From assembly GCA_965661355.1 (NCBI GenBank), contig CBFIDI010000003.1, positions 1 through 57,994 of the forward strand: a stretch of DNA of 57,994 nucleotides. Direction: 5' to 3'. Position numbers and translations under genes: made by a program. Source of the stretch: Rickettsiales bacterium (GTDB taxonomy: Bacteria > Pseudomonadota > Alphaproteobacteria > Rickettsiales > UBA1997). Under the pieces are notes generated by a model, which saw only the letters and a list, made by a program, of their open reading frames with translations, made no database searches and was not told the origin of the DNA. The first letter of the stretch is position 1. Each line of letters opens with the position of its first letter. This document shows, one piece after another, positions 1 through 57,994 of this stretch.

Positions 1-294
1 GAAGCAAATCTCGATGCAAAAGCCTAAATGTTAAACCTGACCTTTAAATTCAGATTTATACAGAATATGCGCCTAGATTTTTATAGTGATTTATTGCTAA
101 AGAAAATAAAGTTTTTATGCAGCCCTAAAGATGGAAAATAGCATTAGATAGCCATTAGAAGATTGGGATGATAATATGTAAATTCATCCATTGTAAATTG
201 AAAATGACATTATTACATTGGTCAAAATCTAGAAAAATAAAGCTTAGTGAATTTGCGACTTTCTAGTATTAAAAATAGATTTGAATTTTACAAG

Positions 295-918
295 CTAGTT
301 TAAAACAAACTGAACTGGCACCTTAACATCGTAAATGTCATGAGCTGAAGATATGTTATTTACGGCGAATTTCCATCTTTTAATGGTGTTAAGGGCGGCG
401 TGATCTAAAGATTGAAAACCGCTTGACTCGCAAACAGAAACATTCAAGGCTTGACCATTTGAATTAACCTTAGCGCAAACACTAACTTTTCCTTGTTGGC
501 CGCGTCTTTTTGCGTTAATTGGATAAGAGGGGGCAGGATTGTTGACGGCGCCAATTTTGTAATGAACATTTCCAAGGTGACGCGCATTTTTGTCATGTTG
601 GCCATTGTCAGGCTTTGCTTTTGCTAAAATATCTTTTTTAATCAATGTTTTTCTGGCTTGTTTTTCTGGCTTTGAATTTCCAAAAAGGCTATCATTATTA
701 GATTTAGCGGTAATTAAGTTTTTATGTTGGCGTTTTGTAGTTTTTTTAGCTTCTTTGTTGCTAGCGGCGATCAAATTAACGGTTGTAATAACGCCAATAT
801 CCATTTTATTATTACCAACAGGAATATTGACTATCATTGCCACAGCTGGTGCCAAATGCAAAAAAACAGAAAGCGATATTATTGTTAATTTTTGATATTT
901 TTTGAACAAATTCTTCAT
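295..918 (-). CDS. tonB: Energy transducer TonB
   Basis: N-terminal TM anchor with SVFLH (SxxxH) motif; C-terminal TonB_C domain PSYPINAKRRGQQGKV...ESSGFQSLDHAALNTIKRWKF...VPVQFVL. Confidence 0.88.
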   Translation of the reverse strand: MKNLFKKYQKLTIISLSVFLHLAPAVAMIVNIPVGNNKMDIGVITTVNLIAASNKEAKKTTKRQHKNLITAKSNNDSLFGNSKPEKQARKTLIKKDILAKAKPDNGQHDKNARHLGNVHYKIGAVNNPAPSYPINAKRRGQQGKVSVCAKVNSNGQALNVSVCESSGFQSLDHAALNTIKRWKFAVNNISSAHDIYDVKVPVQFVLN

Positions 919-939
919 TTATTAATCTTTGGCTATCTT

Positions 940-1017
940 ATATCAAGCTGCGTTTTAAATGCTAATTTATCTGTTATAACTTGATTAAATAATCATTTAA
1001 AAGATGGCGCTTGGTAT
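940..1017. repeat. Short copy of palindromic element family B (MITE/RPE-like)
   Basis: Ends ATATCAAGCTGCGTTTT / AAAGATGGCGCTTGGTAT resemble the termini of 25888-26051; internal CTAATTTATCTGTTATAA is identical to the reverse complement of part of 25601-25745. Confidence 0.55.
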
Positions 1018-1069
1018 AATTTATGATAATTGACCATAAATATTTTATTATTTATAGTCTTGCAAAATA

Positions 1070-1098
1070 ATTATCGTAAATTTTTCTTCAAATGTCAA
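1070..1098 (-). promoter_or_regulatory. Putative sigma70 promoter for tonB
   Basis: TTGACA (1098-1093), 17-bp spacer, GATAAT (1075-1070) on the minus strand. Confidence 0.45.
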
Positions 1099-1105
1099 GT
1101 CTTTT

Positions 1106-1136
1106 GATAATAATTATTATTTTCATTATCATTATC
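1106..1136. promoter_or_regulatory. Fur-box-like site upstream of tonB
   Basis: Minus strand reads GATAATGATAATG...ATTATTATC, an array of GATAAT hexamers next to the -35. Confidence 0.45.
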
Positions 1137-1161
1137 AAATATTTAAACAAAGCTTTTCGAT

Positions 1162-4062
1162 TTATCTTGTCAAAGATGAAGATGCCGCCCCCACTTCAGG
1201 CAATTTTGGTTGCGACGGATTTACGCTTGGATCTTTTTCCTCATAAGATATATCTGGCAGCTTAAGACTGTTTTTGGCAGCGTTGTAAGCGGTGTTAGTT
1301 CTTTTTTTGGCATTTTTAGTTGTTAATAAAAATTTCGAGAAATAAATTATCCTGACTTTTTGTTTATCTTGATCTAAGAATTCTTTCTCAATTCCCAGAA
1401 TTCTTGGCTCTCCCTGTTTGATTTTTACTTCATACACTTTTCCATTTGTGGTCTTACCTATATATTTCACCCCATCGCTTCCAAACGCTTTGGCAAATTC
1501 GTTTTTTTGAAGGGCTTCTTTAAAATTCTTTTTAAAATCTCCGGCTTTATCAATTATTGATTCGGGGCAGAAGATTTTGTAAATCTCACCTTCGTGATTT
1601 ATTGATTGAAGGCTGTGTAAATCTACTTGAATACCATCTATTTTTAAGACATATTCTGTTTTCTGGGCCTGTGGTTTAGAAGTCTTTCTGGCGGAGCTTT
1701 GAAATAAATCTTTTTGCTGCCTTGCAATCAGGTTATTGTTGCTCTGTATAATTGTCTGTATTTCGAACTCGTTGATGTAAGGATCTAGTTTTTCGATTAA
1801 CCGCAATCTATCCTCTATGTCTAGTTCATCTTGTGGTTTATTTATATATTCAAGGTAGATTTTTAGTGGTATTTCTTTAGCGAGATCTGAATGTTCACGA
1901 ATTATGATTGCTATTTGTCGAATTGTATCTTCAGACCCATCATTGTCTGCTGATAAATATTGCAATTTAAATAACGAGTTTAAAAGACTTAGTTTTATTC
2001 TAGGGGTTTGTGTCTTTTTTATAGTTTTTTTGTGAATCTCTATGGAACTTGCAAGAGATTTATCTTTATAGCAATGTTGAGGACAGGCTTCGTTATATGT
2101 AAGATGGTTGCGAAAGCCAAATGCTGCCTGTAAATTACGAAAATCAATATCTTCTTGCGTTGGTCGATATTCCGAGATTCCCTTATCAAGATAAGACAAG
2201 AATACGCTTTTTGATAAATCTAAATTTTGGGTAAATGATATTGACGACAGGTAAAGATCTGGATACGCACCAGAAAGAAAATCTGGATTGATTGAAGATA
2301 ACTCTTCTTCGCAGACTTGATATTTTTTTTCTTGATTTTTTGTGAATAAGTTTTGTTTTGCAAAAAGCAATGCGAATTCTAGATTAATATCTTCCTTGAC
2401 AAATTTACTAAACCCTTCTTTTGTAAGAAGTTGGTAAATTACCAAAAATCTACTCAGTCGTAATTTTTCTTCTATTGGCGAAGACGCTTCTTTAGATAAT
2501 ATTTCGATTGCCAATTGCAAAAATTGTAATTTTTTCTCTTCATCCTCAAAATTGGCTAATACGGATCCAAATTTTTTTAAGGATTCGCTATTATTATTTA
2601 TTGCGTAATCTGTTAAAAATCCTATTATATTGTGATCGTTTTTTTCGCTTCCTGCGTTGATTGCATAATTGGCAAAAATTTCTGCCAATTCTTTTCTTTT
2701 CGATGATGTCACATCTCTTTGTTCTTGAATATATTGGGTTGCTTTGTAATAAAAAAGGCAATTATTTAAATGGCTTATCAACAATTTTAGTTCTTCTCGA
2801 CCACTTGCCTGATAACATTCTTCATTTTCTTTTGCAAGGTTAATGGCTAGTTCTATTGCTTTAAAAAAACCAGAAGTAATAATGGTGCCAATTTTATCAC
2901 CCACCGCTTCTTTTTCTCTTGAGGTTATGTCTATTACTAATTGAGATATGTTTAATACAGGATCATAATTTTCCTGCGGATTAAGCAAAAATATATTTTT
3001 TTCATTAAATTTATCAGAAAACAATTCCTTTAATTTATAAAAAACATGCAGAGTATTAATGAAATTTTTGGCGAACTGAATTTCTTGAGTAAGTTTTTCG
3101 TGGTCATATGGTTCGTTAGCGATAATTTTGAAAAATTTATCTTTAATGCTCAATAATAAAGCCTCTCGATGCTTAAAAAATATTTCAATTGTTGACTTGT
3201 AAATTTCCGCTATGAGATTTGCATTAATTTCATCAACTTTACTTTGATTTTGATGCACTTGACGCAGAAAGTCTTCAAATTTTGGCGTAAGTTCGAAAAG
3301 CATCTCCAGCTCTTTTTCATCGGCGTATTTATCACTGATGACGCTTATATCTTCTATTCCTTGATATATATCAAATTCCTTATTTGGCATTTTCTTTTCT
3401 TGATCTTCGGCGCGACCTTGATTAACTCTCTTCGATTTTTCTTTAAGATCAACAATTTCTGATGTTAGAAAAGTTAGCTTTCTCAAAATTTCGTCGATAT
3501 CAATTTCTTTCTGACCCCTTAGTTCTTGAGCTATTGAATTTATTTGGTAATAAAGCTCTTTATCGTCAACAAAGATATCATTTGGAAATTTCGCATTATA
3601 TTTCTCGTAAATATATTGTGCAAAAACTGAAGTCAGGCCACAATTGTCTGCATCCATTATGGCAATATCTTTTCCTTGTTCAATCTTGATATATTTATTT
3701 TCATTGCATGATATTACTGCATTGGGGAAGGTGTTTTTTAATATATCTTCAATTAATTCTTTGCGTTCTTGTGCGCCACTATTATGATATAAAGAATCGA
3801 AAATTGCATATTCAACACCCGATTCCGTTTGTGTTAAGTCTAGTAAAATAAAGTGACCACTATGTTCGACAATATAAGTGCCATATTCTTCGGCGCTTTC
3901 TTGTGCCTTTTTTATAACATTTGGCAAATATTCTTCAGGAATTAGATCAGTAGTAATTGAAGAATTGTGAAAATTTTTTTGAGAAAATTTTTGCATCAGA
4001 TTCGTTATCAAATCTATTCCAATCGACCCCTCTTGCGGTATTGGTTGAGATAAATTTAGCAT
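1162..4062 (-). CDS. 966-aa orphan, putative secreted effector (CE-clan/Ulp1-like N-terminus, helical core, RelE-like C-terminal region)
   Basis: Long ORF; GHFILL..IFDSL..DADNCG motifs; C-terminal KVYEVKIKQGEPRILG..IIYFSKF; PS-rich tail ending SLTR. Confidence 0.6.
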   Translation of the reverse strand: MLNLSQPIPQEGSIGIDLITNLMQKFSQKNFHNSSITTDLIPEEYLPNVIKKAQESAEEYGTYIVEHSGHFILLDLTQTESGVEYAIFDSLYHNSGAQERKELIEDILKNTFPNAVISCNENKYIKIEQGKDIAIMDADNCGLTSVFAQYIYEKYNAKFPNDIFVDDKELYYQINSIAQELRGQKEIDIDEILRKLTFLTSEIVDLKEKSKRVNQGRAEDQEKKMPNKEFDIYQGIEDISVISDKYADEKELEMLFELTPKFEDFLRQVHQNQSKVDEINANLIAEIYKSTIEIFFKHREALLLSIKDKFFKIIANEPYDHEKLTQEIQFAKNFINTLHVFYKLKELFSDKFNEKNIFLLNPQENYDPVLNISQLVIDITSREKEAVGDKIGTIITSGFFKAIELAINLAKENEECYQASGREELKLLISHLNNCLFYYKATQYIQEQRDVTSSKRKELAEIFANYAINAGSEKNDHNIIGFLTDYAINNNSESLKKFGSVLANFEDEEKKLQFLQLAIEILSKEASSPIEEKLRLSRFLVIYQLLTKEGFSKFVKEDINLEFALLFAKQNLFTKNQEKKYQVCEEELSSINPDFLSGAYPDLYLSSISFTQNLDLSKSVFLSYLDKGISEYRPTQEDIDFRNLQAAFGFRNHLTYNEACPQHCYKDKSLASSIEIHKKTIKKTQTPRIKLSLLNSLFKLQYLSADNDGSEDTIRQIAIIIREHSDLAKEIPLKIYLEYINKPQDELDIEDRLRLIEKLDPYINEFEIQTIIQSNNNLIARQQKDLFQSSARKTSKPQAQKTEYVLKIDGIQVDLHSLQSINHEGEIYKIFCPESIIDKAGDFKKNFKEALQKNEFAKAFGSDGVKYIGKTTNGKVYEVKIKQGEPRILGIEKEFLDQDKQKVRIIYFSKFLLTTKNAKKRTNTAYNAAKNSLKLPDISYEEKDPSVNPSQPKLPEVGAASSSLTR

Positions 4063-4096
4063 AACTTATTTACAAATTTGAGTTTATATTTGCGTG

Positions 4097-4125
4097 ATGA
4101 TAATATAGATAGAGGTAATTTGCAA
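4097..4125 (-). promoter_or_regulatory. Putative sigma70 promoter for the 966-aa gene
   Basis: TTGCAA (4125-4120), 17-bp spacer, TATCAT (4102-4097). Confidence 0.3.
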
Positions 4126-4252
4126 TAGGTGGCTTTGTTTCATAAGAAGACTATTGGTTGCAACTGCCTATGGTTGAAAAGCTTCGAAGATTTATAATAT
4201 TTCTATGGCGTTCAATTTATCTATATTAACCAATAGTCAAAACAAAAATTAA

Positions 4253-4513
4253 ATGCATGAATTTAATTTGGTTTATTTGCGCAGAAGGGTTTTTGCAATA
4301 TTTGGAGTTATTGGGGTATTTGGTTATTTGGTTTATTTATCCGGTTCTTTGTTCAGTCATTCCTATGCTTTCCCAATATTTATTGCGTTAATTGGTTTAG
4401 GAATTATTTTTCTGGGCATTAAATATCAAAAGAATAAGGCCGAGATTCACCTTGTAATTGAGAGTTGTTTTCCAGACTTTTTGTTGAAGTGGAGACCTGA
4501 CGAAAGAGCTTAA
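4253..4513 (+). pseudogene. Small membrane protein, probably a C-terminal remnant of a DUF2157-like protein
   Basis: Two TM helices RRVFAIFGVIGVFGYL...FPIFIALIGLGIIFLGIKYQK resemble the C-terminus of larger multi-TM proteins; no N-terminal part upstream. Confidence 0.45.
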
Positions 4514-4596
4514 GATTCACTAAGTCTTAATCCTTGAAGTTTAAAATATCAAGCTTTACAAAATACTTCATTAAATCACAAACCTAAAATTTACGC

Positions 4597-4624
4597 TAAA
4601 AAAGCCTTTTGAAGAGCTTTTTTA
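4597..4624. terminator. Probable bidirectional intrinsic terminator
   Basis: TAAAAAAGC-CTTTTGAAGA-GCTTTTTTA hairpin with A/T tails. Confidence 0.45.
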
Positions 4625-4865
4625 TATGATTCCTTAGAAATATTGTAAATCTCAAACTTTAAGAAGTGCAATAACTCGAAAAATGATGAGAAGTGATAAA
4701 TCTTCGCTTTACATCTCGGCTTTGGCGCAAAATATGAGGCAAAAAGATGTTGGCGTTATCATTTCAAGCTATGGCAAAATCCTCGAAAATTAAAGGACTA
4801 AAATTTTAAAAAGTTTTGAGTTAGAATAAGAGTGTTAATATTAAAAATGTAATGAAAATTATGAA

Positions 4866-5735
4866 ATGAATAAATTTATCAACAACATTAACGAGGCCTT
4901 CCCCCTGTGGAAGGAATTGGACGACGAAACTAAGATTTTAAGTTACATTGAGTTTGTTTTATATTTAGTTAAGCCCACAAGGTGGAATGTTAGACTGTCG
5001 AGATTAATTTCGTTAGATCAAGATAAACTTGCGAAAATTCAAAATGTAGCGCTAGAGTTACATAAAGGCCTTAATATTTGGAAAAGATTGTCTCAGGGGA
5101 CAGTAGAAAGTTATATAAATTTACCCAAGACTATTGATGATAGGGGCAAGGAAATTACAGAAAAAGATGAGGAGACTGGCAAAGAATTTAAGAGGCTAAA
5201 TAAGTTCAAGGGCAGGGATCTACTATACAACTCATTCAATATACACCATATAAGAATTGATGACACGCAGGGTAAGAAAATAAACCTGTTTGATGAAGAG
5301 GTGCATTTTGTGAAGCGTAAACAAAACGAGCTACTTTTTGCTATGTTTGACGATCGTTTCTCAACCGTGTATTTCTTGGATATCTTAAAGCATGATGATT
5401 TATACAAATATAGTAAGTTATTAAATATTATAAATAGTGAGGGGTTTCCCAGTCCCTATCAAGACTTTGGTTATGATGCAGTTGGTTTAAAGAATGGATT
5501 TACTGATAATGAATTCAAAAAGCTTCTTTTTAGTGGGGGGTCAATGATTTTTGAAGCAGGAGGGCGTCACGTTATTCCATTAAATATGACTACAGTATCT
5601 GGCTTTACCGATAAAGTGATTAATCATATATATGCCCCCATAAAAAGACAAGAATTTAATATTACCTTGCCTGCTGATTTTATATATCCAAATCAGATGT
5701 TTAGTGAATTTTATCAACTAAATTTTCAATCATGA
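4866..5735 (+). CDS. Hypothetical island cargo protein (289 aa)
   Basis: Intact ORF; ATGA overlap with the recombinase start; motif DLLYNSFNIHHIRI...FVKR...LLF...YFLDILKH. Confidence 0.75.
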   Translation: MNKFINNINEAFPLWKELDDETKILSYIEFVLYLVKPTRWNVRLSRLISLDQDKLAKIQNVALELHKGLNIWKRLSQGTVESYINLPKTIDDRGKEITEKDEETGKEFKRLNKFKGRDLLYNSFNIHHIRIDDTQGKKINLFDEEVHFVKRKQNELLFAMFDDRFSTVYFLDILKHDDLYKYSKLLNIINSEGFPSPYQDFGYDAVGLKNGFTDNEFKKLLFSGGSMIFEAGGRHVIPLNMTTVSGFTDKVINHIYAPIKRQEFNITLPADFIYPNQMFSEFYQLNFQS

Positions 5736-7243
5736 AAGCCATAATATTCGCCCGAGTATCAACCGCAGAACAAGAGCAAGAAGGTCATTCAATTGAAGCT
5801 CAAATCAACAAGCTTCGAGACTATTGCCATAAACAAAGCCTTGAAATCATCAAAGAATATGAAGTGGTCGAAAGCTCAACAAGGGGAGAGCGACCAGAAT
5901 TTCATAAAATGATTGATTTCGTTAATAGTCAAAAAGGCACAATCGCCCTAGTGTGCGATAAAGTTGATCGCTTGCAAAGAGGATTCACTGAATTACCAAT
6001 TCTTGATAAACTCCGCAAAGAAAACAAACTAATTCTTCATTTTCTTGACATAGGGAGGCTTGATAGCGAATCAAACAGTCAACAAATATCATTTTATCAA
6101 ATGTCGGTTGTTATGGCTAATGCTTACACTAATGCAATCTCTGACAATGTAAAAAGAAGTCTGCTTCACAAATTAAATAGTGGTGAATGTATAAGAATGG
6201 CTCCACTTGGTTATTTAAACATAAAAGACTCAAATGGCAAATCAGATGTCATAATTGACCAAGAACGAGCTTATTTAATTAAAGAAATGTTCGAAATGTA
6301 TGCAACTGGCGCATTCTCATTATCAGACCTCGCCAAATTCACCAAAGAAAAAAACCTAACCAACATTTTCCACAAAGGCGAATCAAAACCAATTGCCAAA
6401 AGCGTAATTTGCAATATCCTAAAAAACCCGTTTTATTATGGCCAACAATATGTCAAAAAAACCAACCAACTTTATCCACATAAATATCCGCCAATTATCT
6501 CAGAAGAAATTTTCAACGAGTGCCAAAGAATCAACTTACTTCGCTCACAGCAAAACAACCGAATCCAAGCAATTCAATCCTCAAAGAAAGAATTTGTTTT
6601 CAAAAGCCTAATTAAATGCGCTATAACAGGCCGCACAGTTTCATCAGACAGAAAAGAAGCCAAAACCAACAAAAACACTTATCTCATCACTTGGAACCCA
6701 AAAAACCCAAGCAAAAAACTCTATATCCCCGAAAATGATGTTTTAAAACAAGTTTCGCAAGTTTTTAAATCAATCGCTGTGCCAGAAGAAATGCTTGAAG
6801 AAATCACCAATCATTTGCAAAAATCGCATAAGGCAGAAAAGGAATTTCACAAACATAAAATTGAAGCTTTAAGAAAAGAGGAAGATTTAATCCAGACCAA
6901 AACCAATCGCTTACTTGATTTATATCTTGAAAAATCAATAACCCAAGAAGTTTACGAAAATAAAAGTGCAGAATTGAAAACAAGACTTGCCAAACTAAAA
7001 ACAGAAAAAACCCTTTATGATAAAGCTGATAATGACTTCAAAACCACGGTAATCACCGCATTTCGACTTGCCAATAAAGCAAATCAACTTTTCGAAAGTT
7101 CGAAAACCACCGAAAAACGCCAATTAATCAATTTCGTTTTTTCGAACCTAACTTTAAGAGGCACAAAGCTAGAATTTACGCTACGCAAACCCTTCGACAT
7201 GATGGTGAATTTGAAGAACTGTTCAGACTGGCTGGGACGGTAG
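5732..7243 (+). CDS. Large serine recombinase (integrase)
   Basis: ARVSTAEQ catalytic motif, DKVDRLQR, APLGY, ILKNPFYYG, PPIISEEIF, degenerate zinc ribbon (IKCAITG) and coiled coil. Confidence 0.93.
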   Translation: MKAIIFARVSTAEQEQEGHSIEAQINKLRDYCHKQSLEIIKEYEVVESSTRGERPEFHKMIDFVNSQKGTIALVCDKVDRLQRGFTELPILDKLRKENKLILHFLDIGRLDSESNSQQISFYQMSVVMANAYTNAISDNVKRSLLHKLNSGECIRMAPLGYLNIKDSNGKSDVIIDQERAYLIKEMFEMYATGAFSLSDLAKFTKEKNLTNIFHKGESKPIAKSVICNILKNPFYYGQQYVKKTNQLYPHKYPPIISEEIFNECQRINLLRSQQNNRIQAIQSSKKEFVFKSLIKCAITGRTVSSDRKEAKTNKNTYLITWNPKNPSKKLYIPENDVLKQVSQVFKSIAVPEEMLEEITNHLQKSHKAEKEFHKHKIEALRKEEDLIQTKTNRLLDLYLEKSITQEVYENKSAELKTRLAKLKTEKTLYDKADNDFKTTVITAFRLANKANQLFESSKTTEKRQLINFVFSNLTLRGTKLEFTLRKPFDMMVNLKNCSDWLGR

Positions 7244-7303
7244 GATTCGAACCTACGCATGGCGGAACCAAAATCCGCTGCCTTACCGCTTGGCCACGTC
7301 CCA
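7229..7303 (-). tRNA. tRNA-Gln (anticodon TTG), CCA encoded
   Basis: TGGGACG acceptor pairs with CGTCCCA-G-CCA; anticodon stem GCGGA/TCCGC; T-arm GTAGG-TTCGAAT-CCTAC. Confidence 0.97.
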
Positions 7304-7532
7304 ATGATGTGCTTTGACGAATATTTAGAATTTGCAAGAAGCTGCAAAGTCCGTTTCTTGAAATCAAGAATATCATATTACTCAATTTTTGTCAAGAAAA
7401 AAGCTAAATTCTATTTTTGTTTTTGATATTTTGTCAAAAAAACTCTAAACAAATTGATTATTGCTTTAAAGACAATTCTCAAAAAAATGCTTTAAATTAA
7501 CTTGGCTCGACCTATTTCTCTTTCAAGACATT

Positions 7533-7602
7533 ACACTAAGCCCCGCCTTTAAGTGTCAAATTATTTGGCCCTAAATTAGCGTATAAAAATGCGGCTTGAT
7601 AT
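7533..7602. repeat. Short copy of palindromic element family B
   Basis: ACTAAGCCCCGCCTTT...AAAAATGCGGCTTGATAT; internal TCAAATTATTTGGCCCTAAATTA matches TCAAATTATTTAGCCCTTAATTA in 25888-26051. Confidence 0.5.
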
Positions 7603-7861
7603 AATGTTTTTGCTTAAAATCTAGGCTAAAAAAGTAAAGTTTAATAGGTTAATTATGTCAATCATATTCTATAAAAACATAATTGATATTTAGAGTCATT
7701 AATAAAATCGCTTATTATAATTTTGTAAGCACTTTTGCAGAATCCAGACCAAGATCTTGCTGTTTCTGACAATTAACCCGGAGATTTTGAAGATTTTATA
7801 TAATTGACTTATTTGAAAAATACGATATAATTGCGTCGTTAGTAATTAAATTATTAAAAAG

Positions 7862-8245
7862 ATGATAGAAATAGCCAATTCTTCTAAAAATATCGAAATT
7901 GACTATAACCAAGCGGTTCAACAAATTTGTTCAATTTGTGAAAATTTTTCGGCCACATCTTCAAATGTCTTTGCTGTAACTTTTGCAATTTTTATTTTAT
8001 CTTGTTTTGTTGGATATTTTGTTGTTTGGCGCGTCACCCCAGCTTTGCACGCGCCATTAATGGCCGTCACTAATGCTGTTTCTGGTGTTATATTAGTTGG
8101 CGCAATTGTTGCTCTGGGCAAGTTTGAAGGCGGAGTTTCTGTTGTTGGTGTTCTAAGTTTTTCGGCCATTATAATTGCCAGCATCAACATTTTTGGTGGG
8201 TTTTTTGTTACTTATCGCATGCTTGAAATGTTTAAAAAAAGATAA
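7862..8245 (+). CDS. pntA: NAD(P) transhydrogenase subunit alpha, part 2 (membrane part)
   Basis: [26 protein letters not shown]...[18 protein letters not shown]. Confidence 0.92.
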
Positions 8246-8260
8246 TCCAACTAAGCCAAG

Positions 8261-8644
8261 CTAAATTTTCTTGCGCGGGCTTTCAATTCTGGTTATACAA
8301 AATTTTAAATCTGACAAAATTTTGCTAAAATCTGCGGTTAAAATTTCTTTTCTGGCTATTATTATGTAGTCTTTGTTTGACTTGCCGAATTTTAACATTA
8401 TATTTCTGGCCGCTTCGCGTAATTTCCTTTTTGCTTTGTTTCGAGCCACGGCATTGCCTATTTTTTTACTTGCTGTAAATCCAATTCGACAAAATTCTTT
8501 AGCGTTAAGAGATAATTCGCAATTATAGCTATATTTTTGCGGCGAATTATCACAAAGTAATATTAGGCTTTTGGCTATAAATTTATTGCCATCTTTACTG
8601 ATTTTCTTAAAATCTGCGCTGTTTTTTATGCTAAGCAATTTCAT
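8261..8644 (-). CDS. rnpA: Ribonuclease P protein component
   Basis: RIGFTASKKIGNAVARNKAKRKLRE (RNR motif). Confidence 0.93.
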   Translation of the reverse strand: MKLLSIKNSADFKKISKDGNKFIAKSLILLCDNSPQKYSYNCELSLNAKEFCRIGFTASKKIGNAVARNKAKRKLREAARNIMLKFGKSNKDYIIIARKEILTADFSKILSDLKFCITRIESPRKKI

Positions 8645-9553
8645 TTATTGTGAAATGTTAAATTAAGATTGTCATATTGTTATAATACTATTTTGTTTTG
8701 GGACAATATATGGCTAAAAACTGTATAATACCAAAGTTGCATCTATAAATCAACTTTTAGACTTTTTTCAGTCGCAATTTATTCATCTGCAGTAATAAAT
8801 ATTAAGATAAATTATATTATTCTAACTTTACGAATAACAATTTATAAGACCAAAACTTTTGCAATATATCGGGTAATATTTCTCATTTTTTACAATAATT
8901 TATCTTAATGAAATTGATTAAAGCTTCTAAGGTCAATTTTAAGGTTAATGTAATATAATATAATATAATGCCATTTTGATCTAGATCTTCACGATGATTC
9001 TTTTACTAAAAAGATAAAATATTTATTACAGTCCTTAAAGATAGTAATTTATATTGTACCAAGCGCCAATTTTTAAATGATAATAAGGGATAGATAATTA
9101 TAATTAGTAAATTTATTGGACAAAAACAAAGTATAAATCTGACGCTTTAAAGGTGGTTGCAAATTACTAACTTTACCTAGCCCTGATATTGGTCTTTTTA
9201 TTTACGCTTTATTTTTAAGTAAAATATTTGAAGCGATAAATTTTTAGTTAGGGGTTGTGTGTTATAAAGATATATAAAGTTTCTGCTGAGAATTCAAATC
9301 AACAAAGAGTAAGTCTAAAAGGTAATAAATAATTGAATTGATGAAAAAAATTTTTATAATATACTCATGATAGAAAATGGGAATATTTTTGTTTATTATT
9401 ATAGTTCTAAAGCTTTACTAAAATAGCATTTGGTTAGAATTAAATAACTTTAACAATCTTTTAAAATATGATTTTTAAATGCTTGATATAGACTTGAAGC
9501 TTCAAGTCTATATTTGTTTAGTTTTGAGTTGGCTTGAGAGAGGTCTTTTTAGC

Positions 9554-9694
9554 TTAAACTGCAAGCTCTTTGCGGCCCTTTGCCCTTCTGGCGTTAATAA
9601 TTTTGCGACCCGATGCTGTTTTCATGCGCGCTCTAAAGCCGTGCTTTCTGGCTCTTTTTATTTTACTTGGTTGCCATGTTCTTTTTGTAGACAT
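9554..9694 (-). CDS. rpmH: 50S ribosomal protein L34 (46 aa; missed by the ORF track)
   Basis: Manual translation [46 protein letters not shown]. Confidence 0.97.
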
Positions 9695-9911
9695 TGTTCG
9701 TGCTTAAATTTTACTGTTATAGTATAAGTTTAGAGCTAAATATTATAAAATATATTTCTCTAAGTTGCAAGTTTTTATTTTTTATACAATTTTTGATTAT
9801 ATGTGGTTAAATAATAGTTTACCGACTAATTTTTATTAAGAAAAACTAAAAATCAATTAAAATTTGCCACCATTGGCCTTAAGAATTTATTTAGTAAAAA
9901 ATGGTAAAGTT

Positions 9912-11048
9912 CTATTTTTTGCATATTTTGCCATAAGATATGCTTATTTTATCGGCAAGTTCTAGTTGAACCAAAGCTATATTTACAAGCCTTGCGGGTG
10001 CTTGGGTTAAATTTATTATTTCTTCTGTTGTAAATGGAATATAGCTTATTCTGCGCTCTATCTCTTCTTTAACTTTATTGATGTCTTTTTCAGACGGGAA
10101 TCTTGCCGGTTTAAAATCGAATCCCTTTCTCTGTTCTTCTTCAAATTTACCGCTATTGCCGAAAATACCTCTGAGGCGACGCATTTCTTTTAATATTTTT
10201 TCAGAGTTTAGGGTAAATATAGCTCCTTCATCAATTAAGAGATTGCTGCCGTGAGTTCTGGGGTCGGCCGGAAAACCCGGTACGGCAAAAACTTCGCGCC
10301 CCTGATCTAGGGCGAATCTGGCGGTGGCGAGACTTCCGGACTGAACTCCGGCTTCGACCACTACTACGCCATAAGAAATTCCGGAAATTATTCGGTTGCG
10401 CTGAATAAAGTTAGAGCCACGAGGCTTAGCGTTAAAGGGTTGTTCAGAAACTATTACGCCATTTTCCTTCACCTTTTGGTAGAGGTCTTTATTTTCAAAC
10501 GGATAAATATTGTTAATACCGCCGGCAATGACCGCTGCTGTGCCATAGCCAATGCTTCCGCGGTGCGCCGCAGAGTCAATTCCTTTGGCAAGTCCAGAAA
10601 TAACAGGAATTTCTCGCCTTGCAAGATCAAGTGCCATATCTTCGGCGAACCGACAAGCGTGAAAGCTAGCATTTCGGGGTCCAACCATAGCAATGCTGTC
10701 TTCATTTAGGAATTTAGTATTGCCAATTGTTGTCAATATTGGCGCTGGGTCGTAAATTTCGCGCACCATTCTAGGATATTCGTCGTCAAGATAGGTTATG
10801 ATTTTAGCGCCAAAATTTTCGCAATTTTGTAATTCTTGCTCAACTAAAGATTTGTCACAAATTTTTAGCCCTTTTCTAAGGCCTCCATTTTCAGAAAGAT
10901 GGGGGGTTTTTTCAATTGCTTCTTTGGTGTTGCAGTCAAAAATTTCCATAATACGGAAAAATGTTGCTGGGCCAATATTTGCGGTTCTTGCAAGACGGAT
11001 CCAATCGAATTTCTCTTGCCAAGACAAGTTTTTAGCTTTTAGTTTCAT
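9912..11048 (-). CDS. dprA: DNA-processing protein DprA
   Basis: VGPRNAS, ISGLAKGIDSAAH, FIQRNRIISG, VVEAGVQSGSLATA, REVFAVPG. Confidence 0.95.
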   Translation of the reverse strand: MKLKAKNLSWQEKFDWIRLARTANIGPATFFRIMEIFDCNTKEAIEKTPHLSENGGLRKGLKICDKSLVEQELQNCENFGAKIITYLDDEYPRMVREIYDPAPILTTIGNTKFLNEDSIAMVGPRNASFHACRFAEDMALDLARREIPVISGLAKGIDSAAHRGSIGYGTAAVIAGGINNIYPFENKDLYQKVKENGVIVSEQPFNAKPRGSNFIQRNRIISGISYGVVVVEAGVQSGSLATARFALDQGREVFAVPGFPADPRTHGSNLLIDEGAIFTLNSEKILKEMRRLRGIFGNSGKFEEEQRKGFDFKPARFPSEKDINKVKEEIERRISYIPFTTEEIINLTQAPARLVNIALVQLELADKISISYGKICKK

Positions 11049-11264
11049 GATTTTTGGTGTTTCTGGTGTTTTTGTAAATTATGCAAAATAATACTCTTAA
11101 CTTTGCAATTTTTCAAGGATTTTTTAAGGCAATAACATTTTTATCTTCGAGGCCAAGTAAGGACAAAATATTTTTTGTTAAAAAAGCGAAATTTTTATTT
11201 ATAATTTGAGAGCCAGAAAAATATGAATCTTAATTTGGGTAAGTGCCTTAAATTTAACATAAGG

Positions 11265-11405
11265 GCGCGTCTTTAAACTTAAATAGGGGATAAAATATTT
11301 TTAGCAAAAACATTAGAAATCTAGATAGCACAAAGATAGGTTTCTAAATTTTTATGATGATTTTTGTTAAGAAATATGAAGTTCTTATTTAACTTTGAAA
11401 TGTGC
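11265..11405. repeat. ~140-bp nested palindromic element (family D, RPE-like)
   Basis: Three nested imperfect inverted repeats: GCGCGTCTTTAAACTTAAATAG/CTTATTTAACTTTGAAATGTGC, ATATTTTTAGCAAAAA/TTTTTGTTAAGAAATAT, TTAGAAATCTA/TAGGTTTCTAA. Confidence 0.6.
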
Positions 11406-11761
11406 ATTGTGGCTTGGTGATATTATTTTTAATTTGTAACTTAGCTTAACTGTTTGTTTATTAGGCAATATCAAGAAAATGAACATCTAAAAACTTCTAA
11501 TATTGTTAATTTTAATTCTTTAAATATTGAAAATGGCGTCATGTTAAAATTTTAACATAATTTTGCCGTTAAGTGATTTTGTTAATAAATGGCAAAGAAG
11601 GTTGGTGTGATGGCTATTTAAATTTTTTAGATTTTAGTAATAAATTATAAAATGTAAATTATTAATAAAAGTTTGCAAGTTGCTTCAGCAGGTTCTTTTT
11701 TGTACGAATTTATTATATTTTGAATTTGTTATTAAGAAATTTTGAGCCTTATGTCAGTGAG

Positions 11762-13231
11762 CTATTCAAGAGTGTTGGCTTTTTTGATTTTGGTTAAATA
11801 GATATTAATTTCTTTTTTCAAAACTTTACCCAGCAAATAAAGGCCAATAATATTTGGTAAGCACATTGCTAAGGTAATGCTGTCAGTAATGCCAATAATT
11901 GTGTTGAGGTTTAATAGGCCGCCTGAAATAAATAAAAAAACGCAATAAATAAAGTAATATATTTTTATATTAGCTTTGCCAAAAATATAACGAAAAGCAC
12001 TAGCGCCATAATAGCCATAAGTTATTACGGTTGAATAAGCAAAAAGGAATATTACTATCATTAAAATATAAGAAAGCCAGACAGAAACCGACTCGAAAGC
12101 CATAGAGGTAATTTGAATTCCTTCGAGGCTGTTTATTTGGTAAGCCTTTGTAACAACTATAACTAGGCCAGTCATAGTGCAAATTATTACGGTGTCGATA
12201 AATGAGTTGAGGCCGCCAAGAAGCCCTTGCCTAACTGGCTCGGAAGTTTTTGCGGCGCTATGAGTGATGGAATTTATGCCAAGACCAGAAGCGTTTGAAA
12301 ATATTGCCCTTTTGACTCCAGCTATAATTGCCCCTGTCATGCCACCAGCAATTGCTTTTATATCGAACGCTTTTTGAAATATTAAACCAAAGGCCGGAAT
12401 TATTTTGTCGTAATTAATAGTTAAAACTATTAAGCAAATTGTTATATATAGCGCAACCATTATCGGAACAATTAATTCTGTAAGGTTGGCTATTCTTTTT
12501 AGGCCGCCAATTAAAACAAGACCGGTCATTATTGAAAGAAATAAAGAAATATAGTTGCTATATCCTTTTAATATATCGGCGTTTGTAGTAACAATGATTG
12601 TTGCTTGGTTAATTTGAAACATTGAAACGCCAATTGATCCTAATAAACAAGTTGCGGCAAAGGCAAAAGCTAAAGCTAGACCGGTTTTTTTACGATTAAT
12701 ATCGGCAAGCCCAAATCTTAAATAACAAAAAGGTCCGCCGCGAACGGTGCCGTCGGCGTCAATTTTACGATATTTTACACTCAGCGTAGTTTCTGCTAAA
12801 GACATCGCCATGCATAAAAAGCCCATTGCAACCATCCAAAAAATTGCTCCAACGCCGCCAAGGGCTATGGCAATTGCAACGCCAGCAATATTACCAATGC
12901 CGACGGTTGAAGCAATTGTTGTAATAACTGATTGCACCGGAGATATTTCGCCTAAATCATGTTTTGAAGAGAATTTCTGTGAGTTAAATAATACTTTGAC
13001 CGAATGTGCAAAAAGTCGGAAATTAACAAACTTTAAAGTAATACTGAAAAATATTGCGGCAAAAGCAATCCAAATAACTAAAAAAGGAACCCCTTCAAAG
13101 CCACAGTTTGAAAGCTTTTGCGCCATGCAGCTAGTATAATTTTTGCCTTGAAAAAAAGGGTAATATAATATTGTGTCTATATCTTTTGAAAGGTTTTGAA
13201 AGAAATTATTTAAAACTTGTTTTGTAGACAT
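11762..13231 (-). CDS. Alanine/glycine:cation symporter (AGCS/AlsT family)
   Basis: STVGIGNIAGVAIAIALGGVGAIFWM, GGPFCYL, KRAIFSNASGLG, FIDTVIICTMTGLVI. Confidence 0.93.
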   Translation of the reverse strand: MSTKQVLNNFFQNLSKDIDTILYYPFFQGKNYTSCMAQKLSNCGFEGVPFLVIWIAFAAIFFSITLKFVNFRLFAHSVKVLFNSQKFSSKHDLGEISPVQSVITTIASTVGIGNIAGVAIAIALGGVGAIFWMVAMGFLCMAMSLAETTLSVKYRKIDADGTVRGGPFCYLRFGLADINRKKTGLALAFAFAATCLLGSIGVSMFQINQATIIVTTNADILKGYSNYISLFLSIMTGLVLIGGLKRIANLTELIVPIMVALYITICLIVLTINYDKIIPAFGLIFQKAFDIKAIAGGMTGAIIAGVKRAIFSNASGLGINSITHSAAKTSEPVRQGLLGGLNSFIDTVIICTMTGLVIVVTKAYQINSLEGIQITSMAFESVSVWLSYILMIVIFLFAYSTVITYGYYGASAFRYIFGKANIKIYYFIYCVFLFISGGLLNLNTIIGITDSITLAMCLPNIIGLYLLGKVLKKEINIYLTKIKKANTLE

Positions 13232-13412
13232 TGACTTTTAAAAATTTAAAGTTATTTTAAATGTTGAACGCGAAAGATCTTGCAAAATAACTTAAGAAAG
13301 CGTTTTGCGCCTAATATTAAAAATTAATTGAAACGCTAACTTAAATTATAGGCCGATTGAATTATTAAAATTCAGGCTTTTAATTTTTTTAAATAAAGAA
13401 CTGATATTTTAG

Positions 13413-14675
13413 ATGGTAGTACAAGCAAAAAAATATTCAATAGTAAATTTAATTAAAAATTCATTTTCTTATCACGAAAATTGGCAAAAAGCTTGGAAAA
13501 GCCCCGCGCCAAGGAAGTCTTATGATGTAATAATTATTGGCGGTGGCGGTCATGGATTGGCAAGTGCTTATTATTTAGCGAAAAATTACGGCATAAAAAA
13601 TGTTGCGGTGCTTGAAAAAGGCTATATTGGCGGTGGAAATACCGGAAGAAACACAACAATTATTCGTTCGAATTATTTATTTGATGAATCTTCAAGGCTT
13701 TTTGATTTAAGTTTAAAATTATGGGAAGGTTTAAGCTCGGACCTGAACTTTAATGTTATGTTTTCGCAAAGGGGAGTTTTGAATTTGGGTCACACTTTGC
13801 AATGTATGCGAGATATCAAAAGAAGAGTTAACGCCAATAGGTTAAACGGAATTGACAGCGAAATTTTAAATGCCCAAGAAGTTAAAGAATTTTGCCCGCA
13901 AATTAACATTTCTAAAGATGCAAGATATCCAGTTATGGGCGCGTCTTTACAAAGAAAAGCCGGAACCGCCAGACATGACGCTGTGGCTTGGGGTTATGCG
14001 CGAGCAGCAGATAGCTACGGAGTTGACATAATTCAGAATTGTGAAGTTAAAAATTTAAAAATTGATAAAGGTGCCATTGTAGGAGTTGAAACAACAAAAG
14101 GCTATATTGGAGCAAAAAAAGTAGGAATTGCGGTTGCGGGTCATTCTAGTGTTTTGGCCGATATGGCTGGTTTTAGGTTGCCAGTTAATAGTCGCCCGCT
14201 TCAAGCTTGCGTGTCAGAGCCAGTTAAGCCAATTCTTGACACGGTCGTAATGTCAAATCATGTTCATGCTTATGTTAGTCAAACCGATAAAGGTGATATT
14301 GTAATTGGTTCTGGAACCGATGCTTACAATGGCTATGGCCAGCGCGGAAGCGTTCATATTGTCGAGCATTCAATTGCGGCCGTGCTTGAGCTTTTTCCGC
14401 AATTTAAAAGAATTAAATTTAATCGCCAATGGGGCGGAATTGTTGATGTTTGCCCCGATGCTTGCCCTATTGTTGGCAAAACTCCTGTGAAGAATTTATT
14501 TTTAAATTGCGGTTGGGGAACTGGTGGTTTCAAAGCCACACCCGGCTCTGGCTATGTTTTTGCTCATACAATTGCTAAAGACGAACCACATAAGGCAAAT
14601 GCACCATTTTCATTAGACAGATTTACAACGGGAGATTTAATAGATGAGCATAACGCCGCTGGTGTTGCACATTAA
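13413..14675 (+). CDS. soxB: Sarcosine oxidase subunit beta
   Basis: [64 protein letters not shown]. Confidence 0.96.
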
Positions 14676-14687
14676 AAAGGAGAAAAA

Positions 14688-14951
14688 ATGTTAATAATAG
14701 ATTGTCCATATTGCGGAAAAAGAAATGAATTAGAGTTTAGTTATGGCGGTGAAGCTCATATAAAAAGACCTGAAGATCCTTCAAAACTTAGCGATAAAGA
14801 GTGGGCAGATTATGTTTTTATGAATAGTAATAATAAGGGCCAATATAAAGAATTGTGGTATCATGTGGCAGGGTGCAGAAAATGGTTCAACGCCGAGCGC
14901 GACACGGTAACTTATAAAATTAATCGCTGTTACAAAATTGGCGAAAAATAA
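14688..14951 (+). CDS. soxD: Sarcosine oxidase subunit delta
   Basis: CPYCG..EFSYGGEAHI.RP...HVAGCRKWFNAERDTVT; AAGGAG RBS. Confidence 0.95.
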   Translation: MLIIDCPYCGKRNELEFSYGGEAHIKRPEDPSKLSDKEWADYVFMNSNNKGQYKELWYHVAGCRKWFNAERDTVTYKINRCYKIGEK

Positions 14952-14981
14952 ATTGCAATAAGTGAATAGGAAGATAAAGAA

Positions 14982-17900
14982 ATGACAGCAAAAAGAATTA
15001 AAAATACAGCAAAGCAGAAAATTAATTTTACTTATAACTCAAAAAAATATATTGGCTTTAAAGGCGATAGTTTGGCGGCGGCGTTAATTGCTAATAATGT
15101 TAGCGTTGTAACTAGAAGTTTTAAATATCGTAGAAAGCGTGGCGTTATGACATCTGGCGCTGAAGAGCCAAACGCTTTAATGCAAATTGATTTAGGCGCA
15201 AAAACAATTCCCAATATTAAAGCAACACAAATTGAAATTTATGAAGGTTTGGTTGCAAAAAGTGTTAACTCGGGCAAAAATCCTAATTTTGACTTGGGAG
15301 CTATTATTGGTTTATTCTCAAAATTTATTCCGGCTGGGTTTTACTATAAAACTTTTATGTGGCCAAAATCATTTTGGATGAAATATGAATATTTTTTGAG
15401 GAAATTTGCCGGTTTTGGCAAAAGCCCTAAAGAAGAAGATCCCGATTTTTATGACCATGTGAATTACCATGTTGATATTTTAATTGTTGGCGCTGGTTTA
15501 TCCGGAATTGCAGCAGCAAAAAGCGCCTTAAAAAGTGGCGCACGAGTTTTGTTAGTTGATGAAAACCCAGAAATAGGCGGTAAATCACTTTATCAAAATA
15601 TTAAAATTGATGGCAAGAATTCTAAAAAATATATTGCACAGGCAAAAAAACAGTTAGACGAGGATAAAAATTTAAAAATTTTAACTTACAGTACTGCTTT
15701 TGGATATTATGATCATAATTTGGTTTATGTTAATGAAAGAAAAGAGGAAAAATTAAGGAAAGAAGGCAAAAAAACAATACAAAAATTGGCGCGAGAAAGA
15801 ATTTGGAAAGTTAGAGCGAAAAAAGTAATTCTGGCAACGGGTGCAATTGAAAGGCCGATTATTTTTGAAAATAACGATAAACCGGGTGTTATGATGGCGG
15901 ACTCGGTTTTGAAATATTTGAATTATTATGATGTGTTACCAGGAGAAAACCCAGTTATTTTTACCAATAATGACAGCGCTTACAATCTTGCCTTTGCATT
16001 ACTTGAAAATAAAGTAAATATTGCTGGAATTATAGATGTAAGAAATGAAATTGACGAAAAAATTATTCAAAAACTAGCGGGAGAAGTTAAGATTTATAAA
16101 GGTTATGCTCTTCAAAGGGCAAATGGAAATAAAGGGGTTAGCTCGGTTACTATTAGAAAAATTGCCGATGATAAAAAATTATTAACGGGTGAGAAAATTA
16201 AAATAAAATGTGATTTGGTCGCGGTTTCTGGTGGTTTTAATCCGGTAATTCATCTAAGTTCACAATCGGGCGCAAAGGCAATTTATAATGATAAAAAAGC
16301 AACATTCTTACCAGGTAAACCAGTGCAAGAAGAGGTTTCTGTTGGCTCTTGCAAGGGTGACTATTTAGCTCAAAGCTGCTTTGATGAGTCTTTTAAAGTT
16401 GGTCAAAAAATTGTCAAAGATCTTGGTTTCAAGCCTGCAAGGGCAAAAGAAGTTAAGATTGAAGAATTGAATTTAGAAGGTTTTGAAAATTACTTTATTG
16501 TTAAAGATAATAAGTCATATTTAAGATCAGGTAAGCAATTTATTGATATGCAAGGTGATGTAACAAGTTCTGATATCGAGCTTGCGGCGCGTGAAGGTTA
16601 TGAATCAATCGAGCATGTTAAAAGATATACTGCCCTAGGATTTGGCACAGACCAAGGAAAAATTGGCAATATAATTGGCATTTTAATTTTAGCTGACATT
16701 CTAGGTAAAAAGCCGCAAGAAGTCGGCACAACAACTTTTAGGCCAGCATATACACCAGTTACTTTTGGGGCTTTTGCCGGACAAAATACAAAAGAACTTT
16801 ACGACCCAGTTAGAAAAACGCCAATTCATAAATGGCATATTGAAAATGGAGCTTTGTTTGAAGATGTCGGCCAGTGGAAGCGGGCTTGGTATTATTCGAA
16901 AAAAGGCGAAAAAATGCAAGATTCTTTAAATCGCGAAACGCTTTCGGCTCATAATTCGGCCGCAATAATGGACGCCACCACGCTTGGCAAAATTGACATT
17001 AAGGGTCCAGACGCTGCTAAGTTTTTGAATATGGTTTATACTAATAGTTGGCTAAAATTAGGCATTGGAAAATGTCGTTACGGAATTATGCTTGGCGAAG
17101 ATGGAATGATTATTGACGATGGCGTAACAATGCGCTTGGCTGAAGATCATTATGTAATGACAACAACGACGGGTGGCGCGGCTAGAATTTTACAATTTCT
17201 AGAATTTTGGTTGCAAACCAAGTGGCCAAATTTGAAAGTATATTTAACTTCTTTAACCGATCATTACGCGGCAATGGCAATTTCGGGGCCTAATAGCCGT
17301 AAAATTATGAAGAAAATATTTAAAGATGTTGATTTTTCAAAAGATGATTTTCCTTTTATGTCATTTAAAGATATTGAATTTAAAGGTGTAAAGTTGAGAA
17401 TTTTAAGAATTAGCTTTACGGGCGAGTTATCTTATGAAATACATATTAATGCAAATTACGCAAGATCGATGTGGGATTTAGTGATGAAAGAGGGTAAGCG
17501 GTTCAATATTACTCCTTACGGAACTGAGGCAATGCATATTTTACGCGCCGAAAAGGGTTTTATTATTGTGGGTCAAGATACTGACGGAACGCTTACCCCG
17601 TCTGATGCGAATATGAATTGGGCAGTTGGCAAGAAAAAGTCTGACTTTTTAGGAATGCGCTCTTTATCGCGCCCCGATATGATTAAAAAAGGAAGAAAAC
17701 AGCTTGTTGGCCTTGAAACTGAAAATTCTCAAGACATAATTGAAGAAGGTTCACAAATTGTCGATGATAAAAGTCAAGATAAGCCACTGAAAATGCACGG
17801 CCATGTTACTTCAAGTTATTATAGTGCAATTTTAAAAAAATCGATTGCTTTAGCTTTGATTAAAGATGGATTGTCGCGCGAGGGCGACTTTATTTACGCA

Positions 17901-17984
17901 ATGTCGCAGGGTAAAGAGCCAATAAAAGCGAAAATTGTTTCAGCGGTATTTTATGATCCAAAAGGAGAGCGTCAAAATGTCTAG
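14982..17984 (+). CDS. soxA: Sarcosine oxidase subunit alpha
   Basis: RSFKYR, PAGFYYKTFMWP, EHVKRYTALGFGTDQGK, GTTTFRP, GcvT-like C-terminal half (RISFTGELSYEI). Confidence 0.96.
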   Translation: MTAKRIKNTAKQKINFTYNSKKYIGFKGDSLAAALIANNVSVVTRSFKYRRKRGVMTSGAEEPNALMQIDLGAKTIPNIKATQIEIYEGLVAKSVNSGKNPNFDLGAIIGLFSKFIPAGFYYKTFMWPKSFWMKYEYFLRKFAGFGKSPKEEDPDFYDHVNYHVDILIVGAGLSGIAAAKSALKSGARVLLVDENPEIGGKSLYQNIKIDGKNSKKYIAQAKKQLDEDKNLKILTYSTAFGYYDHNLVYVNERKEEKLRKEGKKTIQKLARERIWKVRAKKVILATGAIERPIIFENNDKPGVMMADSVLKYLNYYDVLPGENPVIFTNNDSAYNLAFALLENKVNIAGIIDVRNEIDEKIIQKLAGEVKIYKGYALQRANGNKGVSSVTIRKIADDKKLLTGEKIKIKCDLVAVSGGFNPVIHLSSQSGAKAIYNDKKATFLPGKPVQEEVSVGSCKGDYLAQSCFDESFKVGQKIVKDLGFKPARAKEVKIEELNLEGFENYFIVKDNKSYLRSGKQFIDMQGDVTSSDIELAAREGYESIEHVKRYTALGFGTDQGKIGNIIGILILADILGKKPQEVGTTTFRPAYTPVTFGAFAGQNTKELYDPVRKTPIHKWHIENGALFEDVGQWKRAWYYSKKGEKMQDSLNRETLSAHNSAAIMDATTLGKIDIKGPDAAKFLNMVYTNSWLKLGIGKCRYGIMLGEDGMIIDDGVTMRLAEDHYVMTTTTGGAARILQFLEFWLQTKWPNLKVYLTSLTDHYAAMAISGPNSRKIMKKIFKDVDFSKDDFPFMSFKDIEFKGVKLRILRISFTGELSYEIHINANYARSMWDLVMKEGKRFNITPYGTEAMHILRAEKGFIIVGQDTDGTLTPSDANMNWAVGKKKSDFLGMRSLSRPDMIKKGRKQLVGLETENSQDIIEEGSQIVDDKSQDKPLKMHGHVTSSYYSAILKKSIALALIKDGLSREGDFIYAMSQGKEPIKAKIVSAVFYDPKGERQNV

Positions 17985-18588
17985 TTTAAAAAAAGAAAGC
18001 CCATTAGAATTCTTGAATTTAGAAGAGAAAATAAATAATTCTGATCTAAAAAAATCTAAAATCTTAGCTTCTCAAATTAAATTTTGCGGCTTTCTGAACT
18101 TGAGGGGGGTTTTTAATGATATTTCTCAGGAAATTAATTCTATTTTGAATTTAAAATTACCGCAAAAGGTTAATAAATTTGTTGAAAATGATGAATTTAG
18201 AGTTTTTTGTTTATCGCCAGATGAATGGCTTGTTGTAACAAAAGAAGATTGCGAAGATAAAGTAAAAGAAAAAATTGATGAAGCATTAAGTAAAAAGTTT
18301 TACGCCTTAACAAATGTAACTGGTGGCAATATTATTTTACGACTTAAAGGAGAAAATATGCGCGAACTTTTAAATAAAGGAAGTGATATTGATTTTCATC
18401 AAGACTATTTTCAAATTGGAGATTTGGCGCAGACCCAAATTGCGCACTCGGTTGCCTTTGTTGCCAGAACAGGCGATGATGTTTTTGACATTGTTGTAAG
18501 AAGAAGTTTTGCGGAATATTTATGGTTATTTTTCGAGAAAAATGCTGCTGAATATGGTTTTGCGGTGGTTGATAAAATTGATATTTAA
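17977..18588 (+). CDS. soxG: Sarcosine oxidase subunit gamma
   Basis: LSPDEWLV, VVRRSFAEYLW; ATG at 17977 after AGGAG, overlapping the soxA stop. Confidence 0.9.
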   Translation: MSSLKKESPLEFLNLEEKINNSDLKKSKILASQIKFCGFLNLRGVFNDISQEINSILNLKLPQKVNKFVENDEFRVFCLSPDEWLVVTKEDCEDKVKEKIDEALSKKFYALTNVTGGNIILRLKGENMRELLNKGSDIDFHQDYFQIGDLAQTQIAHSVAFVARTGDDVFDIVVRRSFAEYLWLFFEKNAAEYGFAVVDKIDI

Positions 18589-18721
18589 TTTTATATGCAT
18601 AAAAACCTGTTGTAAGTTTTGCAATATGATATATGTGAGATTTTTTGACTAAAACTTATATGAACTCAATATCGCAAAGTTAAAATGGAGTAAGATCAAA
18701 AAGATAAAGTCTAAAACTGAC

Positions 18722-19489
18722 TTAGTTTTTAATTTTGTAACTTTTTTTTAACATTGTAAATAAAATAATACTAAGTGTTAAATTCAGTCCAACAATATAA
18801 AGCATTCCAAAAGTTAAGTTACCGTCACTATGGCCAGTTAGGGCGTAACGAAAACCATCTATCATATAAAAAAATGGATTAAAATGAGCGACATTTTTCC
18901 AAAAATCAGGTAAAGCATTTGTTGAATAAAAAGTTCCGGACAAGAAAGTTAAGGGCGTAATTAAATAACTTGTAACGGCTGACATTTGATCGAAAGTTTC
19001 AGATATTATTCCACATAAAATTCCGAGCAGACCTAAAAACATACAAGCAAAAAATAAATAGAAGAAGGCGTGCAACGGGTGGATGATGTCAAGGTCAACA
19101 AATGGCATAATTGCTACCCAAGCGACAACAGAAACCATTAATCCGCGCAAAAGTGCACCAAGGCCAAAAGCTAAAAGAATTTCAAGTGGACCTAGCGGTG
19201 GAATTAAATAATCTATAAAATGCCCCAAAACTCTACCCATAACCATTGAAGATGAAGAATTGGCGAATGAATTTTGCATCGAAGCCATCATGATTAATCC
19301 GGCCGAGACAAAAACCGAAAACTCAACGCCACCAATTTCACGCAAATGATTGCCGACAGCAAGGGTAAAAACGGCCAAAAATAACATTATATTAACCACT
19401 GGCGACAATAAAGTTTGATGATAGACCTTCATAAATCGCCAAATCTCTTTTTTTAATAATGTGTATGCGCCGAACCAGTTTATTGACAT
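18722..19489 (-). CDS. ABC-2 type transporter permease (YadH-like)
   Basis: KEIWRFMKV..QTLLSP, FANSSSS, ITPLTFLSGTFYS, NPFFYMIDGFRY. Confidence 0.9.
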   Translation of the reverse strand: MSINWFGAYTLLKKEIWRFMKVYHQTLLSPVVNIMLFLAVFTLAVGNHLREIGGVEFSVFVSAGLIMMASMQNSFANSSSSMVMGRVLGHFIDYLIPPLGPLEILLAFGLGALLRGLMVSVVAWVAIMPFVDLDIIHPLHAFFYLFFACMFLGLLGILCGIISETFDQMSAVTSYLITPLTFLSGTFYSTNALPDFWKNVAHFNPFFYMIDGFRYALTGHSDGNLTFGMLYIVGLNLTLSIILFTMLKKSYKIKN

Positions 19490-19662
19490 AATTGAATTTA
19501 CGAGTTATAATTATAATGTTTTAGGTTAAGTGCTCTAATTTTTCAGTTAGCAGCTTTAGATATTTATTAAAAAGCAGATTTTTATCATTTTCTATCTAAA
19601 TTTACCTAATTTTAGTTATTTCTTAAAGATTTTATTGTAAAAATCACATAATTTTGTATTTC

Positions 19663-20688
19663 ATGAGTGATATAGATAATATATTAAATAATTTTAATTC
19701 GCAATTCAAAAAAGTTGATAATTTAACCATGTTAAGTGAGTTGAAAGCGAGTTTTTTGGGTAAAAAGGGTGAAGTAACTGTGCTTTTTACAAAAATAAAA
19801 GACATTACGCCAGAAGAAAAAAAAGAATTTGGAGCGGCGGTTAATAAGATTAGAAATGAAATTTCGAGTAAAATTGACGAAAAAAGGCAATATTTTGAAG
19901 ATTTAGAGCTTGAAGCAAAGTTAAAGTTACAAAAAATTGATGTCACCGAGCCAGTTAGAAAAGAAAGAAATGGCCTAATTCACCCAATTTCACAAGTTTC
20001 AAGAGAAATTCGTGAAATTTTTCATGGTTTGGGATTTAGTTTCTCTGAAGGGCCACAAATTGAAGAAGACTTTTTTAATTTTACAGCCCTTAATATCCCA
20101 AAAGATCACCCGGCGCGCCAAATGCAAGACACTTTTTATTTGAAGGGCGATAGCGAAAAATTACTCAGGACCCACACATCAAACACGCAAATTCGCAAAA
20201 TGATAGGTGGAAAACCGCCATTTAAAAGCGCCTCTTTGGGGCGGGTTTTTCGTCGCGATTCTGATCAAACGCACACGCCTATGTTTCATCAAATTGAGGG
20301 TTTTGTATTGGATGAAAAGGCGACGATGGCTAATTTGAAATGGGTTTTAGAAGAGTTTTTAAGGCAATTTTTCGAGACTTCGGACATTCATCTCAGATTT
20401 AGGCCAAGCTTTTTTCCTTTTACCGAGCCTTCGGCTGAGGTTGACATTGGATATAAAAAAGAAAAAGGCAGAATTAAAATTGGAAGCGATGAAAATTTTA
20501 TGGAAATTTTGGGTTGTGGCATGATTCACCCTAATGTTATAAAAAATTGCGAAATTGACGCTGAGAAATATCAAGGATTTGCTTTTGGAATTGGCGTAGA
20601 AAGATTGGCAATGCTAAAATATGGAATTGAAGATTTAAGAATGTTTTTTGATAATGATTTAAGATTTTTGAATCATTACGGGTTTTAG
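19663..20688 (+). CDS. pheS: Phenylalanine--tRNA ligase alpha subunit
   Basis: HPARQMQDTFY, LLRTHTS, HTPMFHQIEG, RPSFFPFTEPSAE, GFAFGIGVERLAML; ATG at 19663 preferred. Confidence 0.97.
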   Translation: MSDIDNILNNFNSQFKKVDNLTMLSELKASFLGKKGEVTVLFTKIKDITPEEKKEFGAAVNKIRNEISSKIDEKRQYFEDLELEAKLKLQKIDVTEPVRKERNGLIHPISQVSREIREIFHGLGFSFSEGPQIEEDFFNFTALNIPKDHPARQMQDTFYLKGDSEKLLRTHTSNTQIRKMIGGKPPFKSASLGRVFRRDSDQTHTPMFHQIEGFVLDEKATMANLKWVLEEFLRQFFETSDIHLRFRPSFFPFTEPSAEVDIGYKKEKGRIKIGSDENFMEILGCGMIHPNVIKNCEIDAEKYQGFAFGIGVERLAMLKYGIEDLRMFFDNDLRFLNHYGF

Positions 20689-20910
20689 TTAAAAAAATCT
20701 TTGATTTTTTTAAGGATTGAGTTCTGATTTCATCACCTAGATAACAGAAAGCGGGCCTTCCCCGTGGTTATTTTTCGGGTTTTATTTTAGAATTCTTGCT
20801 TTTCTCTTGGGGTTTGGAGGAATTTTTGTCTAGTGGGTTTAAAATTTTGAATCCCCGCGCCTCTAATATTGGTTGCTTCAGATGGTAAAATACATAATAT
20901 AAATTCTTTT

Positions 20911-21834
20911 ATGACAAAAATTGTTGGAATTTTGAATATTACACCAGATTCTTTTTCTGACGGGTCTAGGTTTTTAAATGTTGATTCGGCGCTCTTGCAG
21001 CTTAAAAAAATTATTAATGAAGGCGCTGATATTATTGATGTTGGAGCCGAATCGACGCGCCCAGGGTCGGTGCCAATTGACGCTGATGAAGAGATAAATC
21101 GTCTTAAAGATATTATTCCAAAAATTATTCAAACTATACGACAAAAAGAAGATCAGCTTGGGCGAAAAATTGAGCTTAGCCTTGATAGTTATCACTTTAA
21201 AACAATAAAATGGGCTTTTCAATTAGGCTTTGATATTTTAAATGATGTTTCTGGCTTAAAAGATGAGAAAATTATTGATTTTGTAGCAAAAAATAATCTA
21301 AAAACGGTTTTTATGCACTCAAAAGACATAATTTGTGATGAAAATTTGGTTTTTAACTCTGAAATTGATATAGTTGATCAGATTTTAGATTGGGCTGCAG
21401 AAAAAATTGAAGACTTAACGCAAAAAGGGATAAAAAAATCGCAATTAATTTTTGATCCAGGGGTTGGTTTTAATAAAAATTCTTGGCAGTCAATTCGGGT
21501 TCTAAAAAATGCGTCGAGATTTAAAAATCTTGGGCTTGAAGTCTATGTTGGACATTCAAAGAAAAGATTTTTAGATGAGGTTTATCGCGCGAAAAATGTT
21601 GATTTTATTGATGGGTTGCTGGGCGAGATTAAATCTTCAATTCAAACCTTAAATATTTTGCCGCAAAGCTTAAAAAGTGATAAATATTGGCGCGAAAAGT
21701 CAGAAAATAAAAATGACATTCTTCAACTTCGAGCAAAGAAAACTTTATTGGTCTCAAAATTTTTAATTAATAAAAATATTGACTATTTAAGAGTTCACGA
21801 TGTTAAAGAACATACGAAATTGATTGCGCTATAA
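20911..21834 (+). CDS. folP: Dihydropteroate synthase
   Basis: GILNITPDSFSDG, IDVGAESTRPG, IFDPGVGF, GHSKKRF, LRVHDV; ATG at 20911 preferred. Confidence 0.94.
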   Translation: MTKIVGILNITPDSFSDGSRFLNVDSALLQLKKIINEGADIIDVGAESTRPGSVPIDADEEINRLKDIIPKIIQTIRQKEDQLGRKIELSLDSYHFKTIKWAFQLGFDILNDVSGLKDEKIIDFVAKNNLKTVFMHSKDIICDENLVFNSEIDIVDQILDWAAEKIEDLTQKGIKKSQLIFDPGVGFNKNSWQSIRVLKNASRFKNLGLEVYVGHSKKRFLDEVYRAKNVDFIDGLLGEIKSSIQTLNILPQSLKSDKYWREKSENKNDILQLRAKKTLLVSKFLINKNIDYLRVHDVKEHTKLIAL

Positions 21835-21911
21835 AGAATGGTAAATAATTTAAAGGGTTTGATTTATTTTGCTTATTATATTTTCTAGCAAATGGTAAAA
21901 TTTAGTATTTT

Positions 21912-23189
21912 ATGAAAAAACATTATGACGCAATAATAATTGGGGCTGGCGCAGCAGGTTTAATGTGTGGCGTGGAGGCCGCAAAAAGAGGGCGCAAAGT
22001 TTTAATTATTGAGCATAATAAAAAAGTTGGCGAAAAAATTAGAATTTCTGGTGGCGGAAGATGTAATTTTACCAATATTCACACTAATTCCGAGAACTTC
22101 TTGTCAAAAAATGAAAGATTTAGCGTTTCGGCTTTAAAAAGATTTAGCGCTGATGATTTTATAAAAATGGTGCAAAAATATAATATTTCATTTCATGAAA
22201 AGACCTTGGGGCAATTATTTTGCGACTTTTCTGCAAGTGAAATTATTGATATGTTCTTAAATGAACTTGCAAAAAATAATGCTAAATTAAGCACTAAAAC
22301 TTGCGCGCTAAATATTGAAAAAGACGATGTTAATTTTTCTTTAACTCTTCACAGGCAAGAAAATGAAACTAAATATCCGCAATTAGAATCTGATTTATTT
22401 TTAGAAAATGACAATGTTAATATAACTTGTGAATCATTGATAATTGCTAGCGGCGGGCTTTCAATCGAGAAAATGGGCGCAAGTTCCTTTGGTTATGAGG
22501 TGGCAAAAAAATTTGGTCTAAAAGTTATTCAAACCTCTCCAGCCTTGGTTGGACTGAGGGTTGAAGAAAGTTCATTGCAAGATTTTAGAAATTTGGCCGG
22601 CATTTCTTTTTATTCTAAGGTTAGTGCAATAAATAAATATAGTGACAAATTAGCAAAAAAGCCAAAGAAAATTTCATTTTGCGAGGCGGTTTTGTTTACC
22701 CATCGTGGCTTAAGCGGGCCCGCGATTTTACAAATTTCTTCTTATGTAAATATGGGCGAGGAAATTGAAATTGACATGATTCCAAATGTCGATATTTATC
22801 AGGTCTTTTTAGATGAAAAAATTAAGAATCCGAAGGTTGAAATTGCTAAAATTTTAAATAATTATTTACCAAAAAGGCTAGTTAGCTTTATTCTTGAAAA
22901 AAATGGCATTGTTGGTTTTGTTGCTGATTTGAGTAATAAAAAGCTTAAAGAATTGGCGCAAAATATTAATTTTTACAAAGTTAAAATAACAGATAATGAT
23001 GGATATAAAAAAGCCGAAGTAACTTTGGGCGGTGTTGATGTTGATGAAATATCTTCAAAAGATTTTGAGGCAAAAAAAATCAAGCGATTATATTTTATTG
23101 GCGAAGTTTTAGATGTAACTGGTCATTTAGGAGGTTATAATTTTCAATTTGCTTGGGCTAGTGGTTTTGCGGCTGGGCAGGTTATTTAG
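21912..23189 (+). CDS. NAD(P)/FAD-dependent oxidoreductase, HI0933/BaiN/YhiN family
   Basis: GAGAAGL, KIRISGGGRCNFTN, LFTHRGLSGPAILQIS, GEVLDVTGHLGGYNFQFAWASG. Confidence 0.93.
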   Translation: MKKHYDAIIIGAGAAGLMCGVEAAKRGRKVLIIEHNKKVGEKIRISGGGRCNFTNIHTNSENFLSKNERFSVSALKRFSADDFIKMVQKYNISFHEKTLGQLFCDFSASEIIDMFLNELAKNNAKLSTKTCALNIEKDDVNFSLTLHRQENETKYPQLESDLFLENDNVNITCESLIIASGGLSIEKMGASSFGYEVAKKFGLKVIQTSPALVGLRVEESSLQDFRNLAGISFYSKVSAINKYSDKLAKKPKKISFCEAVLFTHRGLSGPAILQISSYVNMGEEIEIDMIPNVDIYQVFLDEKIKNPKVEIAKILNNYLPKRLVSFILEKNGIVGFVADLSNKKLKELAQNINFYKVKITDNDGYKKAEVTLGGVDVDEISSKDFEAKKIKRLYFIGEVLDVTGHLGGYNFQFAWASGFAAGQVI

Positions 23190-23262
23190 CGATAAAAATC
23201 TAACAACATATCTTATTTTGGATAGGATTTTGATTTTTTTAATAATTCTTTTAAAAGATTAT

Positions 23263-23385
23263 ACCTTTGTTAAACTTTATAATTAACCATTTACGAAGTT
23301 AAAATTTAATTAATAAAGACATCGTTAAAAATTTATATTGATGAAGTTTTTTGATCCTTTAATAAATTATAAAGTTAAAATGGCA
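23263..23385. repeat. Degenerate copy of palindromic element family A
   Basis: Right end TTATAAAGTTAAAATGGC and internal AATAAAGACATCGTTAAAA match 25802-26124. Confidence 0.5.
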
Positions 23386-23483
23386 CTGAAACATAATAAA
23401 AAACTCTAAATAATCTCAACTTTCATCACTTTTTTGCTATTTTATTGATTTTCAATAAAATATTATTTTTTTACATTTTCCCC

Positions 23484-23512
23484 CTTGAAATTTTAAACCT
23501 TAATTATTAGAT
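23484..23512 (+). promoter_or_regulatory. Putative RpoH (sigma32) promoter of dnaK
   Basis: CTTGAA-N16-ATTAGAT; same architecture upstream of lon. Confidence 0.55.
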
Positions 23513-23618
23513 GTTATTTAGGATTTAATGGCCCACTATTAATTTGTTAGAAAAACTTGCGCTAACCATATAATTAATTTAAAAAAGCCATAATTATTAA
23601 CTTAAAATATATAAAAAA

Positions 23619-25565
23619 ATGGGAAAAGTAATTGGAATTGATTTAGGAACCACGAACTCTTGTGTTGCGGTTATGGAAGGCGGAGTAGCAAAAGTTATTG
23701 AAAATTCGGAAGGTGCCAGAACTACGCCATCAATAGTTGCTTTTTTGAAAGATGGAGAAAAAGCGGTCGGGGCAAGTGCTAAGCGCCAGGCCGTGACTAA
23801 TCCGCAAAATACAATTTTTGGTATTAAGCGTTTAATTGGACGCCGTTTTGATGATGAGGCCACAAAAAAAGATCAAGATCTTGTGCCTTACGAAATTGTT
23901 AAGGCCGAAAATGGCGACGCTTGGGTTAAAGTGAAAGATGATAAATTTTCGCCGTCGCAAATTTCAGCTTTTACTTTAGGTAAAATGAAAGAAACCGCAG
24001 AAAGCTATTTGGGAGAAAATGTGACTCAGGCGGTTATTACTGTTCCGGCTTATTTTAACGACTCTCAGCGTCAGGCAACAAAAGATGCGGGTAAAATTGC
24101 CGGACTTGAAGTTTTAAGAATTATTAACGAGCCAACTGCTGCTGCGCTTGCTTACGGACTTGACAAGAAAGACGCCCAAACTATTGCGGTTTATGATTTA
24201 GGTGGTGGAACATTTGATGTTTCAATTCTTGAAATTGGTGACGGAGTTTTTGAAGTTAAAGCGACAAATGGCGATACTTTCTTGGGTGGCGAAGATTTTG
24301 ATATGAAAATATTAGAATTTTTAAAAGATGAATTTAAGAAAGAAAACTCGGTTGATTTAAGTAAAGACCCGCTAGCGTTGCAGCGTTTAAAAGAGGCTGC
24401 TGAAAAAGCAAAAATTGAACTTTCAACTTTGTCAGAAACTGAAATTAACTTGCCATATATTACGGCTGATGCGACTGGACCGAAACATTTAAATGTTAAA
24501 ATAAGCCGTTCAAAATTTGAGCAATTGGTTGATGGTTTAGTTCAAAGAACAATTGCGCCTTGTGAAAATGCTCTTAAAGACGCCGGACTGAAAGCCAGCG
24601 AGATAGACGAAGTTATTATGGTTGGTGGGCAAACTAGAATGCCTAAGGTCGTAGAAACTGTCAAGAAATTTTTTGGAAAAGAGCCAAATAAAGGCGTTAA
24701 TCCAGATGAGGTTGTTGCAATTGGCGCAACAATTCAAGCTGGTGTTTTGCAAGGCGATGTTAAAGATGTTTTGCTTCTAGATGTAACTCCGCTTTCACTT
24801 GGAATTGAAACTGCTGGTGGCGTATTTACAAGATTAATCGACAGAAATACAACTATTCCAACTAATAAAGGACAGGTTTTTTCGACCGCGGCTGATAATC
24901 AAACTGCGGTTACTATTAAGGTTTTTCAAGGAGAGCGCGATATTGCGGTTCACAATAAAGTTTTGGGTGAGTTTAACCTTGAAGGAATTGCACCAGCGCC
25001 ACGCGGAATGCCGCAAATTGAAGTTACCTTCGATATTGATGCCAATGGCGTCGTAAATGTTTCGGCAAAAGACAAATCGACTGGAAAAGAGCAGAAAATT
25101 AGCATTCAATCTTCGGGTGGCTTGTCTGAGGCGGATATTGAAAAAATGGTTAAAGATGCCGAAGTCAATGCAAGCGCAGATAAAGAGCGCAAAGAATTGG
25201 TTGAAGCAAAAAACCATGCAGATTCTGCGGTTTACGAAGCTGAGAAAAACTTGAAAGAGCATGGCGACAAGGTTGGTGATGAAATTAAAAAGTCAATCGA
25301 AGACGAAGTTCAAAAAGTTAAAGATGTTTTGGCCAAGGAAGATGCTAAGGCCGAAGACTTAAAAACTGCCACTGAAAGCCTAGTTCAATCGCTTATGAAA
25401 ATTGGCGAGGCTGTTAACGCTGCGGCGCAGGCCGGAGCGGGTGAAGAATCGGGGTCTGAGTCTTCTGGCTCTTCTGAATCTTCGGATTCTAAAGATGACG
25501 AAGCTGTTGATGCTGAGTTTGAGGAAGTTAAAGACGAAGAAGAAAATAAGGACGAAGACAAATAA
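23619..25565 (+). CDS. dnaK: Molecular chaperone DnaK
   Basis: [48 protein letters not shown]. Confidence 0.99.
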
Positions 25566-25583
25566 TTAGGTTTATTATTTTTG

Positions 25584-25762
25584 GGGGCGCCTTACATCAT
25601 GGCCCATCTATTAAATACTAATTAAGGGTTTATCTGATTGATAAACTTATTACTAAAAGCTAGGTATAATAAGATTTTCTGAGTTTTTTATAACGGATTT
25701 AGTAATTAGATTATAACAGATAAATTAGTATTTAATAGATGGGCCTTGATGTAAGGCGCCCC
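25584..25762. repeat. 179-bp palindrome with 40-bp arms and poly-T tail after dnaK (terminator stem enclosing a reversed family-B element)
   Basis: 25584-25623 is the reverse complement of 25723-25762 with 1 mismatch, followed by T8; 25601-25745 aligns in reverse to 25888-26051. Confidence 0.85.
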
Positions 25763-25801
25763 TTTTTTTTATGAAATATTTGCGGGGCTGTGATATGGTG
25801 G

Positions 25802-26124
25802 CGCCATTTTAACTTTACAATCGATAAGATTAAAATTTAGCCAATAAAATCATCGTCAAAATTTTTGTAAGATATCAGCTGGATATAATACCAAATCCCA
25901 TCTTCAAGCGCCAATTTATCCGTCCGTAATTTAATTACTAAATCCATCACCAAAAACCTAACATAGCGTTGCGACGGATAAGTTTTTGCTAATAAATTTA
26001 TTAATCAAATTATTTAGCCCTTAATTAATATTTAAAGATGAGACTTGGTATAATTTATTTTTTATAATTTTATCTTGGTAAAATTTGTTGATTCTTAATT
26101 GTTAGTTTTAAAGTTTAAATGGCG
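25802..26124. mobile_element. Palindromic element family A, interrupted by a nested family-B element
   Basis: Terminal inverted repeats CGCCATTTTAACTTTA / TAAAGTTTAAATGGCG; internal CATCGTCAAAA..ATATCAG is shared with 33831-33922. Confidence 0.65.
25888..26051. mobile_element. Palindromic element family B (MITE/RPE-like, 164 bp)
   Basis: 17-bp terminal inverted repeats ATACCAAATCCCATCTT / AAGATGAGACTTGGTAT (2 mismatches); inner inverted repeat TTATCCGTC / GACGGATAA. Confidence 0.75.
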
Positions 26125-26180
26125 TTAATTGTCATTAGAATATAATTGACAATATTTCCATTTTTAGTTTTAGTAAAAAT

Positions 26181-26849
26181 TTAAGGTTTGGTCTTGTCAC
26201 CTGACATATTTTGATAAGATAAATAAAAATCTTCTTGAAGCATTTCGTAAAAATCTTGATCTTCGTCAACCCCCAACCTTGCTAAAGATGTAACGCCAAA
26301 CTCCGAAATTCCGCATGGAACAATGTTATTAAAAGCTGTTAAATCGGGGTTAATATTAATTGCAAAACCATGATAAGTTACCCATTTTTTAACTTTTATG
26401 CCAATGGCTCCAATTTTCTTTTCTTGGTCATTTTCATATGTCCAAACTCCAACTCTATCTTTTCTGATGAAGGCCTCAATATTAAATCTGGCTAAGAAAT
26501 TTATAATCCAATTTTCTATAAATTTGACAAATTTTGCGATATCTGGTTTGTTGGGGGCAAAGAATTCTTTTAAATCTAGCATTAAATAGCCAATAATCAT
26601 TTTTGGGCCGTGGTAAGTATATTTTCCACCACGATTTGTCTTAAAAATAGGAATTTCAGTCTTGGTCAATAAATCTTGATCTTTTGCGCTAACGCCAGCG
26701 GTGTAAACGGGGTTATGTTCTAAAAGCCAAATTGCATTTTTGTCTTGCCCGTTGTAAATTTTAGCAATTCTATTTTCCATAAATTCTATTGAATCTTGAA
26801 AATTAATTGGTTTTTGCGAAAAAATCCATTCAATATTATTTTTATTCAT
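26181..26849 (-). CDS. lipB: Lipoyl(octanoyl) transferase
   Basis: WLLEHNPVYTAG, RGGKYTYHGP, KIGAIGIKV..WVTYHGFAIN, IVPCGI; ATG at 26849 preferred. Confidence 0.95.
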   Translation of the reverse strand: MNKNNIEWIFSQKPINFQDSIEFMENRIAKIYNGQDKNAIWLLEHNPVYTAGVSAKDQDLLTKTEIPIFKTNRGGKYTYHGPKMIIGYLMLDLKEFFAPNKPDIAKFVKFIENWIINFLARFNIEAFIRKDRVGVWTYENDQEKKIGAIGIKVKKWVTYHGFAININPDLTAFNNIVPCGISEFGVTSLARLGVDEDQDFYEMLQEDFYLSYQNMSGDKTKP

Positions 26850-26921
26850 GTTATAATTTTTTAAAATTACTCTTTTATTTGCAAATATTGCATTGCTTTT
26901 TATAATCAACAAAAATCACGA

Positions 26922-27572
26922 ATGATCGGAAAATTACGCGGCAATATTGACTTTTTAAGTGATGACAAGGCAATTATTGATGTTAACGGCGTTGGATATG
27001 TGGTTTTTATTTCAAATAAAACTGCTGGTTTTTTGTCCGAGGTCAAGAATAGTCCAAAAAATCAGAAAAATCAAGAAGTCAGTCTTATTATAGAAACTGT
27101 TGTTAAAGAAGATTCTATTGATCTTTTTGGATTTGCAACCGAAATTGAAAGAATTTGGTTCCTAGAAGTTACAAAAGTTCAAGGGGTTGGTGCTAAAATG
27201 GGGTTAAAAATTCTTGCTTTTTTTACTATTCAAGAACTTGCTAGCGCTTTAATTGCGGGTGATATTAAATCATTTTCAAAAATTTCAGGAATTGGGCCAA
27301 AGCTTGCACAAAGAATTACTACTGAACTAAAAGATAGTCCAAAAAAACTTGGCGTTGATGTTTCTTTCAATATTGATCACGAGGGCGAATATAGTGGTAA
27401 TTTGTCAAAAAGTGCAATTGCCGAAGACGCAACTTCAGCGCTTGAGAATTTAGGATATAAAAAATCAGAATGCTTGAAAGTGATTCTAGCCATTATAAAG
27501 AAAAATGAAAATATTACACTAGAAAATTTAATTACTAATTCTTTAAGAGACTTAAGTAAAAATAAATTTTAA
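26922..27572 (+). CDS. ruvA: Holliday junction branch migration protein RuvA
   Basis: MIGKLRG, IDVNGVGY, VQGVGAK, ISGIGPKLAQRI..ELK, ALENLGY. Confidence 0.95.
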   Translation: MIGKLRGNIDFLSDDKAIIDVNGVGYVVFISNKTAGFLSEVKNSPKNQKNQEVSLIIETVVKEDSIDLFGFATEIERIWFLEVTKVQGVGAKMGLKILAFFTIQELASALIAGDIKSFSKISGIGPKLAQRITTELKDSPKKLGVDVSFNIDHEGEYSGNLSKSAIAEDATSALENLGYKKSECLKVILAIIKKNENITLENLITNSLRDLSKNKF

Positions 27573-27599
27573 TTTATTAAAGTTCGAATTTTCTAACTT

Positions 27600-28232
27600 T
27601 TACAAATTCTTCAGTTTATATTCACATAAATCAACAATGTCACAGCGCAGACATTCTGGCTTTCTTGCTTTACAAATATATCTTCCATGTAAAATTAACC
27701 AATGGTGGGCGTATTTTTGCCATTTTTTAGCGACATTTTTCATTAGCGAATATTCAGTCTTAAAAACATTTTCTCCTTTGGCAATTCCGGTGCGGTTGGC
27801 TACTCTGAAAACATGGGTATCGACGGCAATTATGTTATGTCCGTGGAAGCAATTTAAAAAAACATTTGCCGTTTTTTGGCCAACGCCAGGCAGAATTATT
27901 AATTCGTCAAAATTGTCCGGCACTTTGCCATTATGTTTTTCATTAAGAATTTTGCAAAGTTTAATAATATTTTTTGCCTTTGAGTTAAAAAGACCAATAG
28001 TATTTATAAATTTTTTTAGATTATTTTCGCCAAGTTTTGCCATGTCAAAAGAATTGTCATATTTTTCGAACAGACTTTTTGTTGCTTTATTAACTTGAAT
28101 ATCGGTACTTTGGGCCGATAAAACTACTGCTACCAAAAGCGTAAATTCGTTTTTATATTCAAGTTCAGTTTTTGGCTCGGGTTCGTTTTTGTGAAATATT
28201 TGAAAAATCTTATCGCGCTTTTCTTTATTCAT
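27600..28232 (-). CDS. nth: Endonuclease III
   Basis: LLVAVVLSAQSTD, LPGVGQKTANV, IAVDTHVFR, C-x6-C-x2-C-x5-C; ATG at 28232 preferred. Confidence 0.95.
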   Translation of the reverse strand: MNKEKRDKIFQIFHKNEPEPKTELEYKNEFTLLVAVVLSAQSTDIQVNKATKSLFEKYDNSFDMAKLGENNLKKFINTIGLFNSKAKNIIKLCKILNEKHNGKVPDNFDELIILPGVGQKTANVFLNCFHGHNIIAVDTHVFRVANRTGIAKGENVFKTEYSLMKNVAKKWQKYAHHWLILHGRYICKARKPECLRCDIVDLCEYKLKNL

Positions 28233-28438
28233 CTTCTTGCATTTTTGGTTATTTGACCTTAGAATCATATTCTATTGGCTTTGCAAGAAATTTTCAATAA
28301 TATTATCATTGAAAATTTGCAAAGTGCCATTATTTGCTATCTTGCTTTATTTAATTATACCAAGAAATAAATCTTAAGCATTTGATTAAATAAATGAAAA
28401 TCATAGCATTTTAGCATAATTCATAAATAAACTAGATA

Positions 28439-29848
28439 GTGTCAGAGTTTTTAAAAGATGAAATTAAAGGAAGAGTCCATTTTATAGGAATTGGCGGAAT
28501 TGGCATGAGTGCTTTGGCTTTTCTTTTACAAAAAAATAATTTTCAGGTTCAGGGTTCAGATGTTAAAGAAAGTTATATAACAGAAAAGCTAAAAAGCGCA
28601 CAAATTCCTTACTTTATAGGTCATGATGCCAAAAATGTTGATAATGAAATATCTTTAGTTGTTAAAACCTCGATAATTGACGATAATAATCCAGAATTAA
28701 TCAAGGCCCGGCAAAAAAATATTAAAATTATTACTCGTGCTGAACTTTTGGCCAAAATAATGAAAGGAAAAAAGCCAGTGACTCTTTCTGGAACCCACGG
28801 CAAAACTTCGACAACAGCTATGGTGGCAACGGTTTTTGATGAATGTGGGCTTGACCCAACTGTTATTAATGGTGGCTTTATAAATAAATATCAAAGCAAT
28901 TTTAAAATCGGTAAAAGCGATTATATTGTTGCTGAAAGTGACGAATCGGACGGAAGTTTTATTAATTTGCCTAGTTTTATTGGTGCCATTACTAATATTG
29001 AGCCAGAACATCTAGACTTTTATAATGGCGATTTTGAAAAAGTAAAAAAACATTACCAAGAATATATAGAGAAAATTCCTGATAAAGGCGCCTGTTTTGT
29101 TTGTATTGACAACAAAGATTCACGAGAATTATATGAAAAATTAAAGGGAAAAAAGAACTTATTTTCTTACTCGGTAAAGCAAAAGGCCGATATATTTGCA
29201 AAAAATATAAAATTCGATTGTGATGGCTCAAAATTTGATGTACAAATTCAAGATGAAACAATAAAAGATGTTTATCTTTCGACTTTTGGAATTCATAATG
29301 TAGCAAATTCTTTAGTTGCAATTTCGGCGGCAAATTTTTTGGGGGTTGATAGCAAAAAAATTCAGAATTCTTTAAAAAATTATCAGGGCGTTAAAAGAAG
29401 ATTCACCAAAGTTGGCCAGGTTAATAAAATAACGATAATTGATGATTATGCTCATCATCCAACCGAAATAAGGGCTACTTTAAATTCCGCTAATCAATGC
29501 GTGCAAAATAATAAAATAATATTAGTATTTCAGCCCCATAAAAATAGCAGAGTCAATGATTTGTTTGAAGAATTTTGTCAATCAGTTCAAGAAGCCGATA
29601 TAGTTATTGTAGCAGATATTTATTCAGTCAAAAATCAGCTATTTGAAGGAGTTAGCCAAGATTCTTTAATAGCTAGAATGAAATCTTTAGGTCATAAAAA
29701 TGTTATAAAGTTAGAAAAAGAGATAGATTTAGCGCAAATTATTCATAAAAATGCAAATCCTGGAGATTTAGTTTTATGCGCCGGAGCCGGAAGCATAACA
29801 ACCATGGCGAATAATCTTGTTGACCAGTTACAAGAATTGCAAAACTAA
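28439..29848 (+). CDS. murC: UDP-N-acetylmuramate--L-alanine ligase
   Basis: HFIGIGGIGMSA, GTHGKTSTT, ESDESDGSF, DDYAHHPTEI, FQPH. Confidence 0.96.
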   Translation: MSEFLKDEIKGRVHFIGIGGIGMSALAFLLQKNNFQVQGSDVKESYITEKLKSAQIPYFIGHDAKNVDNEISLVVKTSIIDDNNPELIKARQKNIKIITRAELLAKIMKGKKPVTLSGTHGKTSTTAMVATVFDECGLDPTVINGGFINKYQSNFKIGKSDYIVAESDESDGSFINLPSFIGAITNIEPEHLDFYNGDFEKVKKHYQEYIEKIPDKGACFVCIDNKDSRELYEKLKGKKNLFSYSVKQKADIFAKNIKFDCDGSKFDVQIQDETIKDVYLSTFGIHNVANSLVAISAANFLGVDSKKIQNSLKNYQGVKRRFTKVGQVNKITIIDDYAHHPTEIRATLNSANQCVQNNKIILVFQPHKNSRVNDLFEEFCQSVQEADIVIVADIYSVKNQLFEGVSQDSLIARMKSLGHKNVIKLEKEIDLAQIIHKNANPGDLVLCAGAGSITTMANNLVDQLQELQN

Positions 29849-30317
29849 CTCAATTCGTATAATTTTAGCCTCTAAATAATCAATTATAAGTTTAAAATGG
29901 TGTAATTTACTATATTACCTTCTAAATCAAAATATTATAAATAAATATAGTGAACTAGCCATCAAACTTTAATCGAGATTAAAAATAATGGTAAAAATAA
30001 AGAAATTTTATATTTTTACGAAAGTAGATCGTGGTAATTATTTCAAAATAATAATTTTTGGCTAAAAAATATTTAATTTAAAGCTTTTAAATTAAATATT
30101 GATCACAAATCAAGATAATAATCGAAAATTCTATTGAATTAAATGCAAAAAAATGATATAATAGTTTAATATTTAAATATTATAGCTTTGTGTTAATTTA
30201 TATTATTTTTTATCATTATTTTGTCAGAAAAATTAACATTAACAAGGCAAAGTTTAGAATTATATCAATAAAATATGCAAAAAAGTGTTAATTTATAAAC
30301 AAAATAAAATAATTTCA

Positions 30318-30752
30318 ATGTCCGAAGATTGTAAATTTATTCATCTTGAAAAGCCCGAAGAGATGATGCTTGCTTATGATCTAATTAGTCAATTTTATGA
30401 TCAATTTAGCCGCGAAGAATTTTTTGTAAAAATTAAAAAAATGCACCAGCAAAATGATTATAAAATAGTAGCAATTTACCAGGGGGAAAATATGGTGGCG
30501 GTTGCTGGTTACTGGGTTTTGTCGATGTTATATTGCTCTGATTATATTCAAATTTCAAATTTTGTGGTTGATCAAAATCTGAGAGGTCGAGGATTGGGCA
30601 CGAAAATGTTGAGATATTTCGAAAAAGTTGCCACAAAGTTATCTTGCAGTAAAATTATTCTTGATTCATATACCGAAAATAAAAAATCGCATAATCTTTA
30701 TTTTAAAGAAGGTTTCTATATTCGCGGATTTCACTTTATGAAAGATTTGTAA
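30318..30752 (+). CDS. GNAT family N-acetyltransferase
   Basis: VVDQNLRGRGLGTKML acetyl-CoA motif; SHNLYFKEGF; ATG at 30318 preferred. Confidence 0.88.
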   Translation: MSEDCKFIHLEKPEEMMLAYDLISQFYDQFSREEFFVKIKKMHQQNDYKIVAIYQGENMVAVAGYWVLSMLYCSDYIQISNFVVDQNLRGRGLGTKMLRYFEKVATKLSCSKIILDSYTENKKSHNLYFKEGFYIRGFHFMKDL

Positions 30753-30956
30753 AGTTTTTTAATCTAGTTCTTTGGCGCTAAATTATTCAAGGTGAGTTAA
30801 TAAAAATATTTTAACTAAATACTAAAATTACAAATTTTAGTCTCTGGCTTTGCTGTTTAAATTTTAAGTAAAATTTTATTTTTATGATTAAGCCTTGATA
30901 ATTACTTAAAACTTGCCCTTTAAGACAATATTTTGTCTTAAGTTTTTTCTTGACAT

Positions 30957-31082
30957 ATAGTAAGATTTCTCTTTAAGTACCGATTTATCCATTATAAAAA
31001 ACTCAACTATTGATTGATTATTACTCGCTTATTGTTAATAAATTTACTAATTAAATTAGAATTTAAAGGCGGGGTTTGCTGT
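30957..31082. repeat. Degenerate copy of palindromic element family B
   Basis: CTTTAAGTACCGATTTATCC..TTATAAAAAACTCA..TAATAAATTTACTAAT..ATTTAAAGGCGGGGTTTG resembles the family-B copies. Confidence 0.4.
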
Positions 31083-31375
31083 TGCGGCATTTTTAATCTT
31101 TGAAGGGTAACATCAACATTTCATGCTTTTTAACAAAAAACGATAATAAAAATATGGTTATATATTTTGACTTTATTAAGCTTTAAAGATCGATCCTGAC
31201 ATTATAAAATTTAATATAATTGTTAAAAAATTTAACTAAATATTTAAAGATAGAAGTTGTAATTGTTGGTAAAATAATGCAAGGTTTTTTATGAATTTTA
31301 AGTTAAAACCAACTTGCTTTTGCGCAAAAAATAATATAGAATTTATTTGAAAGACAAATATAAAAATGGAAATAA

Positions 31376-32257
31376 ATGAAAGTTAAAATTGCAACTTTTA
31401 ATGTAAATTCAATAAAAGCAAGGCTAGAAAATGTTTTAAATTGGTTAAAAGAGTCAAATATTGATATTGCACTTTTGCAAGAATTAAAATGCGAAGAAGA
31501 TAAATTTCCCTATGAAGCAATTGAAGATTTAGGCTATAATGTTGCAATTTGTTCTCAAAAAACTTACAATGGCGTAGCTATTTTATCGAAATTCAAGATT
31601 GAAGATGTTGTAAAATCTATCCCTAATTTTGACAAAGATCTTGGCGTGAAGGTAAAGAAAAATAATGACCAAGATTTATTTGCCGATTCTTCAAAAAAAC
31701 AAATTCAGGCGCGTTACATAGAGGCTGTTATACCAATTTCTAATAGCGCAATCAGAGTTGCGTCAATTTATGTTCCAAATGGCGGTGGCAAATTAGAAGA
31801 TGGGCAAAAGTTAGAAAATAGTGAAAAATTTATATATAAAATGAATTTCTACGATGCTTTAAAAAATCATCTTAAAGAAGTTTTAACTTATGACGAAATT
31901 GCAATATTTGGCGGTGATTATAATGTTGGTTGTTATAATGTCGATGTTTACGATCCAAAAAACTTAGAAGGAACAGTTTGTTTTCATGAAGATGAGCGTA
32001 GAAAATTTAAAAGCTTACTAAATTTGGGCTTAACTGATTCTTTTCGCGCTAAAAATCCTGAAACCCAAGCTTTTAGTTGGTGGGATTATCGTGGTAATGG
32101 TTGGGAATATGACAAGGGTTTAAGAATTGATTATTTACTGACCTCTGCTTTGGCGACTGATAAAATAACTAATTGTTATATTCAAGATAAAGATGTGCGC
32201 GATAAAAGCAAGGCTTCGGATCATTGCCCAGTAGTTTTAGAGATTGATGTTGATTAG
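31376..32257 (+). CDS. xth: Exodeoxyribonuclease III
   Basis: ATFNVNSI, LQELK, YNGVAILSK, IYVPNG, GDYN, FSWWDYR, GLRID, SDHCPV. Confidence 0.95.
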   Translation: MKVKIATFNVNSIKARLENVLNWLKESNIDIALLQELKCEEDKFPYEAIEDLGYNVAICSQKTYNGVAILSKFKIEDVVKSIPNFDKDLGVKVKKNNDQDLFADSSKKQIQARYIEAVIPISNSAIRVASIYVPNGGGKLEDGQKLENSEKFIYKMNFYDALKNHLKEVLTYDEIAIFGGDYNVGCYNVDVYDPKNLEGTVCFHEDERRKFKSLLNLGLTDSFRAKNPETQAFSWWDYRGNGWEYDKGLRIDYLLTSALATDKITNCYIQDKDVRDKSKASDHCPVVLEIDVD

Positions 32258-32298
32258 CAACATTTTTTAGGGTTAAAATCAAAATTAAATAAAATAAT

Positions 32299-33804
32299 AT
32301 GCTAATTCTAATAACAATAATTTCGATCTTAATATTAATTTTAGCATTTTTGATATTTATCAAATTATTTTCTTTGAATTCAGATAAAAAAATCTTAGAA
32401 TTAAGCGCGAATTTAAGAGAAGAAATAAATGAAAAGCTAGAAAAAATAGAAGAATTAATTGATAAAAATTTTTCAAAAAACCGCGAAGAAAATCAAATTA
32501 GTGCCAGAAACAGCCGCGAAGAAGTTAATAATTCATTTAAGAATTTTAATGATTCTATTTTGAGTAATTTTTCTAATTTAGCTAAAATACAAAGTTCAAA
32601 ACTTGATGAGTTTTCAAGGAATTTACAATTTTTTGAAGAAAAATTTCTTAAAAATAATAATGAAAACAGGGTGGAGTTAACGAATAATCTCAAAGAATTT
32701 GACCAAAGTCAAAAAATGATATTCGAAGAGTTTTTCAGTAAAGGTGATAAAATGCGTGCGCAAAATGAAGAAAAGCTAGATTTAATAAGAAGTACAGTAG
32801 AAAATAAACTGGCAAATCTTCAGGAAGACAATAATAAAAAGCTCGAAGAGATGCGACTTACGGTTGATGAAAAGTTACAATCAACTGTTGAAAAGCGTTT
32901 TAATCAATCTTTTCATCTTATTTCAACAAGGCTAGAGCAGGTACAGAAAGGTTTGGGTGAAATGCAAAATTTAGCCAATGGTGTTGGCGACTTAAAAAAG
33001 GTTTTGTCAAATGTTAAAACGCGTGGCAATATTGGCGAAATTCAGCTTGAAGCAATTATAGAGCAATATTTTGCCTCGTCGCAATATGAAAAGAACGCCG
33101 CTATCAAAGAAAATAGCACCCAGCGCGTTGAGTTTGCAATTAAAATACCAAGCAAAGAAAGTGAAGATGATGTTTTGTTGCTGCCAATTGATTCAAAATT
33201 TCCTATGGAAGATTACGAGCGCCTTGCTAATTCTTACGAAAACGCCGATCCGACAAATCAACAACATACAAAAGCGGCGATAGATTCTGCGCGTCGTTAT
33301 TTTGAATCGGCGGTTAAAAAAGCAGCTAAAGATATACATGATAAATATTTAAATCCACCAAAAACTACTGATTTTGCCATTATGTTTGTTCCGACAGAGG
33401 GTTTGTATGCTGAAATTTTAAGAAGCCAAAATTTATTTGAAGATATACAAAAAAACTATCGCGTCGTTGTTCTAGGGCCAACTACTATTATTGCATTTTT
33501 AAGCGCTTTGCAAATGGGTTTTAGAACATTGGCCGTTGAAAAAAGATCAAGTGAAGTTTGGAAAGTTTTGGGCTCGGTAAAAGGAGAATTTTCAAAATTT
33601 GGCGATTTATTGGAAAAAACCAAGAAAAAACTTCAAGAAACCGAAAATGTTATCGATAAAGCTTCAATTAGAAGTAGGGCAATTGAAAGGCAGTTAAAAG
33701 ATGTGCAGACAATAGAAGATCCGAAAAAAGACGAGCAAATTGAAGGTAATTCTGATTTGTTAAGCAATATTTTAGATGTAAAGAATGATAATAATGAAAA
33801 TTAA
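32299..33804 (+). CDS. rmuC: DNA recombination protein RmuC
   Basis: N-terminal TM plus coiled coil; LSNVKTRG..GEIQL, PIDSKFP, TTDFAIMFVPTEGLY, SEVWKVLG. Confidence 0.93.
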   Translation: MLILITIISILILILAFLIFIKLFSLNSDKKILELSANLREEINEKLEKIEELIDKNFSKNREENQISARNSREEVNNSFKNFNDSILSNFSNLAKIQSSKLDEFSRNLQFFEEKFLKNNNENRVELTNNLKEFDQSQKMIFEEFFSKGDKMRAQNEEKLDLIRSTVENKLANLQEDNNKKLEEMRLTVDEKLQSTVEKRFNQSFHLISTRLEQVQKGLGEMQNLANGVGDLKKVLSNVKTRGNIGEIQLEAIIEQYFASSQYEKNAAIKENSTQRVEFAIKIPSKESEDDVLLLPIDSKFPMEDYERLANSYENADPTNQQHTKAAIDSARRYFESAVKKAAKDIHDKYLNPPKTTDFAIMFVPTEGLYAEILRSQNLFEDIQKNYRVVVLGPTTIIAFLSALQMGFRTLAVEKRSSEVWKVLGSVKGEFSKFGDLLEKTKKKLQETENVIDKASIRSRAIERQLKDVQTIEDPKKDEQIEGNSDLLSNILDVKNDNNEN

Positions 33805-33830
33805 ATATCTAATATCATTAATAATTAAAC

Positions 33831-33922
33831 AATAAAGCCATCGTCAAAACTTTCGTGACATATCAGATTATATTGCTCATTTTTTTTAGCCTTTTACAAT
33901 TAGTTATAAAGTTAAAATGGTG
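33831..33922. repeat. Partial copy of palindromic element family A
   Basis: AATAAAGCCATCGTCAAAACTTTCGTGACATATCAG...TTATAAAGTTAAAATGGTG. Confidence 0.55.
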
Positions 33923-33994
33923 TAGAATTAACGGTGATAAAGATAAAAATAATAACTAAATATAATATAACTTTAAGCTAAAGCTAATTAAGGC

Positions 33995-34023
33995 CTTGAA
34001 AAATTAGAATTTTGTAATTATAT
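33995..34023 (+). promoter_or_regulatory. Putative RpoH (sigma32) promoter of lon
   Basis: CTTGAA-N16-ATTATAT, same spacing as the dnaK site. Confidence 0.55.
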
Positions 34024-34060
34024 CATAATTTAATATGCAATTATATTTAAATAAATATTT

Positions 34061-36496
34061 ATGTCTAAGAAGTCAGAAAAAATAAAAAACATTAAGCAAA
34101 AAATAGAAGAAAAGTCAGATTCAGACAAGTCTCATAAGTTTTTTGCATTACCAGTTCGCGATATTGTTGTATTTCCGCAGATGACAACAACAATTTTAAT
34201 TGGCAGAGCAAAATCAGTTGCAGCAATAAAAGAGGCCAAAAGGTTAAATCTTCCAGTTTTAGTAGTTACGCAAACTAACCCCGATCATGATGATTTTAGC
34301 AATAAAACTATCTATAAAGTTGGTGTTTTATGTGAAGTAATAGAGGTTGCAAGTCTTCCTGATTCAACGGTTAAAGCAATTGTAACCGGAGTTGCGAGGG
34401 CGAAAATAGTTAAAGCCGAAGAATCTGGTAAATTTTTTACCTGTGAAGCGCAAGTAAAAAAAGATGACGAGTTTGAATTTGGCCAAAATAAAGAGATCTT
34501 AAGTTTGATGAAAAGTAATATTGGAAATTTTTCGCAATTTTCGCAATATGACAAAAAAATATCTCAAGATGCAATTGCGGCAATAAAAAAAATAAAATCA
34601 CCTTATGGTTTAAGTAATTTGTTGATGTCTTTACTTAATTCTTCAATTGAAAAAAAGCAAGAAGTATTGCAAGAAGATGATGTTGTAAAAAAATTATACA
34701 AAACTTTAGAGTTAATTAAAATTGAGCTTGAAATTGCGCAAACCGAAACAAAGATAAATCAATCAATTCAAGAAAAATTAGCAAAATCACAGAAAAACTT
34801 TTATTTGCTTGAGCAAATGCGCCAAATTAAGAAAGAATTAGGGCAAGATGGTGGCGACGAAGAAGGTGAAGTTGATAGTCTGCGTAGAAAAATAAAGAAA
34901 TTAAAACTTCCAGAAGAAGCAGAAAATAAATGCGAAAACGAGCTTAAAAAGCTGGAAAAAATGAACCCTTATTCGTCAGAATCGGCAATTGTTAGAAATT
35001 ATCTAGATTTAATTATAGAATTACCTTGGCATAAAAAAACTAAATCGAATAACGATTTCGAAAAATCTAGTGACATTCTTGATAAAAGTCATTTTGGCTT
35101 GCAGAAAGTTAAAGATAGAATTCTTGAATTTATTGCTGTGCAAATGAAGTCAAAGAATATTAAGGGCCCAATTTTGTGTTTGGTTGGCGCACCCGGTGTT
35201 GGTAAAACATCTTTGGCAAGGTCTATTGCTAATTCTTTAGGTAGAAAATATTGCAAAATATCTTTAGGCGGTGTTCGCGACGAATCAGAAATTCGCGGCC
35301 ATAGAAGAACTTATATTGGCTCTATGCCCGGAAGAATGATTGACTCTATGCGTAAATCAAAAGTTGTCAATCCTTTAATATTGCTCGATGAAATAGACAA
35401 AATGTCTTATGATTTAAGAGGCGATCCGTCTTCTGCGTTGCTTGAGGTTTTAGATCCGGAGCAAAATAAAAACTTCTCGGATCATTATCTTGAAGTTGAC
35501 TATGACTTATCGCAGGTGATGTTTGTTGCAACTGCAAATAATATATCTTCTGTTCCGGCTCCTTTGCGTGACAGAATGGAAATTATTAGACTTTCTGGTT
35601 ACACTGAAAATGAAAAGTTAGACATTGCTAAAAAACATTTAGTTGACAAGCAAATTAAAGAAAATGGACTAAAAAAATCCGAAATATCAATTGACGATTC
35701 TGTAATATTAAAAATTATTAGAAATTATACTTTTGAGGCCGGAGTTAGAAATCTTGAGCGTGAAATTGGTAAAATTGCTAGAAAATCAGCTAAAAAAATA
35801 ATAACTTCGAAAGATAAAAAAATTGTAGTCAATGATAAAAATATAAAAGATTTCTTGGGTGTTGAAAAATTCAGATATGGTGTTGCTAAAGATGATGATA
35901 TTGTTGGCGTTGCAACGGGTCTGGCCTATACGGAATATGGCGGAGATTTACTTGATATTGAGACTTTGAAATTTGAAGGCGGTGTTGGTAAAATTCATAT
36001 TACTGGAAGGCTTGGAGATGTTATGAAAGAGTCTGCTAGCGCTTCTTTAAGTTATATGAAGTCAATTGCGACAGATCTTGGTGTTGATCCTAAAAAATTT
36101 TCGAAACTAGATTTTCATATTCATGTTCCCGAGGGTGCAACGCCAAAAGATGGCCCTTCAGCTGGTGTGGCCTTGTGTTGTTCTTTGGCTTCGACCATAA
36201 CCGGCAAAAAAATCAAGAAAGATATTGCCATGACTGGTGAAATTACCTTGACGGGCAGAGTTTTAGAAATTGGCGGCCTTAAAGAAAAGCTTCTGGCGGC
36301 ACTAAGAGGCGGAATAAAAACTGTGTTAATTCCTAAGCGTAACGAAAAAGACCTAGTTGAAATACCAGAAGAGGTAACTCGTGACCTAAAAATAAAGCTT
36401 GTTGACAATGTTAAAGAGGTCTTAAAAGAGGCGATAATTGGTTATGATAAGTCAAAAAATAATAAGAAGTCGAGCGTAAAGAAATCTAGAGAATAA
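34061..36496 (+). CDS. lon: Endopeptidase La
   Basis: GAPGVGKTS Walker A, RGHRRTYIGSMPG, LLDEIDK, PKDGPSAG catalytic Ser, IGGLKEK. Confidence 0.98.
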   Translation: MSKKSEKIKNIKQKIEEKSDSDKSHKFFALPVRDIVVFPQMTTTILIGRAKSVAAIKEAKRLNLPVLVVTQTNPDHDDFSNKTIYKVGVLCEVIEVASLPDSTVKAIVTGVARAKIVKAEESGKFFTCEAQVKKDDEFEFGQNKEILSLMKSNIGNFSQFSQYDKKISQDAIAAIKKIKSPYGLSNLLMSLLNSSIEKKQEVLQEDDVVKKLYKTLELIKIELEIAQTETKINQSIQEKLAKSQKNFYLLEQMRQIKKELGQDGGDEEGEVDSLRRKIKKLKLPEEAENKCENELKKLEKMNPYSSESAIVRNYLDLIIELPWHKKTKSNNDFEKSSDILDKSHFGLQKVKDRILEFIAVQMKSKNIKGPILCLVGAPGVGKTSLARSIANSLGRKYCKISLGGVRDESEIRGHRRTYIGSMPGRMIDSMRKSKVVNPLILLDEIDKMSYDLRGDPSSALLEVLDPEQNKNFSDHYLEVDYDLSQVMFVATANNISSVPAPLRDRMEIIRLSGYTENEKLDIAKKHLVDKQIKENGLKKSEISIDDSVILKIIRNYTFEAGVRNLEREIGKIARKSAKKIITSKDKKIVVNDKNIKDFLGVEKFRYGVAKDDDIVGVATGLAYTEYGGDLLDIETLKFEGGVGKIHITGRLGDVMKESASASLSYMKSIATDLGVDPKKFSKLDFHIHVPEGATPKDGPSAGVALCCSLASTITGKKIKKDIAMTGEITLTGRVLEIGGLKEKLLAALRGGIKTVLIPKRNEKDLVEIPEEVTRDLKIKLVDNVKEVLKEAIIGYDKSKNNKKSSVKKSRE

Positions 36497-37078
36497 TTTT
36501 TACCTTTTAAAAAACTCGATAATTCAATTATGGGCAAAATAATTCGCATAATATTTTACTAAAATTTACGAGAAAATTATTTTTGCTAGTTTGTACCTGA
36601 AATTATATACAAAATGTCAAGTTTTGTTTATGAAAATTGGAAAATTCATCAAATAATGCCAATTTTAGATTTGCAAAGTAAATTTTAGTCGTAACTTTTC
36701 TTGAGTCTTAAATAAAGAAAAACCCTATTTAAAACTTGACTAAGACTTTGCTTCTCTTATATATCTTGCTAAATTCATAGCCAAAAACTAAACTATTCGT
36801 TGGCTATGTCTTGCTTTTTTATCCTAAAACTATTATTTACAGATTTGCTTGGTATGTCTATTTTTGTAAATTACTTTATAGATACGAAATTGCAATACTT
36901 ATTAAAAAAAACATTGAAAAATGCTTGCGACTTAGTATAATTTATGAATCTGATATAAACGGTGATTTAGATAGAATGATCCTTGATAATATATGGATTT
37001 TACACGAAAATAACACACCTTTGAAATCTTGTGAAATATGCAAGTATTTCATTAAACAAATTGAATTTAAAATTAAAA

Positions 37079-38842
37079 ATGCAAGAAAATAGCAAGAATA
37101 TATTAATTGCCGCAACCCTTTCGTTGCTTGTTTTGGTTGGTTGGACATGGCTTTATGAAAAGCCTAGAATTGAGCGCGAAGAATTGCAAAGAAAAGCGAG
37201 GCAAATTAAAATTGATGAAAAGAGTTCTCGAGCTTCTGAGTTGGGTCAAGAAAAATATCGCAATATTTCAAGGTCAAAGTCTGCTAATTCAATTTCGGGG
37301 CCAAAAAATGAAAGCGTAATTTCTCTTAAAAGTCGTAAAGAAATTCTGGAAAGTAGCGACAAAAACCGTATATTTATAAAAAGCGATTCTTTACAGGGTT
37401 CAATTTTTTTAAAAGGCGCTAGATTTGACGATTTAAGTCTTGCAAATTACTATAAAACTGCAGAAAAAAAGGAGGAAGTAGTTTTGTTTGCGCCAGCCAG
37501 AAGTAAAAACAGATATTTTGCCGATTTTGGCTGGGTTTCGTCCGATTCTAGTCTAGATTTGCCAAATCCGGATACCATCTGGAAAAGTGATTACAGGGTT
37601 CTAACGCCGCAAAAACCAATAAATTTATATTGGAAGAACAGGCAAAATATACGCTTTGAGATAGAAATTTCTATGGATAAAAACTTTATGTTTTTTATTA
37701 AGCAAAAAGTTAAGAATTTATCAAATAAAAACTACACAATTGCTAATTATGGTCGTATAAATCGATCTATGGGTGACATAAAGAAGCAAAATTATATTTT
37801 GCACGAAGGGTTTTTGGGTGAATTTAATAATAAGCTTGAAGAATATGATTACGAAGATGCTATAGATGATGGTAATAAAACTTTTGACTCAACTGGTTCA
37901 ATTTGGCTTGGAATAACCGACAAATATTGGCTTAGCTCGATAATACCAGATGAAAAATATGATTACCAATCAACATTTTCATTCAAAAACTCAAACCGCA
38001 ATAAAATTTTTAATTCAGAATTTATAACTCAAGAATTTAGACTTGATAAGAAGTCTGAAATATCATTTAACCACAAACTTTTTGCTGGTGCTAAAAAAGT
38101 TAAGTTAATTGATGATTATGCAAAAGAATATAATATCAGATTATTTGATCGTGCAATTGATTTTGGTTGGTTTTATTTTTTAACTAAGCCATTTTTCTTT
38201 GCGATTGACTTTTTGCATAAATTCTTAGGAAATTTTGGATTGGCGATTCTAGTTATGACAATTTTTGTTAAGCTGGCGTTGTTTCCCATGGCAAATAAAT
38301 CATATAGGGCTATTGCTAAAATGAAAAAGCTGCAACCTAAAATTGTCGAGATCCGCAAGAAAAACAAAGGCAATAAAGTCGAGATGAATCGGGCTATGAT
38401 GGATCTTTATAAGCGTGAAAAAGTAAATCCGGCATCGGGTTGTTTGCCAATTTTGGTGCAAATTCCTATTTTCTTCTCGCTTTATAAGGTAATTTTTGTT
38501 ACCCTAGATATGCGCCATGCGCCATTTTATGGCTGGATAAATGATTTATCTGCGCCTGATCCAACATCAATTTTTAACCTTTTTGGCTTATTACCATTTG
38601 AAGTTGGTGGGGTTTTTGCAATTGGAATTTGGCCAATTTTAATGGGAATTACTATGGTTTTGCAGCAAAAATTAAGCCCTCCGGTTGCTGACCCAACGCA
38701 AGCAAAAGTGATGAAATTTTTACCATTTATATTAACTTTTGTTCTGGCGTCATTTCCGGCGGGTCTGGTAATTTATTGGACATGGAATAATTTACTGTCT
38801 ATTATTCAGCAATATTACATTACTAAAAAAGTGGACTCTTAA
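37079..38842 (+). CDS. yidC: Membrane protein insertase YidC
   Basis: WLGITDKYW, AIDFGWFYFLTKP, NPASGCLPILVQIPIFFSLY, DLSAPDP; ATG at 37079 preferred. Confidence 0.96.
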   Translation: MQENSKNILIAATLSLLVLVGWTWLYEKPRIEREELQRKARQIKIDEKSSRASELGQEKYRNISRSKSANSISGPKNESVISLKSRKEILESSDKNRIFIKSDSLQGSIFLKGARFDDLSLANYYKTAEKKEEVVLFAPARSKNRYFADFGWVSSDSSLDLPNPDTIWKSDYRVLTPQKPINLYWKNRQNIRFEIEISMDKNFMFFIKQKVKNLSNKNYTIANYGRINRSMGDIKKQNYILHEGFLGEFNNKLEEYDYEDAIDDGNKTFDSTGSIWLGITDKYWLSSIIPDEKYDYQSTFSFKNSNRNKIFNSEFITQEFRLDKKSEISFNHKLFAGAKKVKLIDDYAKEYNIRLFDRAIDFGWFYFLTKPFFFAIDFLHKFLGNFGLAILVMTIFVKLALFPMANKSYRAIAKMKKLQPKIVEIRKKNKGNKVEMNRAMMDLYKREKVNPASGCLPILVQIPIFFSLYKVIFVTLDMRHAPFYGWINDLSAPDPTSIFNLFGLLPFEVGGVFAIGIWPILMGITMVLQQKLSPPVADPTQAKVMKFLPFILTFVLASFPAGLVIYWTWNNLLSIIQQYYITKKVDS

Positions 38843-38854
38843 GAAATAAATTTA

Positions 38855-38946
38855 GGAAGGGTGGCCGAGTGGTCGAAGGCGCGCGCTTGGAAAGCGCGTA
38901 TGGGGGTTAAACCTCATCAAGGGTTCGAATCCCTTTCCTTCCGCCA
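38855..38946 (+). tRNA. tRNA-Ser (anticodon GGA), CCA encoded
   Basis: GGAAGGG acceptor / TCCTTCC-G-CCA; CGCGC-TTGGAAA-GCGCG anticodon arm; long variable arm; GGGTTCGAATCCC. Confidence 0.97.
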
Positions 38947-39145
38947 GTTTAACTGGTTTTTTAAATAATTCTCCGCTCATATTTTCTAAACTTCATCAAG
39001 GTCAGAATATAATTAGAATAAATTAATGGGTAAAAAATATATGCTTTTGAGCAGAGACAAAAATTTAAGTTTTTACAAAAAAAGATAGAAAAAGACTATT
39101 TCATTGATCATATTATAAATTAATTATCAGGAAAAAGAGGCCTGA

Positions 39146-39901
39146 TGCCTTTCTCTAATTTTTCGTTCCAGAATAAATTTGGATAAGAAGCTTTTTAGTA
39201 AAGTTAGCGAATTATCTTACCCAACTTCAGAAATTTCTCCTCAAGGTCGCTGTAATAGAAAAGGGAAAATTATGTTATATGCCTCAACTTCGGAGCTTGG
39301 AACTATTGTTGAAAGCGTTGCGTCAGTTATGGCCTTAAATATTCTTTTTACAATATCGAGCATAAAAAGAAAAGGGGAAGTAAATAATAAATTGGTTTTC
39401 AAATCATTCGGTATTCAAGAAAAATTAAATATACAGGGCAAATATTCTAAAGAGTTTAATGATTTTTGCAATCAAGAATTTTTAAAAATTATTGACAAAA
39501 ACTCAATTTCAGAAAATAATTATAATTTTACCATTGCCCTAAATGAATTCTTTTCAGATGGAAATATAGTTACCATTAATGCAAATACCAAAAATAAGGA
39601 GCCAGCATACTTTAATATGGCACTTGTGTATCCATGTGTTTATTCTAAAAAAATTACAAATAAAACAGTTTATAATCTTGCTATTAAACCAGAAGTTTTT
39701 GATATTAATTACAAAATATAGGAGTGTTTTATTTATGTGCTAATGCATAAAAAGCCAAATTATTACATAATATTAACGCCGATAAATAAGGCTATAGTAA
39801 GAGATTTAAATTTAGTATGGGAATATAATTATGAGGAAATGGTTAGAAGAGTTAAAAATGGACAAGGATTTAGAGATATAAAATCCAATTATGTAAAATA
39901 G
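39146..39901 (+). pseudogene. RES-domain protein pseudogene
   Basis: FRSR...ELSYP...GRCNRKG..MLYAS....TIVE...YP...NLAI; in-frame TGA at 39143; internal TAG at 39719 after which the frame stays open ~59 codons. Confidence 0.65.
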
Positions 39902-39963
39902 TTTCTAAAAAATATTCTGTAGTGATAAATAAGACTAAAAAAATTCACAAATGTTATCGCTTA

Positions 39964-40062
39964 CTTCGACAGGCACAAAAGTTCGAAATTTAAAGGGCAA
40001 CCCAAATAAGTTTTAAACGCTTATAAATATTGACTTCATAAAATTGTCGAATGGTTCGTAAA
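39964..40062 (+). repeat. Diverged ~100-bp direct repeat, copy 1
   Basis: About 72% identical over the first 43 bp (manual alignment) to 43788-43886. Confidence 0.5.
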
Positions 40063-40263
40063 TCTTATCTTTCGCTCCGCTATTCTACTGCCCCTAGTTT
40101 TATCTTCACCCTAAATTTTTTAATTCACACAAGACTTAAAAGCTACTAAATAAAGGTTAAAATTAGCAGAACATTAATTTTGGTTTTTTAATTTGTAATT
40201 TTGATAAAAGATGGGGTTTAAAAGCAACTATCGCTACATTTCTTAAAGAAATTAGAGAAATTC

Positions 40264-40292
40264 TTTACATAAATCAAATTTTCTGATATAAT
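40264..40292 (+). promoter_or_regulatory. Putative sigma70 promoter (extended -10) for the 955-aa gene
   Basis: TTTACA-N17-TATAAT with TGn extension. Confidence 0.5.
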
Positions 40293-40346
40293 GGAGTTAG
40301 AAATAAAAAATGTTAGTAAAAAATATTAATATAAATTAAAAAAATT

Positions 40347-43214
40347 ATGCCAATTAATGAAATTCTACAAGGTAATCCTGATGAATGTAAATTTCTAATC
40401 GGAGAATATTTAAGGGATATAGGAGCTGAAGATCAAGTAGATCTTGGTTTTGGTGATCTTACTGAGAGGAATGAAGGTGGCCAAGAATTCTACGCGACCG
40501 AATTTAATGAATCAAGACTTCAACTTCGATCTAAAGATAACGTTTATTCTATTGTTGCACTAAAGGATGGTAAGATATACGAGGCACAGCTTAACAGTGA
40601 TGATGACGTGGTCTGTGGAGTTACAGGAGGAGAAGGTGTTGAAGAGAATGAAATATTATATCATCTTGCCACCTCGATACAAAAATCAAAGGAAGCCCAA
40701 GCCGCCAAATTTGAACAAGATAAAGATCTTATCAAAGGACTTTTACAAAAAAATGGACGCGATATAGCGGCTATTCAAGCTGATATTCAAGCAGAGCTTG
40801 GTTTTGGTGATCTTACTGAGAAGTATAAGGAAGGTGGCAAAGATGTCTTCGCGACCAAATTTAATGAATCAGGACTTCAACTTCGATTGAAAGATGGCGC
40901 TTTATCATTTGTTGTAAGAGTTAACGGTAATGAATGCAAGGTAAAGCTTAACGGTAATGGTGAAGTGGTCCGTGAATATATAGAAGGTGTTGACGTGAAT
41001 GAAATATTCCATAGATGTGCCACCTCGATACAAGAATCAAAGCAAGCCGCCAAATTTGAAAAAGATAAAGATCTTATTAAAGGACTTTTACAAAAAAATG
41101 GACGCGATATAGCGGCTATTCAAGCTGATATTCAAGCAGAGCTTGGTTTTGGTGATCTTACTGAGGAGTATAAGGAAGGTGGCAAAGATGTCTTCGCGAC
41201 CGAATTTAATGAATCAGGACTTCAACTTCGATTGAAAGATGGTACTTTATCATTTGCTGTAAAAGATGACGAGAAGGAATACAGGGTAAAGTTTGGTGAT
41301 AATGGTCAATTTTTATTTAGAACTGTAGTAGGTGATAAAAAATCTGAAGGGTACATAGTAGATTGTTGTGCCACCTCGATACAACAATCAAAGCAAGCCC
41401 AAGCCGCCAAATTTGCGAAAAAATTTGTTGAAAATCTTAAAAAAAATGATATTGAGCGCTTTTACCTTGATTTTGACGGGACAGTTTCAAACACCCATCT
41501 TTTTCATAAATATAATCAAGAGCTACAAAAAAGTGGTAGAGTTGGCGTGAAACTAGAAGATTTTATGCTTGAAAAAATAATGCAACCGGGCTTTGATGCT
41601 TCATCAGTTTTTGCGGACCTTATTTCTTTAAAAGCCATTCTTGAAGAATGTAAAAATCAAGGAATAGAAACCCATATTTTAAGTAGGAATTTTAAATCAG
41701 CCCTTGATGAGATATTTAAGAAGGCGGATATAGCTCAATTTTTTAGTTCAGAGGGTGAGATTTGTGATAGAATAGTTGGGCGAGAAGAGCTTCAAGGAGC
41801 AAAAGGACAATATTTATTAGGAGCTTTAGGGAGTATAGAAAAAAACATTTGTATGCTTGATGATAGTGAGGCTACAGATATTAAGAGTTATTTGGAAAAC
41901 TCAGGGCAAGAGGGTAGAATCGTTACATTTGGTGGTGGAGATGAATTAACTCCCCTTGAGGGAGGAAATTGGGAATCTTTTGATGGAAAAGCGGGAATGA
42001 ATTCTGAAAAGTTAAAGAAATGTAATGATAAATTTGAAGAATTAGCGCGACAAAAAGAAGCTGTATCATCGTCACAAGAACAAGCGTCATCAAGTCAAGG
42101 CGCTTCGCCGGATTCTGATTTTCTCGCCAGCGATCCAGATTCCGCCAGCGATTCAGCTTCCGAAGCTCCATCTTCCGCCAGAGATTCAGCTTCCTTCGGC
42201 GCTCCATCTTCCGCCAGAGATTCAGCTTTCGCCAGCGCTCCAGATTCCGCCAGCGCTCCAGCTTCCTTCGGCGCTCCATCTTCCGCCAGAGATTCAGCTT
42301 TCGCCAGCGCTCCAGATTCCTTCGGCGCTTCAGCTTCCGAAGCTACATCTTCCGCCAGCGATCCAGCTTCCGAAGATTCAGCTTTCGCCAGACTTGAGAA
42401 AAAACTTGATGAATGTAAAGATAAACTTAAGGATTTTTTATCACTTCCAGTAAAAGTCGCCGCATCAAAACTCGGTTTTACCAAAGGTAAAGATTCTTAC
42501 TCCAACCCACAAACAGGCAATAAAATATTAAAACTTTACCCTGACGGGGATAAATTTTTTATTGGTATTAAAGTGGATGGTAAAAGAATATGTATAAACA
42601 AAGAAGGTGAAAATCTTGCTGCTTATGAGAGAAGAACTAATATGATGGGTCGTCATAGTCACGAAAAAATTGGCATAAATTCAGAACAAGTTAAAAGTGC
42701 CATTATTGCAGCTTCGATGAATATAGAATCAGCTCAAAATTTTGAAGATGCTGAAAATCTTAGAGCGGCTCAAAAGTCTGAAGAAGAGGGTGCAATTGCA
42801 AATATTACTGAAATTTTATCAAAAGATTATCACGAAGCCTTGTCTGAACTTGGGCTTGAAGATAATCCGCCCAAAACAGAACAAAGAGAAACAGTACCGT
42901 CATATGGCACTAATGGATCTCTTAGTCTTGCCTGCTTCGATGGTGTGACGTATTTTGTACCAAGTGATCGAAATGGATATAGATGTTGTTTAAATGCAGA
43001 AGGTAGCGCTTTGGAATTATTCAAAGAAGAGGTCGGAGAACTTGTGTTAGTGGCATATAATACTAAAGAATACAAAGATATAATTTCATCACTTTCTTCT
43101 AAGATTTATAGTTGTAAAAAAGCCGCGAAGGAAGCTGAAGCGCCATCTACAACTACATCAAATCCGCAATCCGCTCAACAACTTGAGGTTGGGAGAGTTA
43201 CTGGATTAATATAA
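40347..43214 (+). CDS. 955-aa repeat protein with central HAD-like phosphatase domain; putative secreted effector
   Basis: Three ~115-aa tandem repeats; FYLDFDGT / ILSRN / MLDDS HAD motifs; Ser/Ala-rich linker; PS-rich C-terminal tail. Confidence 0.7.
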   Translation: MPINEILQGNPDECKFLIGEYLRDIGAEDQVDLGFGDLTERNEGGQEFYATEFNESRLQLRSKDNVYSIVALKDGKIYEAQLNSDDDVVCGVTGGEGVEENEILYHLATSIQKSKEAQAAKFEQDKDLIKGLLQKNGRDIAAIQADIQAELGFGDLTEKYKEGGKDVFATKFNESGLQLRLKDGALSFVVRVNGNECKVKLNGNGEVVREYIEGVDVNEIFHRCATSIQESKQAAKFEKDKDLIKGLLQKNGRDIAAIQADIQAELGFGDLTEEYKEGGKDVFATEFNESGLQLRLKDGTLSFAVKDDEKEYRVKFGDNGQFLFRTVVGDKKSEGYIVDCCATSIQQSKQAQAAKFAKKFVENLKKNDIERFYLDFDGTVSNTHLFHKYNQELQKSGRVGVKLEDFMLEKIMQPGFDASSVFADLISLKAILEECKNQGIETHILSRNFKSALDEIFKKADIAQFFSSEGEICDRIVGREELQGAKGQYLLGALGSIEKNICMLDDSEATDIKSYLENSGQEGRIVTFGGGDELTPLEGGNWESFDGKAGMNSEKLKKCNDKFEELARQKEAVSSSQEQASSSQGASPDSDFLASDPDSASDSASEAPSSARDSASFGAPSSARDSAFASAPDSASAPASFGAPSSARDSAFASAPDSFGASASEATSSASDPASEDSAFARLEKKLDECKDKLKDFLSLPVKVAASKLGFTKGKDSYSNPQTGNKILKLYPDGDKFFIGIKVDGKRICINKEGENLAAYERRTNMMGRHSHEKIGINSEQVKSAIIAASMNIESAQNFEDAENLRAAQKSEEEGAIANITEILSKDYHEALSELGLEDNPPKTEQRETVPSYGTNGSLSLACFDGVTYFVPSDRNGYRCCLNAEGSALELFKEEVGELVLVAYNTKEYKDIISSLSSKIYSCKKAAKEAEAPSTTTSNPQSAQQLEVGRVTGLI
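40440..41415 (+). repeat. Coding tandem repeat, unit ~345-357 bp, 3 copies
   Basis: CAAGCCGCCAAATTTG at 40698, 41043 and 41400; CTTGGTTTTGGTGATCTTACTGAG occurs three times. Confidence 0.9.
42120..42392 (+). repeat. GC-rich coding minisatellite (Ser/Ala/Asp/Pro)
   Basis: Reiterated TCCGCCAG and GATTCAGCTT units; duplicated block at 42187 and 42259 (72-bp period). Confidence 0.9.
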
Positions 43215-43787
43215 GTAGCTGTTAGTTTAATTCTGAAAATAAATATGATGGTGGTTTTTAAAATTTCTGCAATTAAGGTTTTTAAAAATCATCATCATAA
43301 ACTTACTTAAAGCTCGACGAAGATCCTTGAATTTTATTTAAATTTCTTAAAGACTTGTTCAAAAACCACTAATTTTACGCAAAAAACTATCAAAAAAACC
43401 CGAAACTAGCCCCAAATTCAATAAAATTTCAACTTTATCCTCTATTTTATTAAAATTGCGTATAAAAAACAAAGCAACAAATTTCGCGCAAAATTTACAT
43501 AAATTCTTTTAAATTTTCGTGTAAAAATCACTAATTTAACGCTTTTATCTATAAGATTTTGAAAATTTGGAATTGAACTGTCAAATGAAACTTCTGCTGG
43601 CTGCAAAATAACAAACTTGCCTTCTTTTTCTGCGTTAAATAAGTCAATAACTAAGTCAATATTTGATATGTCTATTGATTGAGCGTTATTCATTAAGATT
43701 AAATTAATTTTTTAAAATCTAGAAATACCATAAGCTATTTTATTTATCGCTTATTCATTCAAAAAAGTTCGAATTAGATGGCGTTTT

Positions 43788-43886
43788 CTTCAATAAGTAC
43801 CAGAATTAGAAACTTAAGGCGCGACCCAAAAGCTTGTTTAACCTTTGTAATATCGACATCGACAAATTAAGATAAAGATTCGTAAA
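43788..43886 (+). repeat. Diverged ~100-bp direct repeat, copy 2
   Basis: Aligns to 39964-40062. Confidence 0.5.
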
Positions 43887-44175
43887 GTAAGATTTTCATA
43901 TTGCCAATTACTGTGGAGTTTCTATTTACCAACAATTCACTTTTTATATGTGTTTACAATTTTTAATCAGTAATTAGTTTTTCTAAGGATAATATTAGAT
44001 TTAATTTGAAATATGGATATTTTTTAGTATTTAAAGATGAGGTTTTGAATTATGTTATAAATTAGCCCTTGAATCTTAAGTGACATAAAAATAGCCTTGA
44101 TGGTAGTTTTGAAACAAAGTTAGAAAGGTTACTTTTATGATGAAAATGCTTTTTTGGTAGAAAGTATTTCTTAAA

Positions 44176-44697
44176 TTAACCTCGATACCAAGCCATAAAA
44201 GTGTCATCAGACAATTTGCTATTTGAATCGAGTAACCGATTTTTCATCACACCTTCAACCACAAAACCGACTGATTTATAAATATCTATTGCTCTTTGGT
44301 TAGTTTGGCGAACATTTAACTCTATGCGTTGAATTTCAGGAAAATTGTTCGTTATTTCATTTATGTAATAGGTAAAAATTTTCTTACCAACCCCGTAACC
44401 AATGAAGTCTGGGTTGACCGCAAGGCTCATATTTCCAATTGTTGGGGTGAAGGTTTTTGGTTCGTTCTTATAACTTAGTAAAACAGCGACTTCGACTTGG
44501 TTTTCATCAAGAATTATTATCCCAAGACCTTTATTTATTGTATTGGAGATATATTCTTTGATATATTTATTTGTAATTTCTTCAGGAGCTCTGGCTAAAC
44601 CTTCTTTTACTTCTGATGATTTTTTGTAGAGTCTAAAAATTTTTTCTTCATCATTAATTTCAATTCTTCTATAACAAAAATCTGGCTTTGGTTTCAT
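44176..44697 (-). CDS. GNAT family N-acetyltransferase
   Basis: LAVNPDFIGYGVGKK, IELNVRQTNQRAIDIYKSVGFVVEG. Confidence 0.9.
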   Translation of the reverse strand: MKPKPDFCYRRIEINDEEKIFRLYKKSSEVKEGLARAPEEITNKYIKEYISNTINKGLGIIILDENQVEVAVLLSYKNEPKTFTPTIGNMSLAVNPDFIGYGVGKKIFTYYINEITNNFPEIQRIELNVRQTNQRAIDIYKSVGFVVEGVMKNRLLDSNSKLSDDTFMAWYRG

Positions 44698-45011
44698 TAG
44701 ATTTAAATTTAATTTTGAAATAAGTTTAAATAGTTTATTGCATTTTTTTAAATATTCAACGAAAGTTATATAAGGTTAGTAATTATGCTAATTTTACCCT
44801 GTCAAAACTCATATTAGAAGTTATTATTGATCCTTTTTTTAATAAAGCTTTACCCACTAGGTTGGTATTTAAAGTTAGAATTGTTCTTAAATAAGGTAAC
44901 TTAGGTAAAATAATAATATTGGTTTCATTGCTTAAATCGTAAAATTAAAATGACTTTTTAATTATTGCTTAGCTTTATAAGTAGTTATTTTTTTGCTTTT
45001 TTAGTTCAAGA

Positions 45012-45044
45012 AAAAGCGCCAAGTTATTTATTTTTAGCGCTTTT
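45012..45044. terminator. Possible intrinsic terminator downstream of the Bor-like gene
   Basis: AAAAGCGC...GCGCTTTT inverted repeat with a large loop. Confidence 0.3.
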
Positions 45045-45073
45045 AAATTCTTAAAATTGTTACTGAAATTAAA

Positions 45074-45358
45074 TTATTGTTTATTTTCACAGGTGATTTT
45101 GATATTTGATGGCCAGTAAATTCCAAGAGTGTAAAATCTGGCAAAATAGGTTAATAAGTTGTTTTTTACGGTTATTTGTGCATTATTTTCGTTATTACAT
45201 AGTTTTTTGGCGGCAATGGCGGTTTTTTCTTTTTGCAAACCCCAGAAAAATGAATGGTCAACATATTTAGAAGAGTTGTAATTGTTATATGAATAACATG
45301 AAGAAAGGCTAAATAAAGTTGCGGCAATTATTAATTTTTTTATCATTTTATTTTTCAT
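45074..45358 (-). CDS. Bor/Iss family lipoprotein
   Basis: Lipobox LSSC; HSFFWGL...AKKLC...TLGIYWP....TC pattern. Confidence 0.75.
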   Translation of the reverse strand: MKNKMIKKLIIAATLFSLSSCYSYNNYNSSKYVDHSFFWGLQKEKTAIAAKKLCNNENNAQITVKNNLLTYFARFYTLGIYWPSNIKITCENKQ

Positions 45359-45448
45359 AATTAAGTTGTAATTTTTGGAGAAATTTAGTAATTAGTTTTT
45401 ATGCGCTATTATTTTATAGCAATTTTTTTTAATTTTGTAAATAATTAA

Positions 45449-47335
45449 TTAACTTTTAGAGTATTTTTTACGCGATGGTTTTGTTGTTTTGCTAAAAGGT
45501 TTGGCGGCATTTCTTCCTTCAGTTTTTTTGCCAAATTTTTTGGTTTGCTTGAATTTGTTTAATTTGGCTGGTTTACCGACAGAATTTACCCCTTCTTTTC
45601 TTGTAAAGTTTTCATTATTGCCATCTTTTGTTTTTGTCGACATTTCTGACCTTCTTTTATTTTCAGGTAAAGTTTTATACTGGTTTTTGGGGCTGTAACT
45701 ACTTTTTTGCGACCTGTTTTTGTCGAATTTTTTAGGGTTTTTGTTAAATATTTTTGCTTCATCAGATTTTTCGCCAGTTCTTTTGTTGGGGCTCCAACTT
45801 GAAGATCCCAAGCTTCTTGAAGTGACGATATCATCTTGGCCAGACCTGCGAGATTGTTTGTTGCTGAAATTTGAAGTTTTTGCGCCGCTAAATCTAGAAT
45901 TTTGATTTGATTCTAGGTCGTTATTACGATTATAATCTTTTTCGTAATATGGTTTTTTGTTTTTTCTTGATAATTTATTTCTTTTTGCGCTGCCAGAAAA
46001 CTCACCCGAGCTGCTAGCAGATATATTTTTTGTTCTTACTTTACTGGTCTTGCCAGATTTTCTGCTGCTTTTTTCGTCAGTCTTAACATTGAAACCATAT
46101 TTTCGTTTTTCTCCTGAGCGCGCAGCAGCCTTTCCGCCAGACCTTCCGAGGCTGGGGCCACTTTTTTTGTCGGTGAATTTTTTTGTCGTTAAGGTGCTTT
46201 CATTGTGAAATTCATGATTCTTGTCAACCGGAATTTGATAATTAATGGTTTTTTCGATTGTTTTTAACAGGCTTTTTTCACTTGCGTCACAAAACGAAAT
46301 TGCAATTCCGCTTTTGCCCGCCCGTGCTGTGCGACCAATGCGATGAACATAATTTTCTGGATCGTGCGGTATATCGAAATTGATGACATGCGAAATCTCT
46401 GTAACATCAATTCCGCGAGCGGCAATATCAGTGGCAACCAAGACTTTAACTTTGTTGCTACGAAAATCACGCAAAGCTTTTTCACGAGCGGCCTGTGTTT
46501 TGTTGCCATGAATTGCCGATGTTTTAATATTTTCATCTTGTAAAAAACTTACAATTTTATTGGCGCCATGCTTGGTTTTTGAGAATACTAAAGTGCTTGT
46601 TAAACCCTCTTCATTTAAAAGTGATTTTAGCAAATGCAATTTATTTGCACGACTAACATAATTAATTTTTTGCGCAATTTTTTCAACCGTTGTCGATTGT
46701 GGCGTAATTTCAATCTTAATTGGCGTTTTTAACATTGAGTTGGCTAAATTTGCAACTTCTTTGGCCATTGTTGCCGAAAAAAACAAACTCTGGCGATTTT
46801 GTGGCGCACATGCGATAACTTTTTTAACATCATGTAAAAAACCCATGTCAAGCATGCGATCAGCTTCGTCTAAAACTAAAATTTCAACTTGATCAAGATG
46901 CACGGCTTTGCGATTCATTAAATCTAGTAAACGCCCAGGTGTGGCAATTAAAATATCAAAGCCACTTCGCATTTCTCGCACTTGGTTGTTAATGCTAAGA
47001 CCGCCAAAAATTGCGGTTGACTTTAGTTGAAGTCCGGCGCTGTAAATTTTTATATTGTCACAAATTTGCGAAGCAAGTTCACGCGTTGGCGTTAAAACTA
47101 AGGCGCGAACGCGACCAGAAGATGGCTTTATTTTATTTTGCGATAAAAGATGTAAAATTGGCAACGAAAATGCTGCGGTTTTGCCAGTTCCTGTTTGCGC
47201 AATTCCAAGCACATCACTGCCTTGTAACAAATGAGGAATTGCCTGTTCTTGAATTGGAGTCGGGTTTGAATAGCCTTTTTTTTCTAAAGTACTTAAAATT
47301 TTGTCATTTAGTTTTAAATCATTAAAGTTTGTCAT
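45449..47335 (-). CDS. rhlE: DEAD-box RNA helicase (RhlE-like) with long basic C-terminal tail
   Basis: Q motif, AQTGTGKT, PTRELA, TPGRL, DEAD, SAT, ARGID, HRIGRTAR. Confidence 0.9.
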   Translation of the reverse strand: MTNFNDLKLNDKILSTLEKKGYSNPTPIQEQAIPHLLQGSDVLGIAQTGTGKTAAFSLPILHLLSQNKIKPSSGRVRALVLTPTRELASQICDNIKIYSAGLQLKSTAIFGGLSINNQVREMRSGFDILIATPGRLLDLMNRKAVHLDQVEILVLDEADRMLDMGFLHDVKKVIACAPQNRQSLFFSATMAKEVANLANSMLKTPIKIEITPQSTTVEKIAQKINYVSRANKLHLLKSLLNEEGLTSTLVFSKTKHGANKIVSFLQDENIKTSAIHGNKTQAAREKALRDFRSNKVKVLVATDIAARGIDVTEISHVINFDIPHDPENYVHRIGRTARAGKSGIAISFCDASEKSLLKTIEKTINYQIPVDKNHEFHNESTLTTKKFTDKKSGPSLGRSGGKAAARSGEKRKYGFNVKTDEKSSRKSGKTSKVRTKNISASSSGEFSGSAKRNKLSRKNKKPYYEKDYNRNNDLESNQNSRFSGAKTSNFSNKQSRRSGQDDIVTSRSLGSSSWSPNKRTGEKSDEAKIFNKNPKKFDKNRSQKSSYSPKNQYKTLPENKRRSEMSTKTKDGNNENFTRKEGVNSVGKPAKLNKFKQTKKFGKKTEGRNAAKPFSKTTKPSRKKYSKS

Positions 47336-47930
47336 GAATAGTTCGAATTAGCGTTGTTGCTTTATAATTTCATCATCTGCTAGATTCTGACAAATATGAG
47401 GGGAAAATTAACGGGAAATTTTGTTGTTATTTACGGCCTTTTAATGATAAATATAATTTAACAAAATTGAATCTGGTATTTAGTGGCAAAAAGTTTAAAG
47501 CGGATCAATTTGCATTATTCAAGAGATTATATCATGTTTAAAAGTAAAATGAAAGGATAAAAATATAATTTTAAGTGATAAATCGAGCAATAAAGATATT
47601 TACTGTGATACTTTTTTATTAGCTTTTGAATGCTAATTTAACCGTTAAAATTTAATTTTTGAATTTATCATCAAGGTTTGCAATATCGGTTTTTATGATT
47701 TTCTTTTATTAATAAAATTATTTATCCTAAAATAGAATTTAGAGATAAAATCTTATATAAATAATTAATCAACAAAATTATTGACAAAGTTTAAATAGCT
47801 GGCCAGTTAATTCTTGCCTATATAATTATTTTTGATTAAAGTAAATAATTATATATAAATGCAGATTTGGCATTGTAATTGTTGAAATTTTCAAGTTATT
47901 AAAACCCTCTAGTAAGTGATTAATAAGTTT

Positions 47931-49427
47931 TTACCATAAAAACAAATTAGAATCTTTTTCTATCATCTCAATTTTTTTATCATCAAAGCGTTCTAAGTTT
48001 TTGTAAGCAATATTTAAGCGGTAGTTGTTTTTTAATTTCTCTTTGTTTTTTAATAAAAAATTCCAATATAAATAATTAAAAGGGCAAGCATTTTTTCCAT
48101 TTTTTTCTTTTACATCAAATTCACAATTTTTACAATAGTTTGACATTTTATTGATATATGATCCGCTGGCGCAATAGGGTTTTGTTGCTAAATATCCGCC
48201 ATCGGCAAATAAAATCATGCCAACAACATTAGGCATTTCTACCCATTCATATGCATCGGCGTAAACCAATAAATACCATTTTTGCACCTCTTGTGGATCA
48301 ATTTGCGCTAGTAAACAAAAATTACCTATTACCATTAATCGTTGAATATGGTGGGCGTAAGCGTTTTCTTTAGTATTTTTGATAGATTGCTTTACGCAGT
48401 TCATTTTTGTGTTGGCGCCCCAGAAAAAGTCAGGCAATTTGCGTTTGGCGTCAAAGAAATTTTCTTGTTTATAATTTGGCATTTTAAGCCAATAAATTCC
48501 CCTAATATATTCGCGCCAACCCAGAATTTGACGAATAAAACCTTCGGCATTGTTAATTGAAATATCACCTTCATAATAAAATTTTTCAACCTTTTTAACG
48601 CATTCAAGCGGTGTTAAAATCCCAATATTAAGATAAAAACCAATATGAGAATGAAACATAAAAGCATTTTCTTCAAGCATTGCATCTTGAAAATCACCAA
48701 AATATTTTAAGCGATTTGCAATAAAATCATCAAATGCTTTCAATGCTTCTTGGCGCGTGGTGGCTAGGTAAAATGGTTCGATATCGCCAAAATGATCACT
48801 AAAATTCTTTTCAACCAAATCACAAACTTCTTGTGTTATTTTGTCTTTTTGCGCTATAAAATGTTTGGGGATTTTAACCGAAGAATCTGGCTTTTTTCTG
48901 TTTTGCGCATCAAAATTCCACTTTCCTTCTTGTGGCTTGTCGCCATTCATTAGAATTTTGTGTTTTTTGCGCATTTTTCGATAGAAATTCTCCATCAAGG
49001 GCGATTTTAAGCTTTTTGCCCAATCTCCAAATTCATTAACCGAACATAAAAAACGATCATCTTCGCAAATTTCGACATTTATCTTCTTTTGCCACGATTT
49101 TATCTCTTCTAAAACTCTATATTCCCCCGGAAAAGTCACAGATATTTTGTCAAAGTTGCCTTTTTCAAAGTGATAAAAAACCGCTTTGCTAAAATTATCA
49201 AATTTGCCGAAATTTTCGTAAATTACATTAAATTCTTTATTGCGCAATTCTTCGCAAAAATGCCGCATTGCAGAAAATATGAAGGCAATTTTTTTCTTAT
49301 GATGCTTGACATAAGTGGCTTCTTCTTTAACTTCGCACATCAAAATTGTGTCACCTTTTTTGGCATTTTTCAGGCTAGAAATTTCATGACTTAGCTGGTC
49401 TCCTAAGATTAATCTTAAAATTTTCAT
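47931..49427 (-). CDS. Cryptochrome/photolyase of the FeS-BCP class (PhrB/CryB-like)
   Basis: LILGDQL, HHKKKI....AMRHF, EGFIRQILGWREY, YAHHIQRLM, DAYEWVE, four Cys (MNC, YCKNC, ACPF). Confidence 0.93.
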   Translation of the reverse strand: MKILRLILGDQLSHEISSLKNAKKGDTILMCEVKEEATYVKHHKKKIAFIFSAMRHFCEELRNKEFNVIYENFGKFDNFSKAVFYHFEKGNFDKISVTFPGEYRVLEEIKSWQKKINVEICEDDRFLCSVNEFGDWAKSLKSPLMENFYRKMRKKHKILMNGDKPQEGKWNFDAQNRKKPDSSVKIPKHFIAQKDKITQEVCDLVEKNFSDHFGDIEPFYLATTRQEALKAFDDFIANRLKYFGDFQDAMLEENAFMFHSHIGFYLNIGILTPLECVKKVEKFYYEGDISINNAEGFIRQILGWREYIRGIYWLKMPNYKQENFFDAKRKLPDFFWGANTKMNCVKQSIKNTKENAYAHHIQRLMVIGNFCLLAQIDPQEVQKWYLLVYADAYEWVEMPNVVGMILFADGGYLATKPYCASGSYINKMSNYCKNCEFDVKEKNGKNACPFNYLYWNFLLKNKEKLKNNYRLNIAYKNLERFDDKKIEMIEKDSNLFLW

Positions 49428-49432
49428 TTTAT

Positions 49433-49567
49433 TTATTTATTTTTCTTGCTGGCACATTTTTTTGAGCAATATTTCACATTTTCCCAATCTTTCTTCCATT
49501 TTTTACGCCATTTGAAGGGTAATTTACAAATTTGGCAAATTTTCTCTTCTAAATTTGTTTTTTTCAT
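49433..49567 (-). CDS. DUF2256 small Cys-rich protein (44 aa; missed by the ORF track)
   Basis: Manual translation [44 protein letters not shown]; 5 bp upstream of the photolyase. Confidence 0.9.
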
Positions 49568-49781
49568 TAAAAATTATTTAAGAGATTTAAAGCATTTATA
49601 ATAAAATAAATATTGCAATTATGAAAGATATTTTCTGTGAAACTATAAATTTTACATGAATTTTTGTCTTCTAATTAATACAAAACTCATATAAAACCAA
49701 TTCTGTAAAACAATAGAAGGGTCTAAGAATGTAATTTTATGAATTTTTAGAAATTTTGCAATTATAAAGTGAAATGAGGGG

Positions 49782-49809
49782 TTGGGCTTTAAAAATTATT
49801 AAAGCCCAA
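49782..49809. terminator. Hairpin downstream of the TonB-dependent receptor
   Basis: TTGGGCTTTAA / TTAAAGCCCAA perfect 11-bp inverted repeat. Confidence 0.55.
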
Positions 49810-49841
49810 TATTTTGTATCGATAAGACCTAAAATATTAGA

Positions 49842-52025
49842 TTAATTTGACTCAAATCCGAAGGGAACTCTAAGTTTTAACATAATATTTCTGCCCTGAC
49901 TAAGCGCCACGCCCTTGTAAGTGTCCAAAAAGTTTCTATATGACTCGTTGGTTAGGTTTGTAATTTCGAAGTCAAGATAGGATCTTTTAATCAAATTGCC
50001 GTTGAAATTCAATTCAAAGCCAGTTGCTAAATCTAACAATGTATAATTATCAGTTGATCCAGTTCCAAAATCTTCATTGTCAAATTGAGAGAATGGTTCG
50101 CCCGTGGCGGCTTTTTTTGAGCTATTGTAAGTCACGCCAACTCTGAAATAGGGATTTTCAAATTTATTGAAGCTTGGCGCATAATAAGTTGTTTCAAGTC
50201 GAAATTCGTTTGATGGAATTTGTGGTAAATCTTGGCCAGTTCTTTTGTTTTCGCTTTCAATAATATCAATAGTAGCTCTGGCCTCAATTCTTTTTGTTAA
50301 AAAGGTCGAGGCTTCAATTTCAAGACCTTCAATTACACCGTCGGTTTGCATAACTTCAAAAATATGAAGGTTGTCTTGTTCGCGCCCAGTATCGTTTAAG
50401 TAAATGAAATTATTTATTTTGTTGCGATAGTAAGTTGCGCCAAATTTCGTTCCTTTTGATCTATATCTTAAAGAAAAGTCAGTGTTTAAAGATATTTCTT
50501 CTTCAAGGTTCGGATTACCTTCTTGAATTGCTGAAATTCCGGTGTGAGTTCCGCCAGAATAAAGTTCAAATAATGTTGGGGCTCTAAACCCGCGACTCAC
50601 ATTTGTAGCAGCAACAAGATTTTTGTTGATTTCATAAGCTGCGCCAAGTGAGCCTGAAAAGGCTGAAAATTCTTCTTTTTGGCTTCCTGAAAAATTCTCA
50701 GGATTTGTAGTTTTATTTTCATTTGCAGTTAAGTCGCGCCAATCATGGCGAAGACCAGCTTGTAGTTTTAGTTTGTTGATTTGCTTTTCTTCAAATGCAA
50801 AAAGGGCGTAATTATTAACACTGCCTCCCGGAGAAAGTTGCTCGCTTCCTCGTGATTCTTGGTCTTTGTGAGAAATTTCAAAGCCGATTTTCCCACCGTC
50901 AAAAATTCCTAATTTTTTATGCTCGGTTATTAATCTTGCGGTATAAAGGTCAAATCTAACATCAATTGTTTCATCGTGATGAGATTCTTTGCGGCGATTA
51001 TTTTGCCAAGTTAAAGTTGGCTTAAAATCAAAATTATTATTTATTTTAAATTTACTTGCAATTTGAAGTTCGTCATTTTCTAAGATTTGGTGCGCTCCTT
51101 CGGCCCCGTCTTCATCATGATGATCACCGTCATCATCGTCGTCATCATCACCATGTCCATGGCCGTCAGACTCAGGAGAAAGTAAGAAATTCTGATTATT
51201 ATAATATTTTGTATAGCGAACCCTATGTTCATTTTCATCATTTTTAAAACCGATGCCAAATTGGTGATTTTTTTGCTCAAAATCGGTGAAAGGAAGTTTA
51301 CCAGTATAAGCCGGAGAACTATTATGAATCGCGCTTGGCGGCTCTTCGGGATAGAAAGTATGATCTTCTGGAGTTGTTATTTCTTCGCCGTCGCGATTAA
51401 TTGCGCCAGCACTTAGTGACCATCTGTTATTTCTGGTCTTGGCTTTAAATCCGCGATCAAATTGACTGTTATTTGAAGAATATCCAACTAGACTATTTCC
51501 GCCAAATTCAAAATCTTTTTCATCAGAAAACTCTAGCGGCAGGCTTTGAACATTTACCGCGCCACCAATTGCGCCAGATCCGTAAAGAATTGAAGCCGGA
51601 CCCTGAATGATCTCTAATTTTTCACTTAGAAATGGATCAATATTTGGTGCATGGCGGCTGTCAAATTGTTGATGATCAACACCAACTCCGTTTGAGACCA
51701 TTTTCACTCTTTCGCCAGAAAGACCGCGGATAACGGGCTTTGAGTTTTGACCACCGGTTGAAATCACATCAATTCCAGATATATGATCTAAAGATTCGGC
51801 AATGCTTGACTTTTCGCGAATCCTTTTTTCTTCGCCGCCCAAAACATTAATTTGAGAGGGTTGAAAAAATGTATCACCCTTTGTCGGAGACGAGGCGCTG
51901 ATAATAACGGGTGTTAAAGTTTTTTTTGGGCTATTATTTTGCGCAAAAGCTAAATTTGGAACAATGCAAGTGGCGCTAATTGAAAAAATAGCTATGGCTT
52001 TGGTAAGAAATTTAAGGCTTTGCAT
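49842..52025 (-). CDS. TonB-dependent receptor, probably zinc/metal uptake (ZnuD-like)
   Basis: Signal peptide, plug motifs PVIRGL and GPASILYGSGAIGG, FRAPTLFELY, GNPNL; His/Asp-rich loop; upstream Zur box. Confidence 0.9.
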   Translation of the reverse strand: MQSLKFLTKAIAIFSISATCIVPNLAFAQNNSPKKTLTPVIISASSPTKGDTFFQPSQINVLGGEEKRIREKSSIAESLDHISGIDVISTGGQNSKPVIRGLSGERVKMVSNGVGVDHQQFDSRHAPNIDPFLSEKLEIIQGPASILYGSGAIGGAVNVQSLPLEFSDEKDFEFGGNSLVGYSSNNSQFDRGFKAKTRNNRWSLSAGAINRDGEEITTPEDHTFYPEEPPSAIHNSSPAYTGKLPFTDFEQKNHQFGIGFKNDENEHRVRYTKYYNNQNFLLSPESDGHGHGDDDDDDDGDHHDEDGAEGAHQILENDELQIASKFKINNNFDFKPTLTWQNNRRKESHHDETIDVRFDLYTARLITEHKKLGIFDGGKIGFEISHKDQESRGSEQLSPGGSVNNYALFAFEEKQINKLKLQAGLRHDWRDLTANENKTTNPENFSGSQKEEFSAFSGSLGAAYEINKNLVAATNVSRGFRAPTLFELYSGGTHTGISAIQEGNPNLEEEISLNTDFSLRYRSKGTKFGATYYRNKINNFIYLNDTGREQDNLHIFEVMQTDGVIEGLEIEASTFLTKRIEARATIDIIESENKRTGQDLPQIPSNEFRLETTYYAPSFNKFENPYFRVGVTYNSSKKAATGEPFSQFDNEDFGTGSTDNYTLLDLATGFELNFNGNLIKRSYLDFEITNLTNESYRNFLDTYKGVALSQGRNIMLKLRVPFGFESN

Positions 52026-52068
52026 TGATTGTTGAAAATTAATTTTAATGATCTTTAGAAAAATGTTA

Positions 52069-52083
52069 TGTTATACTATAACA
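52069..52083. promoter_or_regulatory. Zur box
   Basis: Perfect palindrome TGTTATA-C-TATAACA 43 bp upstream of the receptor start. Confidence 0.75.
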
Positions 52084-52211
52084 ATAAAGATTAAGAGTCA
52101 AGTGCAATTGCCATATATATAACAAAATTTATTTAATGATTTTTTGAAATATTGTTGAAAATTTCTTAATATTAAAGTTAATTCTTAAGTTTAATATTAA
52201 GTTTATATTAT

Positions 52212-52883
52212 TTAGTTGTCTTTTTTGTCAAAGCCAAGTGCTATTAAATAAGTTTCTTTCGAGTCTTTTCGCGAAGATTCTGGTTTAAAATATTTAACTG
52301 TTTTGAAGTTTTTTCTTAACCCTTGCAAAATTTCATCTGACCCTCCGCCTTGAAAAATTTTGCCGACAAATATTCCGTTTTTATTTAAGATTTTTTCTCC
52401 AAAATAAAGAGCCTCTTCAAGTAAAGTTATTATTCTTAAATGGTCCACTTTTTTATCACCACTTGTGTTGGCAGCCATGTCGGTAAGTAAAATATCGCAT
52501 TTTTGGCGACTTGTTTTTTCCTTTATTAAGTTTAATAGTTTTTCCGGAGCATCTTCGTCCAAGAAGTCTTTTTGAATTAATTCTACACCTTCAATTGGAG
52601 CAATTTCTAGTAAGTCAATTCCAAAAACTTTACCATGTCCGCATTTTTCAGCCGCAATTTGGCTCCAACCTCCGGGGGCAGCGCCAAGATCGACGACAAT
52701 TTTATTTTTTTTGAAAATTTTAAACTTTGCGTCAATTTCAATTATTTTAAAAGCGGCGCGACTTCTGTAACCCATGCTTTGCGCTTTCTTGACTAGGGGG
52801 TCATTAAGTTGGCGCAAAATCCATTTTTTAGAAGACTCGGTCAGCTTTTTGCCTTTTTTTAGTTTTTGTGTTTTTACTGCCAT
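52212..52883 (-). CDS. rlmE: 23S rRNA Um2552 methyltransferase RlmE (FtsJ)
   Basis: GYRSRAAFK, VDLGAAPGGWSQ, DMA, KPESSR..SKE. Confidence 0.95.
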   Translation of the reverse strand: MAVKTQKLKKGKKLTESSKKWILRQLNDPLVKKAQSMGYRSRAAFKIIEIDAKFKIFKKNKIVVDLGAAPGGWSQIAAEKCGHGKVFGIDLLEIAPIEGVELIQKDFLDEDAPEKLLNLIKEKTSRQKCDILLTDMAANTSGDKKVDHLRIITLLEEALYFGEKILNKNGIFVGKIFQGGGSDEILQGLRKNFKTVKYFKPESSRKDSKETYLIALGFDKKDN

Positions 52884-53001
52884 TAGAAATTTGGTTCGGT
52901 TCTTTGGCCTTAATTTATAATAAAATATTAACTGATATTTTAAAAAGGCTTATTTCTTGTGCCTTTTTGAATTTTGCAGTTAGCATTAAGTGTCTTAATT
53001 G

Positions 53002-54591
53002 CTACTCCCACTCAATTGTACCTGGTGGCTTCGAGGTAAAGTCATATACCACGCGGTTAATTCCCTTAACTTCATTGATAATTTTGGTTGAAATATCGGC
53101 TAGAAATTCAGGGTCAAATTTGTATATTTCGGCCGTCATGCCATCAACCGATGTAACAGCGCGAAGAGCCAAAACATTTTCGTAAGTTCTCGAGTCTCCC
53201 ATTACTCCAACGGTTTTAACTGGCAACAAAACACTAAAAGCTTGCCATATTTTGTTGTAAAGTCCATTTTCTTTTAGTGAGTTAATGTAAATTGCATCAG
53301 CTTTTTGTAAAATTGCAACTTTTTCTTTGGTAATTTCACCTAAAATTCTAATAGCAAGCCCAGGGCCAGGGAATGGGTGGCGGTTGATAATTTTTGGATC
53401 AAGATCTAGCTCTTCACCTAATTTTCTTACCTCGTCTTTAAATAACATTCTAACTGGCTCAAGAAGCTTTAATTTCATGTTTTCTGGTAAGCCGCCAACA
53501 TTATGATGACTTTTTATTGTGTGACTTGCGCCTTTGTTAGGGTGGCTTGATTCAATAACATCGGGGTATAATGTTCCTTGTGCTAAAAATTCAACATTGT
53601 CAATTTTTGAAGCTTCTTCATCAAAAACTTCGATGAAAGTCTTGCCTATTATTTTGCGCTTTTCTTCGGGGTCGCTAATATTTTGTAATCTTGATAAAAA
53701 TAATTCTCGCGCATCAACATAAATGAAATTTAAGTCAAATTCTGCAAAAGTTGCTTGAACTTCTTCGGCTTCTTGCCAGCGTAAAAGGCCGTGGTCAACA
53801 AAGATACAAGTTAATTGTTTGTGAATTGCTTCAGAAATTAGGGCGGCAACAACCGAAGAATCGACGCCGCCAGAAAGGCCACAAATAACATTCTTTTTGC
53901 CGACAATTTTTTTAATTCTTTTGACTTCTTCTGATTTAAAATCGCCCATATTCCAATCTTGTTCGCAACCGCAAATATTAACGGCAAAATTCTTCAATAT
54001 TTTTTTCCCCTCTAAAGAATGCGAAACTTCGGGGTGAAATTGGACTCCATAAATATTTTTATCTTCATTGGCTATAGCGGCAAAAGGTGCGCTTTTGGTT
54101 CTGGCAATCGCTTTAAATCCGTCTGGCAAAGATTCTACGCGGTCTCCATGGCTCATCCAAACTTGGCTAAGGCGAATATGGTTAGATTGGTTATTTGCAA
54201 TATGTGCAAATTGATCAGTTTCTTGCGAATCGGCCATTCCGACATAATCAAATAATTCTGATTCTTTTCTTATTTCGATCATAGCTTTGCCAAATTCGCG
54301 CTCTTCGGTATTTAGAACCGAGCCGCCAAAATTTTGACAAATTAATTGTTGGCCATAGCAAATTCCTAATATAGGCAGGCCAAGATCGAAGATTTTACTA
54401 TCGATTTTTGGTGCGTCTTTATCATAAACAGAACTAGGGCCGCCAGAAAGAATAATACCTTTGGGCGACTTTTTTTTAATTTCATTTATGGTTATTTTAG
54501 ATCCTTGAACTTCGCAAAAAATATTAAATTCACGAATTCTTCTAGCTATTAGTTGTGTAACTTGACTTCCGAAGTCTATTATTAAAATCAT
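53002..54591 (-). CDS. guaA: GMP synthase (glutamine-hydrolyzing)
   Basis: DFGSQ, GICYGQQ, QFHPEV, SGGVDS, IKSHHNVGGLP, KPPGTIEWE. Confidence 0.98.
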   Translation of the reverse strand: MILIIDFGSQVTQLIARRIREFNIFCEVQGSKITINEIKKKSPKGIILSGGPSSVYDKDAPKIDSKIFDLGLPILGICYGQQLICQNFGGSVLNTEEREFGKAMIEIRKESELFDYVGMADSQETDQFAHIANNQSNHIRLSQVWMSHGDRVESLPDGFKAIARTKSAPFAAIANEDKNIYGVQFHPEVSHSLEGKKILKNFAVNICGCEQDWNMGDFKSEEVKRIKKIVGKKNVICGLSGGVDSSVVAALISEAIHKQLTCIFVDHGLLRWQEAEEVQATFAEFDLNFIYVDARELFLSRLQNISDPEEKRKIIGKTFIEVFDEEASKIDNVEFLAQGTLYPDVIESSHPNKGASHTIKSHHNVGGLPENMKLKLLEPVRMLFKDEVRKLGEELDLDPKIINRHPFPGPGLAIRILGEITKEKVAILQKADAIYINSLKENGLYNKIWQAFSVLLPVKTVGVMGDSRTYENVLALRAVTSVDGMTAEIYKFDPEFLADISTKIINEVKGINRVVYDFTSKPPGTIEWE

Positions 54592-55264
54592 TTTATGCTT
54601 TAATTTTTTTTAAAATTTAGTGAAATTATGTTTAACGAATTTTAATCTTAAAATAATTAATTTAGATTAATTTTTTTGACATATATTAACAATAAAAATT
54701 CTGAAGATTGCTGTGGCAAGTTATATTTTTGCGAAACTATGTAATTATTGCTTAAATATTTTTTGTAAATCTGTTTAAAAACAAAGATTGACAACATTAT
54801 TATATAGAGTTTTTGTGGCCATGTCAAGATTTTGAGTGATTTTTTTCGACTTCATGCTAAAATATATGTTTAAATTGGCGCTAGATGGGTAAATAAAATT
54901 AAAAAAGCTTATTATTAATGTGCAAAAATACTTATAACAGTTTTCATCTTTAAAAATATAGAAAACTTTATCTTTTTAACAATTAACAAAAAGCCATTAT
55001 AAAAATCTAAGAGTATCTTGGGTGTGATTTGGAGTTTTCTAGTAATTTCTTACCAAAAATATTTTATTTTTTGTATTTCGAAAGACGGAAAATATTATAA
55101 TAAAAATTTGCGAACTATTTATAATTTGTTTATGAATTAGATTAGTGAACAAATTTTTTTTTCTAGCTAATTTTAGCAAACTATCATATAAATCTTTGTC
55201 GCTAAATTTAATTGCGCTTTCTTTTATATTACTTTGTTGGTGATTTTTTATTTTAAAGAGTTGA

Positions 55265-56239
55265 CTAGCCTATAATATTGATAATTTTATCTTTGATTTT
55301 ATCTTGATTATAGTTATTTTTTAATATTTCGTCGATTGCTTGGCATAAATTTAGTTTAATTTTAAGTTTTTTTGCTAATTTTGCTATAGATTCTGCGTTA
55401 AGAGCCCCTTCGTAGGTTTTTTTGGCGGCCAAATCTTGATATTTTTTACCTTCGCCCAAGGCTTTTCCTAGAGAGTTATTTCTTGATTTTGAAGTTGAGC
55501 ATGTTAAAAAAATGTCACCAAAGCCAGCAGCATTTTCGGTGTTTGGGTTTTTTTCACCCAGTGCTTGTGCCAATGTTTTTATTTCTTCAACGCCGCAAAT
55601 TACCAAAGCAGCTTTTGTGTTTTCGCCTAGGTTAAGACCGTCAGAAATTCCGCAAGCAATTGCCATAATGTTTTTAATTACTGATGAAATCTCAGAAACC
55701 AAAACTTCTTTTGAATAAAATGGTTTAAAAAAGTCGTTCTTTAAAATTTTAATTACCTGATTAGCAAATTCTTCATTTTTTGCAGCAATATTAGTTACAG
55801 TCAATGATTTTTGCGCGACCTCAATTGCAAAATTTGGACCCGATAAAATTGCACAATTTTTATTGGGAATAATTTGGTCAAAAACTTCATGGAAAAATTT
55901 TAATGAAGAATGTTCAAGTCCCTTAGTTGCAAAAATAAAACCGCAATTTTTTTTAAGTCCAATTTTAGATAGTTGCTCCAAAACTGTTTTTACTGCATTT
56001 GAAGGTACTGCGATAAAAATTTTATCAGCCAGCTTAGCTTCATCTAAACTAGTTGAAGAATATAAGTTTTTATTTAACTTTATATTTGCTAGGGCGCAGT
56101 GGCTGTTTTTTTTATTGATTTCTTGTGCAATTTCGTTAATATCAGAAATAGCGCAGATATTATAGCCATTAATCGCGACAACATTAGCAATTGCCGTGCC
56201 CCAAGCACCCGCGCCAATTAAAATAATTTTTTCTTTCAT
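55265..56239 (-). CDS. gpsA: NAD(P)H-dependent glycerol-3-phosphate dehydrogenase
   Basis: GAGAWGTA, ATKGLE, LSGPNFA, KNIMAIACG, GFGDIFLTC...SRN. Confidence 0.95.
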   Translation of the reverse strand: MKEKIILIGAGAWGTAIANVVAINGYNICAISDINEIAQEINKKNSHCALANIKLNKNLYSSTSLDEAKLADKIFIAVPSNAVKTVLEQLSKIGLKKNCGFIFATKGLEHSSLKFFHEVFDQIIPNKNCAILSGPNFAIEVAQKSLTVTNIAAKNEEFANQVIKILKNDFFKPFYSKEVLVSEISSVIKNIMAIACGISDGLNLGENTKAALVICGVEEIKTLAQALGEKNPNTENAAGFGDIFLTCSTSKSRNNSLGKALGEGKKYQDLAAKKTYEGALNAESIAKLAKKLKIKLNLCQAIDEILKNNYNQDKIKDKIINIIG

Positions 56240-56256
56240 TTTATTTATCTTAAATT

Positions 56257-57102
56257 ATGCCCAGAATCAGTTTTTTAAATAACGAATTTATCGATCATAA
56301 AAATGCTTTTATTCATATTGATGATCGCGGCTTTCAATTTGCTGACTCGGTTTACGAAGTCATTTTATTTTCGGCAAATAAACTTGTTGACGGCCAAGAG
56401 CATATTGAACGATTATTTCGTAGCCTTAGTGAAATTAACATAAAGCACAATTTTTTACAAGATGAAATTATAAAAAATGCCATTCAACTCTTTAAGCTGA
56501 ACAATATTGATTATGGATCGCTTTATATTCAAGTTACGCGCGGTGTACATACAAGAATTCCAAAAATACCTAATGACTTACAGCCGAATTTTATCATGAC
56601 AGTTTCGCCAGCTAAAGTCTTCTCAGGCGAAGAATTTGAGCAAGGTCTAAGATTAATGAGTCATAACGATATTCGCTGGGGTAGGGTTGATATAAAGACT
56701 ACTGGCCTTTTGGCCTCGACTTTGGTTAATCAAAAAGCAAAAGATTTGGGTTTTGATGATGCTTTGTTTGTGCGTGATGATATTGTTACTGAGGGCACTT
56801 ATTCAAATTTCTTTTTTGTAGATGAAAATCAGAATTTAGTAACAAAATTACAAGATGAAAGAATTTTGGCCGGAATTACACGCAAAAGAATTATTGATTT
56901 TGCGAAAAAAGAAAATATTAAAGTAATTGAGAAGGATTTTGGTTTAGAAGAAGTTTTTAAAGCGCAAGAAGCATTTTTATCAAGCTCAACTTTAATGATC
57001 AGACCGGTTGTCGAAATTGATAAAAATAAAATTGCCGAAGGCAAGGCCGGTGAATTAACGAGAAAATTACGAGATCTATATAAGAAATTTACTACGGCAT
57101 AA
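56257..57102 (+). CDS. dat: D-amino-acid aminotransferase (class IV PLP enzyme)
   Basis: DRGFQFADSVYEV, YIQVTRG, DIRWGRVDIKT, VTEG..SN, ILAGITR. Confidence 0.88.
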   Translation: MPRISFLNNEFIDHKNAFIHIDDRGFQFADSVYEVILFSANKLVDGQEHIERLFRSLSEINIKHNFLQDEIIKNAIQLFKLNNIDYGSLYIQVTRGVHTRIPKIPNDLQPNFIMTVSPAKVFSGEEFEQGLRLMSHNDIRWGRVDIKTTGLLASTLVNQKAKDLGFDDALFVRDDIVTEGTYSNFFFVDENQNLVTKLQDERILAGITRKRIIDFAKKENIKVIEKDFGLEEVFKAQEAFLSSSTLMIRPVVEIDKNKIAEGKAGELTRKLRDLYKKFTTA

Positions 57103-57377
57103 GTAAGATTAATTTTTTAGTAAAGTTCTTATTTGCGAAGATAAGAGTTTATATTTTGGGTAAAAATTATTAGAAAAATTGACAATATATTTGAATAGGT
57201 GGCTAAATTTTAAGTAATATCGATTTTATAATCAAGTAACATTTCAAAGATATATAGAGCTTAATCTGTTTTAGAAAAAGGGCATTATCGGAATCTGGGT
57301 GTGTAATTTGGATGGGATTTTAACTTTTTCAATCTTTTGATGAGTTTTTTTCGCTGTAAATAAAGGTTTATAAAATA

Positions 57378-57860
57378 TTATCTTGTAAGATCTTGAGAGT
57401 TATTTTTAATATTAGCAAGCTCTCTCTCGGATTGGGGGCTTATTGGCGCTGAAGATGGTTGCTTTTGATGATCTATAAGTTGAATATTTTCTATTAACTT
57501 TGAAAAATTTTCTTCATAAAAAACGGTTTGCAGAAAAATAAAAAGCTGGTCACCACCAGATAACTGAATGTTTCTTACTCTGAATGTTTCCCTTAAAATT
57601 TCTTCAGCACGATTTTTTAAGATTTCGGTCGAACGCGGGCGTTTTTTGGTTAATTTATCGATATTTTCCATATATTCCCTAATTATTTTTGATCTTTTTG
57701 ATCTAATTTGCTGGAATAATTCTTGGTTTTTAATTTCGTTCAAAGAAAATCTTTTATTAAATCTGTCTTCTATTATTGTTTGATAGCACAAATTGGCAAT
57801 TTCATGAGATATATTTTTTATTTCTTTTAATATTCTTCTGTGACTAATTTTGTTGAACAT
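57378..57860 (-). CDS. 160-aa orphan with PS-rich C-terminal tail (putative effector)
   Basis: Intact ORF; tail PSSAPISPQSERELANIKNNSQDLTR resembles the tails of the 966-aa and 955-aa proteins. Confidence 0.6.
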   Translation of the reverse strand: MFNKISHRRILKEIKNISHEIANLCYQTIIEDRFNKRFSLNEIKNQELFQQIRSKRSKIIREYMENIDKLTKKRPRSTEILKNRAEEILRETFRVRNIQLSGGDQLFIFLQTVFYEENFSKLIENIQLIDHQKQPSSAPISPQSERELANIKNNSQDLTR

Positions 57861-57994
57861 TTTAATCTTTTAATGAAATTTATTGTCGTTTATATAATTT
57901 AGATCGGGATTTTGATTTAAATTATATAAATTTCTGTCTTTGTCAATATTTTCAAGATTTAACTTTGTTTCTTGAATTGCCTGTCGATTAAAAG

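What the first reader, a model, noticed from the sequence alone, without database searches (positions are those of the whole stretch)
4150..7303. tRNA-targeting serine-integrase mini-island whose att site lies inside the integrase gene and would rewrite its C-terminus
Seen: the recombinase ORF runs 15 nt into the antisense 3' end of tRNA-Gln (...SDW-LGR-stop). Its Trp codon is the tRNA's CCA and its stop codon lies in the T-arm. No long tRNA-fragment duplication was found, but 4164-4166 has CTG followed by CCTATGGTTGAAAAGCTTCGAA. Joining the two CTGs, as excision would, gives an in-frame tail W-LPMVEKLRRFIIFLWRSIYLY-stop. TTCGAA starts 12 nt after the right CTG (the tRNA T-loop) and 17 nt after the left CTG. 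A mirrored TTTGAAG (7210-7216) sits symmetrically on the other arm of the inferred attP. Established: in large serine recombinases the zinc-domain binding motif lies 5 bp further out in attP than in attB, which is the offset seen here. Inference: this 3.07-kb element reads the conserved tRNA T-loop as attB, uses only a 2-3 bp core, and makes different integrase isoforms when integrated and excised. That could be a built-in directionality switch, since no RDF gene is evident. Caveats: the symmetry centres on one base rather than a dinucleotide, and the B arm shows no matching motif.
Basis: partly seen in the sequence, partly recalled or inferred. Interest (0 to 1): 0.85.

Follow-up and report, generated by a model that had tools for sequence, protein, structure and literature searches.

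The report
Serine integrase that ends inside tRNA-Gln
A small, partly decayed mobile island sits at a glutamine tRNA gene, and its integrase belongs to a widespread family whose recombination site lies inside the integrase gene, so that inserting into a tRNA swaps the enzyme's own tail.

Summary
A 503-aa large serine recombinase (5732-7243, +) runs 15 nt into the antisense 3' end of tRNA-Gln (7229-7303, -). Its Trp codon is the tRNA's CCA.

This is a family trait, not an accident:
- In 126 assessable related loci, 80 integrase ORFs end inside an antisense tRNA of 12 isoacceptor types.
- Other members, including one circular 8.1-kb contig (L188) and two 71%-identical database proteins, carry a conserved native tail instead: W-L-P-hydrophobic-hydrophobic-[DE]-x-[LFI]-R-T.
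- In six integrated elements that tail lies stranded 6-12.5 kb upstream. It follows an 8-18-nt identity with the tRNA end that stops at nucleotide 8 or 9 counted from the TGG.
- A T-loop-like TCGAA sits 5 bp further out on the element arm than in the tRNA.

It ranks 17 of 1.7 million genome 10-mers, and a DNA matrix expects 0.04 such sites in the upstream 5.7 kb. The host arm is wrong, however: CAA stands where TGG should, and TGGTTG lies 6 nt further left.

The island is decayed (a recombinase gene remnant, no replication gene). The proposed directionality switch is untested.

The parts
5732..7243 (+). Large serine recombinase gene, 503 aa, in its integrated (tail-swapped) form. It ends W-L-G-R-stop inside the tRNA.
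   Evidence: ORF. Pfam Resolvase and Recombinase. R8, S10, D78, R79 and R82 (numbering of L188, the first sequence) are invariant across 42 aligned family members, the window included. It is 71% identical to the G017 homolog.
7229..7303 (-). tRNA-Gln(UUG) with encoded CCA. This is the attR side: its last few 3' nucleotides would be supplied by the element.
   Evidence: ARAGORN. Rfam RF00005, 64.7 bits.
7232..7234 (+). CTG directly after the Trp codon. It is the only identity shared with the left end and the inferred crossover region.
   Evidence: In the family the identity between the two ends always stops at nucleotide 8 or 9 counted from the TGG.
7246..7251 (+). TTCGAA, the antisense T loop, on the tRNA arm. 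Its TCGAA starts at position 19 counted from the TGG.
   Evidence: The TCGAA-like word is at position 19 in 44 of 46 integrated family loci.
7210..7216 (+). TTTGAAG in the integrase coding arm, about 17-23 nt left of the CTG. It roughly mirrors the left-end CTTCGAAG.
   Evidence: It is seen, but no statistics were done on it and no clear equivalent was found in other members (read by eye).
4164..4229 (+). Probable element (P') arm and stranded native tail of the integrase: 21 codons, L-P-M-V-E-K-L-R-R-F..., then a stop at 4227-4229.
   Evidence: A protein matrix built from 15 database tails ranks it 17 of 1,696,174 genome 10-mers, with 0.057 expected in 5.7 kb. A DNA matrix from 13 family sites scores it 13.9 bits; 21 of 3.2 million positions score as high, or 0.037 expected. 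Against: a 20-aa HMM is not significant, and without the L-P the score is not significant.
4183..4188 (+). T-loop-like TTCGAA on the element arm. It is 17 nt after the left CTG, 5 bp further out than in the tRNA.
   Evidence: CGA sits at position 25 in G025, G038, G037C12 and G037C1, and at the same place in L188, L191 and L247.
4155..4160 (+). TGGTTG, possibly the displaced host tRNA-Gln end. It lies 6 nt left of where a clean junction would put it; 4161-4163 reads CAA.
   Evidence: It matches the 3' end TGGTTG of 6 of 8 same-genus tRNA-Gln genes. The chance of TGG[CT]TG within a 12-nt span is 0.005, a post hoc figure.
4253..4513 (+). 86-aa hydrophobic ORF of unknown role.
   Evidence: Only sub-threshold Pfam hits. 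No PHROG or PADLOC hit.
4593..4852 (+). Remnant of the 3' end of a tyrosine-recombinase-like gene. That gene directly precedes the integrase in L092, L064 and L065.
   Evidence: tblastx E 5e-4 and blastn 79.6% over 49 nt to L092. The L092 ORF matches Pfam Phage_integrase and PHROG integrase families.
4866..5735 (+). 289-aa cargo gene that overlaps the integrase start by 4 nt. It is a candidate anti-phage defence gene.
   Evidence: PADLOC PD-T4-7, E 1.5e-9, residues 117-251. No Pfam or PHROG hit.
1162..4062 (-). 966-aa ORF, probably host flank rather than cargo.
   Evidence: A homolog (26% identity over 521 aa) lies between the conserved neighbour gene and tRNA-Gln in G007. No Pfam or PADLOC family.

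Best explanation
The window holds an integrated, partly decayed member of a widespread family of small integrative elements. Intact members are 8-13 kb and carry a replication protein, a SpoVG-like gene and restriction or defence cargo. They are moved by a large serine recombinase whose attP straddles the last 20-40 codons of its own gene.

Shown:
- In the free circular form the ORF reads ...W-L-P-hydrophobic-hydrophobic-[DE]-x-[LFI]-R-T... and runs on for 20-40 residues.
- In the integrated form the gene keeps everything up to the Trp codon, which is the tRNA's CCA read backwards. It then runs into antisense tRNA until a chance stop, while the native tail is left at the other end of the element.
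- The two ends share only 8-18 nt, and that identity ends at nucleotide 8 or 9 counted from the TGG.

Inferred:
- The crossover lies within the first 4-6 nt after or around the CCA. In the window only CTG is shared between the two ends.
- The zinc-ribbon domain reads the universal T-loop word TTCGAA on the tRNA arm and a look-alike 5 bp further out on the element arm. This is the geometry known for serine integrases, and it would explain how the family has spread over 12 tRNA types.

In this window the element spans about 4164-7233 (3.07 kb). It carries a PD-T4-7-like defence gene and has lost most of its backbone. Its left junction is imperfect, so it is probably no longer mobile.

Whether the tail swap changes the enzyme's activity is unknown.
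For: Anatomy.

Family trait:
- The full-length homologs in relatives end inside tRNA-Arg, tRNA-Asn or tRNA-Asp, or (G017, L002) in a 47-nt tRNA-Asn 3' fragment; a C-terminal remnant in G016 ends in tRNA-Gln.
- Of 159 loci, 126 were assessable. In 80 the ORF end overlaps an antisense tRNA (Asn 38, Gln 13, Leu 8, Arg 4, and 8 further types).
- 5 of 5 full-length family members in viral contigs do the same.

Free form:
- L188 has a 45-nt terminal overlap, no tRNA, and a 522-aa ORF with the native tail.
- Gene order in L247 is a circular permutation of the integrated order.

Breakpoint:
- L235, L193 and L194 are 90-96% identical over the last 300 nt up to nucleotide 9. Beyond it they are 23-32% identical.

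Stranded tails:
- A matrix was trained only on 8 tRNA-free tails. Among 49 integrated loci scanned there were 41 forward candidates, 22 of them stop-free, and 7 positives in 6 loci.
- The reverse-strand control gave 22 candidates, 13 stop-free, and 0 positives.

Closest relatives:
- P0006 and P0007 (71% identity) carry the native tail.

5-bp offset. The rule itself is stated in bioRxiv 10.1101/2025.05.02.651858 (passage in section 4 read).

Window left end.

Synteny placing the 966-aa gene in the host.
Against: - The left junction is not clean. CAA stands where the host TGG should be, although 34 of 34 tRNA genes of this genome encode CCA.
- Identity between the two ends is 3 nt here, against 8-18 nt in the six other elements.
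- The window tail has R where nearly all members have T, and its distal half does not match. A 20-residue HMM ranks it 3222 of 77,600. A 36-nt matrix built from five sites scores it -20. Scores without the L-P are not significant.
- In 4 of 8 same-genus genomes the tRNA's neighbour is the ortholog of a gene on another contig (C15). The window starts at its contig's first base, so a larger element cannot be excluded.
- No attL could be found for the closest named relative L064 within 28 kb.
- No reads showing a circle or an empty site were available.
- No recombination has been assayed for any member.
Confidence: 0.75

Rival explanations
1. The element is larger than 3 kb. Its true left end would lie left of the window's first base, in unassembled DNA between contigs C15 and C3. 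The match at 4164 would then be chance, or an internal relic of an older element.
For: - The window starts at base 1 of its contig.
- In G003, G005, G008 and G001 (4 of 8 same-genus genomes) the gene next to the tRNA-Gln 3' end is the ortholog of C15:295-3390.
- The host arm at 4155-4163 is not the expected tRNA end.
- The site statistics are only about p 0.02-0.06.
Against: - G007 has a homolog of the 966-aa ORF directly beside that conserved neighbour, which makes 1162-4062 host DNA.
- The 207-aa ORF at 295-918 is a TonB C-terminal domain protein.
- No family cargo genes lie left of 4164.
- The 4164 site has the exact family spacing and the same CTG codon as the right end.
Confidence: 0.17
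2. This is a classic tRNA island: the crossover lies deep in the tRNA (anticodon or T loop), the element supplies the whole 3' half as tyrosine-integrase islands do, and the gene overlap has no consequence for the protein.
For: - In G017 the integrase is followed by a perfect 47-nt copy of the tRNA-Asn 3' part.
- Several loci have tRNA-like tails without a whole tRNA (13 of 126).
Against: - The G017 repeat belongs to a 7-kb tyrosine-integrase island inserted later.
- No displaced tRNA half exists in the window or its assembly, nor in five other elements within 12-20 kb.
- Identity between the two ends always stops at nucleotide 8 or 9.
Confidence: 0.03
3. The tail swap is real but neutral. attP simply sits at the very end of the gene, and both protein forms work alike. 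Directionality would come from a separate factor, or the integrated copies would be dead ends maintained by the element's own replication.
For: - Integrated tails are heterogeneous, from 2 to about 30 residues set only by the tRNA sequence.
- The AlphaFold model puts the breakpoint in a low-confidence linker (residues 484-493, pLDDT under 50). The tail is a separate helix, 490-511, with pLDDT about 50-70.
- Elements carry a replication protein.
Against: - The native tail is conserved across phyla (W-L-P...R-T).
- It stays open for 31-42 codons in the five stranded copies whose length was measured, which suggests selection for re-use after excision.
Confidence: 0.4

Closest known systems
Large serine integrases (phiC31, Bxb1, A118/LI type)
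   Same: - Resolvase catalytic domain plus Recombinase domain.
- A long helical insert and terminal beta hairpin in the model of a family member.
- Short att sites without long repeats.
- A recognition word 5 bp further from the centre on the element site than on the host site. This is the rule stated for phiC31 in bioRxiv 10.1101/2025.05.02.651858 (section 4 passage).
   Different: - The target is the 3' end of tRNA genes.
- attP lies inside the enzyme's own coding sequence, so the protein differs between the free and integrated states.
- Five literature searches found no description of this.
- From recall, not from a call: known model integrases have attP outside the coding sequence.
SSV-type 'suicidal' tyrosine integrases of archaea
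   Same: The att site lies within the integrase gene, so integration alters the gene (passages of PMC8371274 read).
   Different: - Those are tyrosine recombinases. The review describes them as found only in archaea.
- Here the enzyme is a bacterial serine recombinase, and only the last 20-40 residues are exchanged. The catalytic and DNA-binding domains stay intact.
Integration-dependent immunity of mycobacteriophage BPs
   Same: [quoted passage not shown]
   Different: - There the gene is the repressor, the recombinase is a different protein, and the lost tail is an ssrA-like degradation tag.
- Here the affected gene is the integrase itself, and the tail's role is unknown.
tRNA-targeting genomic islands with tyrosine integrases; tycheposons
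   Same: - Small replicative or integrative elements with defence cargo next to tRNA genes.
- 27 of 937 tycheposon-like elements were reported to carry a large serine recombinase (passage of bioRxiv 10.1101/2020.12.28.424599 read).
   Different: - Classic islands leave a displaced tRNA fragment of tens of nucleotides. None is found here.
- Whether the tycheposon serine recombinases belong to this family was not tested.

Membership tests
Large serine recombinase (serine integrase) | N-terminal resolvase-type catalytic domain with the catalytic serine | tested here: met
   Pfam PF00239, E 1.5e-20, residues 3-150. R8, S10, D78, R79 and R82 are invariant in 42 aligned members, the window included.
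Large serine recombinase (serine integrase) | Recombinase domain following the catalytic domain | tested here: met
   Pfam PF07508, E 2.9e-13, residues 178-267.
Large serine recombinase (serine integrase) | C-terminal zinc-ribbon domain with an embedded coiled coil | tested here: inconclusive
   The window protein has no PF13408 hit, though some relatives carry it. The AlphaFold model of L188 shows strands at 295-321, long helices at 340-418 and a terminal hairpin at 458-472. No structural comparison was run.
Large serine recombinase (serine integrase) | Short att sites with a 2-bp crossover and no long direct repeat | tested here: inconclusive
   Identity between element ends is 8-18 nt in six elements and 3 nt in the window. 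The crossover dinucleotide itself cannot be located from sequence.
Large serine recombinase (serine integrase) | Outer recognition motif 5 bp further from the centre in attP than in attB | tested here: met
   TCGAA is at position 19 in 44 of 46 tRNA arms. It is at position 24 on the element arm in the window, L188, L191 and L247; in G025, G038, G037C12 and G037C1 the CGAA core stands at position 25 behind TTG or TTA instead of TTC. That this motif is what the zinc ribbon binds is an inference.
SSV-type suicidal integrases | Tyrosine recombinase whose gene is split by its own att site | tested here: not met
   The enzyme is a serine recombinase. Only the C-terminal tail is exchanged.
Classic tRNA island (tyrosine integrase type) | Displaced tRNA 3' fragment of tens of nucleotides marking the far end | tested here: not met
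   None was found in the window, in the assembly, or in five related elements.
Integration-dependent regulation (BPs type) | attP inside the 3' end of a gene, so that free and integrated forms encode different C-termini | tested here: met
   L188 circle against integrated relatives, and L235 against L193. A functional consequence was not tested.
PD-T4-7 defence system (cargo gene 4866-5735) | Match to the PADLOC PD-T4-7 profiles | tested here: inconclusive
   E 1.5e-9, but only residues 117-251 match profile positions 112-239 of 337. No Pfam or PHROG support.

The most novel reading that the evidence does not exclude
The tail swap is itself the directionality control. The full-length enzyme is made only from the circle, and its C-terminal helix would license attP x tRNA integration. 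The truncated enzyme is made only from the prophage. It would either be locked, giving stable lysogeny without a repressor, or be competent for attL x attR excision without a separate directionality factor. The family would then be a self-contained two-state recombinase that reads the universal tRNA T loop. That would explain its spread over at least 12 tRNA types and many phyla.
Probability: 0.25. Interest if true: 0.9.

Novelty: new variant of a known kind. Interest (0 to 1): 0.72.

Why it matters
Serine integrases are prized genome-engineering tools because their sites are short and the reaction runs one way. How direction is set without a separate factor remains an active question.

This family offers three things:
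- It has over 500 confirmed relatives in each of two collections.
- Its attP is part of the gene, so the protein differs between the free and integrated states.
- Its host arm seems to use the universal tRNA T loop.

Together these make a natural test case for tail-dependent directionality, and for easy retargeting among tRNA genes present in every genome. The family also explains a class of small defence-carrying islands at tRNA genes that leave no tRNA-fragment repeat, and so escape repeat-based island finders.

For this window alone the result is modest: a decayed copy carrying a candidate defence gene.

Tried and rejected
- Reads. One run holds the stretch and is probably the source, kept only as contigs. 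Two further runs of the same sample and study hold next to none of its words. Laying X1 and X3 gave no joint in X1. X3 gave a single 20-nt-sided joint (2339 to 5708) at under 95% likeness, which I take to be another organism. No contig extends past the window's first bases. Nothing can be concluded on circles or empty sites.
- A supposed integrase C-terminal remnant at 4578-4646 (repeat D5; tblastn E 0.24). I dropped it in favour of the better-supported remnant of the upstream recombinase-like gene.
- A 36-nt matrix from five sites and a 20-residue HMM. Neither singled out the 4164 site.
- Looking for the far end of the closest named relative L064. Nothing was found within 28 kb, and its integrase ORF is broken at 353 aa.
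- A regex scan of L064 and L065 for the tail found nothing.
- Viral contigs held only integrated copies, 5 of 5 family members.
- My first regex, which gave a single genome-wide hit at 4164, had been tuned with window residues (M and R). I discount it.
- Sequence search of solved structures aligned only the catalytic domain.
- The 289-aa ORF is not related to the Mrr-like gene at the same position in L188.
- The promoter and terminator scan showed nothing above the shuffled expectation.
Full report
**What is in the window**

- tRNA-Gln(UUG) lies at 7229-7303 on the minus strand, with its CCA encoded.
- A 503-aa ORF (5732-7243, plus strand) converges on the tRNA and overlaps it by 15 nt. Its Trp codon TGG 7229-7231 is the CCA read backwards. 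Its stop TAG 7241-7243 lies in the T stem.
- The protein has the Resolvase and Recombinase domains of a large serine recombinase. It keeps the residues that are invariant in 42 aligned relatives.
- Upstream lie four features: a 289-aa ORF overlapping the integrase start by 4 nt (4866-5735), an 86-aa hydrophobic ORF (4253-4513), a 966-aa ORF on the other strand (1162-4062), and a TonB C-terminal domain ORF (295-918).
- No second copy of the tRNA-Gln 3' part exists in the window or in the 118-contig assembly.

**The overlap is a family trait**

- The same protein search in 41 related genomes gave matches in 16, the window's own included.
- The full-length homologs end antisense inside tRNA-Arg(CCU), tRNA-Arg(ACG), tRNA-Asn or tRNA-Asp; a C-terminal remnant in G016 ends in tRNA-Gln. 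Typical tails read W-[LR]-P-x-x-D-S-N-x-R-P-x-D-stop, where D-S-N is the T loop read backwards.
- Scans of two public collections each confirmed more than 500 relatives, 533 and 522. I examined the 159 best loci.
- Of those 159, 33 could not be assessed because the match was cut off or lay at a contig end. The other 126 split as follows:
  - 80 have the ORF end overlapping an antisense tRNA. The types are Asn 38, Gln 13, Leu 8, Arg 4, Pro 3, Val 3, Ala 3, Asp 3, Ser 2, Glu 1, His 1 and Tyr 1. In 58 the CCA's TGG is in frame as Trp.
  - 7 have no tRNA and a different, conserved tail.
  - 13 have a tRNA-like tail without a tRNA that ARAGORN calls.
  - 26 are other. About ten of these form a subgroup with a long W-F-[DE]-F-D-K-S-D tail.
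- All five full-length family members in viral contigs are integrated at tRNAs.
- Record titles place the family in Rickettsiales and other Alphaproteobacteria, Legionellales-like Gammaproteobacteria, Chlamydiota, Patescibacteria, Melainabacteria and others.

**The free form and the breakpoint**

- The tRNA-free members read W-L-P-I-I-E-L-I-R-T..., W-L-P-T-L-D-I-L-R-T..., W-L-P-L-L-D-A-F-R-T... and similar.
- One of them, L188, is an 8,135-nt contig whose first and last 45 nt are identical, so it is a circle. It has no tRNA and a 522-aa integrase ORF.
- L188 also carries an Mrr-like endonuclease, a Type ISP restriction-modification enzyme, a SpoVG-like protein and a replication protein.
- L247 has the same genes in an order that is a circular permutation of the integrated elements.
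- L235, L193 and L194 are 90-96% identical over the last 300 nt of the gene up to nucleotide 9, counting the TGG as 1-3. Beyond it they are only 23-32% identical. One continues into the native tail, one into tRNA-Asn, and one into unrelated DNA.
- The recombination breakpoint therefore lies inside the ORF, within two codons after the Trp.

**The stranded tails**

- In integrated elements I searched the DNA upstream of the integrase for the nine nucleotides TGG+6 of the tRNA end, allowing one mismatch. I scored what follows with a matrix trained only on the eight tRNA-free tails. The matrix used residues W+3 to W+12, which the search key does not fix.
- 49 loci were scanned. They gave 41 forward candidates, 22 of them stop-free. 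Seven scored positive, in six loci: L130, G025, G038, G037C12, G037C1 and L136.
- The positives lie 5.8-12.5 kb upstream of the tRNA end.
- The reverse strand gave 22 candidates, 13 stop-free. None scored positive, and the best was -5.5 (first seen).
- In the five sites read out in full (L136 was not), the identity with the tRNA end stops at nucleotide 8 or 9, and the frame stays open for 31-42 codons from the Trp.
- The other 43 loci gave no such site. Their elements may be longer than the flank fetched, may share fewer than eight nucleotides, or may be decayed.

**The 5-bp offset**

- On the tRNA arm a TCGAA-like word starts at position 19 in 44 of 46 integrated loci and at position 20 in the other two.
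- On the element arm the corresponding word has CGA at position 25, five further out. It takes the forms TTCGAAC, TT[AG]CGAAC or TTCAGAAC. This holds in G025, G038, G037C12, G037C1, L188, L191 and L247.
- A structural preprint on phiC31 integrase states that the zinc-ribbon domain sits 5 bp closer to the centre on attB than on attP (bioRxiv 10.1101/2025.05.02.651858, passage in section 4).
- If the T-loop word is what that domain reads, the centre falls at about nucleotides 2-6. That is at or next to the CTG in the window. This step is inference.

**The window's left end**

- The frame from 4164 reads L-P-M-V-E-K-L-R-R-F. Its CGA is at position 25 if CTG 4164-4166 is laid on CTG 7232-7234.
- Two 71%-identical database proteins carry W-L-P-V-I-D-E-F-R-T and W-L-P-N-L-D-E-F-R-T.
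- Independent models give the following:
  - A 9-residue matrix from 13 family tails ranks the site 31 of 1.80 million stop-free genome 9-mers, with 0.10 expected in the 5.7 kb upstream.
  - A 10-residue matrix from 15 database tails ranks it 17 of 1.70 million. That is 0.057 expected in 5.7 kb, or 0.017 in the 1.67 kb between the host gene and the integrase.
  - A DNA matrix over positions 4-33 from 13 sites scores it 13.9 bits. Twenty-one of 3.2 million positions score as high, or 0.037 expected.
- Against the site: most of the protein score comes from L-P, and without it the site is not significant. A 20-residue HMM and an early 36-nt matrix do not pick it out. The site has R where the family has T.

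**The unexplained host arm**

- A clean integration product should read host TGG-[CT]-TG and then the element arm. The window reads TGGTTG (4155-4160), then CAA, then CTG-CCT.
- All 34 tRNA genes of this genome encode CCA, so the CAA is not a tRNA end.
- TGGTTG is the 3' end of tRNA-Gln in 6 of 8 same-genus genomes. Finding TGG[CT]TG within 12 nt has a chance of 0.005, a post hoc figure.
- The simplest reading is a genuine left junction that has since gained six nucleotides. Such a change would disable it. I cannot show this.

**Decay and cargo**

- Window 4593-4852 matches the 3' end of a 349-aa tyrosine-recombinase-like gene. That gene directly precedes the integrase in L092, L064 and L065. 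Most of it has been lost here.
- There is no replication or SpoVG-like gene, unlike in the 8-13-kb relatives.
- The 289-aa ORF matches the PADLOC profiles of the PD-T4-7 defence system over part of its length.
- The short integrated tail (L-G-R) is not itself decay. Integrated tails vary from 2 to about 30 residues according to the tRNA. Among the 120 best database proteins, 111 are at least 470 aa long. Of these, 24 stop within five residues of the Trp, 45 read through the T loop, and 11 have the native tail by my pattern. A further 13 are other, about six of which look native by eye, and 18 escaped my anchor pattern.

**Extent of the island**

- In G003, G005, G008 and G001 the gene next to the tRNA-Gln 3' end is the ortholog of C15:295-3390 in this genome.
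- In G007 that gene is followed by a homolog of the 966-aa ORF, and then 4.8 kb of other genes before the tRNA.
- This makes the 966-aa ORF host DNA and confines the island to 4063-7228, in agreement with a left end near 4164.
- Because the window starts at its contig's first base, a larger element is not excluded.

**How it most likely works**

- Shown: the circle encodes the long form. Integration at a tRNA 3' end exchanges everything after about two codons past the Trp. The element supplies the last few nucleotides of the tRNA, and the native tail is kept, open, at the far end.
- Inferred: the crossover position, the reading of the T loop, and re-formation of the long form on excision.
- Unknown: what the tail does. 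In an AlphaFold model of the L188 protein (mean pLDDT 84) the breakpoint falls in a low-confidence linker (484-493). The tail is a helix at 490-511 with pLDDT about 50-70, following the terminal hairpin at 458-472.

**Comparison with what is known**

- The enzyme is a large serine recombinase by domains.
- Having the att site inside the integrase gene is known for SSV-type tyrosine integrases, which a review describes as exclusive to archaea (PMC8371274, two passages).
- An attP inside the 3' end of a gene, such that the prophage makes a shorter protein, is known for the repressor of mycobacteriophage BPs (PMC4557955, abstract).
- A preprint on tycheposons reports that 27 of 937 tRNA-associated elements carry a large serine recombinase (bioRxiv 10.1101/2020.12.28.424599, passages). 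Whether those belong to this family was not tested.
- Five full-text searches found no description of a serine integrase whose own 3' end is the attP and overlaps a tRNA. Subscription journals and the supplements of preprints were not searchable.

**Verdict**

- The element here is a decayed copy.
- The directionality-switch idea remains an open and testable hypothesis.

Noticed in passing
window 7556-7605: A stretch of about 48 nt just beyond the tRNA-Gln promoter side recurs at 79-86% identity on at least eight other contigs of the same genome, and at window 26005-26060. It is a dispersed short repeat of unknown kind.
   Followed up: no
window 38855-38960, and G000 contigs C4 and C28: Three tRNA-Ser loci share a 12-nt word right after a CCA end: directly after the gene in the window and on C4, and on C28 after a displaced tRNA fragment. 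The conserved stretch continues for about 20 nt more between C4 and C28. On C28 a 16-nt copy of the tRNA-Ser 3' end lies roughly 190 nt downstream of the gene. It looks like the scar of a small insertion.
   Followed up: partly
L041 (G002), next to its tRNA-Gln: There are three tandem copies of the 11-nt tRNA-Gln end, each followed by a unit of about 155 nt with internal inverted repeats. The leftmost copy is preceded by the codons for S-D-W, as at the end of the window's integrase. It looks like a stack of old integration scars.
   Followed up: partly
L049 (G037 contig C7) 19551-19892: Upstream of tRNA-Arg(CCU), two extra units of about 152 nt each carry a copy of the tRNA's 5' half plus 113 nt. 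The junctions fall in the anticodon loop within a perfect palindrome. This differs from the 3'-end junctions of the integrase family and is unexplained.
   Followed up: partly
L055 (G017 contig C22) 10217-17371: A 7-kb island with a tyrosine integrase sits between tRNA-Asn and a perfect 47-nt copy of its 3' part. That copy is the one the serine integrase gene overlaps. It is a tandem array of two different integrase types at one tRNA.
   Followed up: yes
L128, L131, L135, L228, L230, L232, L237, L239, L248 (and L129): A subgroup of the family has no adjacent tRNA. It has a long conserved tail beginning W-F-[DEK]-[FDN]-[DP]-[KT]-[SQ]-D, mostly from gut-type alphaproteobacterial records. It may use another kind of target.
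   Followed up: no
window 1162-4062 (-): A 966-aa ORF with no Pfam or PADLOC family. Its only detected relative among eight same-genus genomes is a 731-aa ORF in G007 (26% identity), at the equivalent place.
   Followed up: partly
window 7241-7243 and same-genus tRNA-Gln genes: The window's tRNA-Gln has a fully paired T stem (GTAGG/CCTAC). All eight same-genus genes have GGAAGG at that place, which leaves a U-U mismatch. The base that differs is the one that creates the integrase's TAG stop.
   Followed up: no
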